A stretch of 40,539 bases of DNA from a virus (lineage: Duplodnaviria > Caudoviricetes), in the IMG/VR virus record IMGVR_UViG_3300016667_000290, positions 1 to 40,539 of that record. One strand, 5' to 3'. The notes beneath the pieces were generated by a model. That model had not been told where the DNA came from and ran no database searches. It saw nothing but the letters and a program-made list of their open reading frames with translations. Position 1 is the stretch's first letter, and each line of letters starts with the position of its first letter. This document shows, in pieces, positions 1-40,539 of this stretch. Position numbers and translations under genes: made by a program.

Positions 1-1
1 C

Positions 2-226
2 ATGCCTAAAGCCAGCCTCACCATCGAAGACCAGCCGGACGGCACCGTCAGCGTGGCTGCTGACTTTGGCGATGTGGTCGATCAGACCAGCCAAGCCCAC
101 GGCATGGTCATGACCCTCGTTGAGTCGGTGCTGCGCACGGCCAAGAGCTACCAGACCATCGAAGACACCGCGCCCGAGTCCAATGTGGAGCCGAGCCGGA
201 TCATCACCCCAACAGGAATCAACTGA
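2..226 (+). CDS. Hypothetical phage protein (74 aa)
   Basis: ORF with GC3-rich codons; its stop lies 1 nt before the next ATG (228). Confidence 0.65.
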   Translation: MPKASLTIEDQPDGTVSVAADFGDVVDQTSQAHGMVMTLVESVLRTAKSYQTIEDTAPESNVEPSRIITPTGIN

Positions 227-227
227 T

Positions 228-992
228 ATGGCATTCGACCTCTCATCCATCACCCGGGGCAAGCGCCTGCGTGCCCCCAAGGTCGTGATCTACGGCCCGC
301 CCAAGATCGGCAAGTCCACCTTCGCCGCCAGCGCACCCAACGCGATCGGCATTCTGACCGAGGAAGGCCTGGACAACATCGACGTGGCCGCCTTCCCCCT
401 GTGCAAGACCTACGCTGACGCCCTGGCCGCGATCAACACCCTGCACAAGGAGCAGCACGAGTTCCAGTCCGTCTTTGTGGATTCGCTCGACTGGCTGGAG
501 CCGCTGATCCTGGGCAAGGTCTGCTCAGAAAACAACGTGGAGAACATCGAGAAGATCGGCTACGGCAAAGGCTACATCATGGCCGACGACCTGTGGCGCC
601 AGTTCTTCGCGGCGCTCGACACGCTGCGCGATGACCGCAACATGACCGTGATATGCATTGCCCATGAGCAGATCAACAAGGTGCGCAACCCCACCCTGTC
701 CGAGGACTACGACGCATACAGCCTCAAGCTGAACAAGCGGGCCGTGGCCATCATCAGCGAGTGGGCAGACGTGATCGGGTTCTGTGCTCACGAGGTCATG
801 ACCCGGCAGGTGGACAGCGGCTTCCAGCAGAAGGAAACCAAGGCCATCACCACCGGCGCCCGCAAGCTGCACGTCAACCCGCACCCCGCCTACGTGGCTG
901 GCAACCGGTACGGCATGGCCGACTGCCTGCTCCAGTGGGGTGCGTTTCAGAACACGCTGGCTGCGGCAATGACTGCCACTCCCGCGAAGTAA
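228..992 (+). CDS. Sak4-like / AAA_24 P-loop ATPase (phage single-strand annealing recombinase)
   Basis: Walker A YGPPKIGKST, Walker B-like VFVDSLDWLE, GYGKGY and IAHEQ motifs. Start MAFDL at ATG 228 after AGGA. Directly upstream of a DUF669 SSB, as is typical for Sak4. Confidence 0.85.
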   Translation: MAFDLSSITRGKRLRAPKVVIYGPPKIGKSTFAASAPNAIGILTEEGLDNIDVAAFPLCKTYADALAAINTLHKEQHEFQSVFVDSLDWLEPLILGKVCSENNVENIEKIGYGKGYIMADDLWRQFFAALDTLRDDRNMTVICIAHEQINKVRNPTLSEDYDAYSLKLNKRAVAIISEWADVIGFCAHEVMTRQVDSGFQQKETKAITTGARKLHVNPHPAYVAGNRYGMADCLLQWGAFQNTLAAAMTATPAK

Positions 993-1027
993 AGATTTTC
1001 TCAACGCCATTACGAAAGGATCGACCT

Positions 1028-1537
1028 ATGGCAAACCTCGCAGGCTTTGACGCCTCCCAAGTGCCCGAGCAGCAGGAATTCTCCGCGCTGCCCGAGGGCC
1101 AGTACGTGGTCATCGCCACCGCCTCGGAAGAGAAGGTGACGAAGGCCGGCACCGGCAAGTACCTCCAGATCACCTTCGAGGTGCTGGACGGCCCGCACAA
1201 GGGCCGCAAGCTGTGGGCCCGCCTGAACCTCTGGAACCCCAACCAGACGGCCAAGGACATCGCCCAGCGCGAACTGGGCGCGATCTGCCGCGCCATCGGC
1301 GTGATTCGCCCCAACGACAGCGCGGAACTGCACAACAAGCCGCTGCTGGTCACCGTTGGCGTCGAACTCGACACCACCAAGAACCGGCAGAACAACGTCA
1401 TCACCAAGTACGAGCCGATGCCCCAGGGCGGCGTGGCCGCTGCGCCCATGGCCCAGCAAGCCCCGATGCAGCAGCCCGCCTTCCAGCAGCCCGCAGCGGC
1501 CCCGGCCGTTGGTGGTGCCGCCCCCTGGCAGCGTTGA
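1028..1537 (+). CDS. DUF669-family single-stranded DNA-binding protein
   Basis: LPEGQY...GKYLQITFEVLDGPHKGRKLW...LHNKPL pattern with a Q/A/P-rich tail ending PWQR. SD AAGGA before ATG 1028. Confidence 0.82.
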   Translation: MANLAGFDASQVPEQQEFSALPEGQYVVIATASEEKVTKAGTGKYLQITFEVLDGPHKGRKLWARLNLWNPNQTAKDIAQRELGAICRAIGVIRPNDSAELHNKPLLVTVGVELDTTKNRQNNVITKYEPMPQGGVAAAPMAQQAPMQQPAFQQPAAAPAVGGAAPWQR

Positions 1538-1546
1538 TTGAGTAAC

Positions 1547-1645
1547 GGGCCGAAAGCGGATGCTGCTGGAAAGCAGGATGGGCCAAGGCCACATCCATAA
1601 ACAGCTTGGAGTACGGCAGACGCAGCGAGTAGGCCCACCTTTTTT
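1547..1645 (+). ncRNA. Candidate structured intergenic RNA
   Basis: GGGCC(1547-51) pairs with GGCCC(1632-36); GAAA/GAGUA internal loop; UGCUG/CGGCA stem; inner GGAUG/CAUCC hairpin; followed by a U-run. Confidence 0.5.
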
Positions 1646-1655
1646 GGAAAGCAAC

Positions 1656-1886
1656 ATGGAACAGCAACAACCCTTCAACCCGGCCACCGTGCCGATCAAC
1701 TACACCCTCAACTTCGCGCAAGTGAACCTGATCCTCAAGGGCCTGGGCGAACTGCCGCGCAAGGAAACCGAGGGCTTCTACGACCAGTTCCGGCAAGTGG
1801 CATTGCAGACCCTGCAAGCCGCCGAGCACCTGCACAACAACCCCCCGGCCGAGGCCGAGGACGTGAAGGCAGGAGGGACTGACTGA
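1656..1886 (+). CDS. Hypothetical protein (76 aa)
   Basis: ATG 1656 after GGAAAG; GC3-rich; TGATG coupling to the next gene. Confidence 0.7.
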   Translation: MEQQQPFNPATVPINYTLNFAQVNLILKGLGELPRKETEGFYDQFRQVALQTLQAAEHLHNNPPAEAEDVKAGGTD

Positions 1887-2128
1887 TGGCAGCAACCCGG
1901 ATCTACGCGGTGACCGACACCGAGAACGAAGATGTCGCCCTGGTTCGTGCATCCACCCAGGCCCAGGCCATTCGCCATGTCGTGAAGCACCGCTTCGACG
2001 TGGCCGTGGCCGACCAAGAGCAACTGGTGGATCTGCTCTCCAGGGGATACTTGGTCAAGGACGCCACCGGCGAGGACGAGCCGGAGGTGAACCCGAACCA
2101 GCTTACCATCCCCGAGGTGACGGCATGA
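1886..2128 (+). CDS. Hypothetical phage protein (80 aa)
   Basis: SD GGAGG; coupled by overlapping stop/start codons on both sides; RIY...LVRA.TQAQAIRHV pattern. Confidence 0.75.
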   Translation: MAATRIYAVTDTENEDVALVRASTQAQAIRHVVKHRFDVAVADQEQLVDLLSRGYLVKDATGEDEPEVNPNQLTIPEVTA

Positions 2129-2610
2129 AGCAGTACATCGGCGTCAAGCGCATCCGTGCGATGCGCATGACCCGCGAGGCCTACAACGACTTTCGCGGGT
2201 GGAAGGTTCCTGCCGATGAGAACCCCGCCGATGCCGGCTACCTTGTCGAGTACCTCGACGGTGGCAAGGCCAACACCAGCCTCTACGAAGGCTACGTCTC
2301 GTGGTCGCCCAAGGAGGTGTTCGAGCGAGCCTACCGCGAGGCCGATGGCCTTGACTTTGGCTTTGCCGTGCAGGCCCTCAAGGCCGGCTACATGCTGGCC
2401 CGAGATGGTTGGAACGGCAAGGGGATGTTCCTGTACTGGGTGAGCCCTGGCTACTACGAACCGAAGATGCAGATTGCCCAAGTCTTCTTTGGTGGCCGGG
2501 GCGTTCCCTACCGGGAGTACATCGCCATGAAGACCGTGGATGATGAGGTGGTGCCCTGGGTTGCCAGCCAGACCGACATCCTGGCCGAGGATTGGAGGAT
2601 CGTGGGATGA
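2125..2610 (+). CDS. tad2: DUF2829 / Tad2-like anti-Thoeris sponge with an extra N-terminal domain
   Basis: C-terminal half DFGFAVQALKAG...ARDGWNGKGMFL...VPWVASQTDILAEDW matches the DUF2829/Tad2 signature. N-terminal ~72 aa: YIGVK...GYLVEY.DG...SWSPKEVFERAY. Confidence 0.8.
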   Translation: MKQYIGVKRIRAMRMTREAYNDFRGWKVPADENPADAGYLVEYLDGGKANTSLYEGYVSWSPKEVFERAYREADGLDFGFAVQALKAGYMLARDGWNGKGMFLYWVSPGYYEPKMQIAQVFFGGRGVPYREYIAMKTVDDEVVPWVASQTDILAEDWRIVG

Positions 2611-2876
2611 AGGCCGCACTCACCATCAGCGACATCGAAGAGCAGATCGTGCACGAGCAGTATTTCCGGTTCCCCGGGACGACTGTGACCGTGTGCTGCA
2701 TCACCCTTCGCAACGGGTTCTGTACCGTGGGCGAGAGCGCCTGCGTGACGCCCGAAAACTTCGACCAAGATATTGGACGGCGCATCGCACGCGAGGAAGC
2801 CGTGGAAAAAATCTGGGTTCTCGAAGGTTACCGGCTCAAGCAGAGCCTGCACGAACGCAGCGCGTCCGACTCCTGA
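2607..2876 (+). CDS. acb4: Phage gp49/gp66-family protein (Acb4-like anti-CBASS sponge)
   Basis: TVTVCCITLRNGFCTVGESACVTPENFDQDIGRRIA...IWVLEGYRLK is the Phage_gp49_66 pattern; ATGA overlap with the Tad2-like gene. The link between this family and Acb4 is recalled, not checked. Confidence 0.72.
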   Translation: MKAALTISDIEEQIVHEQYFRFPGTTVTVCCITLRNGFCTVGESACVTPENFDQDIGRRIAREEAVEKIWVLEGYRLKQSLHERSASDS

Positions 2877-2882
2877 CGCGGA

Positions 2883-2936
2883 TCACCCCGCAAACCCTGC
2901 GGGCCTGCGCATGGGTGACACCCCGGAAAGACGGGG
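2883..2936 (+). other. Intergenic double stem-loop (candidate regulatory RNA)
   Basis: TCACCC(2883-88)/GGGTGA(2913-18) encloses CGCA-AACCC-TGCG, followed by a CCCCG-GAAAGA-CGGGG hairpin (2921-36). Confidence 0.4.
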
Positions 2937-2953
2937 GCTACTAAGGATGCACC

Positions 2954-3238
2954 ATGGACTACCGACTTCAATGCCTCGAAATGTTGAAAGACATGGGGCA
3001 AAACATCTCTGAAAAAAAATTCCAGATCCTCCTGGCCTCGTTTGCCGAGAGCATCGCCTCGATGATGGTGCTGGTTGAAGACCACGACGCCATGCATGAG
3101 CAACTCGAATCCCTGTTCGAGGCAATCCACCTTGACGCTTGCGCGAAGCACAAGGATTTCCAAGCTCTCAAAAATAAGAATATGGATCCCGAGACTTTCC
3201 TGCGCGACCACTTCAAGCCGGGGCACTTCAATGGCTGA
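2954..3238 (+). CDS. Hypothetical protein (94 aa, lower GC)
   Basis: SD AAGGA; overlaps the next start; more AT-rich codons than its neighbours. Confidence 0.65.
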   Translation: MDYRLQCLEMLKDMGQNISEKKFQILLASFAESIASMMVLVEDHDAMHEQLESLFEAIHLDACAKHKDFQALKNKNMDPETFLRDHFKPGHFNG

Positions 3239-4316
3239 CCTCACCACCACCATTGATCCCATCGTCTCTGCCATCTACGAGCAGTACGAGAAGCGCGGCA
3301 ACACCGAGCAGGCCCGTACCTACCTGGGCGCCTCGATCATCGGCAAGGAGTGCAGCCGCGCACTCTGGTACGACTTCCGCTGGGCCACCCGCGTCAAGTT
3401 CGAGGGCCGGATGTACCGCCTGTTCCAGTCCGGCTTTGCTGAAGAGCCACGCATGATCGCCGACCTCCGCGCCATCGGGGCCGAGGTCTACGACACCGAC
3501 CCAGCCAACGGGCGGCAGTTCGGCTTCCAAGACCACGGCGGGCATATGCGTGGCCATATGGACGGCTGCGCCCGCAACATACCCACCGGTGGCGGCAAGT
3601 GGCACGTGCTGGAGTTCAAGACCCACTCGGCAAAAAGTTTTACCGATCTGGTAAAGAATTATGTCCAGAAGTCCAAGCCGCAGCACTATGACCAGATGCA
3701 GTGGTACATGGGCAAGACCGGGATGGATCGCGCCCTGTATCTGGCCAAGAACAAGGACACCGACGAGCTTTACTCCGAGCGCGTGAAGTTCGACAAGGTG
3801 CGCTTCGAGCAGATCCAGGCCAAGGCCGACCACATCATCTTCTCCCAGGAGCCGCCGCCCAAGCTGTCGCAAGACCCCAGCTACTACGTCTGCAAGTTCT
3901 GCGACCACCGCGAGGTGTGCCACCTGGGCCGGGTGCCGGCCGTCTCGTGCCGCACGTGCTGCCACGCCACGCCAGAGCGCCACGGCGACGGTCGGTGGTC
4001 ATGCGCCAAGGTGGCCGACACCAACATCAACAGCATCCCCGTGAACATCCAGCGCACCGGCTGCCAGGAGCACCTGCCCCTGCCGTTCCTCGTGACCTAC
4101 GCCGACCCCATCGACGCCGGGGATGGCTGGATTCACTTCAAGCGCAAGGACAACGGACGGCAGTTCATTGTCACCACTGGCCGGGTGCCGTTCGCTCCCC
4201 AGGAGCACCCGATGTATTCGAGCCAGGAAATCAGCGCAGCCGCCGATCACAAGGCGATTGCAGATCCAGAAATCGAGAGTCTGCGCCAGCAGTTCCAAGC
4301 AACAATCGTAGGTTGA
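3231..4316 (+). CDS. Cas4-like / PD-(D/E)XK exonuclease with C-terminal Cys cluster
   Basis: YLGASIIGKECSRALWY, GHMDG...VLEFKT, HYDQMQWYM and CKFC...C...CRTCCH motifs; start MADL at 3231. Confidence 0.85.
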   Translation: MADLTTTIDPIVSAIYEQYEKRGNTEQARTYLGASIIGKECSRALWYDFRWATRVKFEGRMYRLFQSGFAEEPRMIADLRAIGAEVYDTDPANGRQFGFQDHGGHMRGHMDGCARNIPTGGGKWHVLEFKTHSAKSFTDLVKNYVQKSKPQHYDQMQWYMGKTGMDRALYLAKNKDTDELYSERVKFDKVRFEQIQAKADHIIFSQEPPPKLSQDPSYYVCKFCDHREVCHLGRVPAVSCRTCCHATPERHGDGRWSCAKVADTNINSIPVNIQRTGCQEHLPLPFLVTYADPIDAGDGWIHFKRKDNGRQFIVTTGRVPFAPQEHPMYSSQEISAAADHKAIADPEIESLRQQFQATIVG

Positions 4317-4319
4317 ATC

Positions 4320-4622
4320 ATGAGTTACAGCGAAGTCGAAATGAAAGTCATCCAGTGGGCCGAGGCTCGCCGGATCATCCCCAACGCCACACCCCAGGCG
4401 CAACTCAACAAGGCCCTCGAAGAGATGGCCGAACTCTTCAAGGCAGAAAGCCAGCAGAACATGGCCGGCATCAAGGATGGCGTGGGCGATGTGCTGGTCT
4501 GCATCATCAACTACTGCGCCCTCAAGGACATCGACCTCGTGACGTGCCTGGAGCTTGCCTACGAGGAAATCAAGGATCGCCGCGGCACCCTCATGCCTGA
4601 CGGAACTTTTGTCAAGGAGTGA
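4320..4622 (+). CDS. MazG-like nucleoside triphosphate pyrophosphohydrolase
   Basis: WAEAR...KALEEMAEL...DGVGDVLV...AYEEIKDRRG..DGTFVKE, containing the EExxE...DxxxD metal-binding pattern. Confidence 0.85.
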   Translation: MSYSEVEMKVIQWAEARRIIPNATPQAQLNKALEEMAELFKAESQQNMAGIKDGVGDVLVCIINYCALKDIDLVTCLELAYEEIKDRRGTLMPDGTFVKE

Positions 4623-4625
4623 GTT

Positions 4626-5162
4626 GTGTTGGACAACGAGGACAAGGCCGCATGGTGCGAGGCTTACGGCACCAAGGTTGAGAGCCAGTTCGTCGGAGAG
4701 CGCCTGTTCAACCTTGGTGTGATTGGCTTCATGAACCCCGAGAAGCGCATCAACAAGTACGCGCACGACATCTTCGTGCAACTCAAGGGCGACGTGAAGA
4801 CGGTTCGCACGCCCTACTTCAAGGCGCAAGAGCACCACGGCATCGACCCGCAGTATGCGGTGACTTTTAACAGCAAGGACGGCAAGCGTTATTTCGATCT
4901 TTACCCGGACATCCTTGTGGCGTTCGACGTGAAGTGGGAAGAGCCGAACTGCTCCAAAGAGATTGGCAGCAAGGTCTACACGGTCGCTCCCATGCACCTG
5001 ACAGCGGTTGGCTTCCTCACAAATATCTGGCAAGCCATCCAAGCAGGCGGCGAGCAAGTGGTTGAGTACCAGCGTCGAATCTATGACCAATCTGGCAACG
5101 CAAAGACGAGCTACGTCTTTGACGTGCGCAACCTACACGTCATCAAGGAGGTGGCTTTGTGA
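4626..5162 (+). CDS. Hypothetical protein, possible PD-(D/E)XK nuclease
   Basis: E...HDI....GDVKT resembles a restriction-endonuclease-like catalytic core; GTG start after AAGGAG. Confidence 0.6.
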   Translation: MLDNEDKAAWCEAYGTKVESQFVGERLFNLGVIGFMNPEKRINKYAHDIFVQLKGDVKTVRTPYFKAQEHHGIDPQYAVTFNSKDGKRYFDLYPDILVAFDVKWEEPNCSKEIGSKVYTVAPMHLTAVGFLTNIWQAIQAGGEQVVEYQRRIYDQSGNAKTSYVFDVRNLHVIKEVAL

Positions 5163-6787
5163 TTTCGCTTCGACCATACCAACGCGCTGCCATCGACGCG
5201 ACCTGGGATTACTTTTCCGCGAGCACTGGCAACCCGCTGATCGTTCTGCCCACCGGCGCGGGCAAGTCGCTGACCATGGCCGCGTTCATCAAGGAGGCCC
5301 TGGACGCCTACCCCAGCACGAACGTGCTGCTGCTGACGCACGTGAAGGAACTGATCGAGCAGGACGCCCGGGCCATCATCAACTACTGGCCGGAGGCGCC
5401 CATCGGCATCTGGTCGGCTGGCGTGGGCCAGAAGCGCAAGGATCAGATCACGGTGGCTGGCATCCAGTCCATCCACCGGCTGCCGGCCAAGTTTGGCAAG
5501 ACAGACCTGTGCATCATTGACGAGGCTCATCTGGTGCCGCGCAAGAGCGACACCATGTACCGCCGGTTCCTCGACGCGCTGCTGGCCTACAACCCGAAGA
5601 TGAAGGTGGTCGGCCTGACCGCCACGCACTACCGGATGGACTCGGGCCTGCTGACCGATGGCGATGGCCGCATCTTCACCGACGTGGCCTACGAGGCCGA
5701 CGTGGGCACGTTGATCAAGGACGGGTGGCTCTGCCCCCTGGTGGCCAAGAACGGCTCAACCAAGGCCGATCTGAGCAGCGTGCACACCCGTGGCGGCGAG
5801 TTCGTGGAGAAGGAACTGCAAGACGCCATGGACAAGGCGCACCTGATCGAGGGCGCCCTGGACGAGGTTGCCAACTACGCTCATGACCGCAACCATATCC
5901 TCGGCTTCTGCGCCGGGGTTGGCCACGCCGAGCACTGCGCCGAGTTGGCCAGGGCGCGGGGCTGGACGGCTGCGCACGTCAGCGGCGACATGACCGGCGT
6001 GGAGCGCGACCGCATCATCAACGACTTCAAGGCCGGCCGCTTCCGCTTCCTGTTCAACGCCAACCTGCTGACCACCGGCTTTGACGCGCCGCACATCGAC
6101 TGCATCGTGATGCTGCGCCCGACCAAGAGCACGGGCCTGTACGTCCAGATCATGGGCCGTGGGTTGAGGAAACATCAATCCAAGGAGAACACTTTGGTGC
6201 TGGACTTCGCTGGCAACGTGGAGCGCCACGGCCCGATCGACCAGATCCGGGTGAAGCGAAAGGGCGGCAAAGGCGAGGGCGTGTCGGTGGCCCCGGTCAA
6301 GGAGTGCCCGGACTGCCACGAGTTGCTGGCCACCATGGTCATGCTGTGCCCGCAGTGCGGCCACGAGTTCCCCAGGTCAGCGCCCCACGGCACCGAGGCA
6401 AGCGAGGCCGTGCTGGTGGCCGCCCTGGCGCAGCCGAAGGTCTACGCCGTGGATTCGGTCGAGTACGACCGACACGAGAAGATGGGCAAGGCGCCGTCAC
6501 TCAAGGTCACCTACTGGTGCGGGCCGACAGCGTTCACCGAATGGGTGCCCATTCAGGACGAGCGGGCCTTCGTCAAGAAGCACGCGATCTTCTGGTTCTA
6601 CCAACGCGGGATCACCTGCCCAGCCACCGTCGAGGACGCGCTGGGGATGATCGACAAGATCCCAGCCCCCGACACCATCACCGTCAAACCGGACGGGAAG
6701 TATTGGCGCGTGGTTGACACCAACATGGGCTCGCGCCGCATGGGCGTGTCGCACAAGGCAAACAGCTACACATGGATGGCCGCATGA
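5159..6787 (+). CDS. SF2 DEAD/DEAH helicase (RadD/YejH-like) with zinc finger
   Basis: LRPYQ, PTGAGKS, DEAH, GLTAT, LTTGFDAP, QIMGRGLR and CPDC...CPQC motifs. Confidence 0.92.
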   Translation: MISLRPYQRAAIDATWDYFSASTGNPLIVLPTGAGKSLTMAAFIKEALDAYPSTNVLLLTHVKELIEQDARAIINYWPEAPIGIWSAGVGQKRKDQITVAGIQSIHRLPAKFGKTDLCIIDEAHLVPRKSDTMYRRFLDALLAYNPKMKVVGLTATHYRMDSGLLTDGDGRIFTDVAYEADVGTLIKDGWLCPLVAKNGSTKADLSSVHTRGGEFVEKELQDAMDKAHLIEGALDEVANYAHDRNHILGFCAGVGHAEHCAELARARGWTAAHVSGDMTGVERDRIINDFKAGRFRFLFNANLLTTGFDAPHIDCIVMLRPTKSTGLYVQIMGRGLRKHQSKENTLVLDFAGNVERHGPIDQIRVKRKGGKGEGVSVAPVKECPDCHELLATMVMLCPQCGHEFPRSAPHGTEASEAVLVAALAQPKVYAVDSVEYDRHEKMGKAPSLKVTYWCGPTAFTEWVPIQDERAFVKKHAIFWFYQRGITCPATVEDALGMIDKIPAPDTITVKPDGKYWRVVDTNMGSRRMGVSHKANSYTWMAA

Positions 6788-6987
6788 AGAAAATCGAGAT
6801 TGAAGTGAAGATCAACGTGGCCCGCCGCGAGATGGAGTATTGGCAGAGGATCCTGCGCGACAAGTCCTGCGAGGACTGCCAGCACTTCCAGCAGCGCGGC
6901 TGCACCCTGGCCAACGGCCTCCAGCCCCCGCTCGAGGTGGTCAAGACCGGGTGCCCCGAGTGGAATTGGGACGAAATTCCCTTCTGA
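6784..6987 (+). CDS. Small Cys-rich hypothetical protein (67 aa)
   Basis: ATGA overlap with the helicase stop; CxxC...C...C; ends in DEIPF. Confidence 0.75.
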   Translation: MKKIEIEVKINVARREMEYWQRILRDKSCEDCQHFQQRGCTLANGLQPPLEVVKTGCPEWNWDEIPF

Positions 6988-6989
6988 CC

Positions 6990-7145
6990 ATGCGCACCAT
7001 GTCGCTACCCGAGGCCGCAGAGTTTCTCGGCCTGCACCCTGTCACGCTGCAACAGCGGGCGGCCTCGGAGGCCACTGCACGCAGCCTCCGAGGGTTACTT
7101 GGCGAGTTCGAGGCCGGCCCGCCCGCGCAACTCGCGCGGCGCTGA
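6990..7145 (+). pseudogene. Truncated excisionase-like HTH (HTH_17/MerR-type)
   Basis: MSLPEAAEFLGLHPVTLQQRA is an Xis-like HTH N-terminus. The expected wing (G.IP..K.G..W.F) is absent, and the frame runs into a hairpin and then antisense into the giant gene. Confidence 0.5.
7063..7093. terminator. Inverted repeat at the convergence of the two arms (possible bidirectional terminator)
   Basis: Perfect 10-bp stem CCTCGGAGGC / GCCTCCGAGG with an 11-nt loop, 1 nt from the giant gene stop; no U-tract. Confidence 0.5.
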
Positions 7146-10100
7146 CTTGATGATCCGGGCATCCTGATCAATCAGGTACTGGCGGGCGGCCTGACGCACC
7201 TGCTCGTTGTTGATGGCCACGGGCGTCTGCGGGTTCTTGGCGTTCCACTCCTTGAGTTGCTTGGCAGCTTCCTGCTGGAGCTTCTCATCCTTGGTGGCGA
7301 TGCCCCGGGCCCACATGTCCACGATGTCGGACTCGACGTTCTTTTGCAGAGCGCGATCCTGCATCACCGGGCCACGAGCGCGTGAGGCCTGGGCCAGCTT
7401 GGTCGGGTTGAACCCCACCGACTTGACCACGGCGTCGGCCAGGGTCACGTCCATGTTCTTGCGGCCCTTGGTGTCCTTGGCCGTGCCGGTGGTCGCCATA
7501 TCGACGCCCTGGGCCACGTCCTTGACCGCCTTGGGCGCCAAGCTCTGGATCGCCTTGCCGGTGTTGCCTGAGGTCTTGGCCTCGTAGGCGTCGTTGATCT
7601 GCTGGAGCAGCGAGCCAGCGGGGCCGACCACCTCGGTCACCTCGCGGATCTTGTTGCCCTCGGCCGAGGCCTTGAACAGCCCGGTGCCGGGGATCAGGTT
7701 GCCCAGCCCCAGGCGGCCGGAGAAGTCCAGCGGCAGCACCGACGACACGCCGTAGAGGAACAGGTCGCCACCGGTCTTGCCCAGGATCTCATAGGCCAGA
7801 CGGCGCTTGTTGCGCTTCACGTTGGTGTCGTACCCCATCATCTGGCCGATGGTGTCGATCAGGTCTTCGAGGTCTTGCGCGAACGGCAGGCCCTCTTCGC
7901 CGGCTGCCAGCATCAGCATGGCCATCATGATCAGCGCCGCACGCTTGCCCTCGGGCCCGCCCTTGGTGGCCATGCGCTTGACCAGTTCGACGTACATCAG
8001 GCTGAACTGCTTGAAGGTCAGCACCACGCGCCCGGTGGCGCTCCTTGCCAAGTTCGGGCGGTTCGCCTTGTTGTAGATGCCCTGCGTCTCGTTCACCGCC
8101 CGCACCGCGAAGGCGTAGGGGTTGGGATCCTTGTTGGCGATCGCCACGTTCCAGGCCGCGAGGAACGTGAGCTTGCGGTTGAAGGACTCGGCCACCGAGA
8201 ACATCATGCCCCAGAGGGTGAAGAAAGCCTCGGAGCGGGCACGCACGCCCTCGGTGCCGGCCTTGAGCTTGTTGCCCACCACCGGCAGCTTGGAGAGTGT
8301 GTTGGCCAGCTTGATCGACACACCCTGGGCCCCCTGGCTATACAGGTGGAAGATTTCTTGGGCTTCCACGATGCCTTCCTGGCTGGCACGCTTAAGCGCC
8401 TTGCGCAGGTCAGGGTCGGTGATCTGCTTGCGCCCCATGGCGATCAGGAACGCATTGGCCATGGCCTTTGCAGCGGTGCCCGGGCCGAACTGGGAGAGGT
8501 ACGGGCCGGTCATCAGCAGCGGCTGGGTCAAGTTGACCAGGGCCGAGGCCACCGAGCCGCCCAGGAACCAAGCAAACATGAGCGCCGACACCGGTGCAGC
8601 CGGGTCGTTGGGCGTCATCATGAACTCGCGCAGCTTGATCGCCTCGTCCATCACGTCACCCTTTTCTTTCGGGATGAACTTGATGGCGTTGTTCAGGTCG
8701 CGCAGGTAGTAACGCTGGGCGGCCATCCGGCCGTTGCTGGTGATGAAGTTGGAGAGGATGCGCGGCAGGTCGTCGCTGAAACCCTCGATCTTCTTGCGCT
8801 CCAGGCGGCGCTTGAGCGCAGACCGCTCGGCCAGGGCCTGCTTGTAATACTCGCGCATCACCTTGTCGGCGCCGACTTCCTCGGCAAACAGCGCCAGCGT
8901 CTCGGGCGAAATGCCGGAGTAGAGCTTGTAGGACTCGTTGCTCTTGACGCCCTTGCTCAACTTCACGCCAGTGTTGCCGGCGTACTTGACCTGCATCTCG
9001 TTGTACTTGGCATTCGCCTCGGCCTGCGTCTCGAACATGCCGAAGTAGTGCACCACGGCCTCGCCCTCGTCGTCGCGCACGAGGTTGCCCGTTTCCGGGT
9101 TCACTTCCTGCACGGTCACGGTGAACTGCCCGAAGCGCATCAGCGGCATGTAGCCCGCGGCCTTGAGTTCACGGGACTTGGCGAAGATAGCCTTCACCTT
9201 TTCCTCGGTGTCCTCGTAGGCCTTGATGGTTTCCTCCAGCGAGGCGATCTTCTCGTCGCTGGCTTCCTGCTCGCGGGCATTGTCCAGGGCCGCTTGCAGC
9301 AGCTTCTTGGCCTTGGCCAGCGCCCCGAAGATCACGTTGTTGGCCCGCTTGGGGTTGTCGATGATCTGGCGGCGGGACTGCTTGGGGATATAGCCCTGGG
9401 CCATGGCGTAGGCCTCGGCCGCTGCCACCTCTTCCAGGCTGGCGTCGATCGCGGCACGGCCCTGCTGGTACAGCGCCACGCCTGCGTCATCCAACTGGAA
9501 GTTGTTGCGCAGTTCCTCTTCCGTCCAGACCTTGCCATCGAGCACGGTCTTGCCATCCAGGGTGCCGGCCAGCATTGCATTGGTCGCGCCCTGCAAGCTC
9601 TTGTCGCGCACGTTGCCCATGGCCAGGGTCTTGATGGCCGAGCCGGAGTCATCCACCTTGCGCAGGATCCCTGGGGCCAACTCGGCGGGCCGGATCGAGG
9701 TCAAGCTCACCTCGTTCTGCATGGCGTTCACGAATGCGAACACCTTGCCGTAGTGCTCGTCCTTCAGGGCCTTGTTGAACTGGGTGGACAGGGTGCGATC
9801 GTAGAAGGAGAAGGTGCGCAGGTTGTCACGGTTGCCAAAGAACTGCGTCAGGTTGCGCTGCACCTTGCGGGTGATGTCCTGCACCGGGGGCAGGTCGCCT
9901 TCCTTCTTGACTTCCTTCTCGCCCAGCCACTGCTCGAAGTCCATGTCGCGCAGCATCTCGCCGGACTGGAAGCTGCCGTCGCCAGCCATCACGGCCTTCA
10001 GGCCCTGGATCACCGCGTTATCGGAGCGCAGGCCGAGCATGGCCTTGACGCGCTGCACGAACTCCTTGAGCCACTGGGCGGCACGGCTGACCCACAAGCC

Positions 10101-13100
10101 CTTGGCCGCGTAGCGCCCCGACAGAATGCGGGTGGCATTGACGGCCCAGAACTCAGACGGGCTGAAGAGTTGGTAGTGCTGGTCGTAACTGAGCACGCCG
10201 GTGCCGAAGGCCTGGGACACCCGCTTGCCTGCCTCCTTGTCGCCAAAAGCGGCGGCCAGCATGTCGCGCATGGCCTGCTGCTGGGCCTTGGTGGCCTTCT
10301 TGTACGCGGCGTCCCACTGGCGCTGCCACTCGCGCAGAATGGCCGCCTGCACCTCGCGGGGCATCATGGCCTCGGTGTGGTGCAGGATTTCATGAACCGC
10401 CGTGCCACCGCCGTCGAGGTTGGCCGAGAACAGGTACATGATCCGCTCAAACGGGCTGTACTCGCCCCGGGCGTTGCCGCCTTCCTTGCCGCTGATCGAA
10501 TAGCCGAGGTCGTTGGCCAGTTGCGGGTTCTGCTCCAGCAGCCACTGGGCGAAGTCAGCCTCGTAGCGAGGCACCATCCCATCGGCTACACCGCGGCGAA
10601 GCTGCGACACGATCCAGTCAGCACCCCGGCGCCGGCCGCGCTCGATTTCAGCCAGCACGCGCTCGTCGCGCTGGTCGTTGAGTTGGCGGGTCAGTTCGCG
10701 GGCGGCCAGGACGTACTCGGCTTCCGTGATCTTGCCGGCGTCCAGCTTCTTCTCCAGGGTGTTGAGCTTCTGGCGGGCTGCCACGCGCTTCTGCTCGGGC
10801 AGCACAGAGAATGCGATGGACGGGCTGCGCTTGAAGTCAAAGACGTTGTTGCCCTGGCGGCGGGCGTCCAGCCCCAGTAGCTCGTTCGGAGCCCACGGGC
10901 CAGCCTTACGCTGGCCACCGCTGAAGTACCGCACCTCAACCGGCAGCGATGCCTCGCCCAGTTCTCGGGCCACCATGATTCGGTGGTTGCCCTCGCTCAC
11001 CCAGGCGACACCGAACGGATCCACTTCGACGTAAACGGGCTCCTTCTTGACCTCATCCCAGTTTTCGCGGATGTACTTGAGCGAATCCTCGCGCACGTTC
11101 TCCTGCTCACCGCTCTCGCCCTTCAGGGTCGATAGCAGGTAGGTAGGCAGGTTCAGCGGGCGCTTGAAGTAGCCGGTGACCGAGCCCATGCGGCGCGGCA
11201 CGCCCCACTTGTTGCGGCCACCCTCTTCTGCGTCTTGCACCTTGCCGGCCAGCCAGTTCTCGTTGGGGATGTCCTCTTTGTAGACGGCGGGCTGGGCCAC
11301 GATGTCTTGCAGGTTCCCCTTGCCCTTCTGCTCGCCCAGCATCTGCTTGGCTTTGTCCAGATGGGTCAAGGCAACAATCGGCTCCTGGCGTCCGCTCATG
11401 ATGTACTCCAAGGCCTTCATCGCATCGTCTGCGTAGTAGACCTTGGCCACCATGATCGAGCCGCGTTTGTAGAAGTCGCCGGTGATGCTGGTCAGTTGCC
11501 GGTCGAGGTAATAGGTGCCGCCGTCTTTCTTGGAGGACGGCACAAAGAAATTGAACCCGGATCCGTGCTTGGTGACCTTGAATACGCCGTCCTCGGTGCC
11601 GACCGTTCCGCTGAAGTCTTCCACGAACTTGACGGCCATGAGTGCGCTATTCATGCGCACCGGCTGTTTGCTCATCTCCTTCTCGAAGTCGAACTGGCGC
11701 GACATCAGCACACCCTGGCCGGTGGTGCCGTCCTTGCGGGTGTAGGTGATGATCTGGCCCGGGAACTTGGCAAAGCCGCCAAGGATGTTCCCTGTCACGA
11801 TCCACCGCTTCTCGCGGCGCGAGTGGGTGCCCTTGTCGAACACGGTCAGCACCGATGTCAACTCAAGCTGCTGCGTCTCCGGGTTGAACCAGTGGATGCT
11901 GCGCTCTTGAGCCAGTTGGTACTTGGTGCTGATCTGGCTGAAAGTAAGGCTCAAGGTCTTGGCGTCACCGTTGGCCAGGGCAATCTGCATCTTCCAGTCC
12001 GAGCCGACAGCGGGGTTGGCCGTGCGCTTGGCCGGGTGGATGTCAGTGATGACCCCGTAGACGATCTGGCCGAGCTTGTCCTTGATCGAGATGCTCTGGC
12101 CGATGTGGTAGTTCTCCAGCACGGCCTTGGTGTTGTTCCAGATCATGTTGAGCAGGTTCTTCTGCGCCTCGATCCGCACTTGGTCGGCGTCAGGGGCCTG
12201 CTGCATCTTGGCCACGCGCTCCACGGCGTAGGCCTTGGCCCGCTCGTTGAGGTCTGCAATCTGCTCGGACGAAACCTGCTCCGCTGTCTTGCCGCCCAGG
12301 CGCTCATCCACCATGTCGAGCACTTCTTTCTGGGTGAACGGCTTGACCGTGCGCTTCACGTCCACCCGCTCCATGTTAGCGGGGCTGGCAAACACAGACG
12401 GGTCGCCCTTGTCCTCGGTGATCTGCTGGGTGCTGATCGTCTCGGCATCCAGATCAACGGCCTTGGCTTCGAGCTTGTTGGTGCCCAGGGTGTTCTCGCG
12501 CTCGATCAACTCGTTGTAGCGGTCGATCAGGTCGCGGTAGATTTCCTCCTGCTGCTTGATGGGCAGGATCGGGATGTAACCCGTGAGCTTCCGGATGTCG
12601 TCTTCAGTACCTTCTGACGAGTCCTCGGCCAGCGGCATGACCTTGCTGCCGCCGATGGCCTCCAGCACGTCCGGGTTGTCGCGCAGGTACTCCTGCACTA
12701 CCTGCCCGCCGTAGTCGTTCATGAAGTCCACCACGCCCTCGGCCGTCACCGAGGACTTGCGCGAGGCGGTGGTATTGGCGTTCAGCGACGCCATCTTCTT
12801 GAGCAGCACGGCAGCCGGCCGCATCTCGGCGGGCACGTCGGCCATCATCTGCGAGTAGGCCGGGGCGATCACCTGACCGGTGCGGTGCACACGTCCCAGC
12901 ATCTGCATGTGGGTGTCGATGTTCTTTTCGGCCTGGACAATGATCATGTGCCGCTTGCGCTGATCCTTGAACTTTGACGAAGCGTGCAGCGACAGACCGG
13001 TCGAACCGGCTTGGTTCAGGATGATTACGTCGATGTCTCCGTTGTTGAACCCGCGCACGGCGTTCACACGCTGTTTGATGGTGGCGCTGCGGCCGGTCAA

Positions 13101-16100
13101 CTTGGGGGCGCTGCCGTCGTAATTGATGGTGATCGTGCGGCCCGTGATTTCATCGGTTTTGTACCCTGCCCTGCGCAGTTCGGTGTGCAGGAAGTCGATC
13201 GGACTGATTGGCGCCGAGCCAAAGCCAGCATCCATGATCTGCTGGCGCACGGCCTCGAACTGGGCCACCAGGGCGGGGCCAAGCTCCTTGTCTGTCAGGC
13301 GGCGCTGGGTCTTGTTGCCGGCTGCGTCCTTGATCGTGACCATGCGCTGCTTGTCGAGGTAGCGCACATACAGGTCGGCAAACGACAGGGCCACCGGGTC
13401 GCCCACGTTCAGACCCATTTCCTCGGCGTAGTCCTTGAGGAATGAGCCCATGGTGTTCGATACCGTCATCACCACCTTCTCGCCGGCTTTTAGCCGCTCG
13501 ATGGCGTGGCGCACGCTGTCTTGGGCCTTGAGGGAGAGCAGCATCTGGTCGATCAGGTTGTGCATGATCGAGCCGAAGTTCGCGCCCTGGATGGTCGATT
13601 TCTCGCCACCCATCTCGCGGATCATCTGCCCCTCTTTGTCCATCTCCTTCTGGATGTTGGCGATCACCGCCTCTTTCGCACGGGAGAAGGCCAAGATCGA
13701 GCGCATGGCGATGGCCATGTTCTCGGCAGTCTGCTTTTCAACCTTGGTTTCGGTGGTGTCGTAGGACACCCCAGCAAAGGTGCGCTCGCGCCGGATGTAC
13801 TGGCCATCCATGGTCAGCATGTTGGCCACCACCTGCTGCATCGGCACGCCACCTAGCTTGATGGCTTCGGCCAACTGACTGAGCTTGTCCACAGCCAGCT
13901 TCATGTTTGTGCTGGAGTACAGATCCATCACGTCCGGGCGTTTTGCGTATGTGGCAGACGAGAAGAACGTTCCGTAGGCCCTGCCGACCAGCCCGCGCAC
14001 AAAAGCGGCGCGTCCGGTGACGAGGCTCTCGCCTTCCTTGGCTTTCTCTCGCTGCTCCTTGGTTCGAGCCTGAGTCTCTCCCGCCCCGCCGGCGTTGTGA
14101 GACTCATCAAAGATCATGTAGTTGCCGGCTCCGAACTGCTGCACGAACTTCATGCGCTGGGTGACCTTGCCTTTGTGCGTCTGCAACTGGCTGTACGTGG
14201 TGAAGATCACCTTGTATTCGCCCAGGCTCTCAGCCTCCATCATCCCCTTCATGAGGTCTTCCAACTCCTTGCCGGACTTAGGCGCCCGGAGAGTCAGGTT
14301 GTTCTCGGTCACCTCGCCGTTGACATCGCGCAGCAGGGTGTAAGGGATCGAGTCTTTGCTGTTGGTGATGAGGATGCGCGGCTTGTTTGTGTCCAGAGCC
14401 AGATCGTCGGTCATTCCGATGTCGTCCAGATCGCGGATCATGTCGGCGTATAGGTTCGGCTTCTCGGTGACAAAGATCGGTGTCTTGTCGTTGACCAGGG
14501 CGTAGCGGATCATGGCCGCCACCACGCGCCCCTTACCGATACCGGTCTGGTCGCCGATGATGAACCCGCGCCCTTCCTCGGCGTTCTTGATGGCCAGGGC
14601 CAATGCGTCCACCTGCTCTGCCGAGAAGTTGGATCGCACCGTCTCCGGATCCATGCTCAGGCGCTCGGCGACATACTCATCGAGGTTGCCGACCTGATCT
14701 TCCAGCTTCTGGAGCGATGCCTCGATGGCATCGCGCATGGCGCGAGGCACAAGCGTGCCTACGGATGACGCCTGCGAGTGAGGCGTGTACTCGACTTGGT
14801 TTTCTGTTTCCTGCTCTTCGCCCCGGCGGTCGTTCAGTCCAGATCCGACTCGCTCACCACTGACAACGCTTGCTCCACCCAGTCCATCAGATCCAGATTG
14901 AGCGCGTCCTTCACGTCCTGGCTGGGTTCCGTCACCACCCCCGGAAACGGGTGCTTGTCCGGCATTGCCAGTTCCATCTGCGTTCGCAGGTTTAGGTTGT
15001 GCAGTACCAGACTCTGCCCCGCTTGGTTCAGATACTCCGGTTGCGGGACGTTCAGCGCCTTGCACGCTTGCATCGTTTCCTGCTCCCCCGCCTTGTCCGC
15101 GAGTTCCTGCACCCGATCGGCCAGGGCTTCCCACCACTGGCGTTCCGTCACCGGCCCCGGCGGCAGCTTCACCGCTACCAGTTTCATCGGTACTGACATC
15201 CCCTTCGGTGCCCACGCTACGAGTGCCATTCAGCTTCTCCTTGAGTTCGTCATACGATCCGATCATCTTGGGCAGATCGGCGGCTGGCAGGTCACGCGAC
15301 GACTTGCCGCGCCCTTCGATGACGATGACATCCACCGGGTAGGACGCCCCTTGTTTGGAGTAAAGGGAGCCATCCACAGTGAAGTGGTCAACGACATTGT
15401 ATTGCTGGTAGAGGTTGAAGTAGAAGGCCCGCTTGTTCTTGCCGCGGTAGTCCTCCCGTCGCCCGTCCTCGCTGGTGGCGTTCGAGCCGCCGACGATCAG
15501 CACGGCGCGGCCGTCGTCCTTCATGGCTTCCAGCGCCTTGAATGCGATGGCGTGATCCACCTCGCGGGTGCCGTAGCTCGGGCTGACCTCGTAGACGATC
15601 GTGTTGCCCTGGTCGTCCTTGGTCGCGCCGAACGGGGGGTTGGCGATCACGGCGTCCTGGGACTTGGAAACAGCGAACACTTCCGTGGCCGCGTTCAGAC
15701 GATGTGCATTACGGAAACCCATGGCCCGCAGCATTTGGAATCGCTGACTGTTTAGTTCGTTAGCCGTAACTCGATCTGCGTTTGCTCCGATCAGCAGCAT
15801 CCCATTGCCAGCGGTAGGTTCAACCACACGGCTCTTGTCTGTGATTCCAGCCAGTTCCGAGGCCACGTAGGCCAGCGGCACAGGCGTGCTGTACGCCTGA
15901 TCGCGCACGCTGGTGGACGAGCGCACGGCGAGGTTGGGCTGGGCGTTGTAGAGGCTCACCAGCCGGTCGTAGATGACCTGGGGGCTGCGGCCCTGGGCGC
16001 GGCCTGCCTTGACCATCTCGCGTGCCGCCAGCACCACTGCCACCTCAATCGTCTCGTCGGCCTGCTTGGCCAGTTCGGTGCCCGGTTCGATCTTCTTGCC

Positions 16101-19100
16101 GATCAACTCTCCGATGCGCTTGCGGGCCTCGATGATGGTGGCGAAGCTCGCGCCGCCGATGAACTCGTCGGCCAGGGTCTGTGCCACCTTGAACTTGCCC
16201 TCGGCCGTGTGCAGGTCGGAGGGCTCGGCCACGGGCTCGGTTGAGGTTTCCTCAACTGCATCGACAAGCTCATCCAGCGACTCGACGGCGATCACTTCCT
16301 GCTTGCTGCTGGCCGTGCCCTCGGCTTGGTACTTGCCGGCCATGCCGATGTAGGAGCCTTGCAGGTGGTCGAGCGTGATCTGGTCAGCGGCCTCCTTGCC
16401 CAGCTTCTCGCGGATCGTCTTGAGCACGAACCGGGCGGCGTCCTTGAACTTGTAGTAGCCCAGCCGGAAGGCGGCGTCCATCACGCGGGTGAGCACGGGC
16501 AGCAGGCGCTGCTCATCCTCGGGCATGATGTTCATGCGCGTGCTTTTGCCCAGGATGTCGCCCAGGTCACCCAGGGCGGCTTCGAGGTCGGCCTGGGCCT
16601 TGGCCTTCTTGGCCTCGGCTTCGGTCTTGGGCTTTACCCCATCGGCTTCCACGGGTTGGCTGGAAGCTCCGGCAGCGGGTAGTCCTCCTTCGGTGGGGGA
16701 GGCGGCGGCAGTTTCTGCTGGTGCTTGCTCATTTTTCTGGTTTGTTAATACAGCAGTGGTGGTGTGCGGTGTTTTTGAACCGTCTGGTCGAATGCCGCCA
16801 GCGTCAGAAAATTCAGTTTCCGCAATTTTTTCAACCGGCACTCCGTCTTTGTATTGCTGCGAAGCACGAGGACTCATCTTTGTGACGTGACCATCGTCCG
16901 CTTGAAACACAAGTTGGCCAGTCAAATTATTGATTTCGATACGCCCGGTAATGGGCGCGTCAAAATCAAGTATGGAGTTTTCGAGCGTGATCTTTGGCGA
17001 CAACGTGCGCGATTGACTGACTTCACCATTGCGCGTAATGACAATGTGCGTGCCACGGTCGTCTGACTTGGTGTAACGGTTTACACCTTCAGGAAAGTTT
17101 GGCTCTCCAGTCTTGGCGTTAATCTTGTTTTCAGATTGTGTCCATCCAGTTGGATCAAACTTGTTTACTTGTCGTTCGGTTCCTCGTTGCGGCGTCGGTT
17201 GTTGCGCTTCTGCTTGCTGGGCTTGATCGGCTTGAGTGCCATTGCGTCTTTCCTTTGCTTCCTTCTCTGTGCGCGGCTTCACCGGCTCGAACGGGACATT
17301 CGAGTCGTCGGGCGCAGCTTCAACGGGCGTGTTGTTCTGGATCGCCTCGCGCTCCAGTCGTGCCTCGCGCTCGACCTCGGTTTCGTTTACCGGGGCGCCG
17401 GCTGGTAGGCCTTCGTATCGTTGGCCTGCTTCGGCACTGCCTTGGGCGCCTGGGGCTTGCCCTGCGGGTTCTTGCTGGGCGGCTGGCCCGCCTGGTTGCC
17501 CAGTTGCGCTGCCGGCATCTTGATTGAGTGCAGGCCCAGTTGCTTGGTCTTGGTTTGGAGTTTCATTTTGAGTTCCCGGTTGGTCGAAGCGGTAAATCCG
17601 GCGCAGCTTCGCCACGTCGTCGCCAGCCGCTTCAAGCTGGCTCAGTTCATCTTGCTCGGTGGGCGTCAGCGACCCGGGCACCTCGTCGGTGCCGGCCTGC
17701 TTGTCCATCAGGTAATCGAAGCGGGTCTGCCCGAACTCGCGCACATCGTCATCGGTGATGGCGTTGCTCGGGGCCGGCTCTTCCGGGCGATCGGCGTTGG
17801 TGCCCATCACGGCCGGGGGGTTGATGGCTGGCGCACCGGCGTCTTCCGCAGCGACCGTGCGCGACGGGATCGGCTGGCCACCGGGCATGTAGATCGTGCC
17901 GTCCGGGTTCATCGAGCGCACGACCTGCTCGTTGATGCCCTCTTTGGTGAACTCGCGGCTGTTGATGTCGGCGACCAGGGCCCGGGCAAACTGATCCTCG
18001 GGCATCTGGGCCTCGTTGAGGAACTGCACGCCGCGACTGACGCCGGTGGTGCCGCCAGCCGTGATGCCCGATTGCATGATGGTCTGGGCGATCGTGTCGG
18101 CCACCTGCTTCAGGTAGTCCGCGCCGGTGGCATTCGGGTTCAGGGCCACGCCTTTGCCGCCGAACTTGTCCACGGCGAACTGGCCGCTGGTGGTCAGCAC
18201 CTCGCCCGGGACTTCCTTCTTGAGCGCGGCCCACAGGAAGCCGGCAATCTGGTCGGCAGGCAGACCCTTTGCCGCTGCCTTGAAGGCCTTGAGCGTCTCG
18301 CCCAGGCCGAACTTCTCGCCCACCAACTCAAAGGCGGCGAAGAGCGCGGCCCGGGTGGTGGCGTCCTGAACCGACTGGCCTTTGGCCTTGCCGTCGCTGT
18401 ACTCCTGGCCGAAGGTCTGGAGCGCCATGCCGGCCAGGGGGATTGCCTGCGAGGCAACGGCCGCGCCGCCGATCAGCAGCGGCAACTGCTGGGCGATGCT
18501 GTTGATGGCGCCTTCGAGGTTGCGCTCAAGGAAGGTTCCGGACTCTCCGATCGCCTCTTCTTTGCCGCGCAGGAACTTGCCGCCCTCGCGCATGGTCTTG
18601 CCGGCCTCGTCCAGGCCCATCGTGTCGGACAGGAACTCGCCGTAGCCGGCAGCCGCCTTGCCGAGCCCCAGGCCGGCCTTGGCCAGACCGCGCACCAGGG
18701 GGTTGTTCAAGCCGTTGGAGCCGCCCTGCTGGTCGAACAGTTGCTTGGTGTCGAAGTCGAACGTGGACTCCTGGGCCACGCCGCCGCGCTGCATGAACGG
18801 AATCTCGGCGCCCGGGTTCACCCCGGCGGCAGCCGACATCCTGCCCGCCGTCTCGGCAAAGCGCGGATCTTCACCTGCGGCAGCCAGCCGGCCGGCGCGG
18901 CCCTCGGCCCGGGTGTCGAGCGTCTTGGTGGTCGGCGTGGCGTTCTGGTCGGCACGCTCAAAGATCCCGGCCCGCTCCCGGGCCAGCATCCCCATCCAGT
19001 CCGGGCGGCCGGCCATGGTCTGGCGCTGCTCGGGGGTGGCGGCGTCCCACGCCTTGTTGAACTCGGCCCGCACCTCGGGGCGCACCGGCACCTTGCTGGT

Positions 19101-20015
19101 GGTCGGCAGGTCTGGCGCCGGGGGCACGTTGCCCTCCAGCACCGACTCGCGCTTCTTGCCAGCCGTGTTGATGCCTGGGTTCGGGTAGATGCCGAATGCG
19201 GCCTTGCCGGCCTGCTCCAGTTCGGCTGCCGTGGGCTCGCCAGTCTTGCCACCGACCGGGGCGGCAGCACCGCCCAGGAAACGCTGGCGCAACTCGCCTG
19301 CCTGCTGGCCGGCGTTCGGGGCGATCCAGTAGTCGAAATAGGCCGCTTTGGTCTGCGCCTGCACCTCCGGGGTGAGCGCCTGAAACTCCGGCTTGGCCTC
19401 AACGTCGGCCCACTTGGGCGCCTTGCCCAGGTCGGGGGTGGCCGGGGCCGCGTTGGCCGATGGGATCACGTTGCCCAGCCGGGCCAGCACGTCGCTGACG
19501 TAGCTCGACACGCGCTTGCCGTTGCCGTCTGCCCGGTCGGCTTTCCATGCCGTGCCCTGGCCGCCGACGTTGCCCTCGCCGGAGAAATACCCGGTGGCGA
19601 TCTTGGCGGGGTCGTCGCCGAACTTGGTGCCCAGGTCTTTCACGATCCGCGCCATGACGGCGAGGTTGTGCTCGGTGTTGTCGATGCTCTCACCGGGCTT
19701 GGCGTACTGCCGGAACGTCCCGGGCATGATCTGGCCAGCGCCGCGTGCACCGTCCACGCTGGTAGCCGTGTTGCGCCCGCCGCCGGACTCCTGTTGCAGG
19801 AGCGCGGCCATAACCTTGCGCTGCGCTGGGCTCAGACCCTCACGGTCAGCGACCGAGCCGATGGCAGACTCATCGAGGGGCTCGACCGGGGCGCTGCTGC
19901 GGGGGGCTCTGGGCTGTGCCAGAAGGTCGCCGAACCCGCCGCCGGAGGGGGCTGGAATCGAACCAGAACTAGAGGTGGGTTTGAGAAGATCGCCGAAGTT
20001 TTGATTCGATTCCAT
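7095..20015 (-). CDS. Giant DarB-like polyvalent virion/ejection protein (4306 aa): lytic transglycosylase, adenine-type MTase, strawberry-notch-like SF2 helicase, ParB-like, zincin-like and PLxRFG domains
   Basis: QESGG...GAGQIMPGT (SLT, ~19480-19830); EPTAGNG and ANPPFG (~15630-15820); GDQTGIGKG, DESH, SAT and QMLGRVHRTGQ (~12870-14560); EGNHR (~10985); HEILHH (~10385); PLMRFG (~9140). Confidence 0.9.
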   Translation of the reverse strand: MESNQNFGDLLKPTSSSGSIPAPSGGGFGDLLAQPRAPRSSAPVEPLDESAIGSVADREGLSPAQRKVMAALLQQESGGGRNTATSVDGARGAGQIMPGTFRQYAKPGESIDNTEHNLAVMARIVKDLGTKFGDDPAKIATGYFSGEGNVGGQGTAWKADRADGNGKRVSSYVSDVLARLGNVIPSANAAPATPDLGKAPKWADVEAKPEFQALTPEVQAQTKAAYFDYWIAPNAGQQAGELRQRFLGGAAAPVGGKTGEPTAAELEQAGKAAFGIYPNPGINTAGKKRESVLEGNVPPAPDLPTTSKVPVRPEVRAEFNKAWDAATPEQRQTMAGRPDWMGMLARERAGIFERADQNATPTTKTLDTRAEGRAGRLAAAGEDPRFAETAGRMSAAAGVNPGAEIPFMQRGGVAQESTFDFDTKQLFDQQGGSNGLNNPLVRGLAKAGLGLGKAAAGYGEFLSDTMGLDEAGKTMREGGKFLRGKEEAIGESGTFLERNLEGAINSIAQQLPLLIGGAAVASQAIPLAGMALQTFGQEYSDGKAKGQSVQDATTRAALFAAFELVGEKFGLGETLKAFKAAAKGLPADQIAGFLWAALKKEVPGEVLTTSGQFAVDKFGGKGVALNPNATGADYLKQVADTIAQTIMQSGITAGGTTGVSRGVQFLNEAQMPEDQFARALVADINSREFTKEGINEQVVRSMNPDGTIYMPGGQPIPSRTVAAEDAGAPAINPPAVMGTNADRPEEPAPSNAITDDDVREFGQTRFDYLMDKQAGTDEVPGSLTPTEQDELSQLEAAGDDVAKLRRIYRFDQPGTQNETPNQDQATGPALNQDAGSATGQPGGPAAQQEPAGQAPGAQGSAEAGQRYEGLPAGAPVNETEVEREARLEREAIQNNTPVEAAPDDSNVPFEPVKPRTEKEAKERRNGTQADQAQQAEAQQPTPQRGTERQVNKFDPTGWTQSENKINAKTGEPNFPEGVNRYTKSDDRGTHIVITRNGEVSQSRTLSPKITLENSILDFDAPITGRIEINNLTGQLVFQADDGHVTKMSPRASQQYKDGVPVEKIAETEFSDAGGIRPDGSKTPHTTTAVLTNQKNEQAPAETAAASPTEGGLPAAGASSQPVEADGVKPKTEAEAKKAKAQADLEAALGDLGDILGKSTRMNIMPEDEQRLLPVLTRVMDAAFRLGYYKFKDAARFVLKTIREKLGKEAADQITLDHLQGSYIGMAGKYQAEGTASSKQEVIAVESLDELVDAVEETSTEPVAEPSDLHTAEGKFKVAQTLADEFIGGASFATIIEARKRIGELIGKKIEPGTELAKQADETIEVAVVLAAREMVKAGRAQGRSPQVIYDRLVSLYNAQPNLAVRSSTSVRDQAYSTPVPLAYVASELAGITDKSRVVEPTAGNGMLLIGANADRVTANELNSQRFQMLRAMGFRNAHRLNAATEVFAVSKSQDAVIANPPFGATKDDQGNTIVYEVSPSYGTREVDHAIAFKALEAMKDDGRAVLIVGGSNATSEDGRREDYRGKNKRAFYFNLYQQYNVVDHFTVDGSLYSKQGASYPVDVIVIEGRGKSSRDLPAADLPKMIGSYDELKEKLNGTRSVGTEGDVSTDETGSGEAAAGAGDGTPVVGSPGRSGAGTRGQGGGAGNDASVQGAERPATGVSEPSGAESGTAQPKPANADGTGNAGQAPVSGGGDGTQPGREGRAQSGSDGLGGASVVSGERVGSGLNDRRGEEQETENQVEYTPHSQASSVGTLVPRAMRDAIEASLQKLEDQVGNLDEYVAERLSMDPETVRSNFSAEQVDALALAIKNAEEGRGFIIGDQTGIGKGRVVAAMIRYALVNDKTPIFVTEKPNLYADMIRDLDDIGMTDDLALDTNKPRILITNSKDSIPYTLLRDVNGEVTENNLTLRAPKSGKELEDLMKGMMEAESLGEYKVIFTTYSQLQTHKGKVTQRMKFVQQFGAGNYMIFDESHNAGGAGETQARTKEQREKAKEGESLVTGRAAFVRGLVGRAYGTFFSSATYAKRPDVMDLYSSTNMKLAVDKLSQLAEAIKLGGVPMQQVVANMLTMDGQYIRRERTFAGVSYDTTETKVEKQTAENMAIAMRSILAFSRAKEAVIANIQKEMDKEGQMIREMGGEKSTIQGANFGSIMHNLIDQMLLSLKAQDSVRHAIERLKAGEKVVMTVSNTMGSFLKDYAEEMGLNVGDPVALSFADLYVRYLDKQRMVTIKDAAGNKTQRRLTDKELGPALVAQFEAVRQQIMDAGFGSAPISPIDFLHTELRRAGYKTDEITGRTITINYDGSAPKLTGRSATIKQRVNAVRGFNNGDIDVIILNQAGSTGLSLHASSKFKDQRKRHMIIVQAEKNIDTHMQMLGRVHRTGQVIAPAYSQMMADVPAEMRPAAVLLKKMASLNANTTASRKSSVTAEGVVDFMNDYGGQVVQEYLRDNPDVLEAIGGSKVMPLAEDSSEGTEDDIRKLTGYIPILPIKQQEEIYRDLIDRYNELIERENTLGTNKLEAKAVDLDAETISTQQITEDKGDPSVFASPANMERVDVKRTVKPFTQKEVLDMVDERLGGKTAEQVSSEQIADLNERAKAYAVERVAKMQQAPDADQVRIEAQKNLLNMIWNNTKAVLENYHIGQSISIKDKLGQIVYGVITDIHPAKRTANPAVGSDWKMQIALANGDAKTLSLTFSQISTKYQLAQERSIHWFNPETQQLELTSVLTVFDKGTHSRREKRWIVTGNILGGFAKFPGQIITYTRKDGTTGQGVLMSRQFDFEKEMSKQPVRMNSALMAVKFVEDFSGTVGTEDGVFKVTKHGSGFNFFVPSSKKDGGTYYLDRQLTSITGDFYKRGSIMVAKVYYADDAMKALEYIMSGRQEPIVALTHLDKAKQMLGEQKGKGNLQDIVAQPAVYKEDIPNENWLAGKVQDAEEGGRNKWGVPRRMGSVTGYFKRPLNLPTYLLSTLKGESGEQENVREDSLKYIRENWDEVKKEPVYVEVDPFGVAWVSEGNHRIMVARELGEASLPVEVRYFSGGQRKAGPWAPNELLGLDARRQGNNVFDFKRSPSIAFSVLPEQKRVAARQKLNTLEKKLDAGKITEAEYVLAARELTRQLNDQRDERVLAEIERGRRRGADWIVSQLRRGVADGMVPRYEADFAQWLLEQNPQLANDLGYSISGKEGGNARGEYSPFERIMYLFSANLDGGGTAVHEILHHTEAMMPREVQAAILREWQRQWDAAYKKATKAQQQAMRDMLAAAFGDKEAGKRVSQAFGTGVLSYDQHYQLFSPSEFWAVNATRILSGRYAAKGLWVSRAAQWLKEFVQRVKAMLGLRSDNAVIQGLKAVMAGDGSFQSGEMLRDMDFEQWLGEKEVKKEGDLPPVQDITRKVQRNLTQFFGNRDNLRTFSFYDRTLSTQFNKALKDEHYGKVFAFVNAMQNEVSLTSIRPAELAPGILRKVDDSGSAIKTLAMGNVRDKSLQGATNAMLAGTLDGKTVLDGKVWTEEELRNNFQLDDAGVALYQQGRAAIDASLEEVAAAEAYAMAQGYIPKQSRRQIIDNPKRANNVIFGALAKAKKLLQAALDNAREQEASDEKIASLEETIKAYEDTEEKVKAIFAKSRELKAAGYMPLMRFGQFTVTVQEVNPETGNLVRDDEGEAVVHYFGMFETQAEANAKYNEMQVKYAGNTGVKLSKGVKSNESYKLYSGISPETLALFAEEVGADKVMREYYKQALAERSALKRRLERKKIEGFSDDLPRILSNFITSNGRMAAQRYYLRDLNNAIKFIPKEKGDVMDEAIKLREFMMTPNDPAAPVSALMFAWFLGGSVASALVNLTQPLLMTGPYLSQFGPGTAAKAMANAFLIAMGRKQITDPDLRKALKRASQEGIVEAQEIFHLYSQGAQGVSIKLANTLSKLPVVGNKLKAGTEGVRARSEAFFTLWGMMFSVAESFNRKLTFLAAWNVAIANKDPNPYAFAVRAVNETQGIYNKANRPNLARSATGRVVLTFKQFSLMYVELVKRMATKGGPEGKRAALIMMAMLMLAAGEEGLPFAQDLEDLIDTIGQMMGYDTNVKRNKRRLAYEILGKTGGDLFLYGVSSVLPLDFSGRLGLGNLIPGTGLFKASAEGNKIREVTEVVGPAGSLLQQINDAYEAKTSGNTGKAIQSLAPKAVKDVAQGVDMATTGTAKDTKGRKNMDVTLADAVVKSVGFNPTKLAQASRARGPVMQDRALQKNVESDIVDMWARGIATKDEKLQQEAAKQLKEWNAKNPQTPVAINNEQVRQAARQYLIDQDARIIKSAPRELRGRAGLELAK
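14834..15229 (-). CDS. Nested +1-frame ORF (131 aa) inside a giant-gene linker
   Basis: AAGGAG-7nt-ATG; GC3-rich in this frame while the host frame is a G/A/S/E-rich linker; globular-looking sequence (RQWWEALADRVQELAD...LMDWVEQAL). Confidence 0.65.
   Translation of the reverse strand: MALVAWAPKGMSVPMKLVAVKLPPGPVTERQWWEALADRVQELADKAGEQETMQACKALNVPQPEYLNQAGQSLVLHNLNLRTQMELAMPDKHPFPGVVTEPSQDVKDALNLDLMDWVEQALSVVSESDLD
16634..16732 (-). CDS. Nested +1-frame micro-ORF (32 aa, Pro-rich)
   Basis: MSKHQQKLPPPPPPKEDYPLPELPANPWKPMG*; ATG inside a host AAT-G; no clear SD. Confidence 0.3.
   Translation of the reverse strand: MSKHQQKLPPPPPPKEDYPLPELPANPWKPMG
17165..17242 (-). CDS. Nested +1-frame micro-ORF (25 aa, basic)
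   Basis: AAGGA-8nt-ATG; MALKPIKPSKQKRNNRRRNEEPNDK*; same AATGGCACTC start context as the 131-aa nested ORF. Confidence 0.4.
   Translation of the reverse strand: MALKPIKPSKQKRNNRRRNEEPNDK
17387..17566 (-). CDS. Nested +1-frame ORF (59 aa, K/Q/P-rich)
   Basis: GGGA-7nt-ATG; codons CTC ACC AAG CTG GGC CAG CCG are typical of this phage, while the host frame is A/T3-rich here. Confidence 0.4.
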   Translation of the reverse strand: MKLQTKTKQLGLHSIKMPAAQLGNQAGQPPSKNPQGKPQAPKAVPKQANDTKAYQPAPR

Positions 20016-20023
20016 GAGGCTTC

Positions 20024-21166
20024 TTACTGTGAAGGGACGCCGATTAGGGAGTTGATACGCGGGTCTACCGTACCAGTCCCGAGTGTGCCCGGGGTCGGGC
20101 TATTTGATTTCGGCGCGGGCGACCCTTGCATTTGGCGCAGATCGTCGTAGACCTTGCCGGCCTCGTCGGCAACGACCTTCGGATCCTTGCCCAGGCCGCC
20201 GTTCTTGGCCACGTAGTCGAGCACAAAGCTACTGCGCGTTTTCTCGCGTGCCGAGCGCACGTGTTCCCAGGCCTCGCTCGGATTCTTGGCAACGCCCTTG
20301 GACATGAGCCACTCCATGGTCTGCACCTCGGCCGGGGTGTGCTGGGCGTGGCGAGCTTTCGGATCGCCCTGGTGCGTCTGGGTGACCGCGCCGGTCTTCT
20401 TGTTGCCCGAGTACACGTTGCCGTAGGAGTCGTGGATGAACTGGTACTCACCGGTCTTGAGCTTGCCAATGGCCGACTGGAACGCCTGAACTGGCACGAA
20501 GCGCGTGGTGCCGTCCGTGGTGGTGAACTGGTAGCCGTCGCCCTCGGGGCCACCGCGCACCGGAGTGATGTCGGAGAACGTCTTGCCGTTGGTGTTCGGC
20601 AGGATGTCGGTTTCCTGCGCGATCTGGTTGGCGAAGTCGATTGCCCCGGCCTTGTCCTGGGAGGCGATCAGTTGGCCCAGGGTGCCCAGCACCACGTCCG
20701 ACTGCCCGCGTGCGTCGAGCTTGCCCTGCACCGCGGCCATGCGCAGCTTTTGGGGAAGCTGCTTGATGTCGTGCTGCGATGTCAGGAACTGGCCTTCCAG
20801 CAGATTGTTCTGGATCGCCTGGGTCTTGGGCAGGTTGGTCTGCTGGTTCTGAGCATTCGACAGGCCGATGCTGGCGGTGATGTCCTTGGTCTGCTCTTCG
20901 ACGGGCTGACGCGCCTGCTGGCCAGCTAGGCCGGTGGACTCGATCTTGAGGCGGGTGCTCTTGTTGGCCGTCTCCTGCGGCAGCGTGTCCAGGCCGGCGG
21001 TGTTCTGCCCGGTGCGCAGCCGGTAGCCGGTTCGCTCCGATTCAGTTTTCTCGGGCAGCGTGGAAAGCTCCGCGTCACGCTTGGCCTGAAGGTACTCGCG
21101 CTCTTTGCGGGCATCGCCCGCCTTGAAGTAGCTGTCCAGAGCAGCCAAACCCATTCCGATGTCCAT
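20024..21166 (-). CDS. Putative internal virion / ejection protein (~380 aa)
   Basis: AAGGAG-5nt-ATG at 21166; Q/T-rich helical N-half; lies between a pilot-like gene and the giant protein. Confidence 0.6.
   Translation of the reverse strand: MDIGMGLAALDSYFKAGDARKEREYLQAKRDAELSTLPEKTESERTGYRLRTGQNTAGLDTLPQETANKSTRLKIESTGLAGQQARQPVEEQTKDITASIGLSNAQNQQTNLPKTQAIQNNLLEGQFLTSQHDIKQLPQKLRMAAVQGKLDARGQSDVVLGTLGQLIASQDKAGAIDFANQIAQETDILPNTNGKTFSDITPVRGGPEGDGYQFTTTDGTTRFVPVQAFQSAIGKLKTGEYQFIHDSYGNVYSGNKKTGAVTQTHQGDPKARHAQHTPAEVQTMEWLMSKGVAKNPSEAWEHVRSAREKTRSSFVLDYVAKNGGLGKDPKVVADEAGKVYDDLRQMQGSPAPKSNSPTPGTLGTGTVDPRINSLIGVPSQ
20082..20107 (-). promoter_or_regulatory. Putative late promoter for the giant gene
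   Basis: TCAAATAGCC-N10-CACACT, same spacing as the four other copies. Confidence 0.6.
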
Positions 21167-21175
21167 GGTCACTCC

Positions 21176-21883
21176 TTAAACGAACGCGCCGTAATCCTGA
21201 TTGCCGTACTCGTAGCCGGTGCCGAAGTTCACCGCGGCGGCCGGGACGACGGGGGCGCTGCCGCCGAGGCCGCCGTTGAAAACGCGGTCGGTGATGCGGC
21301 CCACCGCGCCGACCGTGTCCAGGCCGATCTGACGGTTGTAGTTGGCTTGGTTGTAGCCCTGCTGCGCCACGCTGGCCAACTGGCTCGACGCGCCGGCCGG
21401 CAGTCCCTTGCCCAGGCCCAGCGCGTCGGTCTTGCGGGCGAAGGCGGTGTCGCGCACCTTGGTGCGGGCCGCGTTCTGCTGGGTGGCATCACTGGCCGCC
21501 TGGGCCAGATCCAGGCCGACCATGCTGGACTGGAACGCTGCCTGGGACGGGTCGAGCCCGGGGGTGCGCGTCATCCGATCACGGGCCTTGCCGAACTGAT
21601 CCGACACCGCTGCCGAGGCCTCGCCGGCTGCGCGGGCGTAGTTCTGGGGGGTGTCGTAGTTCTGCGCCTCGGAGATGACGTTGCGCTCCAGCGGCTCGTA
21701 AAGCTCGCGGTACTTGTCCCACTGCTCGGCCGCGATCTGGCTTTGCAGGGCCGTGGCGTCCGCAGCCGTGTTGTTTGCACGCTCTGCCGCCCGGTTGCTG
21801 CCACCGTTGATGAGGCCGCCGATCACTGGCGCGGCGACCGCGCCCACAAGCGCCGCAGCGCCTGCACTCAAGCCAAAAGCCAT
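21176..21883 (-). CDS. Putative DNA-transfer/pilot ejection protein (235 aa)
   Basis: Hydrophobic G/A-rich N-terminus followed by A/Q-rich coiled regions, typical of podoviral ejection proteins; SD AAGGA. Confidence 0.6.
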   Translation of the reverse strand: MAFGLSAGAAALVGAVAAPVIGGLINGGSNRAAERANNTAADATALQSQIAAEQWDKYRELYEPLERNVISEAQNYDTPQNYARAAGEASAAVSDQFGKARDRMTRTPGLDPSQAAFQSSMVGLDLAQAASDATQQNAARTKVRDTAFARKTDALGLGKGLPAGASSQLASVAQQGYNQANYNRQIGLDTVGAVGRITDRVFNGGLGGSAPVVPAAAVNFGTGYEYGNQDYGAFV

Positions 21884-22398
21884 TTTCCTTCTCCTTGCTC
21901 CAGCAAGCCCGCGCAATGAGCTTCGTACTCAGCGTAGGTGCGCGTGGTCAGTTCGTCCTCAAGCACGTCCGGGTCGGTGGTGTGCGTGCCGCAGATGGTC
22001 AGCCAAACCGTGTCCTCGTGGGCATAGCCCGCCCGCTTGGCCCCGGCCGGGGACTCGAACACCTGGGGCGCCTTCAGGCGCTTGATGCCCTGCTCGGTCA
22101 GCACCGAAATGTCGCCCTTGAGCAGAATGTTGATCTGGCTGAACTTGTGGATCCTGCCGGTTAGCACCGTGTCCTTGGGTATGAAAAGCTCCCGGCAGTA
22201 CACGCCACGGGAAAACCTGTGCACAACTGGCATCTCAACCTGGGGCACCTGGGCCAGCACGGCGTCCAGGCGTTCGAGCTTTCCGCGCCAGTCCGCGCCC
22301 TGGGCCAGGGCGGCAAACGGGCCAAAGTCGGCCGGGATCTGGCCCGCGAGCGGGTCAATGATCAAGTCCGAAACGGGCGTGGTGACGGCAATTTGCAT
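21868..22398 (-). CDS. Cupin-like phage protein
   Basis: HRFSRGVYCRELFIPKDTVLTGRIHK...GDISV...GAKRAGYAHEDTVW is a double-stranded beta-helix pattern. Confidence 0.7.
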   Translation of the reverse strand: MQIAVTTPVSDLIIDPLAGQIPADFGPFAALAQGADWRGKLERLDAVLAQVPQVEMPVVHRFSRGVYCRELFIPKDTVLTGRIHKFSQINILLKGDISVLTEQGIKRLKAPQVFESPAGAKRAGYAHEDTVWLTICGTHTTDPDVLEDELTTRTYAEYEAHCAGLLEQGEGKWLLA

Positions 22399-22404
22399 GA
22401 CAGG

Positions 22405-22430
22405 ATTGTCCCGGGCCTGGGGTTATTTGA
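22405..22430 (-). promoter_or_regulatory. Putative late promoter giving a leaderless mRNA
   Basis: TCAAATAACC-N10-GACAAT-N6-ATG(22398); no SD upstream of this gene. Confidence 0.55.
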
Positions 22431-23061
22431 CCCCGCCCAGCAGTCCTTTGGACTTGCACAAGGTCAGCCAAGCCACGTCCCAGTCGGAGTACGCCGTCTG
22501 CTGGTCGTAGGTGTAGGTCTTCACGCGCATGAGCCGGACATCCGGCGTCGTGTCGAAGGTCGCGCCGTAGAAGGTCGAATACTTGCCCTGCGGCAGGCTG
22601 CGTCCGGCCCAGGCCTCGACCGCCGCGTGGTCGGTGTGCATGAAGTACAGGCACTGGTACTGGGACAGGTCATCTTCCCCAGGCTGGCCATAGACGCTGA
22701 TCAGCTTGCCGATGCCAAAGGCCTTTGCCCCATCCGGCATGGGAAGCGGCGAAGATCCTGGGGGCTGGAAGAAGTAGGCTTTGTCGTAGACCCATCCCTT
22801 GCTCAGGAAGAACTTGCGGCTGGCCGACACCGCTCCAATCTCGGTGAGGTAGGTGGGCGCCGTGACAAAGAACGCCGACACCACCTCGTCGTCAAAAATC
22901 TCATTGCGCTGCGCCGACGAGACGGAGTTCCACATCTGCGGATCGCCGACCACCGAGAACTGGGCCCGTAGATGCTCGACCATGGCATTGAACTGCGCAG
23001 TGCCGTTGGCGTAGGCGTAGCGCGTGCTGTTGCCATCGGTCATGACCTCTTCAAAGTCCAT
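22423..23061 (-). CDS. Hypothetical protein (212 aa)
   Basis: GC3-rich ORF coupled by TGATG to the upstream gene. Confidence 0.7.
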   Translation of the reverse strand: MDFEEVMTDGNSTRYAYANGTAQFNAMVEHLRAQFSVVGDPQMWNSVSSAQRNEIFDDEVVSAFFVTAPTYLTEIGAVSASRKFFLSKGWVYDKAYFFQPPGSSPLPMPDGAKAFGIGKLISVYGQPGEDDLSQYQCLYFMHTDHAAVEAWAGRSLPQGKYSTFYGATFDTTPDVRLMRVKTYTYDQQTAYSDWDVAWLTLCKSKGLLGGVK

Positions 23062-23258
23062 CAGTCAACCCACCCGAACTGCTTGAGATAGTTGTAGACG
23101 TAGGCATCCACGTCCTCGTTGAGCGGAACGAGCAGATATGACTCCAGGGTTTCCGTGACGATCCCCTTGGAATCCTTGAAGCTGCGATCCACGCTGTAAT
23201 TGACGCCGAGCCCGCCGTCCCTGGGCTCGGTATGCAGAATCTTGAACGGCTTAATCAT
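23061..23258 (-). CDS. Hypothetical protein (65 aa)
   Basis: MIKPFKILH... starting at ATG 23258, overlapping the upstream stop. Confidence 0.6.
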   Translation of the reverse strand: MIKPFKILHTEPRDGGLGVNYSVDRSFKDSKGIVTETLESYLLVPLNEDVDAYVYNYLKQFGWVD

Positions 23259-24171
23259 ATCGAGCGCCCTTGGCTGCAATGATTGGCGTTGAGAAAAGGT
23301 TGAGTGTCTCGTTGGAGTACGGCCACACGCCGCCCTGGCCACTGGAGCCGCCGATGCCGATGCCGACAAAGCTGTTGTCTCGCTTGTAATCCCAGTTGCA
23401 CCCGTACTCGACAGCGATCCAGCCGCAGAACACGGTGTTGCCGACGTGCTTGATGCCGCCGCGGTAGAAGGCCCAGTAGGTGCTGCGCCAGTTCTCCTGC
23501 GAGCCGTAGCCGATGCAGCCGCCGTACACGTTGAAACCCACGCACTCGCGCCTGGATCGGTAGACCGAAAACTCGCGCTGCGCCTGGGCGATCGACGGGT
23601 AGTAATAGATCGGCTTGTCCGTGAGCACGGGCATGGCAAACGTGTTGGCGTTGTCCGGCGCCAGGGACGGCCCGCCGTCGCTGCGGCACTCGGTCGGATC
23701 GAGCCCGCCGGGGCCTGACACTCGCGGATTGCTGGGCGGGTACACGTTGACACCGCCGGCCACCACCAGGGGTCGATAACGGCTGTCGAATGACGGCGTG
23801 CCGTCGTCCATGATCACCTTCATGCCGTAGTCGGTCGTGGGCCGCCCGGTGATGCCCCTGGGGTCGCAGAACACATAGACCTCGGGCTGCTGGCCGCCGT
23901 AGCCCGAGCGGATCACCTCGATTTCCCAGAGCCCAGCCGCAACGCTGCGCACCGCCGACACGGCGTAATAGTCCGAGGTCGGCATGGTGAAGAACGGCAT
24001 TGGCGTGATGTTGCACGCGATGCGGAACGCATACTGCCGGATCCCGCCGTAGCTGTCGGTTTGCTTGACGACGCGATCGAGGTACGCCTTCCCCACGAAA
24101 TGCAGGTTGCGCGTCTCGCTCGACACCAGCACTTGGCCGTTTTGGTTGACTGCTTGGAATCCCCAGGTCAT
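23251..24171 (-). CDS. Tail-tip accessory / putative receptor-binding protein (306 aa)
   Basis: MTWGFQAVNQNG N-terminus and internal YGMKV..DDG...FDS motif, as in the proteins that follow J-like central fibres. Confidence 0.6.
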   Translation of the reverse strand: MTWGFQAVNQNGQVLVSSETRNLHFVGKAYLDRVVKQTDSYGGIRQYAFRIACNITPMPFFTMPTSDYYAVSAVRSVAAGLWEIEVIRSGYGGQQPEVYVFCDPRGITGRPTTDYGMKVIMDDGTPSFDSRYRPLVVAGGVNVYPPSNPRVSGPGGLDPTECRSDGGPSLAPDNANTFAMPVLTDKPIYYYPSIAQAQREFSVYRSRRECVGFNVYGGCIGYGSQENWRSTYWAFYRGGIKHVGNTVFCGWIAVEYGCNWDYKRDNSFVGIGIGGSSGQGGVWPYSNETLNLFSTPIIAAKGARYD

Positions 24172-24449
24172 CGCATCAGCACCAGCACATAGCTGTCCTC
24201 ACTGCCGCCCGACACCGTGACTCGTGTTCCGTTGACGCTAATCGTGTGAGCGATGGCGCGTCGGTTGAGCGGCGGCGGGTTGATCATCACCTGGGCCGTC
24301 AGCACCTCGCGCCCCTGGAGCGCCGGGAAGGTTCGGGTGACGGACGACCCGCCAGGAACGGTGAACATGTCCACCTGATTCCATGTCACGTCGGTGGTGG
24401 AGTAGTTCAGGCCACCCGCACCATTGAAAATCTGCATCCCGAAGGTCAT
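24168..24449 (-). CDS. Small tail-tip accessory protein (93 aa)
   Basis: MTFGMQIFNGAG N-terminus resembles the downstream gene; ATGA coupling. Confidence 0.6.
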   Translation of the reverse strand: MTFGMQIFNGAGGLNYSTTDVTWNQVDMFTVPGGSSVTRTFPALQGREVLTAQVMINPPPLNRRAIAHTISVNGTRVTVSGGSEDSYVLVLMR

Positions 24450-25384
24450 GACAACTTGCCAATTCGCACGCGCAGGGCGCCGTTCTCGTCATACACGTTG
24501 ATCGTGTTGTTGGTCAGGATCAGCGCGGCATAGTTGCCGTTCGGGTTGACGATGGAGAACCGATCGGCTCGCACAATGAAGTCGGAGGTGGTTCCGCTGT
24601 TGGCCAGACCGAAGCCGGTCACGTAGCCGTTCACGTCCAGGCGCAGGGTGTACTGGGCGAACAGGTCACCGTCAGCGTTGGCCCGCACGGTGGCCTCTTG
24701 CGCAATGGCCGCCTTGTTCTGGTCTACCTGCACCTGAAGCTGGGAGATGCTCGTGGTCAGCGCGGCCACCCGGTTCGCGTTGGTGGTGGTCGCCTGCTGC
24801 ACCAGGGCAATCGAGTCGTTGACCGATGCGTACTGGGTCGTGAGCGTGGTTTGCAGGGCGTTGTCCGAGTTCACCCGCTGCTGGGTTTCCGTCAACAGTG
24901 CGGCCTCGGCGCTGCCGATGCGCACGCCCAGGGCCGTGATCTGGCTGGACAGTCCGGTGTCGCCCTGAATGCGCTGGTTGGTTTCGTCCTTCAGGGCAAG
25001 CTCGCTGGCCGAGAGCCGGTCGAAGATGCCACCGGGCTTGTCGATGTAATCGACCCGGGCCTCAAGGTCTTTGAACAGCCGCGACTCGAAGACCTGGGTG
25101 TGCAGGTCATCGAGCGCCCGGGCGATCATGCCCGGGGTCAGCGACATCGTGCCAAGCTGCTGAACCGCCTTGGTCGTTTTGGCCGAAACCAGGCCGTCAA
25201 TCTCGGCCCGGGTGACGAATGCCCCCGTGCCAGATCCGGACGAGCCGTTGCGCACGTGCCAGCCGTCCACAATGGCCTGGAGGACAAGGCGCGTGTTCTC
25301 GTCGGTAATGGAGTCCAGAGCTTGCAGCGGGATGCCAGGGATGCCCCGCGTCACGCTGCTTGCGATGGTTCCTTGAATCGTCAT
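24446..25384 (-). CDS. Tail tip/needle fibre with coiled coil and DUF1983 (lambda-J C-terminal-like) domain
   Basis: Heptad-rich middle region; YTLRLDVNGYVTGFGL...FIVRADRFSI...VYDENGALRVRIGKL. Confidence 0.7.
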   Translation of the reverse strand: MTIQGTIASSVTRGIPGIPLQALDSITDENTRLVLQAIVDGWHVRNGSSGSGTGAFVTRAEIDGLVSAKTTKAVQQLGTMSLTPGMIARALDDLHTQVFESRLFKDLEARVDYIDKPGGIFDRLSASELALKDETNQRIQGDTGLSSQITALGVRIGSAEAALLTETQQRVNSDNALQTTLTTQYASVNDSIALVQQATTTNANRVAALTTSISQLQVQVDQNKAAIAQEATVRANADGDLFAQYTLRLDVNGYVTGFGLANSGTTSDFIVRADRFSIVNPNGNYAALILTNNTINVYDENGALRVRIGKLS

Positions 25385-27336
25385 ATGGTGGCCAACTCCC
25401 GTGCCGTCTGTGCCACGCGAAGCTCGCGGAACCGACCAGTCCCCATGATCTTCACCCGGTAGCGGTCGGACTCGTAGCCGCTTGGCAGCCGAAAGTTGGT
25501 CGTGCCGCTGAGTGCCACCTGGGTGTGCTTCAACTGGTACTCCCAGGCGCCCGAGGGGGTCTTGACGTAAGCCCAGAACTCCACCGCCCAGGAGCCCTCT
25601 GCCACGATCTGGGCCGCGCCAAAGTTCACCGGTCGTGGAATCACCACTTCACGTGACTGCCACACACAGGCCTGATCTGTGCCGCCGTTGAACTGGAACA
25701 GGACGTTCCCGCTGGCGTAGTAAAGCTGGTCTGACAGCACGCTTACAAAGCAGCACTGCGCATTCAGCATGGGCAGTTCGGTCATCGTGCCATCGGCCTC
25801 GTCAAAGCGGATCATGAACGGCGTCATGGCCCAACTCGAAGAGAACACGATCAAGCGCCCGTCCCACATGCCAAAGCGCATCGAGGACAGCGCCGGGGCG
25901 TACCGGCCGCGCCAGACTTCCCGCGTGAAGAATCGCTCGGATGCGTCCAGGGATCCGGTGGCTCCAACGATGGTCACAATGCCGTCGTTGCTGGCGTAGA
26001 CCACACGGCCTCCCACCACGGTGATCGACCACTTGGACACCCCGGCCTGGGACACGTTGATCTTGGCCGCCGTCATGGAGTCCGGCGACACGCCCGAAAC
26101 CATGTAGGGATGGGCCGTGGTGGTCACCACCGCGCCCGAGCCGTGCACGATCCCGCCGACGATGGCGTTGGGCAGCGTCTTGACGTAGCTCGGCGGCCAC
26201 GCCCAGGGCTTGTAGGCCTCGGAGAAGTGCAACTCGTTGCCCTTCCAGGCGCACAGGATCCCGTTGGGCAGCGACATTAGGCCGCGCAGGCCCTGATCCG
26301 GGGGGTAGTAGTTGAGCGAGGACAGCACCTCGTTGAGCAACTCTGCCCGCACGTTGTCGCTGAAGCTGACGGTGTTCGCGGACAGGACGTTGACGCTGCC
26401 GACATAGAAATAGTCGGTCAGGGTCGTGCCCGTGCCGGTGCGGTATACCCGAAGCTCCTTGATGGGCGCGTAGCCCGCCACCTGATTCTTGGTGATGGTC
26501 ACCGTCACCGGGATCACCGGCGAGGTGGTCACCAGGGCCGGGTCGCTGGGCGGGCCTTCCTCGCCGTAGGTGTTGACCTGGGTGAAGACATAGGCCCTGG
26601 TTTCCTTGTCCTGCTCGTTGATCACCGCGGTCAGCGTCACCTTGAAGCTGCCGTCCGCGTTCTGGGACATCAGCAGTTCATAGGCGCCCGTGCTGGTGAG
26701 GCTGGAGTTCTCGGTGTAGAGGTCAAGGATCTGCGAGTTGTCGCGCAGACGCGTGGCCGTCATGCGCAGCACCGGGAAGGCGCTGGCAGGGGTCGAGGTG
26801 GTCTTGGCCGGGGGGGTGTACCGGTATTCGTTGTCGTTGAGCGGCGTCGGCGAAACGGCCTGCTCTTGGTACTTCACGCCACCGTACTCATAGTGGAACT
26901 TGAAGACGATGCTGGCCGTGGCGCTGGTCACCGGCTCGGCCGGCTGCACGGACAGCGACGGCGCGGCCGTGGGGCGGTGCACACCGACCAGATAGGAGCC
27001 GGACGGGGGGCCGCCATCAATGCGCTGCCCCAGGCGATCGGCCACCTTGAAGCCGCCGTCGCTGGTGTAGTACAGCCGCGTGAACTTGTCGTTCACCATG
27101 GGCGAGCGCACGGCGTCCACGTCGGTCGTCCACGAGTAGAAGGTGATGCCGTCGTCGGTGTAGATCGAGGCCGGCTGGTTCGACAGCGTGAACAGCGGGA
27201 ACCCGCCCTTGGTGTTGCGAAGCTCGCCATAAGCGAAGTCGCAGTTCTGAGCGATCGTCGCCGCGTGCTCAGGCAGCAGCGACTCAGGGAATCGCGGCCG
27301 AATGCCAGAGACGGTGGTGAGCTTGAAGTTGGCCAT
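25381..27336 (-). CDS. Podoviral tail nozzle / stabilisation protein (651 aa)
   Basis: GIRPR...ATIAQNC, YGEEGPPS, LHFSEAYKPWAWP, VYASNDGIV and FRLPSGY motifs; size and position fit. Confidence 0.7.
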   Translation of the reverse strand: MANFKLTTVSGIRPRFPESLLPEHAATIAQNCDFAYGELRNTKGGFPLFTLSNQPASIYTDDGITFYSWTTDVDAVRSPMVNDKFTRLYYTSDGGFKVADRLGQRIDGGPPSGSYLVGVHRPTAAPSLSVQPAEPVTSATASIVFKFHYEYGGVKYQEQAVSPTPLNDNEYRYTPPAKTTSTPASAFPVLRMTATRLRDNSQILDLYTENSSLTSTGAYELLMSQNADGSFKVTLTAVINEQDKETRAYVFTQVNTYGEEGPPSDPALVTTSPVIPVTVTITKNQVAGYAPIKELRVYRTGTGTTLTDYFYVGSVNVLSANTVSFSDNVRAELLNEVLSSLNYYPPDQGLRGLMSLPNGILCAWKGNELHFSEAYKPWAWPPSYVKTLPNAIVGGIVHGSGAVVTTTAHPYMVSGVSPDSMTAAKINVSQAGVSKWSITVVGGRVVYASNDGIVTIVGATGSLDASERFFTREVWRGRYAPALSSMRFGMWDGRLIVFSSSWAMTPFMIRFDEADGTMTELPMLNAQCCFVSVLSDQLYYASGNVLFQFNGGTDQACVWQSREVVIPRPVNFGAAQIVAEGSWAVEFWAYVKTPSGAWEYQLKHTQVALSGTTNFRLPSGYESDRYRVKIMGTGRFRELRVAQTARELATI

Positions 27337-27350
27337 TCAGTTTTCCTCAA

Positions 27351-27605
27351 TCACGGGAGCGAGGGCGGTGCATCAACAATGGTGCCGGTAACGCCGATTT
27401 GAGGAACCACGACAGCAAGCTCTTGCTCACGCCAGAACGGCACCGGGGCAAACGCCTTGATGACATCATCAAGCGACTCGCCCTCGTAAGGCAGTCGCGC
27501 TCCGACGTGGATAGTCTGACGTCCTTCGCTGGAGTACACGACCTCCATGCAGCGTGCCGTTTTGTCCACGTTGACGATCTCGTAGGTGTAGGTGATTTCG
27601 TTCAT
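27351..27605 (-). CDS. Small tail-fibre-associated protein (84 aa)
   Basis: ATG 27605 overlaps the adhesin stop (ATGA). Confidence 0.6.
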   Translation of the reverse strand: MNEITYTYEIVNVDKTARCMEVVYSSEGRQTIHVGARLPYEGESLDDVIKAFAPVPFWREQELAVVVPQIGVTGTIVDAPPSLP

Positions 27606-28564
27606 GCGATTGCTCCAAGGCGAGTTCCAGTCGCCACCCATGTGATGTTTGAATTGCCAGCGACGGCTGCGCCTGCACCCCCTGCGCTGCCGCCGTAGGT
27701 ATAGATAAAGCCGCTGCCACTTGCGGGAGAGCCACCACCACCCCCGGACGAACCCAAACCGCCTCCGTTGCCGCCGGAGCCGCCGTATTGACTGCCCGAG
27801 TTGTACCCTCCAGCGCCGCCGCCGCCAGCAGATGTTGAGGAGCCTGACCCGCCATCGCTGCCAAGGATGGTCGTTGTGTAGGATGGATGTGGTTGTGTAC
27901 CCCTAGCTCCACCGGATACACTGTTCAGGCCGCGCCCTCCGCCGCCGCCTCCGCCAGGACAGCTTACGAAGTACGTGTACTCTGGATTTGAATAATCCTG
28001 GTAGATACCTATGGCTCCGCCTCCGCCGCCTCCGCCGCCTCCTCCGATAGTTCCGTTGTTGGTTATGGATATAGCGGCCTGGGCGCGGAGAGCGGGGCCG
28101 CCCGAACCACCCGCATATACCAAGTAATCCCCGTTAACGTTGGACTCGCCGCCGCGCCCTCCAGATCCGCCCATCCCGACAATGAATCCGTTGTTGATGA
28201 GCGTAAGCGTAGTGCCAGCCGGGAAACTAGCCCCGGTGTCGAAGCCGTAGGAACCCGTGCTGGTCGAGCCCACGTACACACCGCTGTTGACCGTGACAGT
28301 TGCATTCAGCGGCTGAACCTGATCCCAGCCTGCCGCAATGGCTGCCGACTTCAAGTTGTAGTTGGTCGTGTTGGCGCTGATCGTAGGGTTGAACTGGAAA
28401 GCGTTGGACTTGCCGCGCCCGTCTGCCATGCTGATCGCGCCGCTGGCCTTGCCGAACAGCGTCCGCACGTTCGAGCTATTCATGCTGATCTGCGCGGTGG
28501 CAGACAGGCCGAGCTCGGTGTTAACCTGGCTCAGCGAGATTGACCCGGACGAAGGAAGCGCCAT
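27602..28564 (-). CDS. Glycine-rich adhesin (T-even gp38-like receptor-binding protein)
   Basis: LTLINNGFIVGMGGSGG, GGPAL and NNGTIGGGGGGGG polyglycine motifs separated by variable loops; directly downstream of the fibre gene. Confidence 0.72.
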   Translation of the reverse strand: MALPSSGSISLSQVNTELGLSATAQISMNSSNVRTLFGKASGAISMADGRGKSNAFQFNPTISANTTNYNLKSAAIAAGWDQVQPLNATVTVNSGVYVGSTSTGSYGFDTGASFPAGTTLTLINNGFIVGMGGSGGRGGESNVNGDYLVYAGGSGGPALRAQAAISITNNGTIGGGGGGGGGGAIGIYQDYSNPEYTYFVSCPGGGGGGGRGLNSVSGGARGTQPHPSYTTTILGSDGGSGSSTSAGGGGAGGYNSGSQYGGSGGNGGGLGSSGGGGGSPASGSGFIYTYGGSAGGAGAAVAGNSNITWVATGTRLGAIA

Positions 28565-28566
28565 GC

Positions 28567-31500
28567 TCAGGCCTCCAGTGCAGACAGGCGGGCTTCGAGC
28601 TCAACCACCTTGCGAGCCAGTGCGACGGCAGCGGCCAGGGCCACGTTGCCGTAGGCCACCGACAGATACTTCTCGCCATCGATCACACCTTCAGGCGCAA
28701 CCGACTGAAGGCTCTGCGCGGACACACCGATCTGGCGCACGTCGTTGTCGATGCGCGTGTAGGTGCCCGTCTTCACATCGGCCAGCTTGGTGATGAAGTC
28801 GCTCGGCAGATCATCCCAGTCTTTCTTGAGGCGCTCGTCCGAGTAGGCGGTGACGTTGCCAGTCACCGTGAGATCGGAAGATGCACTCAACGACATCTGC
28901 TGGGTGAACGTGATCGTGGAGTTGGCAGCAAGCGATGCGGCGCCGTTCCACGTATGGACGTTGCCATCAATCGAGTACATACCGCTGGCGCCAGTGGAGT
29001 TTGTCGTCCATGGCGCGGCGTAGCGAGCGTTACAGGCGAGGACAATCGATTGGGACAGACTGCTCAGCACAGGGAACTGAGGCAGGCAAACGTGAGACGT
29101 TGCCAGCGATGACAGCATCGGCGTGCCGAGAGCAGTGTTGGCGCCAGCGGTGCTCAGGTTGCCTGACGAGTCGACGGTGAGTTTGTCGCCAGGATTGGAG
29201 GCGCTCTGCCACAACAGCTTAAAAGTGCTGCCGGTGCTGTACAGGCCCCACGAGTTGGACGTGTTGCTGCGGTCTTGGAAGTTGACCGCCGCGCTGGTGC
29301 CGGTGGCCGTGTAAGTGGTCGAGGAAATCGCCCCGGTGAAGGTTGCTCCGGACAGCGCGGCATAGTTGGCAATGGTCGCGTATGCGCCAGTCCCAAGCGT
29401 GCCACCGGCCCCGATGTTCAGGGTCGAGCCATCGGTGCCAGCGAGCGTCAGGTTGTTGCTGACGGTCAGGGTCTTGGACGTGGTGCCGCCCGCGATCTGG
29501 AAGCCGGTGGCGTTCGCCGTGAGGGTCAGGCCGTTGTAGGTCTTGCCGGTCAGGGCGCTCGGGATGTCGCCGTCCACGATCGCGTTCCAGCCTGGAGCCG
29601 CGGACACGGAGCCCGTGCCGGTCTGGGTCAGGAACCGCTTGCTGGTGGTCGTGTTGCCGGCCAGCCGCACGGCATTGGAGCCGTTGTGGTAGTTGATGTC
29701 GCCCAGCGTGGTCGATGGGGTCAGCGCGTTGAATGCGGCCGTCTTGCTGGTCTGCCCGGTGCCGCCGTAGCTGATGCCGATGGCGCTGCCCTGCCACGTG
29801 CCGGTGCCGATGGTGCCCAGCGTCGTGATGCTGGCCGAGCCCACGGACGGGGCGTAGGCCGTGCTGGCCGTGAACGCCGCGCTGCCCAGGGTGCCGCCCG
29901 CGCCGATGTTCAGCGTCGAGGCGTCCGTGCCGGCCAGGGTGAGCGTGTTGCTGACCGTGAGGGTCTTGCTGCTGGTGCCGCCGGCAATGGTGAACCCGGT
30001 GGTCGCTGCGGTCAGCGTAAGCCCGTTGTAAGTCTTCCCGGTGAGCGCGGCCGGGATGTCGCCGTCCACCAGCCCGTCCCAGGCCGGGGCGGCCGACACG
30101 GTGCCGGTGCCGGTCTGGCGCAGGAATCGGCGGCTGCTGCTGGTGCTACCGGCCAGCCGCACGTTGTTCGTGCCGTCTGAGTAGATCAGATCGCCCAGGG
30201 TGGTCGTCGGCGAAAGCGCGTCGAACGCAGCCGTCTTGGTGGTCTGGCCAGTGCCGCCCTTGGCGATGCCGACCGTGTTGAGCGACAGGCTGATAGTGCC
30301 GCTGCTGGTGATCGGGCTGCCAGTCACCGACAGGTCGGACGAGCTAACCGCAACGCTGGTGACCGACCCGCTGGTGGTCGTGGCCCAGTCGAATGCGGTG
30401 CCATTCCAGCGCAGGTAGGTGTTTGACGACACCGGCGCGGTCACAAAGCCCGTTGCCCCGCTGCCAGTCTGGTATGGGATGCGGTTGGCGCCGCCGCCGG
30501 AAAGGTTCGTGGCCGTGGTCGCGCTGCCCGCCGTGGTGGCCGAGGCGGCCGAGCCGTCGATGCTGGTGATGCCGGTCAGGGCGATCGCGCCCGAAGCCCG
30601 GTTGATGGCGATCGACGTGGTGCCCAGGAAGAAGGTCTGATTGTTGAGCGGGATCGTCCCGGTCACACTGGGGAACGTGAGCGTGGTGCCATCGGTGCCA
30701 GCAAAGGTCATGCTGTTTTGCACCGTGAGCGTCTTGCTGGCCGTGCCGCCGGCCACGGAGAACCCCGAGGCGTTGGCGGTCAGCGTCAGGTTGTTGTAAG
30801 TCTTGCTGGTGAGCGCCGATGGCAGGTCGCCGTCGAGGATCGCCGAGGCCGACCACGTGTTGACACCGGTTCGGCGCACGAAGCCGGTGGTTGACAAAGC
30901 CTCAACTGCTGCCAGATCGTCAGCCAGGGCCAGGGTCGGGTTGCCCGACACGCCATCGCCGTTGGTGATGGTCAGGCCGGCGGCCGGCACGCCAATCGTG
31001 CGCACGGCCACGGCGCCCGACCCGGTGCGGGCGATCAGGCCGTTGGCGGCCAGCGCGGCCAGCGCGGTCAGGTCGGAGTCCAGGGGCTGGTAGCCTGCCG
31101 ACAGATCCGAAAGCAGGGCGATGGTGCCGCTGGCGTTGGGGACGGTCAGCGTGCGCGTCGTGCCGGTGGCCACGCCCGACACCTCGAAAGCAAGCTGCTT
31201 GGTCGGGTCGCCGTTGTCCACAAACCGGGTGGTCGAGTCCAGCGAGTTGATCGTGACGCCGGTGATGGTGCCGCCGGTGATGTTGACGGCGCTGGCGTCC
31301 TGGGTCGCCAGGGTGCCCAGGCCGAGGTTGGTGCGGGCTGCCGAGGCGCTGGCCAGATCCGAGAGGTTGTTTTCCTTCTGGAGCATGGCCAGGGCCGTCG
31401 CGGCCGTCCAGCGCAACTCGATGTAGCAGGTGTCAACGCCGGAGCGGGCGCGGGACGATGTGCCGTCTTGGCCACGCACAATCGTCCAGTTGACCCCGGC

Positions 31501-31692
31501 CGTGCCGGTGACTTTGACGATTTCGATGTTGATTTCAACGCCGGCCGACACCTCGTACATCGTGGCGTAGAAGACATCGCTACCAGACAGCACCGGGAAG
31601 CCCCCGGAGCTTGCGACAGTCAATGTCGTCTGGGTGTCGTTGATCGAGCCAGAGAGCGTCGTGGAGGCGTTGTTTTTGAATTGGATCGTCAT
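28567..31692 (-). CDS. Long tail fibre with C-terminal intramolecular chaperone (peptidase S74)
   Basis: T/G/S-rich repeats; NNLSDLASASAARTNLGLG; YSDERLK cleavage motif and terminal coiled coil. Confidence 0.85.
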   Translation of the reverse strand: MTIQFKNNASTTLSGSINDTQTTLTVASSGGFPVLSGSDVFYATMYEVSAGVEINIEIVKVTGTAGVNWTIVRGQDGTSSRARSGVDTCYIELRWTAATALAMLQKENNLSDLASASAARTNLGLGTLATQDASAVNITGGTITGVTINSLDSTTRFVDNGDPTKQLAFEVSGVATGTTRTLTVPNASGTIALLSDLSAGYQPLDSDLTALAALAANGLIARTGSGAVAVRTIGVPAAGLTITNGDGVSGNPTLALADDLAAVEALSTTGFVRRTGVNTWSASAILDGDLPSALTSKTYNNLTLTANASGFSVAGGTASKTLTVQNSMTFAGTDGTTLTFPSVTGTIPLNNQTFFLGTTSIAINRASGAIALTGITSIDGSAASATTAGSATTATNLSGGGANRIPYQTGSGATGFVTAPVSSNTYLRWNGTAFDWATTTSGSVTSVAVSSSDLSVTGSPITSSGTISLSLNTVGIAKGGTGQTTKTAAFDALSPTTTLGDLIYSDGTNNVRLAGSTSSSRRFLRQTGTGTVSAAPAWDGLVDGDIPAALTGKTYNGLTLTAATTGFTIAGGTSSKTLTVSNTLTLAGTDASTLNIGAGGTLGSAAFTASTAYAPSVGSASITTLGTIGTGTWQGSAIGISYGGTGQTSKTAAFNALTPSTTLGDINYHNGSNAVRLAGNTTTSKRFLTQTGTGSVSAAPGWNAIVDGDIPSALTGKTYNGLTLTANATGFQIAGGTTSKTLTVSNNLTLAGTDGSTLNIGAGGTLGTGAYATIANYAALSGATFTGAISSTTYTATGTSAAVNFQDRSNTSNSWGLYSTGSTFKLLWQSASNPGDKLTVDSSGNLSTAGANTALGTPMLSSLATSHVCLPQFPVLSSLSQSIVLACNARYAAPWTTNSTGASGMYSIDGNVHTWNGAASLAANSTITFTQQMSLSASSDLTVTGNVTAYSDERLKKDWDDLPSDFITKLADVKTGTYTRIDNDVRQIGVSAQSLQSVAPEGVIDGEKYLSVAYGNVALAAAVALARKVVELEARLSALEA
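29390..30845 (-). repeat. Internal tandem repeats in the tail fibre gene
   Basis: DGD(L/I)P.ALT.KTYN.LTLTA...GF..AGGT.SKTLTV occurs three times; GGTGQT.KTAAF.AL.P.TTLGD...RLAG occurs twice (period ~490 nt). Confidence 0.85.
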
Positions 31693-31693
31693 G

Positions 31694-32002
31694 TCACTCT
31701 TCCTTCACGCGCACGATGAATTCCACCTGCTTGACGCGCCCTGCGTTCGAGGTGGCGGTGATCGTGATCTTGTATTTCTGGCCATCGGTGCCGCCCGATA
31801 CCCACTGCTTGATGATCGTGCCGTTGCGCACGAGCGTGAGCCCGAGCGTCAGCCCAGCAGGCGACACGACCACACTAAGCGGATCGGGCGCGGGCGGGTC
31901 TCCTGCCGTCACCAGCGTGTCGCCGTCTGACAGGAACTCAGCAAAGTCGATGTCGAAATCCAGCGTCTCTGCTGGCTGTTTGACGAATTTTCCAAGCAGC
32001 AT
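31694..32002 (-). CDS. Fibre-tail adaptor-like virion protein (102 aa)
   Basis: KQPAETLDFDIDF..FL...WVSGGTDG..YKIT....GRVKQ pattern. Confidence 0.7.
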   Translation of the reverse strand: MLLGKFVKQPAETLDFDIDFAEFLSDGDTLVTAGDPPAPDPLSVVVSPAGLTLGLTLVRNGTIIKQWVSGGTDGQKYKITITATSNAGRVKQVEFIVRVKEE

Positions 32003-32003
32003 T

Positions 32004-32951
32004 TCAGGCCACCACTTTCATAGTGCGATCATAAGGAGGCACCACAATTTGACGCTCCAACGGGGCCGGCATTGCCGAGGCAAAGTCCAGTCCGGCGGCG
32101 TATGTGATTGCCCTGGCCGTGGTTGTGGCGCCCGTGGAGCGTTTCAGCCCCGAGGCCGGCGCGTTTGCAATAGCGGCGGCAGCCCCGGCCGCTGCGGTCG
32201 TCATGCGCTCAGAGACACCAGACGACGCCGAGGCCGATGCAGTGGTCATGACCGCTGGGATTGCCAGATGGATACCCACCCCGGCCGTGGCGCTTGTGCC
32301 TGGGGCAGCGGACGCGCCAAGGTAGACGCGAGACAGGGCGCCGGCTGTCGAGCCTGCAATAGCGGCAGCCGTCGCGCCCACCCCTTGAGCCAGGGTCATA
32401 GAAACCATGGCTACGGCCGAAGCCTGGGTAATCGCCCAGAAATTGATTTCGGAAAGGGCCTGCGCATCAGCGGCAACCGCCTTCGCATCGCATGTCGCTG
32501 CGTTGTAGACGTACTTGAATGGGCTGACCGTGCACACGGCCCTGGCCACCGTTGCCGCGCCGCGCGGAGCCTTTTGGAAAGAAGTGGCACTGCACGCCGC
32601 TGCGGCCGTTGTGGCCGCTGTTGCGGTCACCTTGACCACCCTGCCCGCGGTTCCAGTTGCGGTGGCTTCCACGGACGCCCCCAGCGGCACGCGCAGGTTG
32701 GGCACGATGTCCGCGCACACAGCGGCGGCCGGCGTGGCAGCGACAGCGCCGAGCGCGAGCTTGACTGGAGGCGACGATGTGACCGCCCGGGGCGTGGCCC
32801 TGGCGAAAGCCGTCAGGCGAAGCCGGATTGCCGGGATGCTGGCCGCGACCTCGACCGTGCCTTGCAACTCGACAATCGACCTGCCCTGTTCCGATGCGGG
32901 GAACGAGACAGCGTTGATTGCACCTGAGTTGATGGCATGGGTGGTGGTCAT
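32004..32951 (-). CDS. Ala-rich virion/fibre protein (315 aa)
   Basis: HAINSGAIN N-terminus and Ala/Thr repeats; coupled to its neighbours. Confidence 0.6.
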   Translation of the reverse strand: MTTTHAINSGAINAVSFPASEQGRSIVELQGTVEVAASIPAIRLRLTAFARATPRAVTSSPPVKLALGAVAATPAAAVCADIVPNLRVPLGASVEATATGTAGRVVKVTATAATTAAAACSATSFQKAPRGAATVARAVCTVSPFKYVYNAATCDAKAVAADAQALSEINFWAITQASAVAMVSMTLAQGVGATAAAIAGSTAGALSRVYLGASAAPGTSATAGVGIHLAIPAVMTTASASASSGVSERMTTAAAGAAAAIANAPASGLKRSTGATTTARAITYAAGLDFASAMPAPLERQIVVPPYDRTMKVVA

Positions 32952-33379
32952 TTAATCAACAGCGTGATGCTGGTTTCAGGGATCACCACACTGTCACCGT
33001 TCACGATCAGGCGCGTTGACACGAGCGAGCCGGAATACAAGATGTTGCCGTCCCCGACCGCTTCGCTGTCCCAGATCGCCCAGTGCGAAATGACCTGCCC
33101 CGTGTCTGCCGTCGAGGCAGGGAACACGATCGCCGATCCGTTGGTGACCTCGATGTTTGAATTACCGTCAGCCGTCTCTGCCAAGGTGCTTGCGGTCAGG
33201 CTGTTCAGTGCTTGACGCGCATACCCCGCATACGTCGCCTCGCTGCCATAGGTGGAGTCGCTGGGTGCTGCGGTGTGCAGCGCGATCCACAGGCCGGCGG
33301 GCGGCGTATAGGACGCCCGCACCGGGTTCAACGACATGTTGAACAGTGCGAGCGCGAGGTACTTGGAGAGGCCGGCCAT
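32948..33379 (-). CDS. Virion structural protein, paralog 2 (143 aa)
   Basis: LHTAAPSD...EATYAGYARQ...FPAST...SHWAIWD motif. Confidence 0.7.
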   Translation of the reverse strand: MAGLSKYLALALFNMSLNPVRASYTPPAGLWIALHTAAPSDSTYGSEATYAGYARQALNSLTASTLAETADGNSNIEVTNGSAIVFPASTADTGQVISHWAIWDSEAVGDGNILYSGSLVSTRLIVNGDSVVIPETSITLLIK

Positions 33380-33382
33380 GGC

Positions 33383-33811
33383 TTAGGTCAGGTCGATTTG
33401 CAGTTGACCCGATGGGATCACCACCACGTCGCCGGACTGCACCGAGCGGCTGGACGACAGTGTGCCCGAGTACATCAGGTAAGCGGCCGTGCCCAGGGTC
33501 TGATCCGACCAGATGGCCCAGTGGGTCACGGTCTGGGTCGCGCCGGTGGAGGCCGGGAAGTTGATGTCGCCGGTGTTGGTTGCGCGGACGGTCTGCTCGG
33601 GTGCCACGCCGGTGACCGACGAGGACATGAGCGAGGCGATGTTCACGCGGGCATAGCCCGAGTAGGTAGCCTCATTGCCGCCGGAGGCATCGCTCGGGGC
33701 GGCGGTGTGCAGCGACATCCAGACACCCGGCTTGGCGCTCAAGCTCGAACGGCTAGAGGCCAGGGTGGCGTCGAAGATCGCCTGTGCAAGAGCTTGGGAA
33801 AAGCCTGCCAT
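33383..33811 (-). CDS. Virion structural protein, paralog 1 (142 aa)
   Basis: LHTAAPSD...EATYSGYARV...FPAST...THWAIWS motif; SD AAGGAG. Confidence 0.7.
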   Translation of the reverse strand: MAGFSQALAQAIFDATLASSRSSLSAKPGVWMSLHTAAPSDASGGNEATYSGYARVNIASLMSSSVTGVAPEQTVRATNTGDINFPASTGATQTVTHWAIWSDQTLGTAAYLMYSGTLSSSRSVQSGDVVVIPSGQLQIDLT

Positions 33812-33821
33812 GATTTACTCC

Positions 33822-34508
33822 TTAACGAGAGTTGGGGATGACGTTGGGATTGGCCGGAGCCGTGACATTCGGGTTGACACCCGCTTCCACCTTTGCCTTG
33901 CCAGTGAGCGCGGCGATATAGGCGTCTTGGTGCTGCTTGGCCCGGTTCTGGTCAGCAGCGAATTCGGTGTCCTTGCTGTAAGCGCGGTACAGCGAGTAAT
34001 CCACCAGAATCGTCTGGTAGATGTCGTCCAGGGTGATCGTGCCGCCCAGGACTGCATCGGTCGGGGCCGCGCCGTAGATCAACTCCACGAAGTTCTGGTT
34101 GGCCGCAGGCTGGGGCGGGTAGACGTAGTAGTTCTTGGGATCCAGCAGCGAGTACATGTAGTGGATCACCTCAGTATCCGGCGTGCTGGCGTGCCAGTCC
34201 GGAACCTGGGAATCCAGAATCTCGCGCATGGTGATCCGAATGGCGCGGCCAGGGGTGCCGCCGGCGGGGCCCATGTTGCGCACAACGTCGATCAGTTGCA
34301 CGCCGTCCGCGGGCAGCGTCTGCTTGGTGCCGGCGGTCAGCTTGACGGGCATGTTCTTCACAAACGCATTCGGCTTGTAAAGGACGATTTCGCGCTGGCC
34401 GTCGTTGATCCAGCCCAGCAGTTCCAAGTCGGGCCAGCGAATGCCGGTGGTGTCTTGGAGGATGGTCTGGACTTTGGAGATGACCGACGCGACGGTTACG
34501 GTTGCCAT
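33822..34508 (-). CDS. DUF6682-like head-tail adaptor protein
   Basis: LQD..GIRW...ELLGWINDGQREI...YVYPP...LVDY.LYRAYSKD pattern. Confidence 0.75.
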   Translation of the reverse strand: MATVTVASVISKVQTILQDTTGIRWPDLELLGWINDGQREIVLYKPNAFVKNMPVKLTAGTKQTLPADGVQLIDVVRNMGPAGGTPGRAIRITMREILDSQVPDWHASTPDTEVIHYMYSLLDPKNYYVYPPQPAANQNFVELIYGAAPTDAVLGGTITLDDIYQTILVDYSLYRAYSKDTEFAADQNRAKQHQDAYIAALTGKAKVEAGVNPNVTAPANPNVIPNSR

Positions 34509-34521
34509 GGGTGTTACCTCT

Positions 34522-35160
34522 TCAATGTTGCGGTGTCACGCGATGCTCGGCGCGGCCCAGGGCGGCGACCGCCGAGGCCCGGGCGTTGGCGATGGCGCCA
34601 CGGAATGCCGAGTCTTTTGCCGCCCCGTTCTGCAAGTCAGTCCACGGCTTGTTGGGCATGAGCATCAGTCGCGCAATCGCACCCTCGGCCAGCACGTACA
34701 TGTACTGGTTGAAGATCCACTTGGGCAGGCCCACGGCCGTCTGGCTGGGCTGGAGCGCCAGGGTCATCGTCAGGCCGTTGGTGATGTTCGAGTCCGGCAC
34801 CGCGGCCAGGATGATCTGATCGGTGTCAACCTGGGTGTAAAACTTGGGCACCGCAGGGGTGGTGCGCCACCCGGGGAGGTTGGCATCGAGCCATGCAATC
34901 GACTTGGCTTTGATCGGCACGTTGTTGTGCGCCACGTCCATCACTGCCGACACGTCGGCGCCCGTCTCGGGCTCAAGGTCATAGAAGGCCTCGCCCGCTT
35001 CAACGTCGATCGGATCGGGCAGGTACTGCCAGAGCCACGAGCCCGCGCAAAAGTCGATGCACGCCCGCTTGATGGCGTACTCCGTCACTGGGTACGACGG
35101 GTCTGCCGCCAGGGACGGAAGCACGTCATTGATCAGTTCGGAATACTTGGCAATCAGCAC
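34522..35160 (-). CDS. Phage adaptor / tail tubular-like protein (212 aa)
   Basis: AIKRACIDFC..S.LW and LAEGAIARLMLMPNKPWTD pattern; GTG start after GAGG. Confidence 0.7.
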   Translation of the reverse strand: MLIAKYSELINDVLPSLAADPSYPVTEYAIKRACIDFCAGSWLWQYLPDPIDVEAGEAFYDLEPETGADVSAVMDVAHNNVPIKAKSIAWLDANLPGWRTTPAVPKFYTQVDTDQIILAAVPDSNITNGLTMTLALQPSQTAVGLPKWIFNQYMYVLAEGAIARLMLMPNKPWTDLQNGAAKDSAFRGAIANARASAVAALGRAEHRVTPQH

Positions 35161-35187
35161 GGCAAAGCCTCGTCTTGGATGGGATCG

Positions 35188-35213
35188 AGTATCAGCGAGC
35201 GGGCGCTATTTGA
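35188..35213 (-). promoter_or_regulatory. Putative late promoter
   Basis: TCAAATAGCG-N10-GATACT in an intergenic gap. Confidence 0.65.
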
Positions 35214-35218
35214 CTGTA

Positions 35219-35641
35219 TCAGTCAGCCTTGGGGCCGACGCCGATGGTCACGTCCAAATCGCGCTCGAACTCTTCCACCATGTCGATCAGAGCCTTCTTG
35301 CTCTTGGTGACTTCAAGCTGCTTGCCGAACTTGTTGGCGGCGTAGGCCACGATTTCGGCCTTGGACATGCGCTCGATCGGCTTCTTGAAAGCCTCGGGGT
35401 CGATCACCACCGTGTCACCGTCCTCGTCCACCTGCTTGATGTCTTCGGGGGTGTCCACGCGGGCGGCGTCAGCCTCATCGGCCAGAACCCACTGGTCGGC
35501 GAACTTGAGCAGCATCTTGGCCTGGGACTCGGTGACTTCTTGGACATCGCCATGGCCGTTCCACGTCACGCCAGAGCGGGCGATGTTGTCGTAGGCGGTG
35601 GGCTTCTTGCCGATGTATTTGACGGGCACGAGTTGCGTCAT
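35219..35641 (-). CDS. Hypothetical virion-associated protein (140 aa)
   Basis: SD AAGGAG; small helical C-terminal domain MSKAEIVAYA...KKALI. Confidence 0.7.
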   Translation of the reverse strand: MTQLVPVKYIGKKPTAYDNIARSGVTWNGHGDVQEVTESQAKMLLKFADQWVLADEADAARVDTPEDIKQVDEDGDTVVIDPEAFKKPIERMSKAEIVAYAANKFGKQLEVTKSKKALIDMVEEFERDLDVTIGVGPKAD

Positions 35642-35662
35642 TGGTATCTCCTTGCGTTACAC

Positions 35663-35694
35663 AAAAAAACAGGGCGACACTTGGCCGCCCTGTT
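35663..35694 (-). terminator. Rho-independent terminator after the capsid/cement genes
   Basis: AACAGGGCG-loop-CGCCCTGTT followed by a T-run on the minus strand. Confidence 0.8.
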
Positions 35695-35722
35695 CTCACT
35701 CTCTCACCAGAGTCTCAGGCAA

Positions 35723-36130
35723 TTACTTGCCCTTGAACTCGTAGGTCAGCACCGTGTCCAGATCGCCGGTAGCAGCGCCGCCAGCGATGGTGGCGATGAT
35801 GTAGGCGTCATAGGCCAGGGTGACCGGCTTCACGAACTTGTTGTTCGTGGAAGCGGCGGTAGCCACGTCAAGGTCGTTGTAGAAGGCGTTGGCAGAGCCA
35901 CCGGCTTCACCGTTGACGTACTCGTAACCCAGGTCGAGGATGGTGCCGGTGCCCAGGTCAGCGGCTACCACAGCGGCGCTGAAAATCTTGGTGCCAGCGT
36001 ACAACTTGTTCAGCCGCACTTTGTCACCGATCTGGGCAGAGGCCAGCGTCACGTAACCGTGAGCGTTGGCCAGGGGGCAATCACCGCTGTACTGGGTGTC
36101 TTGCAGGGAGGGGGCGTTAATCGTTGCCAT
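35723..36130 (-). CDS. Minor capsid / cement protein (135 aa)
   Basis: Beta-rich small protein immediately after the major capsid gene and inside the same terminated unit. Confidence 0.6.
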   Translation of the reverse strand: MATINAPSLQDTQYSGDCPLANAHGYVTLASAQIGDKVRLNKLYAGTKIFSAAVVAADLGTGTILDLGYEYVNGEAGGSANAFYNDLDVATAASTNNKFVKPVTLAYDAYIIATIAGGAATGDLDTVLTYEFKGK

Positions 36131-36168
36131 TTCAAATCTCCGAAAACAGGTTTGCGATCAGGTCGTCA

Positions 36169-36190
36169 AACAGGGGCCGAAGCCCCTGTT
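36169..36190 (-). terminator. UUCG hairpin after the major capsid gene (weak terminator or mRNA stabiliser)
   Basis: AACAGGGGC-TTCG-GCCCCTGTT(T) on the minus strand. Confidence 0.6.
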
Positions 36191-36191
36191 A

Positions 36192-37460
36192 TCAGGAACC
36201 CAGCAGCGTGCGGCCGGCGGCAGAAGCCGGATCGGGTGCGTAGCTGTCCAGCACGGCCACACCGAAGTCGGTGTCGGCGCCGTCGATCTTGAAGCGAATC
36301 TTGGACGAGCCAGTCATCGCAGCAGCGACGGTTTCGATGCTGTTGCCGTGGTCAACTTCCTTCTCCGACCAGTCGTAGAAGTAGTCGGAAGCCGACTTGC
36401 CGTATGCCTTGGCCAGGGCCTGGGCGCCGACGATGATGGCGCGATCCACCGGTTGCGCGGTTTGCACCGTGCTCTCGGTGTAGGTCACGCCGTCGCTGCC
36501 GCCGGTGTCCTTGACCACGCTGTCGCCAGCCGCGAAACGGATGGCGTAACGGTTCATGCGCTTGATCAGCACGCCGTTCCACATGATCGTCTCGTAGGCA
36601 TCGAACAGGGGGTGCTTGACGCCCGAGGACTTGCGCTCGAAGGCGTACTGCACAGCCTGCCGCCAAGTGGTCTGGCCGGTGCGAGCTTGCAGGTACAGCC
36701 ACTGGCGCTCGGTCACGAACATGACCCACAGCGGATCGTTCCAGGCGCGGTCGTCACCCTTGATCTTGACGGACTGCATCACGACCGGCGACTCGCGCAG
36801 TTGCGCGACGATGCGGTCGATGTCTTGCAGGGTCAGGGCATCGTTGGTGCCGATGTCGTCCGGGCCGGTGGCGTCGTTGGCGGCGAAGTAGCGGTTCTTG
36901 GTCGGAGCCTTGACGGTGTTCACCATGATTTCGGCGAAGTCCGGATCCGATTGCAGAGGCACCACCCAGTCGGTGGTGTTCTGTGCGCCACGGGCACCAG
37001 CCAGATGCACCAGAGCGGTCTGGTCTTCCAGGCGCTGCATCCAAGCCTGCAAACCAGCCATGCTGATGTTGCGCAGGTTGTGCACGGTGCGCTTCTGGGT
37101 CATGCGACCGCCCGAGTCAGCGCCACCGCGGACTTGGTTGATCTGCACGTCCATGCTGGAGTAGGTCAACTGCATCATGCGGCCTTCGATGCGCTTGTCG
37201 CCCATCACCGGCTTGCCTTGCAGGATGTTGAACAGGTCGATACTGACGGTATCGCCTGCGCCCTTGGCCAGATCGCCGGCTTTGACGATCGGGTAGTCAG
37301 GGCTGGTCTGGCCCTTGGTCTTGGCAGCGAAAGAGCCTTCTTTGGGCATCTCGCCGGAGAGCAGGTTCATGAAACCGGGGGTGTGTTGCACACGGGTGAA
37401 CAGACCCACCGAGTAGATTTTCCGCGCAAGAGCGGAACCGACTGGGATATTGGTAGCCAT
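36192..37460 (-). CDS. Major capsid protein, N4-gp56 / DUF4043 family
   Basis: DLAKGAGDTVSIDL...PVMGD..IEG, HLAGARG, HPLF...MWNGVLI, RAIIVGAQALA.AYG, E..DHGN and DFGV..LD motifs. Confidence 0.88.
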   Translation of the reverse strand: MATNIPVGSALARKIYSVGLFTRVQHTPGFMNLLSGEMPKEGSFAAKTKGQTSPDYPIVKAGDLAKGAGDTVSIDLFNILQGKPVMGDKRIEGRMMQLTYSSMDVQINQVRGGADSGGRMTQKRTVHNLRNISMAGLQAWMQRLEDQTALVHLAGARGAQNTTDWVVPLQSDPDFAEIMVNTVKAPTKNRYFAANDATGPDDIGTNDALTLQDIDRIVAQLRESPVVMQSVKIKGDDRAWNDPLWVMFVTERQWLYLQARTGQTTWRQAVQYAFERKSSGVKHPLFDAYETIMWNGVLIKRMNRYAIRFAAGDSVVKDTGGSDGVTYTESTVQTAQPVDRAIIVGAQALAKAYGKSASDYFYDWSEKEVDHGNSIETVAAAMTGSSKIRFKIDGADTDFGVAVLDSYAPDPASAAGRTLLGS

Positions 37461-37468
37461 TTATAGCC

Positions 37469-38479
37469 TCACAAAGATTGGAAGTACGCATCCATTTGAT
37501 CCGGCGTCATCCGACCAAGGTGCTCGGCGAGTTGCATGGGTGTCATGTTCTCAGCCGCCTCACGCTCGTCTTGAGCCGCAGGATCGCCAACCGGGAACTC
37601 GGAAAGAGAGGTCGGCACTGCCGACTTGTTCGCCTTCGTGGCCGCTGCTGCTTTCGCTGCTGCTGCCTTCTTCAAGTCCTCGGCACTCAGTTGTGTCGTT
37701 TTGGCCCCCGGAACTTCAATCTCACCCAGTACCGCCTCGACCATCTGGGTCACCTTCTCGAACCGCTCCGACATGGGCTTGTTGGCCCAGGCCGCTTGCG
37801 TGCGCAAGGTGGCGTCGAACTGCTTTGCAAGCTCGAACGCATCTTTGTTGGTCGCCTGAATGTGTGCCAGCTTCGGGACTGAATCAATCGCGTCCTGCAC
37901 CTGTTCGGCAGCAGAGCGTGCTTGGTCTTCCCGCGCTTCGCGCACAGTCTCCTCGACGGGCTGCAACTTGGCTTCGAGCGCCTTGGCCGCAGCCATGGAC
38001 GCCATCACCGCCTTGTAGACAGTCGGGAAGTCTTCTTTCAGAGCTTCCAAGTCCTCAGATGAGAGGTCGTTTGCAACTGATGTCGGATTCTCGGTGCGGG
38101 CGCTCTCACCAGTATTCGCCCCTTGACTTGCCGCCGCTTTCACCATGGCTTCAAGTTCGCTCACCCGGTTGCGCATTTCCTCTGCCACTTGTTCGGCTCG
38201 GGATGCACGCTCGCGCTCGCTCTTGAGCACCGCATACGGGATCACTCGTTTCCCGTCTTTGGTGGCCACGCCTTCCGGCTCGGCACTGTCCAGACCATCT
38301 TGCTGCTGGGTCTTCAACTCCGGTTCGACTTTGGCTGGGGCGCTAGGCTCCGGATCCTTGTTCTCGGGCGGCGGGGGTTCTTTGTTCTGCACCGGGTCTT
38401 CACCCGATTCAATCGCTTCAAACGCCTTCGCCAGGGATTCTGGGTCGGTAGCCAAATTGTCCAAGTCAAAATCTGCCAT
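37469..38479 (-). CDS. Capsid scaffolding protein
   Basis: Acidic and coiled-coil; KDGKRVIPYAVL motif; directly upstream of the major capsid gene. Confidence 0.75.
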   Translation of the reverse strand: MADFDLDNLATDPESLAKAFEAIESGEDPVQNKEPPPPENKDPEPSAPAKVEPELKTQQQDGLDSAEPEGVATKDGKRVIPYAVLKSERERASRAEQVAEEMRNRVSELEAMVKAAASQGANTGESARTENPTSVANDLSSEDLEALKEDFPTVYKAVMASMAAAKALEAKLQPVEETVREAREDQARSAAEQVQDAIDSVPKLAHIQATNKDAFELAKQFDATLRTQAAWANKPMSERFEKVTQMVEAVLGEIEVPGAKTTQLSAEDLKKAAAAKAAAATKANKSAVPTSLSEFPVGDPAAQDEREAAENMTPMQLAEHLGRMTPDQMDAYFQSL

Positions 38480-38571
38480 TCACTTCACTCCACGTATCGC
38501 GTTGGTTGCGGAAATCCATCCAGGCATGGCCAATAACCCATGGCGGGGAATGCAGCCCTTCAGGTGGGCCG

Positions 38572-38597
38572 AGTATCGCGCTGCCGATGCTATTTGA
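38572..38597 (-). promoter_or_regulatory. Putative late promoter for scaffold-capsid
   Basis: TCAAATAGCA-N10-GATACT just downstream of a terminator. Confidence 0.65.
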
Positions 38598-38619
38598 CGT
38601 TTTCACTCTTATGACGGGC

Positions 38620-38645
38620 AAAAAAAAGACCCGCCGAAGCGGGTC
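38620..38645 (-). terminator. Rho-independent terminator
   Basis: GACCCGC-TTCG-GCGGGTC followed by T8 on the minus strand. Confidence 0.9.
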
Positions 38646-38666
38646 AACCTCGTCGTGGCAAAGCAA

Positions 38667-39050
38667 TCAGGCGAGTCGTTTGAGCTTGTAGAGGGTATGG
38701 AAATACTCGAGCTCAACTTCGTCAATAAGGTTCTGGATCGGTGTCTCGTCTTGAGGCACAGCCTCGTAGCGCGTCTTGCGGATCCACTTCTGCTGGCTGC
38801 GCAGCGCGTCCATGATCGGCACCTTGGCGTCGTGCGCCACCAGGGGGACTTCGAGGATGCAGTCAAAGCAGCCCTGGTAGGACTCCACAAAGCGGTCAGC
38901 CAGATCGCCGATCGCCGAATAGAAGTCGCCCAGGGCTTGGTGCTTGGCCAGACTGCCCGGGCCGCTTACCTTGAGGTGCTCGCGGTGCGCGATTTCGCGG
39001 GCCAGCAGCAGCGTGCCCGCCAGCAGACCGGCAGCCTTGTGGTCGGCCAC
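38667..39050 (-). CDS. Ferritin/Dps-like four-helix protein (DUF5856-like, 127 aa)
   Basis: AHREHL...AKHQALGDFY...LADRFVESYQG...IQNLIDE...TLYKLKRL; GTG start after GGAG. Confidence 0.7.
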   Translation of the reverse strand: MADHKAAGLLAGTLLLAREIAHREHLKVSGPGSLAKHQALGDFYSAIGDLADRFVESYQGCFDCILEVPLVAHDAKVPIMDALRSQQKWIRKTRYEAVPQDETPIQNLIDEVELEYFHTLYKLKRLA

Positions 39051-39051
39051 G

Positions 39052-39324
39052 TCAATACTCCGCGACGATGCCGGTGGCGCTCGTGCCGGTGCTCCACACG
39101 CGCTTGACGCGCAGCGGGTGGCGGCCGGCAGCGATGGCGGCGTAGGACACAACCGAGCCGTCGAGCATGGTGACCTTGAGCGTACCGGCGGTGCCGACGT
39201 ACAGCGCGAGCGTCATCTCCGGCAGGTCGGTGGAGTCATTCGGCGTGACTGCCGCAGCCCCGGTGATGGGGCTCGCCAGTACCAGCGCCTTGCCGGTGTG
39301 CCGAGACTTGATGTTGGTGGACAT
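39052..39324 (-). CDS. Head spike base protein (RcGTA Rcc01079-like)
   Basis: SP...AAAVTPNDSTDL....ALYVGTAGTLKV...HPLRVKRVWSTGTSATGIVA pattern. Confidence 0.75.
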   Translation of the reverse strand: MSTNIKSRHTGKALVLASPITGAAAVTPNDSTDLPEMTLALYVGTAGTLKVTMLDGSVVSYAAIAAGRHPLRVKRVWSTGTSATGIVAEY

Positions 39325-39351
39325 TGAAAATGCTCCTTACAGGACGGTTCA

Positions 39352-39377
39352 AGTGTTGCAGATTCGGCGCTATTTGA
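39352..39377 (-). promoter_or_regulatory. Putative late promoter
   Basis: TCAAATAGCG-N10-AACACT in an intergenic gap. Confidence 0.6.
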
Positions 39378-39381
39378 GTTC

Positions 39382-39924
39382 TCACGGCCAGTCAGCGGCC
39401 GCCAGGAGCATGAGAATGCGCTTGCGCTCTTCGTTGACTTCCTCTTGAACTTTGGCAGCGTACTGCTCGAAATCGAAGTGCCAGCCGGTGCCAGGATCTG
39501 GCATCTCGCGCAGCATGGGCCGGAACAATGGCACCTCGATGATCCGGCTCTCGGTCATCACCTTGAAGGTGCGCGAGAGCTTGATTTCCTGGCGCTCGAC
39601 CTCCGGCAGGTGCGCCGGCACCGGTTGGCGTGCCGCGTCCTCCAGAAGCTCGATCAGGTTGGGCGTGAACGGGTCGTAGGCCTTGCCCGCGATCACCACC
39701 GCCTCCAGGCGCTCGGCCACCCGGTCTGGCGCGTAGGCCTGGGCATCCGAGTTGCGGCTGGTGCGCTCCAGATAGTGCTTGCGCCCGCCCCCGCCCAGGC
39801 CGTCGCCTTGCTTGACCTCGTACTGCGTCAGCGGCAACTCGACGGGCGCAAAGCCCTGCACGGCGATCACGCTGGGCGAGAAGCCGATGCCCTGGACGGC
39901 GAGAGCGCGTGCGGAGAGCGTCAC
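39382..39924 (-). CDS. Hypothetical protein (180 aa)
   Basis: GTGA coupling with the upstream gene; N-terminal AVQG(I/F) repeat. Confidence 0.65.
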   Translation of the reverse strand: MTLSARALAVQGIGFSPSVIAVQGFAPVELPLTQYEVKQGDGLGGGGRKHYLERTSRNSDAQAYAPDRVAERLEAVVIAGKAYDPFTPNLIELLEDAARQPVPAHLPEVERQEIKLSRTFKVMTESRIIEVPLFRPMLREMPDPGTGWHFDFEQYAAKVQEEVNEERKRILMLLAAADWP

Positions 39925-40538
39925 GTCTGCCGGGTCACGGTGGTGACACCGCCCGCCTCGCTGATGGTCTGCACGATGGCGCCGGCGCGGCGCTGGCTGT
40001 CGGTCACCTCAAGGTCAACGGTCAGGCCGTGCAGCGCGGCCAATTCCTCGACCATGGTGCCCACCTGGGCGCCCGCGGCGCTCGGCGCGGCGTCGGTAGC
40101 CACGGTGACCGTGCCCCCTGCCTCGCTGACCGTCTGCTGCATGGCGCCGTTGCGGCGCGAGGTGGGCCCAACTTCCAGCACGCCCGCCAGCCCGTGCAGC
40201 AGGTAGATTTGATAGAGCAGCGCGGCCTGCGTCTGGGTTAGCGCGTACTCGCCGCCCAGGTTCTCGGAGACATCCAAGAACAGGTTGCGCGTGACCGTCT
40301 CGGCGGTGTCGGTGGTCAGCGCCAGCGACTCTGCAAGCTGGCCAACCAGCAGGGTTGCAGCGTCCGACGCATCGGCAGCCGTCGCCGACTCCAAGGCGTC
40401 GGCGAAGCGGTCAATCGTGCTTGCACCGGACTCCAGCAGCGCGAGCGTTTCCTGCGCGGCGGCCTGCACCTGGGCGGTGGAGGTCGGAAGATCAACGGCC
40501 GCCAGGGCCTCTGTCGCGCTGGCGACATAGGCAAGCAG
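39921..40538 (-). CDS. Partial virion/fibre-like protein (5' end lies outside the window)
   Basis: Frame is open to the window edge; duplicated C-terminal motif LHGL...LEV....RR.GA..QT.SEAGG. Confidence 0.65.
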   Translation of the reverse strand: MLAYVASATEALAAVDLPTSTAQVQAAAQETLALLESGASTIDRFADALESATAADASDAATLLVGQLAESLALTTDTAETVTRNLFLDVSENLGGEYALTQTQAALLYQIYLLHGLAGVLEVGPTSRRNGAMQQTVSEAGGTVTVATDAAPSAAGAQVGTMVEELAALHGLTVDLEVTDSQRRAGAIVQTISEAGGVTTVTRQT

Positions 40539-40539
40539 C

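Follow-up and report, generated by a model that had tools for sequence, protein, structure and literature searches.

The question raised by this locus is what the low-complexity linkers of a giant polyvalent phage protein encode. The window, by which we mean the whole 40,539-nucleotide stretch analysed (IMG/VR record IMGVR_UViG_3300016667_000290), carries in a late structural operon, as judged by Pfam and PHROG matches, a gene that fuses an N6-methylase to an SF2 helicase within a virion gene cluster, as polyvalent DarB-like genes do.

7095..20015, minus strand: giant DarB-like polyvalent gene, 4306 aa, the host frame (ORF; Pfam SLT, AAA_34 and Helicase_C_4; PHROG DarB-like and DNA methyltransferase matches)
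19557..19817, minus strand: SLT transglycosylase domain, aa 67-153 of the giant protein (PF01464, E 2e-7)
15231..15902, minus strand: N6-adenine methyltransferase, aa ~1372-1595 (motifs TPVP, EPTAGNG and NPPF; PHROG matches)
12480..14630, minus strand: Strawberry-notch-type SF2 helicase, aa 1796-2512 (PF13872, PF13871; Walker A GDQTGIGKG, DESH)

The methylase-helicase dyad of P1 DarB is a host gene of the same type: it lies in a virion operon and encodes an N6-methylase and then an SF2 (Strawberry-notch) helicase (PMC5512222, accessible part); in the main text of that paper, so far as accessible, no mention of overlapping genes was found. Nor was a published description of the nested genes discussed here found in the openly accessible literature. 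An earlier note had claimed that four linkers of the giant gene hide +1-frame genes, which were either expressed nested genes or the remains of small neighbours engulfed by the growing giant protein. These two alternatives are compatible, and each is partly supported. As judged by sequence comparison, three of the four +1 ORFs are real and behave as selected, separately initiated genes, namely those of 131 aa, 25 aa (by conservation) and, probably, 59 aa; the 32-aa ORF is unsupported. The same comparison establishes dual coding, selection in the +1 frame, a fixed start and Shine-Dalgarno (SD) site, linkage to the methylase-helicase pair in phages and plasmids, and repeated moves among nested, free and fused states. 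In polyvalent proteins of phages and plasmids, the so-called "disordered linkers" would be in part a hidden gene layer, invisible in annotation because gene callers keep one frame.

All four ORFs lie on the minus strand of 20015-7095 at the coordinates first given for them, each with its start inside AAT-G. The SD sites claimed for ORFs 15229 (AAGGAG-N7) and 17242 (AAGGA-N8) are present, as is their common start context AATGGCACTC. The reported shift in codon bias held in part: giant-frame GC3 falls from ~0.88 to 0.32-0.50 over the nested stretches, but over ~17165-16750 the drop stems from a low-GC cassette of foreign origin and not from +1 coding. Among the 22 alternative-frame ATG ORFs of at least 20 aa, exactly four, the claimed ones, fit the codon usage of the giant gene better in +1 than in the giant frame. 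The strongest anti-SD duplex of the 56 +1 ATGs is that of ORF 15229 (-8.5); it is weak at ORF 17566 (-4.3) and absent at ORF 16732 (+1.6). No internal sigma-70 promoter was found on the coding strand between 14500 and 18200, and no RNA data set appeared among the sequencing runs listed as carrying the locus.

The strongest case is the ORF that fills the methylase-helicase linker.

14834..15229, minus strand: nested +1 gene, 131 aa, acidic (-9), mostly helical; real
15237..15242, minus strand: its SD, AAGGAG, read K-E in the giant frame (SD word in 64/65 relatives)

In the window alone, a 131-codon +1 frame would be open by chance with P ~0.22 under the gene's codon usage, which is not significant, and so the evidence rests on the relatives. 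Of 65 distinct relatives, 64 have an open +1 frame at this site, against 92/1823 for controls, and none has an open +2 frame. Most of the 65 loci were retrieved via host-frame motifs and they are non-independent samples; the set excludes duplicates, the Acinetobacter record and a further four loci that the motif failed to pick up (L032, L045, L072 and L077), and in these four a +1 ORF is seen by eye at the same place. The check proposed in the earlier note, that start, SD and +1 frame be kept in homologues, came out in its favour. Start and SD stand at a fixed offset, the start lying at +44 codons in 44/65, and pN/pS over the ORF is 0.35 in +1 versus 1.20 in the giant frame (22 close pairs), with the same direction in 4/4 identity bins. 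Across comparisons of this ORF the ranges are 0.35-0.65 versus 1.20-1.44, indicating purifying selection on the nested frame. The initiation sites of the nested genes are judged from sequence, by conserved SD and start. A restart of helicase translation at the nested stop codon was rejected as a general explanation, a giant-frame Met being found there in 0/65.

The two short basic ORFs lie further upstream.

17165..17242, minus strand: nested +1 ORF, 25 aa, basic (+6), M-[AS]-LKP[LI]KPSKQ family; real by conservation
17251..17255, minus strand: its SD, AAGGA (from sequence; duplex -5.6)
17387..17566, minus strand: nested +1 ORF, 59 aa, basic (+9), K[QS][LM]GLH family; probably real

The start position of the 25-aa ORF is ATG, GTG or TTG in 106 of 108 relatives, and an SD motif precedes it in 79/108, versus 7.9% in controls; the host frame is open over all the DNA compared in 99/108. 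Pattern matches number 119 versus 3 for the giant frame, a contrast that is asymmetric, the giant-frame pattern having been derived from few sequences, and weight is therefore placed on the start codons, which lie outside the pattern. The 59-aa ORF has 10 distinct homologues including the window, a set chosen on motif, in which 10/10 start with ATG, 8 have an upstream GGAG, the surrounding host frame is open in 10/10, and pN/pS is 0.71 versus 1.26 in the giant frame; the same analysis gave 0.63 versus 0.93 in another nested-frame comparison. Both peptides likely bind nucleic acid or an acidic protein in virion assembly, a suggestion made because of their charge only.

Phages as well as plasmids of several bacterial phyla have the largest nested gene at this same position. 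Nested homologues stand at this site in 4/4 cyanobacterial plasmids examined (E 2e-11 to 5e-3), the plasmid copies being detected by profile only; plasmid hits numbered 459 in all. By tblastn, neither the 131-aa protein in GenBank phages nor two family members in plasmids gave a match. The plasmid homologues suggest that the gene travels with the enzyme pair and not with capsid genes. Linker length follows nested-gene length (r 0.89, slope 0.91, n=54), the remainder after subtraction of the nested gene is 226 codons versus 241 in a nested-free plasmid gene, and where the gene is missing the linker is short or different. The scaling favours engulfment over overprinting, and together with these shorter linkers it supports the proposal that the giant protein grew by engulfing small genes. 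Split methylase and helicase genes and fusions lacking the nested gene both exist, and empty forms are seen only in distant plasmid genes. In certain Acinetobacter MD-2021a, Vogesella, Cupriavidus and Persicobacter elements the module works without the 131-aa gene, which is therefore not obligatory. In the RefSeq annotation of Gloeobacter, the small gene is retained and the giant gene cut.

The family is free or fused in 8 of 35 loci. Two of 7 distinct free copies adjoin restriction genes, one directly after type I hsdR and one after an MrcB_N/NOV_C gene, and one free or fused copy sits within an integrase element. In all three 3' ends compared, likeness to the window stops at the nested stop codon. 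The tree forces at least 5 separate changes between nested and free or fused states; it is unrooted and has few columns, and therefore the direction of these moves is only inferred. Fusion partners comprise membrane segments, ankyrin, T5orf172, MORN and a YbjN/type III chaperone fold. In 400 further genomes of one bacterial family the 131-aa family was found in 0/400.

The predicted fold of the 131-aa protein is confident (AF2 pLDDT 90), and neither Pfam, PHROG nor PADLOC holds a family for it. Foldseek against PDB and BFVD gave no match at E 0.001 and the best VIA match had Z 3.4, a lack that does not make the fold new. Mirror-tree correlations favour neither methylase nor helicase (0.87 vs 0.85), both values being explained by linkage. 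A complex prediction with the methylase and the helicase N-lobe scored 0.00, evidence neither way.

Nested small proteins with their own starts have precedents, such as comS within srfAB. According to the accessible parts of the sources, GndA, an altORF within E. coli gnd, is likewise a nested small protein with its own start and acts on the protein that its host ORF encodes (bioRxiv 10.64898/2026.10.22.760973), a precedent for what is proposed below; it differs in being chromosomal and a single microprotein, not part of a mobile-element conflict protein. Rz1 inside Rz, in lambda-type and Bcep22-like spanins (PMC9144972, accessible part), is also a small same-strand gene in a shifted frame with both products kept, but Rz and Rz1 are short genes that together make a two-part membrane spanin, whereas here several soluble genes lie in the linkers of a 13-kb multi-enzyme gene. 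A spanin identity was rejected: the host is an enzyme, and the nested proteins are soluble helical or basic, with no signal or lipobox-like start. The HNH gene of ShiLan lies out of frame in an actinophage DNA methylase, in a host-frame loop (PMC11855218, accessible part); it is a sporadic homing endonuclease, whereas the 131-aa gene, which sits in an interdomain stretch and is carried by nearly all relatives examined, matches no nuclease family. An identity of this kind was rejected on the absence of any Pfam or PHROG nuclease match and of a conserved His/Asn catalytic pattern, and sporadic insertion with empty alleles in close relatives was rejected on its presence in 64/65 loci.

Our preferred reading, to which we give a probability of roughly 0.4, is that the 131-aa protein is a putative cognate binder and restrainer, or chaperone, of the methylase-helicase module whose linker encodes it. 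The giant gene carries three conserved +1 genes with their own start sites, which would be translated from the same late mRNA as the giant frame; the linker would have arisen by read-through, or insertion, of a small gene. The 131-aa protein would bind the giant protein and hold the enzyme in check in the producing cell, and the methylase-helicase would be freed of restraint upon transfer to a new host. Hosts or other elements may have captured the family as a decoy or sensor. A wider version is tentative: giant injected or transferred conflict proteins may be built around their own regulators, the linker being the by-product of an embedded safety-catch gene whose product has a fold not described before. 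Bacteria and satellites may repeatedly have stolen the catch and, by fusing it to membrane anchors, ankyrin, nuclease-like or chaperone domains, turned it into a decoy or sensor for the phage enzyme as it enters. Against the preferred reading stand the elements in which the module does without the gene, the fact that only 2/7 distinct free copies adjoin restriction genes, and the 0/400 result. Nested genes would explain why methylase-helicase linkers exist, with the free and fused copies as candidate defence modules. The analysis also yields a protein family for which no fold match was found and a basic 25-aa peptide in >100 phage sequences. Cultured carriers make the idea testable: Pseudomonas phage USP_18, in which the 25-aa ORF occurs (MT491207.1, start 30400), Bacteroides phage BS-TP4 (linker of gp3), and Picosynechococcus PCC 7002 with its plasmid pAQ6 (NC_010480.1, 101013-100507).

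It is possible, if rather unlikely, that the protein is instead an anti-restriction effector delivered along with the giant protein, mimicking DNA by its acidity as Ocr or ArdA do and directed at host restriction enzymes, not at its own giant protein. The family is net negative in 61/62, its gene is embedded in an anti-restriction-type gene, and the free copies directly after hsdR and MrcB_N genes fit; but late synthesis means that packaging would be needed for early action, the charge of -9 is modest, and the conserved residues are W/P/G/N/L, not acidic ones. The Gly-rich giant frame partly imposes the acidity.

Unlikely too is the passenger reading, in which a small gene whose function has nothing to do with the module lay between, or inserted into, the methylase and helicase genes, was engulfed, and has been retained for what it does itself. 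The scaling of the linker, the existence of split genes, nested-free fusions and free copies, and the occupation of other linkers by other, unrelated +1 ORFs agree with this; yet the gene keeps this site in phages belonging to several GC classes, in cyanobacterial plasmids and probably in a Bacteroides phage, and the family was seen nested at no other site.

We consider improbable a virion assembly or packaging adaptor comparable to P1 Ulx, a small protein encoded beside DarB, needed for its handling and aiding its localisation (PMC9024508, accessible part). Ulx is a separate neighbouring gene, unlike the nested one, with no PHROG or Pfam link between them. The late structural operon speaks for such a role, as do ESM Atlas features nearest portal-protein fragments (0.96; <170 shared features, a weak lead); one fusion partner showed no portal-like features there. 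The packaging role suggested in the earlier note is weakened by the plasmid copies, and in the parts of the plasmids viewed the shorter genes there are not seen in virion context.

An internal SD stimulates +1 frameshifting in prfB, and the SD here could do the same, making the ORF the tail of a frameshift product (giant N-terminus, methylase and 131 aa); the fused forms show that the domain tolerates N-terminal partners. This is very improbable, given that in the window and in many relatives a +1 stop stands immediately before the ATG, that ATG, GTG and TTG interchange at fixed SD spacing, and that stand-alone copies start at the same place. Hardly credible, despite the chance openness of the window's own frame, is an artefact in which a Gly/Ala/Pro-rich linker merely leaves +1 open, which frame-specific selection and start-codon interchange refute for the 131-aa and 25-aa ORFs and which the predicted fold and free-standing homologues also oppose. 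For the fourth ORF this artefact is the likeliest reading.

16634..16732, minus strand: nested +1 ORF, 32 aa, proline-rich; unproven (codon-usage shift)
16656..17165: strain-variable low-GC cassette inside the giant gene, holding the start of the 32-aa ORF (GC profile; replacement in one contig)

The 32-aa ORF has no SD and no homologue among the 22,235 segments of the loci compared. In one contig of run X2, the cassette is swapped for 642 other letters.

The virus record is 66% complete, and the metagenomes that contain the window's sequence are freshwater. A podophage structural operon runs on the minus strand, with the giant gene as its last member:

20015-7095, - strand: giant gene (4306-aa polyvalent protein), with SLT, N6-methylase, Strawberry-notch helicase and DarB-like C-terminal part
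15229-14834, - strand: nested +1 ORF of 131 aa, in the linker between methylase and helicase
17242-17165, - strand: nested +1 ORF of 25 aa
17566-17387, - strand: nested +1 ORF of 59 aa
16732-16634, - strand: nested +1 ORF of 32 aa

The earlier note had proposed these four ORFs, each starting at an AAT-G, and the sequence bears them out; the two SD sites claimed among them are present, and the drop in GC3 of the giant frame over the nested stretches was recovered when computed. Exactly these 4, out of 22 alternative-frame ATG ORFs, have codon usage closer to the gene's than the giant frame's is. Elsewhere in the window lie a Thoeris anti-defence Tad2-like gene (2125-2610 +; PF11195, E 5e-24) and a MazG-like gene (4320-4622), and two long antisense ORFs (7875-10880 + and 17421-20150 +; 1001 and 909 aa) are probably high-GC3 shadows.

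For the window by itself, an open +1 frame of 131 codons does not reach significance (P 0.22; 20 of 65 would be expected open under gene codon usage). Searching with the protein recovered 21 relatives, 43-90% identical, the majority full length with a shared start, and a profile search gave 120. Motifs of the host frame were used to collect viral loci, the best 80 of 495 being taken, and 86 of 91 sequences parsed, from motif and earlier loci, yielded 65 distinct nested peptides. At 64 of the 65 loci the +1 frame has no stop over a set stretch of 75 codons (control windows, 92/1823), whereas the +2 frame is open at none. The start lies 44 codons past the methylase anchor in 44/65, and an SD word precedes it in 64/65. 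Among 37 core members, pN/pS is 0.35 in the +1 frame versus 1.20 in the giant frame for 22 close pairs, and 0.51-0.65 versus 1.25-1.44 in more distant bins; the relatives are not independent samples, but the frame contrast is nonetheless present within pairs. GC by codon position over the stretch follows a normal gene's pattern, shifted by one base. The AlphaFold2 model (pLDDT 89.9, pTM 0.85) is chiefly helical with a small sheet, shorter forms of 88-111 aa are remotely related to it (hhalign 91%, E 9e-7), and net charge is negative in 61/62.

For the 25-aa gene, a search pattern allowing any codons for the +1 peptide matched 119 viral stretches, versus 3 for its giant-frame counterpart. Of 108 distinct matches, 106 have a start two codons before the pattern (ATG 46, GTG 46, TTG 14; background 8.5%), 79/108 have an SD word (7.9% of 6476 control starts), and in 99/108 the -1 frame is open across the whole examined sequence. 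Only 6/74 flanks resemble the window's giant protein, so the peptide, judged by these matches, is also carried in other giant genes; Pseudomonas phage USP_18 has it in gp31. A close strain differs from the window at six codons of this ORF: all six alter the giant protein, and in +1 three are silent, one is Ile-Leu and two are others. Median family charge is +7. The 59-aa nested gene is probably real, judging from ten distinct homologues including the window's, all with ATG, 8 with GGAG and all within long open frames; identity is 50% in +1 versus 37% in the giant frame in this motif-selected set, and the SD of the window's copy is weak. As a gene the 32-aa ORF is unproven: it has no SD, no homologue among 22,235 segments, and a start inside 16656-17165, a region replaced in the close strain. 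In that near-identical strain 642 other letters take the place of this low-GC cassette, which is in frame with the giant gene: polymorphic domain swapping.

Profile searches, with 8 of the 459 plasmid matches retrieved, place nested 131-aa copies with an SD and an ATG at the corresponding position in plasmids of Gloeobacter (E 6e-11), Chroococcidiopsis (2e-11), Picosynechococcus PCC 7002 (5e-4) and Acaryochloris (5e-3). Bacteroides phage BS-TP4 matches weakly (6e-3), and Thalassospira possibly has a homologue (0.2); the examined Vogesella, Cupriavidus, Persicobacter and Acinetobacter genes have none. RefSeq calls the Gloeobacter pGMOR1 copy (3207-3656 of locus L259; WP_230844304.1) and truncates the host frame there, dropping the methylase half, though the frame is open; the nested stop is overlapped by a host-frame Met. 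Linker length tracks nested-gene length (r 0.89, slope 0.91, n=54), and subtracting the nested gene leaves 226 codons, a length similar to the 241 in the nested-free Vogesella gene; we infer that the linker arose from a small gene read in the -1 frame, the giant frame there being merely kept open. Engulfment, which the earlier note offered as the alternative to an expressed gene, would stand alongside a conserved and selected gene, not in place of one. Seven loci with long linkers (L052, L057, L061, L069, L073, L083, L088) have an extra in-frame domain between nested gene and helicase.

Free copies are rare. Of the 35 loci returned by the nested profile, 26 hold a nested copy, 8 hold a free or fused one (7 of them distinct), and 1 is spurious. 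One free copy (L091) directly follows a type I hsdR, its upstream bases still resembling the methylase end; another (L107) follows an MrcB_N/NOV_C gene; a third copy (L098) lies within an integrase element, and what was once the giant frame has stayed open there. Two more (L094, L104) have a small membrane gene on one side and, on the other, a Cys-rich gene (1955-2323 in L094, 2469-2825 in L104) whose product has no Pfam family and is fused to the 131-aa-type domain in protein P0073. In database proteins the domain sits C-terminal of membrane segments, of ankyrin, of T5orf172 (Piscinibacter WP_128000194.1) or of domains of unknown kind, or precedes a YbjN/type III chaperone fold (E 8e-4, prob 1.0). 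On an unrooted tree of 134 columns, 10 switches between nested and free are required, and strong branches force at least 5 of them. The identity of one fused domain is 67% with the domain in the window but 53-55% with its own fusion-family mates, which suggests repeated capture.

The three nested genes would be translated from the giant gene's late mRNA. Since the 131-aa protein is acidic, is tied to the methylase-helicase module across phages and plasmids, and has a gene moved repeatedly into host-type contexts, our tentative reading (probability about 0.4) is that it may be a cognate partner restraining or chaperoning the methylase-helicase in the producer cell. That it acts instead as an anti-restriction effector is unlikely; next comes an engulfed passenger, also unlikely, for which the linker scaling speaks. 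A packaging adaptor is improbable, and a frameshift tail, for an ORF with its own start and SD word, very improbable.

Embedded genes as such are already known, as in Rz1, with ShiLan (PMC11855218) and GndA (preprint) as further precedents. A literature search did not find nested genes described within this host protein class, and they go unmentioned in the passages of PMC5512222, PMC9144972 and PMC9024508 that treat it. Toxin-antitoxin genes (RelE/ParE, HigB, by annotation) lie directly upstream of two plasmid methylase-helicase genes (L261, L262). Three phages (L069, L083, L088) share another family of basic ~105-aa +1 ORFs at giant aa about 880-910. Further candidates are a helical-looking 54-aa +1 ORF in BS-TP4 gp3 (L009, 5194) and a protein-like 128-aa one in USP_18 gp31 (L256, 14257; MT491207.1, 32656), and high-GC loci hold many more, 75 in +1 versus 2 in +2.
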